A stretch of DNA of 64,000 nt, taken from the NCBI RefSeq assembly GCF_003704095.1, contig NW_020845389.1, forward strand, positions 310,001 through 374,000. The letters run 5' to 3'. This DNA is from Pocillopora damicornis (taxonomy: Eukaryota). Below the pieces are notes generated by a model. The model was not told the origin of the DNA. It saw only the letters and a program-made list of their open reading frames with translations, and searched no databases. This document shows positions 1-64,000 of the stretch, piece after piece (positions within the stretch are counted from its first letter, which is position 1; each line of letters starts with the position of its first letter). A program made the position numbers and the translations under genes.

Positions 1-143
1 AGACTTAACAAAAAGCGTCCGACAGGCTCTGCATTATATGATATCTCTGTGTTAACTGATGATGAATTTATTTTGTTAATTGATTTCATCCTAAATTCTT
101 TGTATTCAAGTCTACTTTCACGTCCTCCTAGACAGGCCTAAAT

Positions 144-1687
144 ATGAAAACTCAGCTGGTATGGTGTTTCGCAGTCATCTTCGTTGGCTCCGTGACCGCC
201 AAGTCAATTCATAGTGGTAAGTAAGAATATTTCTCGATAATAAATTGCTCTAGTACACTACACTCATAGTGGAGACGGATTACGACCTACCAAGGTTTTA
301 CGAATCCAGATGCTTAGAGCTGGCGTACATTTATGCAATTCAAAAAATGTATTTTGACTTTCCTAATCCGTTCATCGTTTCTCGTCAAGTAATTAATAAT
401 TAAAGCAATTAAAGTGCCAGGAGACAATCTATCCTTAACCATAGTGGCACTCTTTAGAAATCAAATCAAATCGCGAGGACTCAGCAAAAGGATTATGTGG
501 AATTGTTTTAGCTCAAAGACTTCACTGCCTATCTTTGTAGGCTCACTTGGTATCCAAATGACATATTTGCCAAGTTATGTGAAAGAATTGATTCTTGCGT
601 ACTTTCATCCCGCATTATCCGCTAAAAAAAAATCCGTTTCATCAATACATTTAAATTGATACAAATTCCAGAAAACGTTGTTTTCTCGATATCATGATCG
701 CGTGATAGCTTTAGAGTTTTCCAGTCTAGGAACATCTCATATGTATTATATGAATCTAATCTAAAATTACAAATGCGAACTCTTTTTCATGCCAAAATGA
801 AATTCAAACAATCACGTTTGATCATCTCGACCACTAGCATTAATCTTAGCTCTGAGAATGTCCGTACAAAAAAAACCCAAGATAAAAGGCACAATTTACG
901 TTTCAGGATAAGGTTTGTTTCATTTCATATACATTTTCCACGGTGGAGAAGTATCAAATATGATCAAAAACTAATTGTAAATTATATTTCAGTCGCCAGG
1001 CGATGTGGTTGCACATCTGCTGTTTGTCCACCCCCAGATGCACCTTGTCCTCCTCCACCTGCCCCTCCAGCACCAGTACCACCTGGCCCTCCAGGGCCTC
1101 CCGGACTACCAGGCTCTAACGGATGTCAAGGTCCTCCAGGGATGGCCGGTTGTCCTGGGCTTAAAGGGCCACCAGGCAGTGGAGGGCCACTCGGGCCACC
1201 GGGGCCTATTGGACTTCCCGGTAAACCCGCTCTTCCCGGTCCACCCGGGCCACCTGGCTGCATGGGATTACCTGGCCTCCCTGGATGTGCGGGAATGAAA
1301 GGACCAGCAGGACCAGTTGGGCCGCCAGGCCCGGTAGGACCAGCAGGACCACCTGCCCTCCCAGGCCCTCCTGGACTACCTGGAAAAATAGGCTGTGCTG
1401 GTGCTCCCGGATGCCCCGGTTTCAAAGGCGAGCCCGGAGCGATGGGACCAATAGGACCTCCAGGAGCTCCAGGAAAACCCGCTCTTCCTGGCCCTCCTGG
1501 CCAACCCGGAAGTATGGGACCGCCAGGTCTCCCCGGTTGCAGCGGCATGAAAGGATGCAACGGCAGTCCCGGAGCCCCAGGATTTGTTGGCCCTGCTGGT
1601 CCTCCAGGACCCCCAGGATCTCCGGGTCCACCAGGACCACCTGCTGAGCCACCGTGCGCCCCTTGCGGTGGTGGCTGCTGCGGTTAA
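144..1687 (+). CDS. Gene 1: long minicollagen-like protein (~255 aa), 62-triplet Cys-containing collagen helix with short atypical Cys ends
   Basis: Exons 144-216 ([24 protein letters not shown], signal peptide; donor GTAAGT at 217, phase 1) and 993-1687 (acceptor TTTCAG). The spliced product reads ...HSVARR|[27 protein letters not shown]-(Gly-X-Y)62 with three ALP [27 protein letters not shown]. AATAAA at 1829. Confidence 0.9.
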
Positions 1688-4600
1688 ATTGCGCATGCAG
1701 CCAAAACAGTACGAGTTATTTCAAGAGCGATTATTAAAGCCTTGTTAATGAGAGATGGAAAGGACGATAAGAAGATGTTTTTCACATCAAAATATTCCTT
1801 TATTTTGTAGTGCATGTCACGGTTGAGCAATAAAAAGGATGCTGACCCATTCTCTAAACGTAGTGTCATGACTGTACAGGGGCCGTATGACATTTAAATA
1901 GTAGTCCCACATAATTATAGGCAGTAGGGCTACCTTAAGTTAACTATCCTTACGCCCGATATCCGATTATGTTTTGACCCTTTGCACCCTAATATCAGTG
2001 TGCTTATACATTTCCTACGGTACTTACGAGGATGGTTTTTGAAAATGATCAGCTCCTTAGGAAGGCAATCAGTTTTTCTTTTTTATTTTCAAGACTCAGG
2101 AGTGTTAATGTAAGGAGAAAAGCTAGTCACCTTTAGGGGTTCAAACGTTAAAACACTATGTAAGGGTTTCGTCGTGCAGCAGGCCACTCGCATATCCCTA
2201 TATTGAAATTTCTCAAGAAGTGAGAGAAGTATTTTAAAAAGTAGTTGTAAAAAATTTTCTCTTTCTCCTTTTTTTTTTTTGCTTCCTAGAGAGTCCTCCT
2301 CCTCTCTCGGCAAACGAAAAAAATCGCAAAACACGTCTTGAAGGTCTCCAAAACCATGAATTAATTGCGACAAGCCTCGTTAAATTTACTTTGAAATTCT
2401 TTCTTATAAAATTTTGCCCTTTATTTTTTTTGCTTCAACTAGTAGGGTCTAGATGGCTGCATGCTGGTAAACTTCCTTTTTTCGTTTTTATGGACCTTTC
2501 TTAGCGTCGGTCCCTGAAAACTAGTTATCTTCTTCCATCAATGATATCCATTTATTCTAATAAATGTACCTCACGCTTGGTTAAGGCCACATAATGATAT
2601 TTCGAAACGTTTTCTGTGAAGCATAACATCACCTAGGGTAGAAATCACCGAAAAACTAAAATAATCTAGAGCTAAAGGGGACGGATTAAGGATGCACCTA
2701 GAAAGGGTTAACACGGTTTGGGGGCTGTGTCCAACTCACACAAAAAACGTAAGCTTAACATTTCAGGATACACAAGGCATGAAATAGCTGTTCCGATCCT
2801 CCTCACAGACCACGATATAACTGAGATATACGAAGCACGAATTCACTAGACGAGAAAGAATTTTTGTTCATATCAAATTGAGAGTTGAACTTTTAAATTT
2901 CATCAAATTATCGTTAAAAAATCTAACGCGTTAAAGAATACCAAAAATGCTTTCAACCTTGCTTGTGTTTGACACTGGACCAACAGACAAGAATGCAGTG
3001 ACTTTCCTGCAAAACATATTTCAAAAACTTGCTGTAAAACAAATACACTGAGTATTTCTCTCCTTAACCGAAAAAGAATTCGTGTAATGAGTGCTTGTGT
3101 TCTTGAGATCCACATACAAACATCTCTCTAACAGTGATTTCCTGACTCGAAAAAACGGCTGTCGAATTTCTCAGTCATGGTGGACGGACTACAGTGAATC
3201 ATTAGCAATACCTTTTCTGCACGTCCTCATTCATATACCTACTTCAGTTATTACAGTGGTAGTACATGGTAAAATTTATTAAACGAACGAACAAACAGAG
3301 TAGTTTTCTTTAAAATCACTTTTGATTTTCGAGAGGTAAGCATCAAGACACCTCAAAACATAGTTGAATCTATAAAATACAATACATATATTTTGTTAAA
3401 AAGCTTGAGGCTTCCTATGCGCATATTTAAACATATTTATGGAACCATGTTGTTCCATAGTCATTGCACATCTATATCTGAGCGTAAAATGTCTCTCAGC
3501 GAGCACAAATCTTGGACAATGGGAGGCCTTACTGGGAGATTAGGAACCAACAGCAGACATCTGAATTCTTTCATTTACAATTTAACAAGTTTGACACATT
3601 TAAAAAATAAAAAGAAACAAGCAAACTCTGTGTTTGACGAGTTGTTTCAATCGTGTCACCCTATTTCTTAGGTGATAAAAGTTTTTATCACATGAAAATC
3701 TGCTTAAGGTCAGAATTTCTTTTAACAGCTCCTTTAAAAATTGGCTTGAAGTGGAAAATAACTTTGGGATGGCGTAAAGAAGCATTAATCAGCTAGCCGA
3801 AGCGTGAAACTTTGATAAATAAACTGTGCCAGAATCATTGGAACTCATCAGGATTACCTGTAATTACCAAGTGAAGAATAAAAGCACAACCTGCCCAAAT
3901 ATTTACCTTAGCTTTTCTCCTACTAATTTTCCTCTGTAAAATGAGTTGTAATCTTAACTGATGGTTTAATTTCTGTTTCACTTTCCTTATATTAGTGGTT
4001 CTTTTCATAATTACGAGGTTTAATTTTCACTTAATCCTATCATGTTACAGGTGAAGTATTTGTTAAGCAGCATTTAACTTGTCTTTAAGGCCAAATGGCA
4101 AAATGTGCCTCGCATTTAAAAAAACACATTATCTTAAATCTGTTTGCAAACGGCCATGTAATAGAGTGTCTTTAACATTTGTAACTCATCATTTTCCCGC
4201 ACTTAGATTTTTACAAACAAAACTCTAACACTATCCATAATATTTAAAACGAGAATAAAATAGCACACAATAGACCCAAGTCAAGCGTGACAAAGTGGGC
4301 TTGACACATTACTATTTAAACCACTGCCCATTTTAGTGACACCAAACGAGTTATTTTGCAACCTAACGTCACCTGCTCGTTATGAAGTTGTTGACCAATC
4401 AGAACCCAACACCACCAACTTAGCCATTTAAAATTAATCACTTTCATGTCGGTAAATACTACTAGCGCATCAAAGTAGGTCACATTTTAACCGACTTTAC
4501 AGGATAGGAGAATCGGTGAGTCTTACATTTATATGTTGCATAGTTTGAAACCAAGATTTTCACAGATTCACTGAGAATTTTGATGGATGTTTCCTGTCAT

Positions 4601-4895
4601 AAAGACTAAGCTATTTAAGAGTAGTCACAACATTATTATTTTGTCTATGTTATCTTGTTGATTTTTTTTAACATGACCGCGGTTCCATTTGATCTATAAC
4701 ATGATCGAATTCCTGAGATCGATTACCCTAAATCAAACACTTTCAAAGTTCAAAATGCTCCTTGTCGACCTTTTTCTAATATTCTTTTAGAACTACATCG
4801 CTGTGACTCTTCTTCCAATATTTCTAACTTAAACTTATGAGAAATAGCTGAGGATACAGCCTTACTTCATCTATTTCATTATTATTTTAGGTAAG

Positions 4896-6360
4896 ATGAA
4901 TTCCAAGATAATATTTTTATTTGTTCTTGCCTTCGTCTGCTACGCACATGCTAGGTCGACAAAAGGTAAGTTCGCTAGTTTATTTTGTAAAGTTTGAATT
5001 AGGTCAAACGTGAAACATAATAGCTTTGATAAAAAACAATTAAGATGTTTATGTTAAGATAATAAATCTCTGCCAAACTTTTGCAAGTCAAAATCATCAG
5101 CTTGTGCAACAGATTTTCGAAGTAAGAACCACGAATGCCTAATATTGAGAAAAATTATTCCACCAATTTTCGTCAAACTGTGTAATCTATTTTAGACCTT
5201 TGTATGGGATGATTGTCTAAGAAAAGTGACTTACTTAACACAACGCACACCAGGTGGCATCAAATCGAAAAGAAAACCAGTTCTATCACCGAATACAATC
5301 CTAAATATAATTTAAGTTCGTTTCCTGCCAGTTTGAACTAAATTTTTCGACCCGATGATCTGAACCAATGAGAATTAATAATTTTAATGTAATTGGAACG
5401 ATTGATGATTGTCATATTTCAGGACAGGAAGCAGCTTAGGAAGAAGTTCATTAATCTCGGCAGAGTTTTACTTATCGAGTTTATGGCCATTATCCTTTCG
5501 TATCATGAACCTTTTTTTTTTTTCATCTTCTTCCGACGATTTAGACCGTAAAATTAGTTGATACCCGCCTGTCATAGCGAAATCATGTTAGCAGGTGGTA
5601 CTTTTCTCAACAGCTTCTTTGGATTGAATCAATTGATTTTCATTTGCCTTTCTACGACGAGGTAGCCTTTTACATTGCAACGTATTCAAGTGAGGAAGAT
5701 TTCACTTCCATTTACCCTTCCTATTCATTTACTCCTCTTAGTCATATGAATTCAATTTAAAATGGAAACCTAAGTTACTTTATTATTTTCTGGAATATGT
5801 GTTTACTAATAAGTGTGGATGCAGGTGGTCATTCAACTGTAGAGTGACTGGTGAGTTAAAAAGGCAGTGCTGTCACTGGAGTAGGGTTATAACGTTTCAC
5901 GATGCTTGGGCGAAAGGTGCAATATTTTTTCTTTTGCACTCTCTTTATTTCAACAGGCACCAAACGTTGTTGTCCCTGTTGTCCACCTCCTCCACCACCA
6001 CCACCACCAGTTCAACAGGTCGCTGGACCACAGGGACCACCCGGACAATCTGGATGTTCTGGTCCCCCAGGAGCTCCCGGATGCCCAGGATGGAAAGGAT
6101 GCCCAGGACCAGTCGGTCTCCCAGGACCTCCTGGTGCCCCTGGACCTCTCGGACCAATAGGACCAATGGGACCTAAAGGATGCGCTGGAAGCCCAGGCCT
6201 CCCCGGTTGCCCCGGACTCAAAGGATGCCCAGGATGTGCCGGTCCACCAGGACCTCCAGGAGCTCCTGGACCTCAGGGAGTTCCCGGAGCCGCTGCCCCA
6301 GTCCCATGCCCACCTCCACCACCTACTCCATGCTGCCCTGCTCCCGCATGCTGCAAGTAA
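4896..6360 (+). CDS. Gene 2: minicollagen-like protein (~157 aa), 30 Gly-X-Y triplets, CCPCC and CCPAPACC termini
   Basis: Exons 4896-4965 ([23 protein letters not shown]; phase-1 donor 4966) and 5957-6360. Product: ...STKGTKR|CCPCC-polyPro-(GXY)30[21 protein letters not shown]. Probable 5'UTR exon donor GTGAGT at 4516. AATAAA at 6384. Confidence 0.92.
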
Positions 6361-8770
6361 TTGGTTCCTTTATAGATTGAAGGAATAAAAACGATCGACA
6401 CGAACTTTTAATAAACTTCACTTTTTAAATCACAACAAAAACTGTCAGTGATTATTTTACCTCACGAGAACATTTCTAAAATAATGTCATCACTAGAAAG
6501 CTTAGTATACCTCAGCTACTACAAAATGAATAGAATACATGCGTGAGTTTCCTCCCCGACTGCCAGAGATAAATATTGAACATCGGCTAAATAGAGCTCA
6601 CGCTGCTTTTTCTTTCAAATCATATGTTATGATCCCTTTGAGTGCATACTTTAAGAGGAAAAGTCCACATTTTGCTCCAGAAAATTCAGTAATACTTATT
6701 TTCATTTACTTCGTGAGGCACAAGAAGACGCCAAAAGGGCACGGGAAACCACATCATTTGCACAAGTAAACCAAGAGAAGCAAAGAGTTAGACAATTACA
6801 TTAAAAAAAAAAGGTTTGATTGTTTTAAAGCTTTTTAATCATGAGATGAACAAGTATCACTTTTCTTTTCCTTTTTCGCGAGCATACACTCTTGGACTAA
6901 TTGGGTTTTTTGTTTTACCTTTCAGTGTTTTACTTAAAAAAAAAAACAGTTGAACAGCAAATGCATGCTGTAGAACTTGAATTCTGGGGAAAAAACACGG
7001 CAGCAAGGATGTAAAACACGATGTCTGAGTACAGTTAATAAACAAAGGAAAAATGAGACTTCGAGTTCTTCCTAAAATATATCGACATGTCGGCATTCAT
7101 CTGTCAAAAGACTCCAAATTTATGTTGCTCCTGGATTCATATGATAGTGAATCTCATTGCCTTCAATTTTCATGGCTCTTTGGCCTTTCAGTATCATTGT
7201 TGCAGGTATTCTGTCTCGCCTTAATGCATCTATCGTTTCACATTTCACCCATGTAAAATAATCTAAAAGGGCTCTTCCTTTCTAATAAAGCAGGCTAGGT
7301 TATAAATTTTCAAGTCAACTCCACCTGTGGGTTCCAATAATAAGGCACCTGTGAACTACACCTTAATCAACTCCGCTGTGCACAGAACCGGCTAAATCCT
7401 GTTACTTCAGGGTACCCAATTCACATCGCATAACTTGCATAGGAAAACTACACAGAACTAAGTATAAGGGAACCCTCTTTCTCTCATCATGTAACTCTCA
7501 AAATATTTCCTGTGTCACAATAAAGAAAAACCCAATTATATATTGATCAAGTGTTATTACTTATTAACTGGTCATTTTAATGAATTAAAATTCCTTTAAA
7601 AAACAACGCCGGTGTTAAGATCTGCACCACATTGCTTAGTAAACCCTGATTGAAAATACTCAACCGTAAGCCGTTGAAAAGCTGAAAATCGAATCCTTGA
7701 TAATGGACAGCATATAGTTTTCAACGCAAATTTCTGTGCACCCTACCCTCTTCCCCGCTCCCTTGCAATTGAAAGCCATCTTAGAATTTTCATAACCGTT
7801 CTTGCTCGAGTAAGTACCCTAAGTGTTAAATTCCAGAAGGAATTTAGAGTAAAGTGTTCGCGATTTTTCTGACCATTTCACCTTACCTTACGAGGGGCTC
7901 TAGTATTAACTTCAGCACTCCAATTTGGAATTTATTGTTACTCGGCGTTTAATGAAAAAATTATGGCTGGGAAATTTCCCAAAATCAGCCCTTTATGTAG
8001 GAGGAAATATTTTCTGGAGCATATCGAACAAAGGTTCTATCGGAAACTTTTCTATAACCCTTGCATGATTGGCTAAAAGAAAAAATCATGAATTTGCTAA
8101 ACTAAACAGTTTGAATATTTCATCGTCTGTAATTGATCCACTGGTTGATTCACTTGAAAATATGTTCAGTGCATTAGCTCCTATGGCAACCAATATATTT
8201 CATCCTAAGTATGAACTCTTGAGCCAATCAAATTTTGATAACTGTTTTGGTAATGGCCATTACGTAATCAAATAAAAGCAACAGCAAATACTTTTAACTC
8301 ACCGAAGAAGTAGTAATTTAAGTCAGTGGTAGAGTCAAAGTCAGTTGTTATACAGCCTTAGCAGGAAAAAGAAAGCTGGTGAGTATAGTCTTTTTAATTT
8401 TATCTCCTTAAGTTTCTTTTTCAATTCATTTCATCTATAATCTTCTGTAGCATCGAAGAGAAGTATTCGGGACATATTTTTTTTAATTGAAGTTTGCGAT
8501 TTTCGAAACTACCTAACATGCTTATTTTACTTTCCACAACACCGATCTATAATAAATTCGATTTCCTTTCATAGTTTACTAAACTTGAACCACTTTCCAA
8601 AATACTTTGAATTCCTTTTCTTCGCTGTTTGTTACTCTTTTAATTATTTGCCTTCCTTGTTATTTTCTCGTGACCACCGAGTCTGAGAACCTATTCTAAG
8701 GACCCTTTTCGATTTAAAGAGGGGTTATATCCAATACAATCAGCTAATGGTTTTCTTGTTTGCAGGTAAG

Positions 8771-9858
8771 ATGAATTGCAATTTACTGACTGTTTTACTC
8801 GTCGCATTAGTGGGCTGTGCACAGGCAAGATCGACAAAAAGTAAGAGTTCCCATTCTGACTGTGTGAGTGTTTAACGTGTCAACCATGTCGTTGAAAGAG
8901 AACCACTGATCAAAAAAATTCCAGTCACTAGACAGGGACTGGAGAGTAACAATTATCAAAAGGGAGAATAACCTTGAAAGCTTTCAAAACCGACATTGAG
9001 CTTCTCGACATATTTACAGAGCTACATGCCGTAATAGAAATTTATTACTTCTCGTCAAAACTATGTGATGACGTTGGCAGGTGCCAATGTCGAATTTCCT
9101 TTTTATTCTTAATATGTTCCTCCTGATTTTAAACCAAAGTTTTAAAATTTGGTTTGAAACATTTTTTTACACTGGAATGAGAACGATCCTAATGATCACA
9201 TTCCAAGCTCTCACTTTTTCAAATTTAGTCATAAAAATATATAAATTACTTGGAATAAAATCATTATGAAATTGTTCAAGTTTCAACTATTTTATAATGC
9301 ATCTGGCCTATCCTGTCCAATTTTCCTTCATAAACAACCCGTTATTAGGTACTTTCCCCGTCGAGGATAAATTTCTGCTGAAAATAAGATTATCTTTACC
9401 AAATCTATCAATCGCTGCCATGTATCAAGCGAAAAGCTAATTCTTTAAACGATATTTCATCAGATGCAAAAAGCTGTTGCCCGTGTTGCCCACCTCCTCC
9501 ACCGCCAATGATGCCACAGATACCGGCGCAACAGGGATGTGGTGAGCCCCCACGAGGTGTCGGATGTGCGCCACCCTTGCAAGCTCCCTGCCCTCCTGGA
9601 CCACCGATAGGAATGCCCCCAGCAGCACCCCCGTGCATGCCAATGGCACAACCAATGGCACTACCACCATTAACTATGGGACAAATTGGTTGTCCTGAGA
9701 GTCCTCGTCAAGGATGTATTGGTCTCCCTCCTGCATCACCCCCATGCTCACCTCCACTTCGTGCACCACCAGCACCATGCCCACCTCCTCGAGCCCCTCC
9801 TTCTTCAAAATGCTGCCCTGCCCCGGCATGCTGCAAAAAATCGCACAAATCACATTAA
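8771..9858 (+). CDS. Gene 3: paralog of gene 2 without a Gly-X-Y register; Pro/Cys-rich secreted protein (~154 aa)
   Basis: Exons 8771-8840 (MNCNLLTVLLVALVGCAQARSTK; donor 8841) and 9464-9858. It shares with gene 2 the 'AG GTAAG ATG AAT T' start context, the 70-nt exon, ARSTK, and the [11 protein letters not shown] and CCPAPACCK ends. The frame is open throughout. Confidence 0.85.
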
Positions 9859-11001
9859 TTTGTCACAGATCAATAATGTACCGTCTTTGACTTCTTGAAA
9901 TAAATATTACAATTAGATCAGACCAGGATTGGAATGCGTGAAAGACTTAACCACTGACCAATACTTTAGGGTTCCTCTAATACTTTTTCGCTATACAGAA
10001 CAGACAGAACCACAAAAGGTGCAATCCTGGCCGAAACGTTCGGAACACTGGTAAATAAATTCCTTGCATTCCCCCTTCTCCTTTGATCTAGCCACATTGG
10101 AAGTCAGATGTTTCTTTAAAATCACGAATAGGATATTAACTTCAGCATTGTCCAATGGGTTTGTGAGTAAAATCTTGGCGAGTTTGTTTTCAGTTACAAC
10201 TGAAAATGAACGAGCTTGTCCATTATATACGAGTAGGACAATGTTCGAGAAAGGGGAGCGTTCCCAAACGTTTAGGCAGGATTATTTCATTTGCATTTGC
10301 CAAATGCATGACTCAAAAATAGTTGAAGTCGTAACTTGCTCTAAAAAAAGGGGAACTAAAAGGGTTCCGAAGCGATCCAATCCGAAGGCTCATAGCTTAT
10401 GCACAATGTTAAGAACGTTGGAGACAACAACGGAAAATTTTCAAATTTAACCCAAATGAGTTTACTCTGTTTAAATATTGGCATTCGAGGGGGGTATAAT
10501 TCGCAGATTTAAAACATACCCCTTGAACGTAACTGATTAGCGTTCTCTGCTTCCCATTGCAATTAACCTCACTACTTGATGTATGAAATGGACATGAATA
10601 CGATTATAATTGAACAACGGCAGTTCTTTTATCTTTACGAGAAACTATAATTGATTCAATCTTTTTTTCAAGCTTTTGCTTTTATCTGCCTCTTAATCAC
10701 ATGCAACAGTCCCTAAGAGAATTTACGACGATCATAACTCGTGAAACTGGATACAGGGAAATCGTTGAGAAGAGCACTCGACGTAATCATTTTTATACTC
10801 ACAAAATCGCGCTTGGAGCATCTCTTAGCTAAGACACCAAAAACAGCGTGTCTTAAGCCAAAACGTTCTGTTTGGATTACAGAAGTCATGAGCTATAAAA
10901 CACTCTAACTTTACAGTCAAAATCTAAACTAAGGAAACTTACATGTACATAGTGATGATAATGCGGTCTTCAGGGTGAAGGTTGTTGTTGATTGTGAAGT
11001 T

Positions 11002-11144
11002 GGATCAATATCAGTATTTGAGCAACTGCGCACCAACCTCCCCTCCCGCCTCCTACCCAACATTAAACCTTACCTTTTGTCAGTTAACTGTTGTTGAATT
11101 GGGGAAGGGTAGGTGAGCAAATGCTAAGATATTGACATTGATCC
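11002..11144. mobile_element. Older, diverged copy of the same MITE family upstream of gene 4
   Basis: GGATCAATATCAGTATTTGAGCAACTG ... GATATTGACATTGATCC. The flanks GTGAAGTT and GAGAGGTT match at 6/8 positions (decayed TSD). Confidence 0.8.
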
Positions 11145-11459
11145 GAGAGGTTGACACAAACTTAAGAGATAAACTCTGTAGAACACCAGTTATGTTTATG
11201 AACAGAGGTGTTCAACAGATAGCGTCAGACTTTTCAATTTTCACTAACAGGTAAAACAATGCAAGATAGTTGAAAACGTTTATTTCACCTCTGTTAGGAA
11301 AACACGTAGACAGGAGGAAGTTGGCAAACTTCCAGAAAGGTGGAATTATGATATTATACCGACTTCTTTCTTGAAAGTTTTACTTTTTAATTTCTGCAGC
11401 TATTCCTTGGTAGTACTAATGATTGTTTCCTATTTCCTTTAATAGGTCGCTCAAACAAA

Positions 11460-12486
11460 ATGGACTTTAAAATTATAGTTTTGGTGGTGCTGATATCTGT
11501 GGTTTATGTCTCCGAAGGGAAACCATATGAAGAATTCCGTAAGTTGCTTTGTCTTTTTAAAAGAATCATCTTTTAGTCCAAGTTTAAGTCGTGAAGTACC
11601 AGCAGTATCTAAAATCTCTTTATTCCACGATGCATCACCTATCAAAAACGTTTTCAGAACGAACTTAAAATTACCTGTCAACTCTAGTAAATCTCACACT
11701 CAACCAGTAGTTTGAAATTGACGAAAGTAGGAAAGAAAATTTATGTAAAATCAGAAATTGGTATTTGTAAAATCTTCAATATTTTGGTAACACAACACTA
11801 TAATAACGAGCAAAGATGCTCCCATTTCCCTATGAAGTTCCATAAGTTATATTGATACTTGACAAAGACACCTGTTTGTAGTAAGCATCGTAGAGAAAGC
11901 ATTTTCAACTTTTCATTCACAGAGATAACTATATTAAAGTGATCAGAGTTTTCCCTATATGTTCCCGTTAGTTCCTAACTGCGAGAACAGTCTTCCTCAT
12001 AAAAAGTGTCGCCAAAATCCGCAAAAGAAGAAAGCTGCTTTCGAATCAAACTTACTTTTCTCTTTTGCTCCACTTATACTTACGCTGGGTTTTTTTATTA
12101 AATCCGGGGGAGAAATCATTATATCTTTGTTCATAAAAATTTAGTTCTATACCATAAAACTAATAAACTTTTATTGCATTTTTTCAGTCAACAAGGTCTT
12201 AAGAAGTAATCCACTGCCTTGTTCTCGGTCCTGTTGTGAAAAGTGTTGCACAAACGTTTGTAGAAGAGACTGTATATTTTCGTGTTGTGCAGCCCGTCCA
12301 CTCGGCCCATACCCACCTCCCCCTGCACCGCCTCCCCCATACCCAGCCCCAACACCACAGCTCATCCCCGGACCGCCAGGATTCGCAGGAATTTGTGGAT
12401 TGCCAGGACCTCATGGACCTAGAGGATGCCCCGGCTGCGTTGGACCACCAGGACCACCCGGACCTCCGGGACCCCCGGGACGCTAA
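11460..12486 (+). CDS. Gene 4: minicollagen-like protein (~125 aa) with an expanded 9-Cys N-terminal domain, 12 Gly-X-Y and no C-terminal CRD
   Basis: Exons 11460-11538 (MDFKIIVLVVLISVVYVSEGKPYEEF; donor GTAAGT 11539) and 12188-12486 (LNKVLRSNPLPCSRSCCEKCCTNVCRRDCIFSCC-Pro-rich-GPPGFAGICGLPGPHGPRGCPGCV(GPP)4GR*). The coding frame is absent from the ORF track because this exon has no in-frame start codon near its 5' end. Confidence 0.88.
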
Positions 12487-14193
12487 GTACCTGATAGAGA
12501 AGTTGTAAACTCTACCAAGAACAACTGAAGTGATTGAATAGCGTTGGGAATCACAGTCTCGATCTTTTCGAGAAAACAAACTCGTTTCGTCGTTCCTTTC
12601 TGGGTTATAACGCTACTTCATTTCCACAAATTAAATAAACATCACGCCGCATCAGTTTTTTGCATTCTATTAGTTCCTTCTGGTGTTGTGGCGAACACCT
12701 GGTTGTCTGCTTTAGAGAAGGCGCTCCTTGTCAAGAATCACTTTTTATTAATTTTTTTTCCTGATTTTTTGAAGCAATATCGCTGACATCGTTCTTATAT
12801 ATTGAGAGAAACTCAATAAAATTTTGAAATTCCTTTTACTGCTATAATGTTTGTTCACTTCTTTTCATTTGTTGTTCTTTGCTATTTTGTTTCAAACCAC
12901 GCAAGCAGGCACTCACGAGAGTAAATTTTATGGGAACACTGGGAATTTCCAATGTTTTTTTTGCCGTTGTCCTCAAAAAGTACATGAGATCCCTTATAAT
13001 GATGATGAGACCAAACTCCCCAAACAGCTCGCAAATCATAAAATAGGTAGAACAAAGCGGTATCAAGTTAAAGAGAGAGTACCGTGATCAATATTATTTT
13101 GAAGAATATATATAGTTATAGTTTTGTCATTTCCCTACGACACAATTTTTGTCATCCCCAACATATCGAATATTTGCACGAAGATAAGTGTTCAAAGCAA
13201 AACAGCTCACAAACAACTTTTGGCAGCGGTCAATTTCTTCAATAAAGAGACAATTTCACCTGTCTCGGTCAAGTTTATCCAGTCCGTCAAATTAAAGTGA
13301 AAGCTTACGTTTACACTTATCGTTATTTAACCTGATTAAAATCAAATTGACATAACCAACTGAAAGGGGGCAGGTAAGCGATTAGATAAAATATATGATC
13401 AACGCAGACTAATGAATTGCAACGTGCACATCTGAACTTTCCCCGAGTTCATCGGTTTGGATCACTCAACCTCAGACAGAAACTTTGACGTGTCTGTCAA
13501 GTGCCTGAAAAAACATCCACATGCATCATAGATGCAAGCAAATAACAGTGAAGTTGCGCATCAGTTCTTTTATATAACAAACTTTCAAAAGGCTCATACC
13601 AACATCTCATTCCTTCACACGTGTTTCCGTTATATTACTTATGCCCTGAGAAAAAAATACTGCTTCAATCTGAATCTCATCGCTGTCTCGTTGAATACAC
13701 CTCAACCTTTCTCTCAACGGAATCAAAACGAAAATTTATCAAAAATACCATGAAATACCTGCCATTTATCAAAATTTTGTTTACAACTTTCACTTCAAAA
13801 ACCTGCTGCACAAGAATGTAATCAAAACACGTAACAATAGAAAAAAATTGATAACTCACCGCCGATTTAACTCATTAAATAGTAATAGAGGACATCTTTG
13901 AAAGTTGCTTGCCTCTTCGTGATCGTTGGATAATAGTGTCAGGTAAGACGTGACATTCTTCTCTAAACAGAAATATGATTAAGAGTGTTTATTCTCAAAA
14001 GAATATGAAATTCATCGGAAAAAAATACAACTACCAAGATACCAAATTTAAATTTGGCAAATGATATTTTTCAAAATATACAAATAGCTTTATGATCACT
14101 GGGGCTCATTGAAATCAGTAGTTGGCACTGAAAAGATGATTTCTCATGGGTGCATCTAACGAATCCTAGTTTCCTTTTGTTACAGAACAAATC

Positions 14194-15272
14194 ATGGATT
14201 ATCGGTTGGCTGTACTATTCACCCTGGGGCTAGCCTACACCGCCTCGTCGATGCACAGTAAGTTCAAATACAGTTTGGTATACTCTTATCACCAAACCCA
14301 AATACCAAACCAGTAACTTCAATTGATAGAATAAAAAGAAAAATAAGCTAGAAACTTAGATTTAAATAATGAGATGGCGTGGAAGCCCAATGTAAATCTC
14401 TCGGACTTGCTTTGAGCTTACTCGGTTTTACCAAAATTCTTCGCTGATTTTTTTTCCATCTTTAAAAAGATCTATCTATACAACAGGGCTACAACCAACA
14501 CAATGAATTGCCTCGAGATAGCGGTTTCAGAGAATATTTATCGCTCACTTCCTCTATATCTAGAAAAGTTTGCGTTCTGAGGTCCAGGCACACAAGAGCC
14601 TCGAATTCTGAAGAGTCATTAGCATGACCGAGCTTGCATATATCCACAATTTTGACGGCTGGCTCATCAAAAACCTATCCAAATTTATTCCTTTTATAAA
14701 ACGATTGGATGGCGAAGGCACTAACTGACTGACCGACAGACTGGCTGACTGATTGGCATCTTCCTTAAAAGACCTTACCAACTAACCGATTGACTGAATG
14801 AAAAATTAATCATCTCACTTTTTGACTGACCGACTAATTGACTGACTGACTGACAGAATAGAAGTCGAACTTTAAAAACGACCCTAGATATTATAGCAAT
14901 CGAACGTGTATGAGCTAAATGGAATGAAATGCTTGTTTCATAGCAAAGCGTGCAGCCTTCCCATGCGGAGCTGGCTGTCTTCCGCAGTGTGCCCCAAACT
15001 GCCTTGCAGACTGCTGCGGTAGTCCTCCACCAGCACCACCCGACCCACCTCTCCCAGCTGTGTCAGACATGATGAAGCCTCAGCCAGCACCTATCGTTGG
15101 ACCACAGGGACATCCTGGGTCACAGGGTTCCCCAGGAGTGATGGGACCTGTAGGACCCCCGGGAATTGGCGGAGCCCCCGGACCTCCGGGACCACCCGGA
15201 CCACCAGGACCTCCTGCACCCCCTGCTCCACCTGCTCCTGCGTGTTGTGCGGTGCCGCCCCCAGGGAAGTAA
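14194..15272 (+). CDS. Gene 5: minicollagen (~130 aa) with a canonical N-terminal CRD, 13 Gly-X-Y and a C-terminal CRD reduced to CC
   Basis: Exons 14194-14257 ([21 protein letters not shown]; donor GTAAGT 14258) and 14944-15272 (TKR|[22 protein letters not shown]-polyPro-(GXY)13[18 protein letters not shown]). Probable 5'UTR donor at 13943. Confidence 0.92.
14720..14855. repeat. Degenerate (GACT)n microsatellite in the gene 5 intron
   Basis: Repeated CTGA/CCGA/CTAA tetramers, e.g. TGACTGACTGACTGACAGA. Confidence 0.7.
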
Positions 15273-16832
15273 ATCTGTTTTGGAATCGTGTATAACCATC
15301 ACAACTCTTTTTTATTCTATGTACCAGCTTACCGACTTGATAAGACTTTCAAGAATTGTTGTTTCGCTTTTGAAGTGATGTAACGAAGGTTATGCGTTCC
15401 ATTTTGTTTATCTTTTACGTCCACTTCTAATATTTACAACATTGACAAGAATACTAATAATAAAGGTTATATTTATGATGGTAATGTTATAAGATTATCA
15501 TTAGTTTTAATAAGTTCTTTTTATCGCATTAGTATAATGTTGTTTTGCAAGAGAGGTGCTGCACACTACTAAAAAGAAGTTATCAGTATGAAAGTGAATT
15601 CGAAAAGGGAAAATTTACTAACAAGTATAATTAACATTATCTTGTAACATTGACTCGTGCGAGGGATTTGTACTAAATTGATGTAACAAGAGCCAATAAA
15701 AAGATTTAACAAATAAATCATAGTAGCCTTCATTATCGCTTTGTCTATTGCGATTTGAATGCTTTCCTTTAGTTTTCACAGCAAACTCTTTTAGCGTTTT
15801 GGTACGTCCCATTAACTCAAAAAATTAAATTTGGCAGTATATGCTGGTCGAGAATTGCATGATATTTTCTCTTTTAATAGACTTTGAGTATTTTGGTATC
15901 ACCTATAACATGTCAGGTTTGTTAAATCCTCAACGTTAGGAACGAGCTTCCTCAGGCTCTTCGCTGCCCAGCCACTTATGCAGTTTTTATGCGGAAATTC
16001 TCTAGTCTACCGCTTTCACCCTCAAATACTGATTGACGTAGCGTGATAGATCTTTTCGTGTCCTTAAACCGCGCGCGCTTAAAAATTTGTCACGCTGTAT
16101 CTTATGAAGTTATCCTACTTACTTCACGTGTCACAAAAACTACCAGTCGTTCTGCTCAACTACAAAACGCACTCACTCAACTCAAGCGAAGATCAAAAAC
16201 GACAGCAGTAGAATTAAGACACCTGCAATAAACTAAAACTGTGTTCACCAATCGTTCCGCTTCAGTGTTTTTATTGTGAAGCAGTTCTCATAAAATGCGC
16301 CCACAATCAATATGCCACCTTCAGTTCATTAGGGCAACTGCGCTTTAGCTTTGCGCGTATTTCCCTTTTCATGAAGAATGCAAATAAAATCAAGGCAAGA
16401 AAAGACTCGCAATCGGCCCCGTTTCCTACTATAACTCAAGTTGTTCCACTCCTGCGCATGAGCGCGTTGTCGGGTTGTCTGATAAACGTAAGCTCTCAAA
16501 TATGTTTTGAATTACGTGCTTGAGAGGTTGAGATCACACAATAAAATCATTGAACAACAGAGCGTTAAGCAGTTTGTTTTGAAGGAGGGACTAGAAGGTA
16601 GGTCCGTTCATCGTTTGAAGCCGTGAACATATCTATATATGACTAATAGAGTAGTTAAGCTGGAAAGGTATTCAATGAAAGAAGACCACGGAAGACCGTT
16701 TACGTAAAAAGCAGAGCCGTCACATCATTGACAAAAGAAAATTTAAGAATACGGGTCAATAATTCTGTCGAACATTCGTTTAATTCATTTACATTAAATT
16801 TCAATTTTGTTTTTGTTTACTTGAGACTAAAC

Positions 16833-18101
16833 ATGAATATCCGGATTCTGCTGTTGATTGCCATTGGACTGGTACTCTGTGCCGCTGATCCAATCAAGAG
16901 TAAGTAAAAATGCTTATCAGCATATCTTATTTCCTTCTCCATAGCAAAGCCCTTTCGACTCTAAAGAGAGTGCATCTTTTATTAAATGGTTTAGCCGTAA
17001 AATTTAATAGAAAATCTAGAACGACAAACCCACCCTGATGAATTTTGCTTATTATTTGTGCGTAAGAAGTGGGTATAATTAAATCTACACAAGGCCTTTC
17101 TAAAATCCAAAGATATCACTACATCTGTTTTGATAACCTGCATTTAGACAATTTTGCAAAATTCCAAGAGATAGAGACTTGAGGCAGCTATTACAATTTT
17201 TTTTCCGCCAAAATGACAATTGTCCCCAAAATTCAGGTTGCTACAAGAAAACCTCATACTCAGATTTGTGCAGTGTTTGGTGGAAAATGTGAGGTTTTCC
17301 GATTAAAGAGAATGAGTGACTGCCGTTTAGTCAATTTGAATTGGGTAAAGAATGCTTAAAATAAGCAATATAAATGTAGTCGCAATATGTGGCCTCGTAG
17401 TTCCATTGAAGGCATCAGTGAAGATTGAAAGTGTTTTGATTGCTTTTCCAATTACTGGACCATTTTCTTCCTCACTCTTCTGCTATTATTTCTAACCCTC
17501 CACTGTTTTCTCAAGAAAATTATTTTTCTTTTAACAACAGAAATATGCTACAAATGAAAAAATCTGAATATGTCACTTGTTGTTATATCCAGGAAATATG
17601 TCTTTGATTAGGCGAAAAGGCGCACACAAAACCTCTGGATGTAAGGAACAAAGTCACCTATGATCTAAGATGGCGGTATTAAGACCGGATCAAGAGGAAC
17701 TTGAATAATTATCTAGAACTACCTCGAAGTGATGAACTACCTACTTCCTTCACAATCTCAATATATCATGCAGAAAACATAAAATGAAAGCTGACAAACT
17801 TAAAAACCGCGAGCAAGGAGGATTGTCTTGATGAGACAATAAATTTAATGACAGCTGGTGAGATCTTGAGAATTCAAAGTAGTTAGAAAGCTAAACGTTG
17901 ATTTTGCTTGACATTTCAGCCAAAAGGGATGCGCAATACAATTACATGTATCCTGGTTCCGAAGGATCCCAAGGCCCCCAAGGCCCTATTGGTAACGCGG
18001 GAAGACGAGGACCAACCGGAGATCCCGGACCACCAGGACCACCCGGACCTCCTGGACCACCCGGACCACCCGCTCCACCAGGCCCCGCCGGAAGAAGATA
18101 A
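16833..18101 (+). CDS. Gene 6: very short collagen (~82 aa precursor) with a cysteine-free mature peptide
   Basis: Exons 16833-16899 ([22 protein letters not shown]; donor GTAAGT 16900) and 17920-18101 (TKR|DAQYNYMYP-(GXY)13-APP-GPA-GRR*). Confidence 0.88.
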
Positions 18102-18863
18102 ATGAAGAATTTACAGAAAAGAAATGCGAAAGAAATTTTGTACTTCTCTGCATTTCGTTCAATGATTGTTAGTTCATATTGGAACGAATTAAACTGATTT
18201 GAAAGCCATGATAAAGCCATGTGAAATTTTGAAGGAAAAAAAAATTAATAAAAAAACCATATCGAAGACTCTTAATCTCTTGTATTTGATTTGACGTAGT
18301 TATATTTTCTTTCTTATACCACTAAAACTTTGTTTTGTTCTGGTCTTCTTCTGCTCAGTCAATAACATAATAGCATTCAACTATCAGAAATCACACAGAG
18401 GGAAAGACTTTTTCCATATTACGTATAGCTATTTCATGTGAAAACGAAGAAACTAACTTACGAACACCTCGTTAGCAAAAAGTTTTCGGCTTCGCTTAGG
18501 GTTATTTTCCTAGACTATTTCAATTCTTGATTTTTGTTGCTGTTGTTGTTTTTTTGTCTTTATGTTCTGCTGCTGGAAATCTTAATATACCTAACACATT
18601 GTGTACCTGCAGAAACTGCTTTATAGTTCATTCGCTGGCCCACCTCAACGATACTCAGTATAAAACAACACTGATTGGACGCTTTTTACCCTAATAAAAA
18701 CACTCCACAATTGCATAATATCAACCAGTTAATTCAGACTAGAGAGGGACTATGATCATGTTCTATTTCCCGCCTTTACGAAAAGACCCAAAAATGTTGA
18801 GATCGTAATTACTGTTTTTTCGTGATAACAGACAGTGAAAGCACAGCTTTGCATGTAATATTC

Positions 18864-19294
18864 GCAGTAATGAACATTACTTAAGCAGTAGTGAAAAGAA
18901 GCACTGCACCGGTATCGCAGAGGTCATGGGTTCAAATCCCGTACAGGCCTGAATTTTTTTCAGGCCTTCTTTTCATTACTGCGAACGTCGCTATCATATT
19001 CACGTCTTTATCCGCAGTTCAAATATATGACTTTCATATTTCCGCAGCCGTTTATTTACCACTTCACGGGTTTATTTGGAGCCACCTCCCAGTTGGCTTA
19101 TTAGCTCATTTGGTAGAGCATTGCACCGGAATCGCAGAGGTCATGGGTTCAAATCCCGTAGAGGCCTGAATTTTTTTTTTCCAGGCCTTCTTTTCACTAT
19201 TGCCTAAGTAGTATTCATTACTGCGGAGATCGCTATCATATTCACGTCTTTATCCGCAGTTCAAATATACGACTTTCATATATTCACAGCCGTT
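18864..19294 (+). mobile_element. tRNA-derived SINE-like repeat: two tandem units plus an inverted fragment
   Basis: tRNA-like head at 19095-19167 (TAGCTCATTTGGTAGAGC A box, GGGTTCAAATCCC B box). A 5'-truncated copy lies at ~18901-19052 with the same tail (ATCATATTCACGTCTTTATCCGCAGTTCAAATAT). 18864-18902 is the reverse complement of ~19185-19224. Confidence 0.75.
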
Positions 19295-20825
19295 TAGTAT
19301 GCCAAGATGTTCGAAAAGCGATTAGAAGTACTAATCGATGTTCTCGTTTTGTTATCCAAAGTAATCATATGGGCCAATCAGATGAAAGGAAAATGTCACG
19401 AGAAGCCAATGAGAACTCAAAGTAAAAGCAGGCAAACTAACTGAGCCAATCACAACAGAGAAGATCAAAACCAAAGCGATCCCAGGTTGCCTTCGACAAT
19501 CAATCGAAAATTGCTCTAACGGACTCGGTGTCCAAACTCAGTTAGCTGAGAATACCGACAAAGTTAGTTCCTAATTATTTTTATTTTTCTGGTCCGATAA
19601 TGAGATTTTTAATTCATTTAATAATCGTAGATCGAGGATACAGCTTCTCTGAAAATGAAAATAGTGTAGCCTGAACCGATACGAGCCTTATGATACCTTT
19701 TCATCTTTTTCAATACCAGCACGAAAAACCCACCAGCTAAACGCATCAAGGGATAAAATGTTTGTTTAGCAGTCTCCGGTTGTGAGCAGACGATAAACGT
19801 ATATAATGGCCAGATTATCCAACTGATTTTTCAAAACGCTCACATAAGAAAAAGGCTAATTATTCTGCATGAAGGAAGCTTTTACGTTGGCAAGTCTCAA
19901 AACAGCCCGGTTCAAAAATGATTGAAAAAATTGAGAGAAAATCTAAAATTAAAGTACCAAATCGACCGCAATCTATTATTAATGGCTGAGAATCAGCGAT
20001 CGCCATTCAAAGAGAATGCAAACGTCGATAGGTTTTCACAGTTGCCATTTTAAGTGTTTGTAAGGTTTTAAGTTGAATTAGCTCGCGCATAGATATGCTT
20101 TCCAATCTCGGTAAGAAAACGAAAACCTCTTCGGAGTAGCTTTTGAGGCTTCTGTCACCAGTGTTACATTACTTGCTCGACGTTATCTAATATTATCAAC
20201 ACCTTGGCGGATGTTTTTTTCTCTACTTCCATCTACAATTCTGTCGGTTTTTTTTCAGATTTCATCCTCTTCCGCTTCTTGAATTGATCATCAGTGCATG
20301 AGTGATTTACTTAATATAACCGGCACGACATTTGGCCTTCGCTTGCTCGCATCCAAGTGAAATCTAATAACATTTTAGACCTTGCCTGGTCTCTATAAAA
20401 AATTGAACGGTTCAAAAGCTAAAGAACAATGGTTTGAACCGGTACCGTGAAGGGCAGGTCAATAACCCTTGCTTATTCTTACATCATGAGTAGATAACGA
20501 GGATTGTTCCCTTCTATTTCCCCCTGTGGTAAAATAACAACAAACAGCATTTTCTCTTGGGTGGAAAAGGTTATCGGAAGAAGGTAAAACGTGAAATTTA
20601 AGCGATAGAGCCATCTTAATTCACCTTTAGCGAGCTCAGAATGTGTTTAAGTCCGTGACGCATTGGAAGGCACTTAAAATTTCGGGTTCGCCTAAGTTGT
20701 CCTCAGCTCTTCAAGTTGGTGAACCAGAACACTTCCGAGCCAAAACAATTATGGATTGTACGTAGATCTGAGTTAAATTGTTTCACAACCTATAACGAGT
20801 TCTTTCTTTTCAATCCTTCAGGAAA

Positions 20826-23510
20826 ATGGGGATAAGATTTTTCGTATTTGTTGTCCTTTTGGGACTAACACTTTCTACATTAGACGCCAAGTCTTTAAAA
20901 GGTAAGAGAATCTTTTCTAAAAATATTTGGTATTTTATATTCATCAGTTGATATCATAGAAAGTTTTCACAAATCTCTGAAATATCTTCTTTCCTCTCCT
21001 GAGAGCAAATAATTCTTTAAATACACTTCACCGTGTGCAAAGTGTGCAATCTAAACTTGAACCACTTTTGAAGGCCACGGTTGGATTAACTAAACAATTT
21101 AATATTTTATCGAATGCAATGTTTCCCTCTTAATCAACTTAATAGGAGGGGTTTTTCAGCGTTAATCTCTTCCCGATACTGCTATGAAATTTAACTGTAA
21201 TTTAGTGCGTAACACTGTGACAGTTTGAGAAAAATTAGGTTGAATCAAGCTACCACAACAAAACGTAAAACCATCTTAGCTACAACCATTTTAACTCCTT
21301 AAATTTGTGAACTGTTGAAGAAGAATACTTAAAACGAAGAATTTAAATTTGCATAGTTTCCGACTTTTCACTTTAGCTAAGTTTAGTTAAGCGGTTTGAT
21401 CTCTTCTCGAGTATCTGATGATCGGGGTAAAAACACACGTGAGAAGACTGTCTGTGATCTGCGTCATAATTGACTTTATGTGTAAGGTTACTTGATACTC
21501 ACAAAACTCTTCACACAATGGCTATCACAATTTCTCAGAAATGATTAGTGAAAGAGTCAAGTTATTTAAGGGAGTTAGGTATAAAAGTTCTTTTATACCG
21601 CTGACCTTCTTTTAATTTTAAATTTTTTTTTCTTCTCTCCCCTACAAAAGGACACAAGAAATCCAAGCACGGTAAGCTCCTTAAAGCTCTCATTCATACG
21701 GGGCCCGAGAAAGGTAATCAATGAATCGCTCATTTGCATGCCCATGTTTCAACTGAAATTTGCATGTGGAACGGACACCGTATGTAATGGCTTGTGCAGA
21801 TTTGCTATGGTTAACGTTACTAAGAAAAGATTAGAACTGCAATTCCCTAATTCCGCACTTACTTTAGACTGCTGAAGCTTGGAAGTGGTTCCAAAAGGTA
21901 CGGTGATGCTTCCGAAATTTAAAAATGAACATGACAATAATTTGAACACCTCACAAGATCACGAATGCACCTCTCAATCTTGATTGAAACGATTAAAGGC
22001 AGCCGAAACACTGAATTTAATGTTAGAAAAACCTCCTAGATCATGTTTGCTTTACTATGCCGTACACATATACGGTCAAAGAAACCAAGGTTACACTACT
22101 TTCTGCAAGAGCGGCTTCCTTGGGAAAATCGCGATAGTTTCTGGCTTTTTTCGTTGCTTGTCAGAGAAAGGCCGTGCAAAATGTTCTGATTTCCTCTTAA
22201 TTTGTCATAGACGAAGACACAAAGAAGAATGATGAACCTGCTGCCGAAGAAGCCTCAGGAAGTGCTGCTGGTAAGTGGGTAGCATGTGCACATTTAGGGC
22301 TTTAGCCTGTTAAGACGTTTTTTACATGTAGGCAACATACACACACACTTGAGGATAGCATCCGTGATCTGAAAATGGTCTCCACCAACACATTTTCGCC
22401 TAGAATCCAGACCTGGCGAGCGTGTCTTTGCTCATCCGCCATTGACTTGGAAAAATAAAACTCAAAACAAAGTTTGATAGGAAATAAAGCAATACTCAAT
22501 GCATCTGTCATATCTGCCTTTACTCCTCGCGGACTATTCGGGTTACGTTGTGTCAATTATCAAGCTCAAAACTTTTTCTCGTTCAAACATAATTATAGGT
22601 GCATCCGCAGCCGGAAGTGGAGAAGAATCCGGCTCCACCGAAGAAGGTATGCTTGTTTTATTTCTTGGAATATTGTCCAGATTACTTTGAGCTTTTTTGC
22701 CATAAATCACTCAAGGTAATTTGATAACCTCTATGTGGCAAAGCGTCAATTCTAGTTTGTCATAAGAGACAAAAACATGAAAGAGATTAAATTTCTAGCA
22801 GAGCGTTCGAGTAGACTTTAGGGTACTCTTGGCGTGTAAAGGGGATTCGAGTTTTTTTGTTTCTTTGATTCGAGGTTTTTGTTTTCCTTACTAAGAAGCA
22901 AACAAAGTGTTAATTATTGAAACGAAAAACTTAGACTGCTTAATTAGTTTTGCAATCAGAGGGAGTAATATACAACACTGTTACTATTTCGGCTGGTGCC
23001 TTATTGACATTCAGTTCACATTTCATTACTGCAGTAGGTGTTTTCTGTCCACAGCCTTTTGCACAGATTTAATTTCGTTTTCCTTATTCTGTTCTGACAG
23101 CTCCACCAACTGAAGGTGAAGGACCACCTCCTCTCGTAGTCCCCACCCCTGCCCCTGAACCCCGAATCTGCCCTGGCACCTGTCCCCAAGTGTGCGCACC
23201 AGCCTGTATGGAGAACTGTTGTCAAACACCCATGCCCCCACCCTGCACACCACCTGGTCCTTGCCCTGCTCCCTTGCCGGTACCAATGCCTGCTCCTTGT
23301 CCCTCAGTTTGTGCACCAATGAATCTTCCCTCATGTTGCCAAGCTCCACCCCCTCCACCCCCTCCCCCACCCCCACCTCCACCACCAGCCGGTCCCCCAG
23401 TTGTTCTTTGTGGAACTACCTGTGTTGATGGATGCGGACCGACTTGCCCACCACAATGCTGCAAGCACCACAAGAGAGGACAACTAAAGAGAACCTCGCA
23501 CAAACACTGA
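20826..23510 (+). CDS. Gene 7 isoform A: collagen-free polyproline/3-CRD protein with an acidic Ser-Gly segment (~204 aa)
   Basis: Exons 20826-20901 (MGIRFFVFVVLLGLTLSTLDAKSLK), 21651-21671 (GHKKSKH), 22211-22270 (DEDTKKNDEPAAEEASGSAA), 22599-22646 (GASAAGSGEESGSTEE) and 23101-23510 (CPGTCPQVCAPACMENCC; CPSVCAPMNLPSCC; polyPro; CGTTCVDGCGPTCPPQCC; basic tail). All introns are phase-1 GT-AG and the total length is divisible by 3. Confidence 0.82.
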
Positions 23511-24112
23511 GACTTAGTCAATCATCTCTCAGCTGTAAATAGAACTGTGATGGTACTCCTTGGATGTCCAAGGAATTACATAGCTGATTTAGAAATCATT
23601 CCAAGAATGCTATAGTTAATACAATAATTGAACTTTGATAATCAATGATTTTTCAACGAAATGTAATTTAAATTTAGATTGGTTTACGGTTAGGACAGAT
23701 TGATTTTATAATATGATTTGAAGGAATAAATTTGTTCTGATTAATGTTTTGAGACAAGTTTCTTGAGAATTCTCTGTTCCTCTTCTTGAACGTTTGGCAA
23801 GGCTTCCCATCTTTAACTTCTGGCTCAGTTTTCTATGCTTGCATGTTTGACAACAACTTATAGAAAGGAAAGAGGAAGCACATTTTGAAAAGCGAATGAC
23901 CTGATCATTATCGTCTGCCACCGAGTTAAAGCTCGGGAGCCTTGACTCTTTGTAATTTTCACTAAATTTTACACTTTTAGGTAGAATGTATCTACCGCAA
24001 GTGCGATCTCTTTCGACAAATTACTGTTTGGCAAAAAGAAATATAGGAAACATAAAGTCTAACTGTTGTCAAAAATGTAAGCTAATCCATTTTCTTTCCT
24101 TTCCTTTCGTAG

Positions 24113-24651
24113 CTGAGGCAACTTCGACGCCTAAACTACCATTTAAGGTTGTAGGTCCTCTAGGGGGACACCCACATCCAGGTCCTCCAGCTGCATACAA
24201 TCCGTGTCCCCAGCCTCGATACTGCGACCCCGCCAGGTGCAAAGATCCAATTGGATGTGCTCCATCGTGCTCTGAGACTTGCTGTGCCGATATTCTTATT
24301 CCACCACCTACTCCACCCGTCGGTTCTGGGGCAGGTCCATGCCCTGATGCATGCGCACCGACATATCAGCCTTCGTGTTGCATGGGTGCCCCTCCCCCTA
24401 TGGCTACTCAGCCATTTCCTCAACCCGTATATCCCCCTATGGGACCTCAACCAGGATTCGCACCCCCAGCTGGTTATGGTCAACCTGTAGTCATTCCGCA
24501 GCCTCCACCTGGCGGATGTGGACAGAGCTGCTTAGCCACAAATTGTGCCCCACCCTGCCCACCGCAGTGCTGTCGAAGAAAGAAGTCAGTGATTCACCAC
24601 CACGACCGTAAGACGAGATCTTTAACGTCACGCTTTGCAATGTGCCACTAG
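24113..24651 (+). CDS. Orphan 3-CRD terminal exon, probably the alternative last exon of gene 7 (isoform B, ~247 aa)
   Basis: Strong polypyrimidine acceptor (TTTCTTTCCTTTCCTTTCGTAG, AG 24111-24112), phase 1 and compatible with the donor at 22647. Encodes CKDPIGCAPSCSETCC, CPDACAPTYQPSCC and CGQSCLATNCAPPCPPQCC plus an RRKK tail. I found no signal-peptide exon between 23510 and 24113. Confidence 0.75.
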
Positions 24652-26729
24652 TCTTTCAAAAATAGATTTACACGGGTCAGACATCGTGGAAGACGAAGCG
24701 AGCATGTTTTAATATGCTTATAGTTATCAATCAGAAAAAAAGGTGTTCATACTTCTCTTTCCTAAAACAACTTCCCGAGCTAACTCTAGGCTTTGGCTTA
24801 ACCGAATAGCTAACAATTTGTATTTAGAGAAGGTTATAAAAAATTTGGAATTTAGGAAAGAAAAGCCACACATAAAGACACTTAACTTCAACATTACTGT
24901 GGCTTTCGACGACATAGATTATGCCTGTTTCTAGTATAAGGGTCTTGAATGTTGGTAAAACGAAGGTGATTTTCTTTACTACGGTTATACAGGTTTTTCC
25001 ACATCATAACCCTTAAGAAGACATTTGGTGATATTAAAGAGCCCGATAAGTATCTGCTTCTTGACAGGAGTGTAGATAAATTGGGTCTGCCAGACTTTCT
25101 TGAAGGTCAAGAGGATTTATTTCTTCTTTCCCTTTTTCGAAAAAATAAAAACGAGTTCATAGTTCAGCAATTTGTCTTGTCTTGTCAAATTTACACTGGA
25201 CGTAAAGCAAAGAGTGCAAGGTTATCATCCTCTGCTCTTGTGGGGATACATATCATTGGTTGAAAATAGAGGAAATATACAATTTATTCACAAGTTTCAA
25301 TTGATCAACCATATTTTGGACTTAATTTTCAATTATGGACGAAAACATAATTTCTATCATCACTGCTCGCAAGTCTGAAACAATTGCCAACAAAAAATGA
25401 ATAATAGATATCTATGTAATCGTCGCCGATTAGCTCTTGAGCACATAGGAAAACCTCTTTCCTGAATATGAGTCATCACAGAAAAAATCATCATTCACCA
25501 GTTGAGGTTGTGCTATTTATGAAAACAACGTCCCCAAAGGAAGCATTCCTCACATCGATGCAAATCAAAGGCTTCCCTGCTAGTTAAGACATGTAAGATA
25601 GTTTGGGTAAATTATATGAACGAAATTTTCCCAGAATGCTCCATGAACCTCGGCGTCCCTCGGCTTGTTCCTATTGTTTCGGATCAACACTTACCCTGGA
25701 AACCACTATCTTCTAAATCGGAGTTGTAATTTGAGTATATATGGTTTTTTTTTCCAATTTGAACATGTCTCTACTCTCCATGGTCAACTTTCATAATACA
25801 TATTATGGACGCTTTTACTATAGATTTTCTTCCTGTGTTACAAAACTTTTATTCTTACGGGCTGTAAATTATTCATGAGGAAATTAAGTGCACAGCGCTA
25901 CTCAACCAAGAGATCGCATAAAGGCTCTGGCATATAACGCCAACAAATTTCAAATTTGGGTTCATTAAGTTCTTGTAAACTTACAGAAATTTCGCTTATC
26001 TGGTGTTGAGAAGATTTTACTCTCGCAGGCAGGTAAAATGAAGACATCTCGTAAGTAAATTCAAACTGACCGGTACCTGTTTCAATGGCATTTACTTCAT
26101 AACTGAGAGAAACGCAAGAAAAGTTTCCTTGCCCCGTAAAATTTTCCAACTATCTTGGTGTTTCTTAAATCAACGCGATCTTAGGTATTGTTGGACAATT
26201 TGAAAGCGGAAATGATTCCCTGCCGCTAAAATTTCTTTGTCCATTTTATAAAGTTTTTCCACAACAGCTTTTTCCGTTCAAATCTCTTATTCCGGGCGAC
26301 ACCTCAAGCAATACCTGCAAATGGATGTTAGAAATTCATGATAGATATCTGATCTAATGGAACAAGGCCTTTTGCGACTGTGCCCTATATACGGCGCTAA
26401 GACACGAGCCAAGACGTAGTATTTGACGGCAGTCATTAATTTACTTATTGACTAGCAAGTTTGCTTTTTCTGAGTCATCTGTGTGTTCTCATTGGATAAC
26501 ACGGACTTGCGACATAACGGGTATCTACGAGTAAATGTGGTAGTTAATTATTCATGAGGAAGACCTTTGTGGTAGAGCCATTGAGGTGTCTTTGTTTGAT
26601 CTTGAAAAAAACCCTTCAACATATTTCTGACATGATTATCTAAACCTTGAAAAGTTCTTTTTCTACCATAGCCATAGCAAAATCAAATTGCTTCTTCGTC
26701 GATTTATTTACAAAGCAAAAGAGGTCAGA

Positions 26730-29700
26730 ATGAAAAGATCTATTCTTTGTTTGCTGGTTGTGCTCTGTTGGTCAAGCTTTGCACTAAGTGCTCTCGTGGA
26801 GGACCCTGATTTCATAGATGAAAAAGGAAAAGCGCTGAAAAACTTTAAAGGTAAGTGTATCTGTGCTTTATCTCTCCCCCAGAACTATTTACACCTTGTC
26901 ATTTTAATAAGAACGAAACATAATTACTCTGTCAGTAATAATGATCTGTCAGTAGTAGAGAATACAAACTTGCGCTCGTGGAGTCATTTCACCTGCGGGT
27001 CAATGAGTAACCACAGGGCACTATCCTCCTTTAAACTGAAGCACGTTGTTTCTTGTTTTGATTGTCAAATTAGGAAAAAATTTTTAGCAAAGGTAAGAAG
27101 TCAGTAAATAATTGCACTACATAGAACAATGTCAAATAAACAAAGTAAGTAAGTAAGTAGTTTTATTGACGTAAACGTCGCCAATAATCACAGCCCGGCA
27201 GATGATTATGATTCACCGATTGTTCCTAATCAGTCGTCTTCCATTTTAATTAAAGTCATGAGGTGGACATATTTAGAACTTTAGCGGTATGAAATATTCG
27301 CCAACCAAAATGGGGTGATTGTTGTATTAAAGGTGTGAGTTGATTAGCGATCATTATCAACATAATGAAAATAAATCCTTGAATGGTTTCATCTGGACCG
27401 TATCAAGGTTAAGCACATCTGACACAAAAAATATCTCCGAAGCCTTAGCCACCATTGCCTTTGTACCGATGATCCAAAGTTCTTCTCGAATCCCCTATGT
27501 TTCACAAAGGTAACAGTTGGCTTCTGAAGCCTCAAATTCCAGTAGTAATGGCATGGTTTAATATATATACATTTATGGGAGTTTTTGCCTCCCGACGCCA
27601 AACGGTGACTACAACCCATTTTGGTTTGGAAGGTGCGCTCAATGAATAGTGAATGCGCTTGAATACAGAGCGAGAGATCGGGGTTCGAACCCTCTCTGGT
27701 TCATCGCGTTGTGTTCCTAGGCAGACACTCTACTCTCGCACTATCAGAAGGCTTTGTAGAACTTCGCGATTTGATAGGGGCGTCCTACAATATATTAGCG
27801 AGCCCTTTAGGAGGATAAACAATGTTTCTAATCAATTATGCTTAGAAACCAGGATACGCTCCGATGGTACTTAGGAGCCAGGTTCGTAAGATTTAACGCG
27901 CGTATTGTCTAATTTAAAAATTGAGGGGAAAACGCATCCTATATCTCCTTCTAAGCACTGGTCGTATCTTCTAGCTTCAGATTATTCCAGCTGAGTTTGT
28001 TTCGTCTTGTTTTTGACACCAGAATCTTGAACCTGATTATGGCCCCATAAGGAGTGCCTTATTAGCTAACGAGAGATCTTAAATTGAGACATTTGCAAGA
28101 CCAAACTTGATTTTACTTTATGCTTGTTTTCCTGCTGGTAAATGAAAGACGCCTCATTTTATTTCGCGCAGTGGTTCCAGGCTCAAGAAGAGACAAAGTA
28201 GAATACCACAACGTAGAACAAGAGGCAGGAAGAGCTGTTCTTAAATTGCTTGACGCCAAAATAGGTAAGTTTTTGTTGATCCAACGACTAATTCGGCTTA
28301 CTCGCAAATATCTTTTCTATATTTGACAAATATTCACCGAAGTAGAAGCAGTTAGTAATGGATATTTACCGCGCTAGCCACTGATAATGAAGTGAATTGT
28401 TGTTTTAGTATATTCTAAAACAGTGAAATAATACAGCAAAAAGTACGATTGAATCTTATTTGTTCATGAAATGATTTTACTACTTTCGGGCCCAAATCCC
28501 GCGCGCGTTTCTCGAAGGTGAATAGCAAGAGAATTGGGAGTTTGAGTAGCCATTCAGAGCATGCATTGAACGCCCTCCATATATACTAAATATGGATATC
28601 CCTTTCTTGGAAGCTAATCTAAGACAACCATTAGTTTTCAGCTTTGCAACGTTTATGTCTCGTCATTTCTAGGAAAGAAGGTTAGTGACGCTGCAAAAGA
28701 GGTCACAGATTTCCTAAACGACGCAGTTGGTGAGAATTATACTAATTTTTCTTTTGTAAAAGCAGGCGCCCAACACTTTCTTACGGCTGTAACACAACTG
28801 TAACACAACGAGTTAACCCTTTAACCTCTAAGAGTGACTGGCATGTAATCTTCCCTCACAATATTCAAGCATAAGCTTAAGGGAATAATGGAAATGATCT
28901 CTAACTAAAGGAGTTCTTTCTTGTTAAACACTAAAATTCTCCTCGATAGCACCTTAGGAAATTTATAGTGATCAGTATGGAGAACATGTTGGGATGTAAA
29001 GGGCTTTGCGTTTTAAGAACGTTAATAGGCGCGTACTCAATGACTAAAACAATTACTTACGTTTTCTGCGTTTGTTAGCCTCATTCACACATGTTCACGC
29101 AGTAAAATCTTTGTATTCATCGTGACAAGGTGCTACCACGCACAGTAGCATCATTAATGTTATGCGTGTGGCTAAAGCCATTTCTCACGAGAATTGAAAT
29201 TTTATAACATATAAGTCGAGCCTGACTTTGAATTTCATTTAAATTAGGCACAACTCCGTCATCAGTTATCTAAAAGTAGGATGGATCAAAACAGCCTCGT
29301 ATTAAGCGTCGTTACCACTATGTATATCAGACTTCAGTAACCCACTTTAGAAACATTTTTTAACTGACTCACTGAACAATCAAGGTATTAGATTCAGAGA
29401 CTTTAAATTATTGGTAAGCTCAATTGAATGATATATCACGTCCTGGACTAACACTTCACCCAAAATGGTGGTCATGTCTACAGGTCATCACGCCCAACAA
29501 AGGACAAAAGATATACAATCCGACAAGCAAAAAGGTAAAAAATTATCAGATGCCTAATATCTTTTAATGAAAATGGAAAACATGCCGCAAAGATATTTAA
29601 TTACAAACTTACTTCTCTCTCAGCCCCCCTGCCCCCGCCCAACCGTCGTTGATTATTTGTTTTCATCGGCTCTCACTGATTTCTTTGCCTTGCAAGATGA

Positions 29701-31322
29701 AGATTGATAGAATGACTGGCATTTTTTTAACACAATCATGGTTGGCGTTTTGCGATCGAAATTATCAGTATCGTGTCTTTCTACACCTTGCAATTAAAGT
29801 TTAAAATGAAATATTGTCCATACTTGTTCTCAATATTTTCATTTGTTTGTTTTTTTGCATCCTTATAAACAGAAATGTCCCTTCTTCACCTTGGGGCAAA
29901 GAAAGTTCTCGACAATAAAGATGAAGAAAACAAGCCTAAAAAGAATAAAGATGGTTCCTTTCTTGTGCATTTTAAAGTCCCATATATTGTGACACCTGTC
30001 GATGAGAAGAAGAAAACAAAACCAAAGAAGTATCATCACAAACACGGGAAAAAGCCACATTTGAAGAAATACCATCACCGCATTTTGCATCACGGACATC
30101 ATCATCACCACCATCATCACCCAGCTCATGCAGCAGATGCAAGCAAACTTACACCGCAGACTCCACAAGCCCCATACAATCCGCAAGGTGAGAGAGCGAC
30201 GTTGGCTGAAGTCGCTTACCAAGTGTCTTAGCAGTCTTTGCATTGCAACAATCACTGCATGCTTGAATATCAACCAAGTTTCCATGGTTACATGGATGAC
30301 TGTTTGCATAGCTGCAAGTTGCATTGCTGTATGGTTGCATGAATGCAGTAATTCATGTTGGCATAACGCGTTTCACTTTTTAACCCTTTGGTTAAAAGGC
30401 CTAAATTATATTGTCGTTTCCTTACAGCACCTCAGGCGCCGCCCTCACAACCCAACTACAATGCTATTGATTTAAGCTTTAACGGTTACAACTGGACTTA
30501 CCAGTATAGTAATGACACCAGTTCGGACATGATACCCTGTCAGGGAAACTGCATGGATCCTTGCACAACACAGTGCTCCATGAGGCAAGATTGCTGCTGC
30601 TGTGATCCCAATATGATGGCTCAAACCCAGGTCCAAGCAGCCGCTCCGCCTGCTGCACCAGTGTACCCTCCAGTAAGTTAATAACGTTCCTTTTGACAAC
30701 AACTGACTTACACTTTTTACCCTGATCAAAAACAAACACGAAAAGATCACACAAGCTCTCTGGTGGTCTTCCTTGGCATGTTACAGTACCATTCGTAATC
30801 CTGGGTTCTGACTGACTAGTGCCGTCGTTAAGTGTTAGATCACACGTGATGTGTTAAAAATGGTAAAAAAGGCATCAAAAAAGATAGGAGGATAATATTT
30901 TACACTGAATTACCTTTTAGGTTCAGCCAATGGCCCCTATGGCTCCACCTTCTTTCCAGCCTCCTCCTATGCCAGCATTCCCTCAATCGCAATGTCCCTC
31001 GGCCTGCAAAAGAAACTGTTTTACGTACTGTCCGCGTGATTGCTGTGGAGTAGCAGGGAAAAGGGACAAGGTTACAAAGAAAGGAGCACCAGACAGCGAA
31101 GAGGAAACCACCAACAAAGTAGAGAGCGACGAAGCAAGTGGTGACGAGAGAGTAAGTGAAGAAGAGACCGAACGACAACATAAGGTGGAGGATGACATCA
31201 AAATACCACAAGAGAAAAATGAAGAGCAAGAAGACAGTGGAAAGTCTAAAGAACAAGCAGATAATGAAGAAACCTTAGAAGGAAGCTCGGAGAGCAAAGA
31301 CGACAACGAAAATGACGATTAA
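26730..31322 (+). CDS. Gene 8: secreted His/Lys-rich, 2-CRD protein with an acidic C-terminal tail (~427 aa)
   Basis: Exons 26730-26850 (MKRSILCLLVVLCWSSFALSA...), 28172-28264, 28673-28729, 29484-29534, 29873-30187 (Lys-rich, HHGHHHHHHH), 30428-30672 (CQGNCMDPCTTQCSMRQDCCCC) and 30921-31322 (CPSACKRNCFTYCPRDCC-GVAGKR-Glu/Asp-rich tail). The frame is continuous; the small internal exons are less certain. Confidence 0.78.
28813..29005. mobile_element. Diverged member of the TTAA MITE group
   Basis: Starts TTAACCCTTTAACCTCTAAGAGTGACTGG and ends GGGATGTAAAGGG. A further decayed inverted relative lies at ~1975-2151. Confidence 0.55.
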
Positions 31323-33093
31323 GTTTCGAAAAGGGTTGTCCGACACAAAACGATTTCATTGGATTGACCTTCCAAGTGGCTCAAGCTCGTATACTAGAGT
31401 CGGCAAATCTCCGGAAAGAATGCAAAGGACAATGTTTAAGACAGTTTATACATACTTAATTTGTTCCGTAAACTTCAAAACCTCCCCTAAGTGTCGGCTG
31501 GGGTTACTCCCATGCCGAAATGAGACCTAACTTACTAAGCTCTAACTTTTACAAAGTGTTAAGCGTACATCAAAGATTATGTCTGTTTCCAACACATTTA
31601 TGAAAGCATCTGGAGGGATGAGATATTGTTGTAAAGTACCTCAGGGAGAGAGGTTGTTATTTCAAAATGAACATCGACTTTTAACCGTTACTGCTCTTTG
31701 AAAAGCCTTGAAACTTTCAGTGCACTCAATACCCCCAGGTCAATACATTACTGATTATATAGATCTTCCTTTAGAGGAGACATTTCCTATAGTAAGGTGC
31801 ACCTGTAAAAATCTATAAGGTAGGGTGTGTATATCAATGAAGTAGCTAAAATGAAAAATATTTAATAGGTTCAAATAGGGAAATGTAAAAGAGATTGTGT
31901 TTTGCCCCTTTGATCAGTTTGTAAAAAGATATTTCTTTGACTTAATTAAACATCAAAACGATATTTTATTTCTCTCAGTTATTGCGGTTTTCTTGAAGAG
32001 TTTTCTGGACAATATCGAAAACTTGGAAATAAAACTTTCAGAGTAATCACGAAGAATGACGCCATTATGCTATTGCATAAAGAATTTCGTATGCCAAAAC
32101 AATGCATCGTGCGTTTTAGGTGAAAAATTACAAGTTTTTAACGAATGTTATTTTAAATAAAAAAAGCTGCCCTTTAAAAGTCGACGAGAAGGCAATATGT
32201 GCAAAGCAATGTTATATTCCGGTAAAAGGAAATGCACAAAACCTTTCAAAACCTGCAAAAAAATCCCGGATAAGGTTACCGGAAGCCACGATAGCTTGTA
32301 ATTCTTAAAGTTCGCAGAGACCAACCAACCATCGTTTTGCAAAAAAACAAAGAAAGAAAAGAAGATGATATTCTGTTGGTCTATTTTGTAAGTTATTTAC
32401 CAGTCTGACATCAGGAAATAACCATGCTGCATAGGTTTTGTTTTGAAGTTATCAACCTGTAAACTGCACGCATCAGCGCGCTCATAAAGCGTCCTCTTCG
32501 CGAACCGTCTTTTGTTGAAGCCGGTGGAAACGTTTTTGCGTTTTTCATATCTGCAAAGGAAAACTAAACTTATATGAAACGTAGTAAACAGTAGATGAAT
32601 TTCTCACATAATTTTCCTCCCAAAAAATGTCCCAGTGACATGCGACTGGTGGCGTATTTTTTTATTTGTTTCGTTTTCGTACTTTAAACAAAAGATGAAA
32701 GCTTTTTCGAGTTCATCTTCTTTCCTACACACGCTTGACAATTCATGGTCCCTGTGATTTGGAGCACGTGGTTCTTGTGTTAAAGTCTTTGACCCCAGTC
32801 TACACCACAAGCAAAGTTTTTTTAACTTGTTACCCAAAGCCGTTAGCCGTGCAACTTTGACTCTGTTTACTCGCTTGGTTAACTTATCTCTTGATTTATT
32901 AATACTACCCAAAGACGACGATTCTCTGAACGCACATCAGTCTCGATAAGCTACCAAGTTTTTTCAAAGCGCGTCGAAGTCCAACGAGGGCCAATTTTTT
33001 GGCCATGATTGTATAGCTATTGAATATTTTTTTTAATCATCTGTCAAATAACGTTTCATTTTTTTTCCGTGGAGGATCATCTAGCCTAATATT

Positions 33094-36000
33094 ATGAAGT
33101 CAAACAGTTGTTTTGCTGTTCCACTTCTTCTGTGTTATTTTATATGGATCTGTGTCAGCAAAGAGACAACACAAAGGCCCGAGAAGCGATTTAACATCAG
33201 AGGTAAGCTTCAGCGGCTATCCAGTACTAACTTGCCAATAGCATCACTCTAGTAACCTCATAGCGAAACTCAAACGTCCCTCTTCGCCACAGTCATCGTT
33301 GGAAAGTAAGTCATAAATATTCATGCAAATACCATCCATTTTACCACATATAATTACTCAGATCTCTCGAATTGCTCTTAAGAATTACAATTATGTCTCA
33401 TACACTCTTGTAGACTTTGCCGAGAAATCTACAAACGAGAGTGAGGATAGTTTACACTGAGGATCAAAATTGGCGTTCACTCTTAACGACAAAACATTTC
33501 AGTAATTCAGCCGGTATTGGCTGGTATTTCCTTAGTCGTCAAAGTTTTTGATTCCCAAAATCTTGTTATCCGGTATTAGCGAGCTTACACTTAATAAATA
33601 TCTTGCTATTTCTCGTCCTTTAAATTACTTCCGTCAATCACTAAATTAACTTTGGTTGCAAACAAGTGTTCTATCATGTCGCCAATGTTTACCCCGAGGA
33701 TGGACTCCATATTTCTTGGATAATAAATCATCGGATTTATATGTCATCCTGCGTTCTATGTAGCTGTGAAGTGAATGGATTTCCTCTTCAATTTATTAGA
33801 ATTATCACCACAAAAATTGTTCCCGACTAAAGAACTGAAAGTCTCTTCAGATGGAAACTACGGAAATACTTCATTGCTTTACTCGCAAAAAATCATCATC
33901 ATCGCAGTGAAATTTTCTTGCATTCCTTGTTCTCTTGTGCAAACAAAAATCTGATCATTTTCATTGTCCATTCAACAACCTAAATTCTAGAGGGAATTTG
34001 GAGCGAAGTACACCGTGCCATGTTTCCGACCAGGGTGCATCTTTCCCACTCAAAGAAAACACCAGCAAGAATCATTCGCTGAATCACTGAATCACAGCTA
34101 GACTGTTAGCTAACAATCACAATTCTTGACTCTCGGGCAATAACATCATACTTTTATTAATGATATCTTATATACTTTAAAATTTGAGCAGTTAGATTAT
34201 CATAAGTACAAATCAACAAATGAATCAATCTCTCTTCGTCCTGTGACTGACTGGTGACAAATTTATCCCCCCGAAAAAACGGCGGGTACTGCAACAATTG
34301 GATTTAATCCTGCCTCTCATACTGTTCAGGTACTTCCACTAATTGAGCTACGATGTCTAATTTTAGGAGCATATACCATCCTTAATATAAAGTCATTCTA
34401 AAAAAGAATTTGCATTCGTACAAAGAAATGTCACAAAAACCATTTAGCATTAGACGCAGGGAAAATTACTCGGCTTAGAACCTAACTTTACTCAAATTTA
34501 ACTCAGGTTAATCTCGTGGTAAGCTGCAAGTGCATATTATATTTATAATTTCTTGTCTAAATCCTTTAGGAAAGGAATGGGTAGCAGCACAAAAAATTAT
34601 CAACAAGTTGGTTGATGAAAGTATTGGTAAGTTCTTAGCAATTGTTGTTGTTATGTGTGTTGTTCAGTGTTGTTCAGTGCTTCTTGGCTTAAGAACAAAC
34701 AGACGTAACTACAGATTTAGGTTTCAGTCTTACTAAGTTTGCTTTAATATCAGTTTATTTATTATAAAGCTAACAGGGTTTCCGAGGCGGAGCATGATGT
34801 TGAGCGTTTACTGGAGTCCAATATTGGTGAGCGACTTCTTTAGCTTTCAACTTTTAAATCGTTAGTTATTTTTATCGGTCTGTGTTAATCACCACTTAAA
34901 GAGAAGTGTACTAGTGGAACATAGTCTATAGATTAAGCTAGGCCTAAAAGTAGTTTCTTTATTGGTATATCATACCTGGCTTACAGTATTCGAATCGACA
35001 TGGAATATCATCATCACTGCTGTTGTGGTTCAGTAAAAAACGAATCATAAAGAAAGGCTTACCTCCCAGGAAAAGATGATGCGTCTATTTTCCAACTGAA
35101 AACTCTGTTATCCATAAGGACGTACCATTCTCAGAACCGAGGACAGTGTTGAGCAAAATATCTTGACGAAAGCGCCATTTCGTTTCTACGTCATCGGAAC
35201 ACTGCGGGCACATTAGTCAGTGATTGACAAATGTTTCGTGTAAATCATTCACAAGGGAGCCTTAATAGAGGATAACACTAGAAACACGCTAAGCTTGTCA
35301 AGTCCACGCTGAGCGTCCAAGTCCCAGACTTTCCATATCAAATCAGCAATGATATGGGGCCGTGCCCAGCAAACCCTACATAAATCAGACAGAAACATGC
35401 ATGTGACGACCCCATCAACAAGTTCATTAGAAATTTGAGTTACATCTTATCCAGATTGTAGTTAAGTTTTTCCCCTTGAAAACGGTTTTAGAGCAGAGAG
35501 TTCTTCTATTTAGTCGACCAGGCTAGATTTGAAAGGTTTTTTGGAGCTGGACTTGATTGATCGACATAAAAGCGAATAATCTTTAATACGTTTTCATTTC
35601 AGCTGATCACATCAAGAAAACTGGTAAAACGCTCCTGCGAAAGTTACCAAAAGGTGAGGAAAACTGTACTTGATTCAGCTTACAACGATAGAAGGCACAT
35701 ACACTGGTTCTTAATGTCACTTTCAAGCTTTATATTTTTGCGAACTCTATGCACTAGGGCGATGTAAGTCATCATGAGCCATGTATACAAATACGTAATT
35801 AGCCTATAACTCCCATGAGTGACCAAGACAGAACTTCTCCTTACAATATCAATGCGCTATCGAGCAGACGAATGATGAGAATAAAGAAAAGTATAAATTA
35901 TGGGATAATTAGCTTATCCAAAACCAAATTCTCCAAACTAACATCATAGGAACTGTATGGAAGACAGTAAGGAGAATTACAATGAGATCTTGAGAGTGAA

Positions 36001-39000
36001 AGTGTTAAAGAGCTCATTAAAGTGAGGCCTAAATGGTAACAAAACATATAGTTCATAGAGAACTGAGTATCAAAGGTTTTCCTTCTCTTCAATATTTTTC
36101 ATTATTACCGAGCAAAACATTTTTAAAAATTATTTGAAAAAGTAAAACAATTTAGCCCCATGAGAGATTTGAACTCTCGACCCCTGGTTTACGAGACCAG
36201 TGCTCTAACCACTGAGCTAACGAGGCCATCGATGACAATGAAGTAGAAATAAATTTGATCGACTGTGGCTCGGGGGGGTTTGTTACCGACAAGTTTTACT
36301 TGAGTGTGATTTTTTGGCGAGGAGGGGGTAGTGGAATTGACCATATAATAGATACTCAATGGTAGCTTATAGTATTCAGCCGTGTTAAACGACTCGCCAA
36401 GTTGATTGGAGATGTACTTGAATATAAGAGTTCGCAACTGAATTCTCCTCATAGAATGTACAGATAAAATTGAGCACTGCTCCGCTCTCGCCAAGTCTGG
36501 AGTTTGCAAGACATCACCAAAGGCCATGCATCAACATTGTGCGAAAACCTGTAACTTATGCGGTAAGTCATAGGTTATAATAGGTGATGATTGTAAAACT
36601 AAAAACTAGATAATTGTTGAGTTAAAAAGCCCCGACTGAAGTGGTTACTGCTGACGTAAATTCTCGGAAGGAGCTACAATTTTATCTTCTATTTCCAAGT
36701 AATGAGTGGATATAAGTCTATTGAAAAAAAAACTTTTACTGTGACAATGCGTTAAAAAAAATTACTTGCCGAAGATTTCTTTTCTGCCGCATATTGATGA
36801 GTTTTTCATTCGTTGTCTCTTTGTATGCCTTCATTTACCGGGTTTATACTACTTTCCGTCTTTCCGCACTGAGGGCGAGGAATTCTTGACAACACTTTAT
36901 AGAGGGAATCATTTATGTAGGCTAGAAATCATGGGCTAACCTATGGCTCTCTCTGTTTTAAAGAGGACAATTTCTTTGATGCCACACCCCACATCGCCAT
37001 CGCGCTCAAGAAAGAACCTGAAAAACTCTTAAAGAAACAGCCAGTTGCCCCGGTCCTAAAAAAGACTTATCACAAATCTTTAAAGGATAAAGTAGTGCCA
37101 GAGAAACCAAAAACTGAACAGTCTACGAGGAAGCATGAATTAGCAGGAGAGGGATTTATTCCAGCTGATACGATCAAAATCCTTCACTCTATAGAGCCAC
37201 TCCTGTCACAGCAATCCAAAGGGGTTATGAAATTCCATGAAAATGACTTGAGCCCAGAAAACGAGAAGATCCGCGATGCACAGAAGCTGCTAGAGTATGT
37301 AAAAGTTCTCAACCCACCGAAGAAGATAGCCATCCTTGAAGCAAAGGTATCTTTAGCAAACGACAAGAAAAAGTCTACTACTAAGAAACCAAAAAAGATT
37401 GTCACACACGAAGATAAAGACAAAGAACAAGAGGACAGGGAACAAAAAGACGAGGTGAAAAAAGAAGAGAAGTCAAAACCCAACCACGCACCCAAATCGA
37501 AAGTTGCAAAGAAGAAGCTTAAAGTTAAGGGAACACCGCTGACAAGTTTATCAAAGACAGTGACTTACAAGAATCACAAGTACAAGATCACACCAGTCGT
37601 GGACTGGGAGCGAATCTCTAAAATGCTGGAAAGTCTTGGCTACAAGGCTGTTCATATTGTTGGCGTCAAGGACAAAAGCATCCACAAAGATCTTACGGAA
37701 CATCTTAAAAAGCACGGGGTTGACAATATTTTGTCACACAAGATAAAAGGAAAGGCCGCTGCGGAAACGTTTGTGTCAGCTGTTCACCGAGAAAAATCTT
37801 GGCATAATGGTAAGGTTTTTTAATGATGAAGGTTGTTTATTCTTTAGTCCTGTTTTTGCTATTTTGATGGGGGGTCTGTCGAAAAAGGGGGACTGGTAGG
37901 TACTCTCAACACTTTTAGACCAACAAGTCACCTGGAGATGAAGGATGAAGGTTCAAACTTTAAACTTTGGAAGTATTAATGAATTCAATCTCAACTTATA
38001 ATTGTCGGTTAATTATAACTGATATTATTTCTGTTAAGGTAACAATGAACTGATAAAATGTCCATCTGTACAAATTTAATCCCCCACTACCTGATGTCTG
38101 TCGCTTTGTTCTCGAAATTGTATCATTTGCGAGATCATTCGGAATTTGAAGTGCAAATCAGTTTTCATGGTGGCTTCTTCTGGTATAAAACATGATCAAA
38201 CACTAAGAGTGTTTATTTTGCAGACGAATATTTTAAGACACACTGCCATCCAAAGTGCCTCACGAACTGCGTATCCTCTTGCATGCCGGGATGTTGCCGC
38301 GAGCACGACAAGGTTTCAGTCAAGACAGGTCTCGCCAAACATTGCCACGCATCCTGTTTGACGAACTGCCTGCCATCCTGCGGTAGCGGCTGCTGCTCGG
38401 CTGACGAGGAGCGAAAGAGGGGCCACCACTTCTTACATTATCAGAGGATAAAAGATTACCACAGGGCTAAGGATGAAGCGGCTGCCAAGCAGCACGACCA
38501 GCCCAAAGAAGACACTAAAAAGCAGGAAGACAAAGTGAATCCCAAATGCCATCCGCAGTGTAAAGAAACTTGTATTTCGTCCTGTGGCAAAGGCTGCTGC
38601 ACAGACGAAGGCGAGAGGTTGAGAGACGAGAATGAGAGAAAGATGAAAGATCAACAGGAAAAATATAGGAAGGACAAACAAAAGAAGCTTCTGGAAATGT
38701 ACAAACCTCAGCCCAGGCTCTGCCCGGCGCCGTGTCCTCAGGTAAATGAGCTGAAAATATTTTTCAGCGGTATCAAAATTGAAATTAAAAGATTTCAAAA
38801 GTCTTTAATTGTTTCCTGATATAAAGGGAACAAATAAGATTTAGAATCTCGATTCCTGGTTTACAGAATTAGTAGTTCATCCAGTGAGCTTTCATAGCGA
38901 CACCGCTGTGACAATCTTCTTATGAAAATTTATATGGAGGTAAAACTCTGAGAAAAATATTCTACCTGTTGAAAAGAATAAGGAACCCCTATCNNNNNNN

Positions 39001-62127: not shown

Positions 62128-64000
62128 CAGACATTGAGTGCTGGCTTGTCTATAATAGGCCTCGATGGTTATGCTCGACGATGGCTTTGGCTGAGAGAAC
62201 AAAGATCTAGAGAAAGAGAAAGGTTCCTGGACAGGAGAGGTGCAAAGTTGACTGAAAAGATCGTAGAGGTCTTGTACAATGACTTTATATGCGGATACAA
62301 ACCTTGTCTACTGAGACTGGTTTCTAGGGATAAGACATATCTGGGGATACAGCATGTTGACAATTTCCTATTGCAATTTTGAATTATAGCATTATTACAT
62401 ATTAGAATTATTTAACACTAGCCATACATATATTGCACTATAAAGCGTTACCAAAGGATATAGGCTTTATCATGTACATATCGCTTTATATATTATTACT
62501 TCAGCACATAACATGCCATGCATATATTCCACCAATATTTACATGTTTCCTCGTGTACATACTAAATACTACTTTAAGTACTATCGTTGGTTTGCAGCAA
62601 ACTGTAATTAAACCTTTACCCAGTGAGTCTGGCTTCTTCCAGTCTGGTTTCTGGTTCAGAAACAGTTAGAACTGACGAGCAACTTGAGGAAAACAAATAA
62701 AAATCACACTTTTCAGTAGACTTAGCTATGCTTCACAGACTGTAAATTAATGCACAGAGATAATCAGATAATAAACATGGTATTTTTCAATTGAGATGAG
62801 CTGAGTTGTAAATCACATTGATTTCGCACCTGTAATTGATGCTATCTAAGAAAAACTCAAAGTTAAGGTTCCCGATATCTCTAACCTCCTCGTATCTTGG
62901 CCCGGTGAAATAATTCGAGATACATACCCAGAGTTTGCGACATCACGTACAAAAATCAGTGGCGGCACACAGATACAACTCTATGGCGTTACCCGTTTGT
63001 GTCAATAACCTCTTTATCAACTGAAATATGTAAAGTTACATGTCTGAACTTATTCTTACGTCTTAAAATTTGCGAAACCTATAAAAAAAGTTTTAGCCCC
63101 GTAAACAAGTTTATCCAGGAGCCTCAATAATCAGTTAACCTTTCCTTGAGGAACGTGGAGTCAAACAATTGACAAAATCATAAGAGCACTTGCCCAATAA
63201 AATAGCAAAAAAGTAAAATTCAGCAAAAGGTGCCCCAGGCCCAAATGAAATAAAGACAGTCCCTAGCTCCAAGTTGAGCTTTCCGCGGGAAAACGCGAAA
63301 AACCAAGTCACGTTTGGATTTCTGTTTTGTATCTCATTGGCTGACAAGATGGCTGCATTTTCCTCGACCAATCACAGAGGGAGTTAAAGCAAAATCAGAG
63401 AAATCCCACATAACTTTCAACCCGTGCAAGCAAACCTCAAATAATTTCAATGATCAGAGATAGAGGACTTTCCTTTAAATTTTTAATTTCAAACTTTGTC
63501 TCTGACAATCACTTGCCAGGCAACAAGAACGAACTCTCTACCTTCCTATAATACAACTATTACTCTAGACATAATGCTCTTACATAGCAACTTGCAAATA
63601 CAAAACATTTTTAAAGTGAAGCATTCTTAGGAAGCCAAAACTCAAAACTAATTAATTTCTCCTAATCAACGAGTGCCATATATTTTAAAAAATCTTATGC
63701 TCTATATTCTCTAAGTTCTTTCAGTTACTCTTGTCGAGAACTGCACTTTAAACTCATACCAGTAAGTTGCTGAGTTTTGGTTAAAAATGCAATTTCTAAC
63801 AATCTCAATCGAAATTTACACATAATACAACATATGGTTCCAACAAAACTCCATTGAGCCGAAAAGGGAGGTAACCAATAACGTCTTAGTCGAGGGCAAA
63901 GCTAAAGGGGGCCTGAGGGTAAGGGATACCCACCCACATAACAGATACAAAGGAAACTTGTTTAACTACTACGCTTTCAAACCATAGTACTTCCAACTAA

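What the first reader, a model, noticed from the sequence alone, without database searches (positions are those of the whole stretch)
1085..1642. Gene 1 collagen helix has a strict 14-triplet (42-aa) period
Seen: of 62 triplets, Gly is replaced by Ala (ALP) at triplets 17, 31 and 45. The motif Gly-Cys-X-Gly-(L/M/F)-Lys recurs at triplets 8-9, 23-24, 37-38 and 51-52. Established: canonical minicollagen helices are about 14-16 triplets long, and Y-position Lys in G-X-K-G is the lysyl hydroxylase and cross-link context. Inference: the chain is a roughly 4-fold concatemer of a minicollagen helix, with regularly spaced kinks and Cys/Lys cross-link points about 12 nm apart (42 x ~0.29 nm).
Basis: partly seen in the sequence, partly recalled or inferred. 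Interest (0 to 1): 0.75.

Follow-up and report, generated by a model that had tools for sequence, protein, structure and literature searches.

The report
Four-unit coral minicollagen-like stinging-capsule collagen
A coral gene encodes an unusually long, cysteine-studded relative of the short collagens that build stinging capsules; it grew by doubling an older two-unit helix, leaving weak points and cross-link residues about every 12 nm along the rod.

Summary
Window 1085-1642 encodes 62 Gly-X-Y triplets, with Ala for Gly at triplets 17, 31 and 45 and G-C-x-G-(L/M/F)-K at triplets 8, 23, 37 and 51. "Strict" applies to the Ala sites only; the motif gaps are 15, 14 and 14.

It is an expressed two-exon gene. 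Spliced poly-A RNA contigs from two studies confirm the intron at 217-992. The gene heads a cluster carrying 15 canonical minicollagen Cys-rich domains, but its own termini are not canonical.

The strongest internal repeat is 28 triplets, not 14. Triplets 16-30 and 44-58 are 35/45 identical, with synonymous sites saturated, so the duplication is old and selected. Two neighbouring paralogs of about 31 triplets carry the same motif exactly 126 nt apart. Genome-wide, the motif occurs only in these three genes.

The helix is best read as a doubled two-unit helix. Kinks, hydroxylysine and cross-links remain untested, and no orthologs could be retrieved.

A 2025 paper describes Nematostella NvNCol-7, with 12-15-triplet blocks separated by single alanines, so this is a new variant of a known kind. 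The scan had already noted the shared register in gene 2 of this same window (s1-786090), not on other DNA.

The parts
144..216 (+). Exon 1: start codon and signal peptide ([24 protein letters not shown] plus one base of the next codon). It ends at a phase-1 GT donor.
   Evidence: Sequence read and translated. Spliced RNA contigs X7 and X15 cover 134-215 and join to 992.
217..992 (+). Intron of 776 nt, GT..AG.
   Evidence: table 5: joint 215>992, 'skips 776, GT..AG (cut +1)'. It is seen in one contig each of X7 (oligo-dT cDNA) and X15 (poly-A), which come from two studies.
993..1687 (+). Exon 2: end of the propeptide (..VARR), N-terminal Cys cluster, proline-rich linker, 62-triplet helix, C-terminal Cys cluster and TAA stop (1685-1687).
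   Evidence: Pfam Collagen PF01391, E 6.2e-30, 4 stretches.
1004..1084 (+). Non-canonical N-terminal Cys cluster (C-G-C-x4-C-x6-C) and proline-rich linker ([12 protein letters not shown]).
   Evidence: Translation. The canonical-CRD scan finds 15 sites in the window and none here.
1085..1642 (+). Collagen helix of 62 triplets (186 residues, about 53 nm). It has 8 Cys, all at the X position, 7 Lys and 1 Glu.
1229..1237 (+). Ala-Leu-Pro triplet 17 (Ala in the Gly position), in the context K-P-A-L-P-G-P-P-G.
1355..1363 (+). Ala-Leu-Pro triplet 31, in the context P-P-A-L-P-G-P-P-G. Its DNA context resembles both the helix start and the Ala45 context.
   Evidence: 36/49 nt against 1069-1117 (rank 2 of 1431 window pairs) and 39/54 nt against the Ala45 context.
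1481..1489 (+). Ala-Leu-Pro triplet 45, in the context K-P-A-L-P-G-P-P-G.
1148..1165 (+). Motif copy 1: G-C-P-G-L-K (triplets 8-9). The partner Cys is at triplet 5.
1283..1300 (+). Motif copy 2: G-C-A-G-M-K (triplets 23-24). The partner Cys is at triplet 20.
1409..1426 (+). Motif copy 3: G-C-P-G-F-K (triplets 37-38). The partner Cys is at triplet 35.
1535..1552 (+). Motif copy 4: G-C-S-G-M-K (triplets 51-52). The partner Cys is at triplet 53.
1220..1354 (+). Duplicated block, copy 1 (triplets 16-30).
   Evidence: triplet alignment score 26.6 against a shuffle mean of 10.2, z 8.2, reached by 0 of 1000 shuffles; 63% nt identity against a median of 47% over 561 block pairs.
1472..1606 (+). Duplicated block, copy 2 (triplets 44-58). 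It is 35/45 residues identical to copy 1.
   Evidence: pS 0.85 (saturated), pN 0.18.
1643..1684 (+). C-terminal tail [14 protein letters not shown]: a reduced Cys cluster (C-x2-C-x3-CC), not a canonical CRD.
4896..6360 (+). Paralog 'gene 2'. The signal-peptide exon is 4896-4965 and the main exon ends at 6360. The helix has about 31 triplets, with G-C-P-G-W-K and G-C-P-G-L-K 126 nt apart and no Ala-for-Gly inside the helix.

Best explanation
Gene 1 is an expressed, secreted, minicollagen-like structural protein of coral stinging capsules (nematocysts or spirocysts).

Shown here:
- The gene has a signal-peptide exon, a phase-1 intron, and one exon that encodes the RR end of a propeptide, a small Cys cluster, a proline-rich linker, a 62-triplet helix and a second small Cys cluster.
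- The helix arose by an old internal duplication at a shift of 28-30 triplets. What was duplicated was a two-unit helix of the kind still present in the two adjacent paralogs of about 31 triplets.
- All three genes keep the G-C-x-G-(hydrophobic)-K motif 126 nt apart. In this genome the motif occurs in no other gene.

Inferred:
- Three chains form a homotrimeric rod about 53 nm long.
- The three register-preserving Gly-to-Ala sites lie about 14, 26 and 38 nm from the N-terminal end. Each sits in the same proline-rich context (P-A-L-P-G-P-P-G). They act as local soft spots or hinges rather than fixed kinks.
- The outward-facing X-position Cys pairs and Y-position Lys, repeating about every 12 nm, let rods be cross-linked side by side, possibly in a 14-triplet stagger. 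This would supplement or replace the end-to-end polymerisation through canonical Cys-rich domains that ordinary minicollagens use.
For: - Anatomy.
- Expression and splicing: spliced contigs in an oligo-dT run (X7) and a poly-A run (X15) from two studies labelled coral or marine metagenome.
- Family context: 15 canonical CX3CX3CX3CX3CC domains, all on the + strand of the window, and short-helix minicollagen genes of 12 and 16 triplets next door.
- Common gene plan: genes 0, 1 and 2 share the two-exon, phase-1 layout, similar signal peptides, and KR or RR before the first Cys.
- Duplication: shift-28 z 5.0, 6.6 and 3.4. Block 16-30 against 44-58 gives z 8.2, 35/45 aa identical, pS 0.85 and pN 0.18. 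That is an old duplication under purifying selection.
- Spacing: 126 nt in gene 0 and in gene 2, and 135, 126, 126 nt in gene 1, so 4 of 5 intervals are 126 nt. Both Ala intervals are 126 nt.
- Exclusivity: the motif pattern has 7 hits in 234 Mb. Six are in these three genes and the seventh contains a stop codon. The reversed-pattern control gives 0. The Trp variant has 2 hits, in genes 0 and 2. The ALP context has 3 hits, all in gene 1.
- Distinctness: the 10 other best collagen loci in the genome are charged ECM-type helices. None has Ala in an internal Gly position (one, L011, has it only at its last triplet), and Cys occurs only at the last one or two triplets, in 3 of the 10.
- Precedent for non-disulfide cross-links: Nematostella minicollagens are not released from mature capsules by reduction (PMC3145756, passage read).
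- Feasibility: lysyl-oxidase genes are present in this genome.
Against: - No ortholog was retrieved, so conservation across species is unknown.
- There is no cell-type expression data, so the capsule location rests only on gene neighbourhood and protein architecture.
- Units a and b within a half show no significant similarity. The 14-triplet unit is therefore defined by motif spacing, not by demonstrable homology.
- One motif interval is 15 triplets, not 14.
- Shift 12 scores about as well as shift 14.
- Cys positions are not fixed between duplicated blocks: Cys20 aligns with Ser48, and Cys53 with Pro25.
- Trimerisation, hinge behaviour, Lys hydroxylation and every cross-link are untested.
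- I did not find a citable passage for the X-Lys-Gly hydroxylase consensus. It is recalled knowledge.
Confidence: 0.62

Rival explanations
1. The periodicity is only a fossil of duplication history. The gene is a real capsule collagen, but the 14-triplet spacing of Ala, Cys and Lys has no mechanical or assembly role.
For: - One duplication at shift 28 accounts for Ala17/Ala45 and for the motif pairs 23/51 and 8/37.
- Cys positions drift between the copies.
- Shift 12 is as strong as shift 14.
- One motif interval is 15 triplets.
Against: - Synonymous sites between the copies are saturated while pN is 0.18, so the protein sequence is being maintained.
- 126-nt spacing holds in 4 of 5 intervals across three diverged paralogs, even though single-triplet indels occurred elsewhere. 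The Cys-to-motif gap is 3 triplets in some units and 2 in another, and the K-to-GKP gap is 6 against 5.
- The interval created at the duplication junction (23 to 37) is also 14 triplets.
- All three Ala sites share an identical 8-residue context that occurs nowhere else in the genome.
Confidence: 0.22
2. It is not a stinging-capsule protein but another secreted short-chain collagen (mesoglea, mucus or skeletal organic matrix) that happens to lie beside the minicollagen cluster.
For: - It has no canonical CRD at either end.
- Its helix is 2-4 times longer than published minicollagens.
- No cell-type data were available.
Against: - It has the same orientation, exon plan and signal peptide/propeptide/Cys/polyproline/helix/Cys order as the neighbouring genes.
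- Its near-uncharged, Pro- and Cys-rich helix is unlike the charged ECM-type collagens of this genome.
- The Nematostella 'minicollagen-like' proteins with incomplete features, and NvNCol-7, are cnidocyte-specific (PMC12549020, passage read).
Confidence: 0.1
3. The Ala sites are not hinges. They mark junctions where the long chain pairs with the half-length chains of genes 0 and 2 in mixed trimers, so that gene 1 acts as a splint joining two short helices.
For: - 62 triplets is about twice the roughly 31 triplets of genes 0 and 2, and Ala31 sits at the midpoint.
- The three genes share the motif register.
Against: - This is pure inference, with no data on chain composition.
- Ala17 and Ala45 would lie inside the partner helices, which this model does not explain.
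- The helix lengths are only approximately 2:1.
Confidence: 0.06

Closest known systems
Canonical cnidarian minicollagens (Hydra NCol-1 type; Nematostella NvNCol-1, -3, -4)
   Same: - Signal peptide, then a short propeptide ending in a dibasic site.
- Terminal Cys clusters and proline-rich linkers around a central Gly-X-Y helix.
- Location in a cluster of capsule-protein genes.
- A helix unit length of about 14 triplets.
   Different: - The helix has 62 triplets, against 12-16 in general and 14-27 in Nematostella (PMC7981951 and PMC3145756, passages read).
- The termini lack the CX3CX3CX3CX3CC pattern.
- Eight Cys and seven Lys lie inside the helix.
- Three Gly positions are Ala.
NvNCol-7 of Nematostella vectensis (PMC12549020, eLife 2025; passage read)
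   Same: It is a cnidocyte collagen built from many minicollagen-length blocks ('mostly 12 or 15 Gly-X-Y repeats') that are separated by a single alanine or by degenerate triplets.
   Different: [quoted passage not shown] Gene 1 has 186 helix residues in 4 segments and reduced Cys clusters.
- The passage I read does not mention in-helix Cys/Lys motifs.
Neighbouring paralogs gene 0 (just upstream of the window, L003) and gene 2 (window 4896-6360)
   Same: - Same exon plan and the same G-C-x-G-(W/L)-K motif at 126-nt spacing.
- X-position Cys inside the helix.
- Vicinal-Cys termini.
- Gene 0 is 65% identical to gene 1 residues 12-130.
   Different: - Their helices are half as long, at about 31 triplets.
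- They have no Ala-for-Gly inside the helix.
- Gene 0 has Gly (G-L-N) where gene 1 has A-L-P after G-K-P.
Natural triple-helix interruptions in C1q, collectins and collagen IV
   Same: A non-Gly residue or indel at a defined point of a collagen rod is associated with local flexibility or a bend. (The C1q Ala-for-Gly example is recalled; the kink proposal is cited in PMC11923368.)
   Different: Those kinks are proposed for interruptions that differ between the chains of a heterotrimer. Here the substitution keeps the register and would be the same in all three chains of a homotrimer. It also recurs periodically.
Staggered, covalently cross-linked fibrillar collagens (D-period; recalled knowledge)
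   Same: Cross-linkable residues recur at a fixed axial distance, which would allow a staggered side-by-side assembly.
   Different: The period would be about 12 nm rather than 67 nm. The chemistry would probably be disulfide, with or without lysine-derived bonds. Nothing has been shown experimentally.

Membership tests
Collagen triple-helix repeat (Pfam PF01391) | Match to the family profile above the curated cut-off | tested here: met
   E 6.2e-30, 103.2 bits against a cut-off of 27.2, 4 stretches.
Minicollagen (canonical) | N-terminal signal peptide followed by a short propeptide ending in a dibasic (KR) site | tested here: met
   - Exon 1 encodes a hydrophobic leader.
- The mature part follows ..KSIHSVARR, so the site is RR rather than KR in gene 1. 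It is KR in genes 0 and 2.
- No cleavage predictor was run.
Minicollagen (canonical) | Short central helix of about 12-16 Gly-X-Y repeats (up to 27 in Nematostella) | tested here: not met
   The helix has 62 triplets. The literature ranges come from passages read.
Minicollagen (canonical) | Polyproline stretches flanking the helix | tested here: inconclusive
   The N-terminal side is clear ([12 protein letters not shown]). The C-terminal side is only PPAEPP.
Minicollagen (canonical) | Terminal Cys-rich domains with the pattern CX3CX3CX3CX3CC | tested here: not met
   The regex scan of all six frames finds 15 canonical CRDs in the window and none in gene 1. The gene 1 termini are C-x-C-x4-C-x6-C and C-x2-C-x3-CC.
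Minicollagen (canonical) | Cnidocyte-specific expression and location in the capsule wall or tubule | not testable with these tools
   Only bulk coral RNA contigs were available.
NvNCol-7-type extended minicollagen | Helix made of blocks of about 12-15 triplets separated by a single Ala or by degenerate triplets | tested here: met
   The uninterrupted Gly segments are 16, 13, 13 and 17 triplets, separated by single Ala-for-Gly triplets. The family definition comes from PMC12549020.
NvNCol-7-type extended minicollagen | [quoted passage not shown] | tested here: not met
   no canonical CRD, 186 helix residues, 4 segments.
NvNCol-7-type extended minicollagen | Sequence homology to NvNCol-7 | not tested

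The most novel reading that the evidence does not exclude
Genes 0, 1 and 2 define an undescribed class of capsule collagens that polymerise sideways rather than end to end. Rods would stagger by 14 triplets (12 nm) and lock through in-helix Cys pairs and Y-position Lys. This would be a miniature D-periodic cross-linked fibril that arose independently of fibrillar collagens. Gene 1 would be the four-period long form, with its Ala sites as built-in hinges that let the lattice bend or stretch during discharge.
Probability: 0.15. Interest if true: 0.7.

Novelty: new variant of a known kind. Interest (0 to 1): 0.45.

Why it matters
Minicollagens are thought to build the pressure-resistant capsule wall mainly by disulfide reshuffling of their terminal Cys-rich domains. 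This gene and its two neighbours carry reduced termini instead. Their Cys and Lys sit inside the helix at a fixed 126-nt spacing.

If those residues are real cross-link points, they would be a second, lateral way of assembling capsule collagens. They might also help explain why anthozoan capsules resist reduction (PMC3145756).

The gene is also a clear small-scale example of how long block-built capsule collagens such as NvNCol-7 can arise, by doubling helices and degrading the junction glycine to alanine. In addition, it is a short, natural, periodic Gly-to-Ala design that could be tested as a biomaterial model.

Tried and rejected
DNA-level 126-nt repeat
- Tandem Repeats Finder found only 9, 18 and 36-nt periods.
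- The repeat finder found only generic Gly-Pro-Pro-type families.
- The repeat is visible only in triplet-aware statistics.
- My first triplet-alignment script used too harsh a score and a wrong slice length, and it crashed. I replaced it.

Orthologs
- Word-indexed search with the whole of exon 2: 969 hits among a capped 8000 candidates, all generic collagens. The window's own protein was not listed.
- The same search restricted to residues 1-60: 9 hits at E >= 0.22, none related.
- Gene 0 as query: 85 hits, best E 1.8e-7, none related.
- Among all 364 proteins fetched, the motif regex hit 1, a 1814-aa collagen, once.
- Exhaustive phmmer: 31,309 proteins at E <= 0.001. All 150 listed were long collagens or phage fibres of at least 646 aa, and the lowest listed score was 143 bits. 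A short relative scoring below that would be invisible, so this result does not prove absence. I read six of the top hits; they were generic.
- JGI metagenome scan: 1 locus, L013, which is an unrelated collagen-like ORF.
- The ESM Atlas could not be used.

Literature
- Four searches found no description of in-helix Cys/Lys motifs in minicollagens: minicollagen terms, minicollagen with coral, tandem and cluster, 'minicollagen-like' (4 papers held, 3 listed) and minicollagen with NCol-7 and alanine. The searches are word-based, supplements were closed, and the Nematostella 'minicollagen-like' sequences may sit in those supplements.
- I found no citable sentence for the X-Lys-Gly hydroxylase consensus in PMC7619536.
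- The 'minicollagen-like' lectin-bearing proteins of PMC2629781 are a different family.

Not attempted
- Structure prediction, because the tool folds single chains only and a monomer model says nothing about a triple helix.
- Exon 2 was searched on its own.
- The organism is labelled only 'coral' by the RNA runs. The resemblance of the assembly size (234.35 Mb, 4393 contigs) to a published Pocillopora assembly is recall and was not tested.
Full report
What is at the coordinates

Window 1085-1642, read in the + frame, gives 186 residues, or 62 triplets. Fifty-nine triplets start with Gly. Three start with Ala, always as Ala-Leu-Pro, at triplets 17, 31 and 45. The motif G-C-x-G-(L/M/F)-K starts at triplets 8, 23, 37 and 51.

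The helix holds eight Cys, all at the X position, in four pairs: triplets 5/8, 20/23, 35/37 and 51/53. It has seven Lys. Four of these are at Y, all inside the motif, and three are at X. It has a single acidic residue. The stretches of uninterrupted Gly are 16, 13, 13 and 17 triplets long. At 0.286 nm per residue, the rod would be about 53 nm long and a 42-residue unit 12.0 nm.

Is it more than chance, and how strict is the period?

- The Ala sites are 126 and 126 nt apart. The motif copies are 135, 126 and 126 nt apart. So "strict" applies to Ala only.
- Four motif copies were never reached in 200,000 shuffles of the X and Y residues. The maximum was 3, seen in 10 shuffles.
- Four sites with all gaps of 14 or 15 triplets occur in 140 of 521,855 combinations. 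Three Ala sites at gaps 14, 14 occur in 34 of 37,820.
- These figures overstate independence, because the copies share descent.
- Tandem Repeats Finder sees no 126-nt period.
- Against 5000 triplet shuffles, the strongest self-match is at a shift of 28 triplets: z 5.0 for residues, 6.6 for informative residues, 3.4 for nucleotides.
- Shift 14 is moderate (z 2.2, 3.3, 2.65; p 0.0044). Shift 12 is about equal to it.

The gene

- Exon 1 (144-216) encodes a hydrophobic signal peptide.
- The intron at 217-992 has GT..AG ends.
- Exon 2 (993-1687) encodes everything else.
- The splice is seen directly in one contig each from an oligo-dT cDNA run (X7) and a poly-A run (X15), which belong to two different studies. 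A third RNA-library contig (X4) is colinear with the DNA.
- Within the helix, these contigs differ from the window only at the synonymous site 1429. X4 also carries an Ala-to-Pro difference at 1658, in the C-terminal Cys cluster.
- The RNA runs are labelled coral or marine metagenome. The assembly has 234.35 Mb in 4393 contigs.
- As the operators require, I searched exon 2 alone and never built the joined protein.

Family context

The window carries 15 canonical minicollagen Cys-rich domains (CX3CX3CX3CX3CC), all on the + strand. It also carries further collagen genes with helices of 31, 12, 16 and 16 triplets.

Gene 1 has no canonical domain. After ..VARR comes C-G-C-x4-C-x6-C and a proline-rich linker. 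After the helix comes AEPP-C-x2-C-x3-CC.

Two neighbours are its closest relatives. Gene 0 lies about 2.5 kb upstream of the window (L003) and is 65% identical over residues 12-130. Gene 2 lies at window 4896-6360. All three share the signal-peptide exon, the phase-1 intron, and KR or RR immediately before the first Cys.

Genes 0 and 2 have helices of about 31 triplets. Each carries two motif copies (G-C-P-G-W-K, then G-C-Q/P-G-L-K) exactly 126 nt apart.

Across the whole 234-Mb assembly:
- The motif pattern has 7 hits. Six are in these three genes and the seventh contains a stop codon. The reversed control gives 0.
- The Trp variant has 2 hits, in genes 0 and 2.
- The G-x-P-A-L-P-G-P-P-G pattern has 3 hits, all in gene 1.
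- The ten other best collagen loci are charged ECM-type helices. None has Ala in an internal Gly position, and Cys appears only at the last one or two triplets, in three of them.

How the 62-triplet helix arose

A triplet-register local alignment of the two halves picks out triplets 16-30 against 44-58. The score is 26.6 against a shuffle mean of 10.2 (z 8.2), reached by 0 of 1000 shuffles. The two blocks are 35/45 residues and 63% of nucleotides identical, against a median of 47% over 561 block pairs. Synonymous sites are saturated (pS 0.85), while pN is 0.18. The duplication is therefore old and both copies have been kept by selection.

The front halves (units a and a') share the Cys-x-x-Cys-motif layout but differ by single-triplet indels. 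As a result the shift runs from 30 to 29 to 28 along the chain. This reading is by eye, and the statistics for it alone are not significant. Units a and b within a half show no significant similarity (z -0.3 and -0.6 for gene 1 and -0.7 for gene 0). Gene 2 is the exception at z 2.2, p 0.033.

The DNA around Ala31 resembles two other places:
- the very start of the helix: 36 of 49 nt, rank 2 of 1431 in-register window pairs, including a shared CTA Leu codon;
- the Ala45 context: 39 of 54 nt.
So I cannot say whether Ala31 is a degraded first glycine of the second copy or a copy of the other Ala sites.

In gene 0, the position matching Ala17 is Gly (G-K-P-G-L-N). The substitution is therefore specific to the gene 1 lineage and predates its internal duplication.

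My conclusion is that gene 1 is a doubled two-unit helix.

Function

The best-supported reading is a structural protein of stinging capsules. This is inferred from neighbourhood and architecture only.

Three further points are my own inference or recall:
- X-position side chains point outward.
- Cys residues two or three triplets apart cannot pair within one staggered trimer.
- The helix Cys would therefore link neighbouring rods.

Relevant literature and genome checks:
- Ordinary minicollagens polymerise through their terminal domains (abstract of PMC4863159, seen in the listing).
- Nematostella capsule minicollagens resist reduction, which points to additional covalent links (PMC3145756, passage read).
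- Lysyl-oxidase genes exist in this genome. That shows feasibility only.

A Gly-to-Ala change that is the same in all three chains keeps the register. The kink proposal I could read concerns interruptions that differ between chains (PMC11923368). I therefore expect soft spots or hinges rather than fixed kinks. Each Ala sits in the same imino-rich context, P-A-L-P-G-P-P-G. None of this was testable here.

Comparison with what is known

Published helix lengths are:
- 12-16 triplets (PMC7981951);
- about 14 (PMC2629781);
- about 15 (PMC12549020);
- 14-27 in Nematostella (PMC3145756).
All were read as passages.

The closest precedent is NvNCol-7 (PMC12549020). [quoted passage not shown] The same paper mentions four "minicollagen-like" proteins with incomplete features. 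Two of them are named as expressed in spirocytes (NvNcol-like-3 and -4); the passage I read does not give the cell type of the other two.

Gene 1 shares the Ala-delimited block design. It differs in size, in its reduced termini, and in the in-helix Cys/Lys motif. I found no description of that motif in four word searches. Supplements were closed and may hold relevant sequences.

Limits

No ortholog was found. The word-indexed searches were swamped or empty. The exhaustive search listed only long collagens down to 143 bits. The metagenome scan returned one unrelated locus. The window's own protein is absent from these protein collections, so relatives may simply be unannotated. Conservation of the 126-nt spacing in two old paralogs is the only substitute.

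Verdict

- This is a new variant of a known kind.
- It is of moderate interest.

Noticed in passing
L003 45-114 and 1483-1842 (G000:C2024, about 2.5 kb upstream of the window start): There is an unlisted upstream paralog, 'gene 0'. It has a signal-peptide exon and a main exon with a 31-triplet helix, G-C-P-G-W-K and G-C-Q-G-L-K 126 nt apart, and only CC..CC termini. It is the closest relative of gene 1 in the genome.
   Followed up: yes
window 14964-62000, + strand: Fifteen canonical CX3CX3CX3CX3CC domains lie on one strand: 14964, 23169, 23409, 30993, 38244, 38343, 38547, 39445, 39646, 46529, 46955, 54836, 60150, 61783 and 61909. The whole window is one large capsule-protein gene cluster.
   Followed up: partly
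   Followed up: no
window 1658: The RNA-library contig X4 carries G>C here, which changes C-A-P-C to C-P-P-C in the C-terminal Cys cluster. X7 and X15 match the window. It may be an allele or a strain difference.
   Followed up: no
L002 1486-2424, - strand (G000:C2060): This is a 312-aa charged collagen ORF. Its helix is broken at regular intervals by short two-Cys loops (G-x-C-x-x-G-x-x-C-x-G). That is a different kind of periodic interruption from the one in gene 1.
   Followed up: no
G000:C2:619082-647069: Seven exon-level matches to the lysyl-oxidase family lie within about 28 kb. They suggest roughly three tandem LOX genes.
   Followed up: no
window 1220-1354 vs 1472-1606: The synonymous difference between the duplicated blocks is 0.85, above the 0.75 expected at saturation. 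With only about 38 synonymous sites this may be noise, or it may reflect pressure against DNA-level repeats.
   Followed up: partly

Follow-up and report, generated by a model that had tools for sequence, protein, structure and literature searches.

Gene 3 on the forward strand of Pocillopora damicornis contig NW_020845389.1 is spliced and transcribed and is a tandem duplicate of gene 2, a short collagen gene; in the reading that we favour, it has lost its collagen domain and encodes what is likely a secreted, single-chain, proline-rich linker that becomes disulfide-bonded into the polymer of the stinging capsule. The gene has an intact reading frame, its cysteine-bearing ends are constrained, its proline content has been retained and no Gly-X-Y run in it exceeds two triplets. 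Both genes lie in the analysed stretch of 64,000 nucleotides (positions 310,001 to 374,000 of the contig), referred to here as the window, and their features are listed in Table 1.

The walls of cnidae are composed of collagen rods and collagen-free proteins with cysteine-bearing ends, and the origin of the latter usually cannot be traced because their sequences are of low complexity. Here, parent and derivative lie 2.4 kb apart and carry identical end modules, which makes them a natural paired control with and without a triple helix and allows a direct materials test of a trimeric rod against a monomeric spacer. Gene 3 is moreover a dated case in which a structural gene has passed from one class to another.

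Table 1. Position and description of the features of genes 2 and 3 in the window.
Feature	Position	Strand	Description
Gene 2, first coding exon	4891..4965	+	CDS from 4896 (70 nt); 87-91% amino acid identity to the outgroup exon
Gene 2, last exon	5957..6360	+	KR, CCPCC, P9, 30 Gly-X-Y, CCPAPACCK; Pfam Collagen E 2e-16
Gene 3, non-coding 5' exon	8313..8378	+	Start approximate; run X8 contig joins 8377->8765 (cut +1, GT..AG)
Gene 3, first coding exon	8766..8840	+	CDS 8771-8840, 70 nt; predicted signal peptide MNCNLLTVLLVALVGCAQA + RSTK
Gene 3, intron	8841..9463	+	623 nt, GT..AG, phase 1; joint 8840->9464
Gene 3, last coding exon	9464..9858	+	Starts AKS-CCPCC-P6; transcript contigs reach 9858-9882
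Gene 3, N-terminal CCPCC + PPPPPP	9475..9507	+	11/11 amino acids as in gene 2 and 4/4 aligned outgroup loci
Gene 3, middle	9508..9810	+	Rich in Pro/Ala/Met/Gln/Cys, without Gly-X-Y register; weak residual triplet periodicity
Gene 3, C-terminal CCPAPACC	9811..9834	+	8/8 amino acids as in gene 2 and outgroups
Gene 3, candidate polyadenylation signal AATAAA	9899..9904	+	Sequence match

Structure and expression of gene 3

The coding sequence of gene 3 (8771-8840 and 9464-9858) comprises 154 codons without a stop or frameshift, as had been noticed in an earlier reading of the DNA made from its letters alone (the sequence-only reading). The exon counted there as the first is the second, because a non-coding exon lies upstream of it; the joint in the run X8 contig has a short side of 65 letters, the gene 3 splice is placed at 8378->8766, and a GTGAG donor is found at a like position in gene 2 and the outgroup corals. 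The predicted signal peptide, judged by hydropathy, has a hydrophobic core with a Kyte-Doolittle peak of 3.2 and an AQA site, and in the propeptide the KR pair has become KS, again in agreement with the sequence-only reading.

Polyproline flanks are present on both sides, as P6 after CCPCC and as PPAPCPPPRAPP before the C-terminal motif, and the middle between them contains 38% Pro, 9% Gly and 7% Gln. From the first Cys to the final Lys there are 10 Gly, which are distributed over all three frames, and the longest Gly-X-Y run is two triplets (GQIGCP, GCIGLP) as opposed to 30 in gene 2, so that the lost register and its relics were correctly recognised from the letters. A six-residue C-terminal extension, KSHKSH, is present where gene 2 stops. 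In Pfam, gene 3 has no match at E<=1 whereas gene 2 matches Collagen, and the canonical CRD pattern CX3CX3CX3CX3CC has 0 matches in either gene. AlphaFold, run on the single sequence of gene 3, gave no usable model (pLDDT 50.6, pTM 0.14).

Part of the window is contained in 19 of the 22 listed sequencing runs. The predicted splice of gene 3, and with it the transcription that the sequence-only reading had presupposed, was recovered in six of the eight runs examined, from five studies, in bulk assembled contigs of which some are only presumed to represent RNA. Runs X2, X8 and X9 bridge the intron, and in runs X13, X14 and X1 exon letters form a loose end before 9464; no joint was seen in run X3, and run X16 is a continuous genomic contig.

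Paralogy of genes 2 and 3

Gene 3 is the tandem sister of gene 2 and has the same exon layout. Gene 2 encodes 157 amino acids (4896-4965 and 5957-6360) with an uninterrupted stretch of Gly-X-Y triplets, and its splice is not among the joints listed from the run contigs. The resemblances on which the duplicate had been recognised from the letters hold: the start context and the length of the coding part of the first coding exon (70 nt in both, 8771-8840 and 4896-4965), the span from the first Cys to the final Lys (121 amino acids in gene 3 and 130 in gene 2) and the common CCPAPACCK end. The first coding exons are identical at 46 of 70 nt and are each other's best match among the five cluster genes. 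Throughout the 234-Mb genome, the codon pattern for CCPAPACC occurs twice, in genes 2 and 3 (control 0), and that for CCPCCP three times, the third occurrence lying antisense to a poly-Gln stretch, in a frame closed by stops; in frame, the end motifs CCPCC and CCPAPACC are found genome-wide only in genes 2 and 3. Each mature span contains 16 Cys, and about four to five of the eight internal ones stand at matching positions.

Origin and age of the duplicate

A codon-pattern scan of metagenomes returned 69 loci, eight of which are coral orthologues of gene 2 (L008, L010, L020, L022, L025, L033, L034 and L041, with two near-identical pairs), all of them with an intact collagen domain; the other 61, chance matches from outside corals, were not considered further. 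Gene 2 shares 79-83% identity with the orthologues whose sequences were listed. Just upstream of the window lies one more paralogue (L076), which has 31 Gly-X-Y triplets. Since the eight orthologues and the upstream paralogue are all collagenous, collagen is very likely the ancestral condition, and gene 3 probably descends from a collagen-bearing state.

At codons for which genes 2 and 3 have the residue of an outgroup, the codon of gene 3 is that of gene 2 alone more often than that of the outgroup alone (11 and 6, 14 and 6, 13 and 4, 14 and 7 for four non-independent outgroups), which favours, without proving, a duplication after the split from the outgroup corals. In synonymous difference, gene 2 is as far from gene 3 (21/52) as from the outgroups (20-21/52), and the duplicate is therefore old.

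No gene-3-like exon was found in the outgroup loci, which extend at most about 3.6 kb past the gene 2 stop (less in L010, L020 and L025), and this absence is weak because the last exon of gene 3 begins 3.1 kb past the gene 2 stop here. Protein searches and the coral loci yielded no gene 3 orthologue beyond near-identical alleles. The peptide of exon 2 retrieved one of 240 candidates (P0003, 97% identical, a cluster of one member), a second matching representative being rejected as an unrelated 983-aa repeat protein that matches only CPPPP, and the best match in the ESM Atlas (0.75) lay below the lead threshold. Simulated gene 3 orthologues down to 50% identity would have scored (100/100); a gene 2 query of the same protein collection gave 50 collagens of generic type, among which the real gene 2 orthologues (local E about 1e-48) were missing. 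The missing gene 3 orthologues are thus uninformative about its range, since the collection also missed the known orthologues of gene 2. Glycine-depleted forms were found in 0/8 of the coral hits, which hints weakly at a restriction of gene 3 to its lineage.

Proposed role and comparison with known systems

The scenario that we propose begins with a duplication from a collagen-bearing ancestor long ago, roughly at or somewhat after the split from the outgroup corals. Redundancy would then have released the glycine positions. Substitutions, short indels that preserve the frame and duplications within the middle would have altered this region, with selection keeping the frame, the proline content and the terminal cysteines. 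The signal peptide would direct the product into the secretory route of the developing cnidocyte. Two Gly-X-Y triplets are too few for a triple helix, and the protein would be a monomeric, extended chain of the polyproline-II or disordered type. Collagen prolyl 4-hydroxylase acts on X-Pro-Gly, for which gene 3 contains one site as opposed to 16 in gene 2, so that the chain would offer a single Pro-Gly hydroxylation site. The end motifs, identical to those of gene 2, and the eight spaced internal Cys may permit co-polymerisation with gene-2-type trimers, in which gene 3 would act as a two-ended flexible spacer and not as a six-ended rod. An elastic partner, which the sequence-only reading had also considered, is not favoured, because the Gly and Pro contents are closer to those of a polyproline-type chain.

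A localisation in the capsule is putative and is suggested by the cluster context, genes 2 and 3 being situated in a plus-strand cluster of minicollagen-like and CRD genes, together with data from Nematostella. There, the expression of minicollagen and minicollagen-like genes is reported to be restricted to cnidocytes; the genes have neighbouring identifiers (NV2.11801-11820), and some of them are spirocyte-specific (PMC12549020; 10.64898/2026.06.23.733813). Capsule proteins are described as polymerising via terminal Cys modules (PMC6910907; PMC4863159); the chemistry studied is that of the canonical CRD, whereas genes 2 and 3 are without it.

A functional secreted Pro/Cys protein outside the stinging capsule, belonging to the mucus, the cuticle, the skeletal organic matrix or another gland cell, would be a rather unlikely alternative. 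The lost KR site would fit it, as would the upstream region of gene 3, which aligns poorly to a block conserved between gene 2 and the outgroups. Parallels exist in NV2.363, a Nematostella minicollagen-like gene reported to mark a mucous gland state in addition to cnidocytes (PMC12549020), and in an Acropora collagen-lectin with an interrupted repeat, whose expression is described as unlike that of its intact relatives (PMC2629781). However, gene 3 lies inside a cnida-type gene cluster, and its end motifs are invariant with those of gene 2, which suggests a shared binding chemistry.

By definition, gene 3 is not a minicollagen, as three defining features are missing: the central Gly-X-Y domain (about 14-27 repeats in minicollagens), the KR site and the canonical CRD, for which the pattern CX3CX3CX3CX3CC is given (PMC3145756). 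The minicollagens (Hydra NCol, NvNcol-1/3/4/5/6/0) and the minicollagen-like proteins of Nematostella share with the genes described here the signal peptide, the short propeptide, Pro-rich flanks, terminal Cys clusters and the clustering of the genes. Gene 2 is of minicollagen build, with its 30 triplets and KR, while gene 3 has neither collagen domain nor KR, and the ends of both are reduced to CCPCC and CCPAPACC in comparison with the minicollagen CRD. The exact motifs are absent from the searchable supplements of PMC7981951, PMC4195985 and PMC12549020, and for this reason no Nematostella gene was assigned as the orthologue of gene 2. A precedent for the loss of KR is reported for the myxozoan Ncol-5 (PMC7981951). 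Surveys that demand Gly-X-Y repeats and CRDs for minicollagens, as in 10.64898/2026.06.16.732747, would discard genes of this kind.

The closest functional model for gene 3, likened by its described build and not by sequence, is Hydra CPP-1, which is reported to have a Pro-rich middle without a triple helix and Cys modules at its flanks, and to be disulfide-linked into the capsule wall (PMC6910907). CPP-1 carries a canonical N-CRD at both ends (PMC6910907) and a continuous polyproline domain, whereas gene 3 has no canonical CRD. The middle of gene 3 is without a triple-helix motif and is Pro-rich with interruptions. By this analogy, gene 3 most likely works like CPP-1. Hydra Cnidoin likewise has a collagen-free middle between Cys modules, but its middle is described as silk-like and elastic (PMC6910907), in contrast to the Pro-rich, Gly-poor middle of gene 3, which is also without canonical CRDs. 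NvNcol-7 of Nematostella contains MPP/SPPSPP interruptions that resemble degenerated collagen triplets (PMC12549020); in this protein of about 1000 residues, mostly collagen and with canonical CRDs, the degeneration is local, whereas in gene 3 it is complete. The literature searched, outside which most subscription papers lie, yielded no minicollagen paralogue that has lost its collagen and whose collagen parent can be recognised.

Collagen-free capsule proteins are already known, and gene 3 is not a new kind of system. The suggestion that such proteins can arise from minicollagens stands in so far as gene 3 represents one route to a collagen-free Pro/Cys protein; that CPP-1 or Cnidoin arose in this way does not follow. 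It is a speculative and rather doubtful extension that, in a single coral lineage, selection made a strut of trimeric collagen into a disulfide-bonded monomeric spacer by which the compliance of one type of cnida (perhaps the spirocyst) is tuned, and that duplication followed by glycine loss is the general origin of the collagen-free Pro/Cys genes of capsule clusters. Were this route general, partly collagenous stages would be expected in sister genera.

Fate of the collagen region

The middle of gene 3 can be read as the trace of a collagen domain over which substitutions, indels and local duplications have accumulated. An ungapped diagonal between it and the gene 2 collagen, over an alignment segment chosen by eye, has 20 of 56 identities, as reached in 14 of 2000 shuffles. 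In both genes, Gly-Cys pairs are found 42 residues apart, and the colinear blocks PP..GC..P..AP and MG..GC..SP occur at the same spacing with several identical codons. These blocks, a weak residual Gly/Pro triplet periodicity (p=0.023) and the similarity in length and Cys number to gene 2 all argue against an unlikely alternative of the same function, in which the collagen block dropped out and Pro-rich sequence expanded by slippage took its place, without any residue-by-residue loss of collagen. Such a replacement would agree with the unbiased tests of descent from the gene 2 collagen, which are not significant (183/1000, 154/2000 and 170/2000 shuffles; p about 0.08-0.18), with the significant internal repeat IG[ML]PPA[AS]PPC[MS]P (16/1000) and with the clustering of allelic indels at 9662-9680. 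A 10-nt direct repeat is also present at 9640/9652, and pieces of the gene 1 collagen align to the middle as well as or better than those of gene 2.

The sequence-only reading had called gene 3 an intermediate. This is overstated, since no triple helix is left and internal duplication has rebuilt part of the middle; the gene represents an end state. The residue-level alignment of the middle is unreliable, and so is dN/dS for this core.

Selection and polymorphism

A scripted codon model was applied to a hand-anchored alignment of gene 2, gene 3, L034 and L020 (replaced by L008 for the signal); L041 was omitted from the fit, and L010, L022, L025 and L033 from the alignment. On the gene 3 branch, omega was 0.47 over 110 codons, against 0.13 in the background (p=0.0005) and below 1 (p=0.008), and for the 31 terminal codons it was 0.07 (below 1, p=0.029). 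In the 56-codon core (0.60) and the signal (0.76) it could not be distinguished from 1; the expected constraint is supported for the gene overall. The dS on this branch is about 0.45-0.82, and the synonymous rate is faster than that of gene 2.

All nine shared terminal Cys have been kept in gene 3. In neutral simulations from gene 2, limited to substitutions, the frame remained open in 1% of cases at 0.45 substitutions per site and all nine Cys were kept in 0/5000, while at 0.3-0.8 substitutions per site the values were 3.2-0.2% and at most 0.14%, respectively. Proline occupies 19 of the 56 core codons compared with a neutral mean of 6-7 (0/1500 simulations), and the 38% Pro of gene 3 compares with about 12% predicted under neutral decay, in simulations without slippage, which in CCA-rich DNA could contribute to the excess. 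The Cys count lies within the neutral range (228-270 of 1500), and selection against glycine was not detected, as its loss (4/19 kept) is also within that range (94-107 of 1500).

Among the runs examined, two of two distinct coding indels are in frame, compared with none of six non-coding ones, two of which come from depth-2 contigs (Fisher p=0.036); the exon 2 indels of gene 3 are net -6 in X2 and X16 and +9 in X13. Nine of the listed SNVs of gene 3 were classified as four synonymous and five non-synonymous; three create Pro and 0/9 alter a Cys. Polymorphism does not separate the two genes on this point, because the listed SNVs of gene 2 are likewise two synonymous and five non-synonymous. 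In one X2 contig (depth 6), 9830 is joined to 10943 at a shared CATG, which is not a splice site. The junction, possibly a 1.1-kb deletion allele or an assembly artefact, would remove one or two Cys from the end of the C-terminal motif; X16, which shares the net -6 indel of X2, is intact at 9830.

The possibly truncating X2 allele, the common non-synonymous SNVs, the omega values of core and signal and the faster synonymous rate would be expected of a nearly neutral, dispensable duplicate that acts as passive filler under weak selection against frameshifts and is slowly being lost. This explanation is improbable in view of the terminal omega and of a Pro content and Cys number held over a large dS. 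A young transcribed pseudogene or an assembly artefact, suggested by the failure to find an annotated or named protein record, is largely refuted already and very improbable, as the frame is intact over a large dS, independent runs have contigs that agree with exon 2 at 95% or more, and a single DNA contig covers this exon in full. Gene 3 is a real, expressed and constrained gene, and the objections that the sequence-only reading had raised against itself (a missing transcript, a young pseudogene, an overall dN/dS near 1) do not apply.

Neighbouring genes

The gene cluster ranges from collagen-only to CRD-only members. The upstream paralogue (L076:6075-7872) consists of KR-CC-P8, its collagen triplets and CCG, with reduced Cys ends; GCPGWKG is common to it and gene 2, the CCG end to it and gene 1, and a candidate signal exon lies at 6075. 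Gene 6 (window 16833-18101), with a signal, KR, 13 Gly-X-Y triplets and no Cys in the last exon, is the mirror image of gene 3, its collagen being kept and the Cys modules absent. In genes 4 and 5 (window 11460-12486 and 14194-15272), a single CRD-like motif at the N-terminus is combined with 12-13 triplets; gene 4 terminates right after the collagen, and gene 5 closes with a bare CC. At 23073-62127 of the window there are eight frames that lack collagen and have canonical CRD patterns; three of these contain 30-46% Pro (23073-23510, 54701-55102 and 59367-60347), and the others are acidic or His/Lys-rich.

Among the coral orthologues of gene 2, L025 matches it over most of the collagen and ends in a different tail, NGCCPVYQKKK, and in L010 two whole triplets are missing with the register kept. 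A non-coding block upstream of gene 2 (window 4277-4489), with the words CCAATC and GTAAATA, is 72-78% conserved in the outgroup corals; look-alike words of it occur in the poorly aligning region upstream of gene 3. The window further contains a tRNA-Thr(CGT) call on the minus strand (36153-36227) and a 122-base N gap (38994-39115).

What the first reader, a model, noticed from the sequence alone, without database searches (positions are those of the whole stretch)
23101..24651. Duplicated, mutually exclusive last exons swap the whole CRD module of gene 7
Seen: two phase-1 acceptors (exons starting at 23101 and 24113), each followed by a stop-terminated exon with the same layout. That layout is CRD, then a CRD missing one Cys (CPSVCAPMNLPSCC versus CPDACAPTYQPSCC), then a CRD ending CPPQCC, then a basic His-containing tail. 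AATAAA lies at 23725 between them, and there is no separate signal exon. Exon A has a rigid 13-Pro run; exon B has a Gly/Gln/Tyr/Pro spacer. Established: nematogalectin is known to use alternative exons in a capsule-type-specific way. Inference: this is an isoform switch between capsule types or stages.
Basis: partly seen in the sequence, partly recalled or inferred. Interest (0 to 1): 0.75.

Follow-up and report, generated by a model that had tools for sequence, protein, structure and literature searches.

The report
One coral gene, two capsule-protein tails
A coral gene for a stinging-capsule structural protein makes two proteins with different cysteine-rich tail modules, by either reading through or splicing at a weak splice site 15 bases into its fifth exon, which is a familiar kind of RNA switch in a protein family where it had not been noted.

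Summary
Both stop-terminated Cys/Pro-rich exons exist at 23101 and 24113, with the stated motifs and AATAAA at 23725. Both lie in RNA contigs of 4 of 4 runs laid.

The proposed wiring is wrong in one respect. Exon B is not joined to 22646; that junction was seen in 0 of 4 runs. In 3 of 4 runs (2 of 3 studies) the letters before 24113 are the end of exon 4 plus the first 13-15 letters of exon A. So B is spliced from an internal donor, AAG|GTGAAG at 23115/23116.

Exon A is therefore a composite terminal exon. Reading through the donor gives tail A (204 aa: CRD, 14-Pro rod, CRD). Splicing gives tail B (252 aa). All 10 full-length B-type sequences I read from other corals carry the APP(P)xE mini-exon. 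An Acropora model reads 17 residues further into exon-A-like sequence (19 of 20 identical).

A and B are each other's best in-window matches after composition correction. No isoform-A protein was found in the libraries searched.

Capsule-type or stage specificity remains untested. The scan's notes hold no earlier report of this. This is a new variant of a known kind, of moderate interest.

The parts
20826..20901 (+). Exon 1: ATG and signal peptide (25 codons + 1 nt, phase 1), donor AAG|GTAAGA
   Evidence: ORF; sequence; joint 20901>21651 in X1 and X2 (2 of 4 runs); the X2 contig starts at 20820
21651..21671 (+). Exon 2 (21 nt, GHKKSKH). An alternative donor at 21713 adds 42 nt in frame (GKLLKALIHTGPEK)
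   Evidence: Joints 21671>22211 (X1, X2) and 21713>22211 (X5); translation; the same 14-15 aa difference separates RefSeq X1/X2 isoforms of Montipora and Porites
22211..22270 (+). Exon 3 (60 nt, acidic)
   Evidence: Joint 22270>22599 in 4 of 4 runs
22599..22646 (+). Exon 4 (48 nt, Gly/Ser/Glu-rich), donor AAG|GTATGC
   Evidence: junction to 23101 shown as a joint in X5 and as matching loose ends on both sides in X1, X2 and X10
23101..23115 (+). Shared 15-nt mini-exon (APPTE), which is the 5' end of exon A and is present in both isoforms
   Evidence: The 28-letter loose end before 24111 in X1, X2 and X10 equals the last 15 nt of exon 4 plus the first 13 nt of this piece; unique in the window; APP(P)xE is present in 10 of 10 full-length B-type sequences read
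23116..23121 (+). Internal 5' splice site GTGAAG (AAG|GTGAAG), lacking G at +5
   Evidence: the four constitutive donors all have G at +5, the two alternative donors do not
23116..23510 (+). Read-through coding part of exon A: canonical CRD (23169-23222), 2 extra Cys, C3C7CC unit, 14-Pro run (23346-23387), canonical CRD (23409-23462), basic tail, TGA at 23508-23510
   Evidence: contigs run from 23099 onward in 4 of 4 runs
23511..23730 (+). 3' UTR of isoform A with AATAAA at 23725-23730, followed by a T/GT-rich stretch
   Evidence: the X10 contig 23324-23727 ends here and the next X10 contig starts at 23774. The exact cleavage site cannot be read from contigs
23731..24112 (+). Remainder of the last intron, with a strong polypyrimidine tract and AG at 24111-24112
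   Evidence: 79% mean column identity to L004, which comes from a related coral
24113..24651 (+). Exon B coding part: conserved KVVGPLGGHPHPGPP, 7-Cys unit, C3C7CC unit, 45-aa Pro/Gly/Gln spacer, C3C4C3C3CC unit (24517-24573), basic His tail with a last Cys, TAG at 24649-24651
   Evidence: orthologues at 62-83% identity in Porites, Acropora, Montipora and Desmophyllum
24652..25160 (+). 3' UTR of isoform B, AATAAA at 25144
   Evidence: Contigs end at 25155-25160 in X1, X2 and X10, and at 25086 in X5

Best explanation
Gene 7 is a secreted, collagen-less, minicollagen-type CRD protein gene. It sits in a cluster of CRD and minicollagen genes.

Its fifth exon is a composite terminal exon. Fifteen bases after the acceptor at 23101 lies a suboptimal 5' splice site, AAG|GTGAAG.

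If that site is not used, translation runs on for 131 more codons through a CRD, polyproline and CRD module to a stop at 23508. The message ends near the AATAAA at 23725, or keeps the intron, which encodes the same protein. This gives isoform A, 204 aa, with a CPP-1-like architecture.

If the site is used, the 15-nt mini-exon is joined to 24113. A paralogous but much diverged module with a longer Pro/Gly/Gln/Tyr spacer is then made. This gives isoform B, 252 aa, which is the form annotated in other corals.

Shown: the exon chain, both outcomes in RNA contigs, the junction 23115>24113, and conservation of the mini-exon and of exon B.

Inferred: the choice is a kinetic competition between U1-dependent splicing and cleavage/polyadenylation. 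Both proteins are built into the capsule polymer through their CRDs. The swap changes the stiffness and length of the spacer and the Cys units offered for cross-linking.
For: Transcript evidence:
- The junctions e1>e2>e3>e4>23101 are present. e3>e4 is seen in 4 of 4 runs, and e4>23101 in 4 of 4 (1 joint, 3 by loose ends on both sides).
- A 28-letter loose end before 24111 in X1, X2 and X10 (studies P1 and P4) consists of the exon-4 end plus the start of exon A. With the GT..AG rule this puts the junction at 23115|24113.
- X10 has a separate 58-nt junction contig.
- X10 also has separate contigs at 23324-23727, 23774-24140 and 24111-25155, with per-contig word depths of 201.9, 3.4 and 66.9. The tool warns that such depths are a poor measure.

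Sequence evidence:
- the internal donor keeps phase 1. Isoform lengths are 204 and 252 aa. Only the two alternative donors lack +5G.
- 10 of 10 full-length B-type sequences read carry APP(P)xE between the exon-4-like part and exon B. These come from Porites, Montipora, Acropora and the mRNA contig L003.
- the A. cervicornis model P0005 reads through that point into GEGPPPLVVPTPTPEP. This matches the start of exon A at 19 of 20 residues with one inserted Ser, so the read-through frame is conserved in another family.
- exon A holds two perfect CX3CX3CX3CX3CC units.
- A and B are single-copy in the 234-Mb assembly.
- A and B are homologous.
- PMC6910907 (passages): Hydra CPP-1 is a polyproline stretch flanked by CRDs, and CRD proteins are cross-linked into the capsule wall.
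Against: - No isoform-A protein was found in any library. There were 0 hits among 368 candidates. One search gave 3 hits, of which P0012 is a compositional Pro/Ala-repeat match, P0013 is a repeat protein without CRDs that I judge unrelated, and P0014 is another CRD protein.
- RefSeq models of Acropora, Montipora and Porites give only B-type forms.
- All RNA evidence is from assembled contigs. No poly(A) tail or cleavage site was seen, and the X10 contig ends at 23727, inside the AATAAA rather than after it.
- In X1, X2 and X5, contigs run unspliced from 23099 into exon B, as pre-mRNA or DNA carry-over also would. No silent stretch was laid as a control for DNA carry-over.
- No protein-level or cell-type evidence exists here.
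Confidence: 0.75

Rival explanations
1. One reading: two mutually exclusive last exons, each spliced directly to the exon-4 donor at 22646.
For: Both acceptors are phase 1, so a direct 22646>24113 join would stay in frame. Contigs drop rare variants, so a minor direct junction cannot be excluded (notes).
Against: The 22646>24113 junction was seen in 0 of 4 runs. In the 3 runs that show what precedes 24113, the 15-nt start of exon A lies between exon 4 and exon B. None of the 10 full-length B-type sequences read lacks the APP(P)xE piece.
Confidence: 0.05
2. Only isoform B is functional. The exon-A read-through is intron retention or premature polyadenylation noise, or a decaying relic of a former terminal exon.
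For: Annotations of five other coral species carry only B-type proteins. No isoform-A relatives were found in the libraries. Unspliced contigs across the whole intron occur in 3 of 4 runs.
Against: The read-through frame stays open for 131 codons, with two perfect 6-Cys CRDs, 18 Cys and a basic tail like that of B. Its first 20 residues are 19 of 20 identical in Acropora. AATAAA plus a T/GT-rich stretch follows the stop. In X10 the exon-A contigs are separate from the contig over the rest of the intron and have far higher word depth. The two single-base differences seen inside the exon-A coding part (23216, 23495) are both third-position and synonymous by my reading.
Confidence: 0.15
3. Exon B belongs to a separate downstream gene with its own promoter and first exon.
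For: Library ORF calls such as P0001 (221 aa, 104 members) start at an ATG 127 nt upstream of the acceptor.
Against: That ORF simply reads through the acceptor and has no signal peptide. The junction contigs link exon 4, the mini-exon and exon B. L003 is a spliced mRNA contig from another coral with signal peptide, acidic exons, APPVE and exon B in one 254-aa ORF.
Confidence: 0.02

Closest known systems
Hydra CPP-1 (cnidarian proline-rich protein 1)
   Same: Isoform A has a continuous polyproline run (14 Pro) between 6-Cys CRDs and no Gly-X-Y triplets. This is the architecture given for CPP-1 in PMC6910907 (passages read).
   Different: Isoform A has extra Cys units between the first CRD and the Pro run (2 lone Cys plus a C3C7CC unit), an acidic N-terminal region, and an alternative tail. 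Sequence homology to Hydra CPP-1 was not tested, because no CPP-1 sequence was at hand.
Hydra Cnidoin
   Same: Isoform B, like Cnidoin, places a non-collagen, non-polyproline spacer between Cys-rich units (PMC6910907). This makes the A/B pair reminiscent of the rigid CPP-1 versus elastic Cnidoin contrast.
   Different: The B spacer is only 45 aa and Pro-dominated (17 P, 7 G, 5 Q), not a long silk-like domain. Elasticity is pure inference. Homology was not tested.
Minicollagens
   Same: A signal peptide, the CX3CX3CX3CX3CC units, polyproline, and genomic clustering with collagen-bearing CRD genes (ORFs 12145-12483 and 14928-15269). The CRD definition comes from PMC4863159.
   Different: Neither tail has a Gly-X-Y helix. 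It would fall under the 'minicollagen-like' proteins with incomplete features mentioned for Nematostella in PMC12549020 (passages).
Composite terminal exons / intronic polyadenylation (textbook case: immunoglobulin mu secreted versus membrane forms, recalled)
   Same: A 5' splice site inside an exon competes with a poly(A) site in the downstream intron. Read-through gives one C-terminus and splicing gives another. The term and the role of U1 come from PMC4227790 (passages).
   Different: Here both outcomes encode homologous, duplicated structural modules, and only 15 nt precede the internal donor. The regulation is unknown.
[quoted passage not shown] 2010)
   Same: It is a precedent for isoform choice in a capsule structural gene. 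I saw only the title, in reference lists.
   Different: The paper is not held. As I recall, it concerns alternative internal exons, not a splice-versus-polyadenylation choice. No cell-type data exist for gene 7.

Membership tests
Minicollagen (sensu stricto) | N- and C-terminal 6-Cys CRDs of pattern CX3CX3CX3CX3CC | tested here: met
   Isoform A has two exact units (23169-23222, 23409-23462). Isoform B has one near-canonical unit, C3C4C3C3CC. Pattern definition from PMC4863159.
Minicollagen (sensu stricto) | Central collagen helix of about 12-16 Gly-X-Y repeats | tested here: not met
   No Gly-X-Y run occurs in either translation. The gene is therefore not filed as a minicollagen.
CPP-1-like CRD protein | Continuous polyproline stretch flanked by CRDs, without a triple helix | tested here: met
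   In isoform A a 14-Pro run lies between CRD units. Feature as stated in PMC6910907.
CPP-1-like CRD protein | Sequence homology to Hydra CPP-1 and location in the capsule wall | not tested
   No CPP-1 sequence was available from a tool. There are no localisation data.
Composite terminal exon (splice versus polyadenylation alternative last exon) | A 5' splice site inside the exon is used in one isoform, joined to a downstream terminal exon | tested here: met
   The 23115>24113 junction is seen in 3 of 4 runs from 2 of 3 studies.
Composite terminal exon (splice versus polyadenylation alternative last exon) | Read-through transcripts end at a poly(A) site within the downstream intron | tested here: inconclusive
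   AATAAA lies at 23725. The X10 contig ends at 23727, followed by a gap and then a low-depth contig. No tails are visible in contigs, and unspliced contigs span the whole intron in X1, X2 and X5.
Composite terminal exon (splice versus polyadenylation alternative last exon) | Both forms share the upstream exons and promoter | tested here: met
   Exon 4 is joined to 23101 in 4 of 4 runs. The B junction contig carries the exon-4 end. L003 is a full-length mRNA.
Mutually exclusive alternative last exons as proposed (both joined to 22646) | Junction 22646>24113 | tested here: not met
   Seen in 0 of 4 runs. Absence from contigs is not proof for rare forms.
Tandem exon duplication | The two modules are closer to each other than to other CRD modules of the cluster | tested here: inconclusive
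   With composition correction they are reciprocal best hits among 12 CRD-bearing ORFs (E 2e-8 and 4e-4). Without correction, A's best hit is ORF 54701-55099. They share the C3C7CC unit and the CPPQCC ending.

The most novel reading that the evidence does not exclude
An old, conserved one-gene mechanical switch. By letting a weak donor 15 nt into exon 5 win or lose against cleavage/polyadenylation, developing stinging cells would load the same secretory leader with one of two tails. One is a stiff CPP-1-like polyproline rod between canonical CRDs. The other is a longer flexible Pro/Gly/Gln/Tyr spacer with a non-canonical 7-Cys unit and a free terminal Cys. This would tune wall or tubule stiffness and cross-link valency by capsule type or stage. 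Isoform A would be a capsule protein missing from the coral annotations seen here.
Probability: 0.3. Interest if true: 0.7.

Novelty: new variant of a known kind. Interest (0 to 1): 0.45.

Why it matters
Capsule walls are thought to get their mechanics from mixing stiff and compliant CRD-linked proteins that are encoded by separate genes (PMC6910907). A single gene that swaps its whole cross-linking and spacer module by an RNA-processing choice would add a regulatory layer to capsule diversity.

It also makes a testable prediction: isoform-specific probes should mark different cnidocyte types or stages.

It flags a protein, isoform A, that is absent from every annotation seen here (five other coral species) and from the two protein libraries searched, probably because pipelines discard 'retained-intron' forms.

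Practically, it corrects the gene model. Several library entries for this locus are ORFs that start inside the intron.

Tried and rejected
- Pfam scan of both tails: 0 families at E up to 10.
- Word search with exon A: 368 candidates, none at E 0.001 or better.
- Full HMMER search with exon A: 3 hits. P0012 is a 1930-aa Pro/Ala repeat protein (compositional match). P0013 is a repeat protein without CRDs that I judge unrelated. P0014 is another CRD protein and not an orthologue.
- Search with the N-terminal 72 residues of the Acropora model P0005, to catch A-type isoforms in Acropora: it found only itself among 262 candidates.
- Metagenome scan: 2 loci. L003 is a spliced B mRNA. L004 is genomic but starts about 11 nt after the position of the exon-A AATAAA, so it lacks exon A.
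- A promoter or first exon for B between 23511 and 24112: rejected.
- Other in-frame GT sites in exon A: 11 more exist, none with a splice-site-like context.
- Classing the CRDs as N- or C-type by the position-4 Val/Ile and position-14 Pro rule of PMC4863159: the first CRD of A has Thr4 and Met14. The last CRDs of both A and B have Pro14 but Thr4 or Ser4. The result is ambiguous, so I make no claim.
- Ranking isoform abundance: not possible from contig depths (warning).
- Literature searches (listings only); 41 papers, and the 15 listed have 0 occurrences of 'alternative polyadenylation'; 22 papers, and the 10 listed have 0 occurrences of 'cnidarian'. I found no description of this arrangement. 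Subscription papers and supplements, which were closed, may hold isoform tables or cell-atlas tables that bear on it.
- The assembly size (234,350,878 bases, 4393 contigs) reminds me of a published pocilloporid coral assembly. That is recall and was not tested.
Full report
**Setting**

The window is animal DNA (GC 0.34-0.46). It carries 23 minicollagen-type Cys patterns on the + strand. These fall into 12 stop-to-stop ORFs, two of which also hold collagen triplets (12145-12483 and 14928-15269). It is therefore a cluster of stinging-capsule structural genes of a stony coral. The RNA runs that hold the stretch are labelled coral or marine metagenome. The nearest named proteins are from Porites, Acropora, Montipora and Desmophyllum.

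**The observation**

Both exons are as described.
- From the acceptor at 23100/23101 the frame runs 135 codons to TGA.
- From 24112/24113 it runs 178 codons to TAG.
- The quoted motifs, the two CPPQCC endings, the basic His tails and AATAAA at 23725 are all there.

Small corrections apply.
- The Pro run has 14 residues, not 13.
- B's first Cys unit is non-canonical (C5C4C5C3C3CC).
- Both modules have 18 Cys.

**Gene structure from RNA**

I laid contigs of four RNA runs from three studies on 20500-25400. The exon chain is:
- exon 1, 20826-20901 (signal peptide);
- exon 2, 21651-21671;
- exon 3, 22211-22270;
- exon 4, 22599-22646;
- then the acceptor at 23101.

Support for each junction:
- e1>e2 and e2>e3 in X1 and X2;
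- e3>e4 in 4 of 4 runs;
- e4>23101 as a joint in X5, and as matching loose ends on both sides in X1, X2 and X10.

All exons are phase 1.

The decisive item is the loose end before 24111 in X1, X2 and X10. Its 28 letters are the last 15 of exon 4 followed by the first 13 of exon A. The next two letters (AG) fit both places. With the GT..AG rule, the junction is therefore 23115|24113.

The 15-mer is unique in the window. It occurs 3 times in the whole assembly, near the chance level, with 1 hit for the control pattern.

A direct 22646>24113 junction was seen in 0 of 4 runs. So exon B shares promoter, leader and exons 1-4 with exon A, and it also carries the first 15 nt of exon A.

**Exon A as a terminal exon**

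The internal donor is AAG|GTGAAG. It and the alternative donor of exon 2 (AAG|GTAATC) are the only two of six donors without G at +5.

If the donor is skipped, the frame continues to the stop at 23508. AATAAA at 23725 is followed by a T/GT-rich stretch.

In X10 the exon-A contigs (23099-23341 and 23324-23727) are separate from a contig over the rest of the intron (23774-24140) and from the exon-B contig (24111-25155). Their per-contig word depths are 132-202, 3.4 and 66.9. The tool warns that such depths are poor measures, so I take this only as suggestive of a proximal 3' end.

In X1, X2 and X5, contigs run unspliced from 23099 into exon B. Such a molecule, if exported, would still encode isoform A, because the stop at 23508 has no junction after it. 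No poly(A) tail can be seen in contigs. The 23727 contig end lies inside the hexamer, so the cleavage site is open. I laid no silent stretch as a control for DNA carry-over.

By arithmetic, isoform A is 204 aa and isoform B is 252 aa. Each is 14 aa longer with the exon-2 extension. Each exon was searched on its own.

**Relatives**

Exon B found 11 proteins among 144 candidates, and I read further cluster members. With the mRNA contig L003 from a metagenome, I read 10 full-length B-type sequences:
- Porites harrisoni, 2 sequences;
- P. lutea X1 and X2;
- Montipora foliosa X1 and X2;
- one sequence shared by Acropora millepora and A. muricata;
- A. palmata;
- A. cervicornis;
- L003.

All 10 have APP(P)TE or APPVE between the exon-4-like part and exon B, which agrees with the junction found here. 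Nine then go straight into exon B.

The A. cervicornis model P0005 instead reads on through SGEGPPPLVVPTPTPEP before joining B. Against the start of exon A in the window, that is 19 of 20 identical residues with one inserted Ser. So the read-through frame is conserved in a coral whose exon B is only 73% identical.

The other library entries (P0001, P0002, P0004, P0006, P0008-P0011, P0025) are fragments. Several of them start inside the intron.

Exon A found nothing in the word search (0 of 368 candidates). The exhaustive HMMER search gave only a compositional hit, a repeat protein that I judge unrelated, and another CRD protein.

Both exons are single-copy in the 234-Mb assembly. L004 starts just past the exon-A poly(A) signal.

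**Are A and B duplicates?**

- BLASTP aligns them colinearly at 46% identity over 90 aa, E 7e-9.
- Exon A also aligns over all three Cys units with the Acropora B module.
- Among the 12 CRD ORFs of the window they are reciprocal best hits when composition is corrected (2e-8 and 4e-4). Without correction, the Pro-rich ORF 54701-55099 beats B as A's partner.
- The C3C7CC unit (PCPxxCAPxxxPSCC) is shared by A and B. The short units in ORFs 54701-55099 and 59367-60344 read C3C3CC.

Duplication is likely but not proven.

**What it resembles**

Isoform A has the architecture given for Hydra CPP-1, a polyproline rod between CRDs. Isoform B replaces the rod by a 45-aa Pro/Gly/Gln/Tyr spacer. Hydra capsule walls combine stiff CPP-1 and elastic Cnidoin, cross-linked through CRDs (PMC6910907, passages).

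CRD folds differ in cross-link valency (PMC4863159, passages). By that paper's position-4 and position-14 rule, the CRDs here are ambiguous.

Minicollagens and minicollagen-like proteins are expressed differently among cnidocyte types in Nematostella (PMC12549020, passages). This makes type-specific isoform use plausible but does not test it.

The RNA mechanism belongs to composite terminal exons, or intronic polyadenylation, where U1 binding opposes intronic poly(A) use (PMC4227790, passages). The immunoglobulin example is recalled.

For nematogalectin's nematocyte-specific splicing I saw only a reference title, and the paper is not held.

**Verdict**

The sequence observation is confirmed. 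The idea of one gene with two alternative, homologous tail modules is supported by transcripts. The proposed splice wiring is replaced by an internal-donor (composite exon) mechanism.

Functional specificity is untested, and the standing of isoform A as a mature, translated product rests on indirect evidence.

My four literature searches (listings only) turned up no description of this. Supplements, which were closed, and subscription papers could hold relevant isoform or cell-atlas tables. The scan's own notes hold no earlier report of it.

Noticed in passing
window 21671-21713: Exon 2 has an alternative 5' splice site. It adds 42 nt, giving the 14 aa GKLLKALIHTGPEK, an amphipathic-looking insert. 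It is used in run X5. The same 14-15 aa difference separates the RefSeq X1 and X2 isoforms of Montipora foliosa, M. capricornis and Porites lutea, so the event is conserved.
   Followed up: partly
window 21614 (run X5): An X5 contig that lies on the window from 21614 is preceded by 104 letters that fit nothing in 20500-25400. X5 shows no exon1>exon2 joint. This could be a diverged allele or species, or another upstream exon. It is unexplained.
   Followed up: no
window 23986-24651; proteins P0001, P0002, P0004, P0006, P0010, P0025: Library 'proteins' for this locus are ORFs that begin inside the last intron and read through the acceptor (for example P0001, 221 aa, 104 members). They are gene-calling artefacts of intron-blind callers.
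   Followed up: yes
protein P0005 (Acropora cervicornis KAK2570406.1): This deposited model seems mis-spliced. It lacks the exon-2-like and exon-4-like parts that the RefSeq Acropora models have. It also reads through the mini-exon donor for 17 residues.
   Followed up: partly
window 54701-55099 and 59367-60344: Other genes of the cluster have the same CRD, short Cys unit (C3C3CC), long polyproline and CRD layout. Their Pro runs are longer than in exon A. Isoform A thus belongs to a local family of CPP-1-like modules.
   Followed up: partly
window 23800-23865 versus L004 55-125: This block of the last intron is better conserved against a related coral than the intron as a whole, whose mean column identity is 79%. 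It may be a regulatory element for the splice or poly(A) choice, or it may only reflect a close relationship.
   Followed up: no
protein P0009 (ENA, 184 aa): In one unnamed relative, the ORF just upstream of the conserved VPYKAIGPLGGHPHP start of the B module reads as part of a CRD (C3C3C3C). There the B module may follow a CRD directly.
   Followed up: no
window 24142-24186: The strictly conserved motif KVVGPLGGHPHPGPP opens exon B. G-G-H-P-H-P-G-P-P is invariant in 8 of 8 aligned sequences. It has no Pfam match, and its role is unknown.
   Followed up: no
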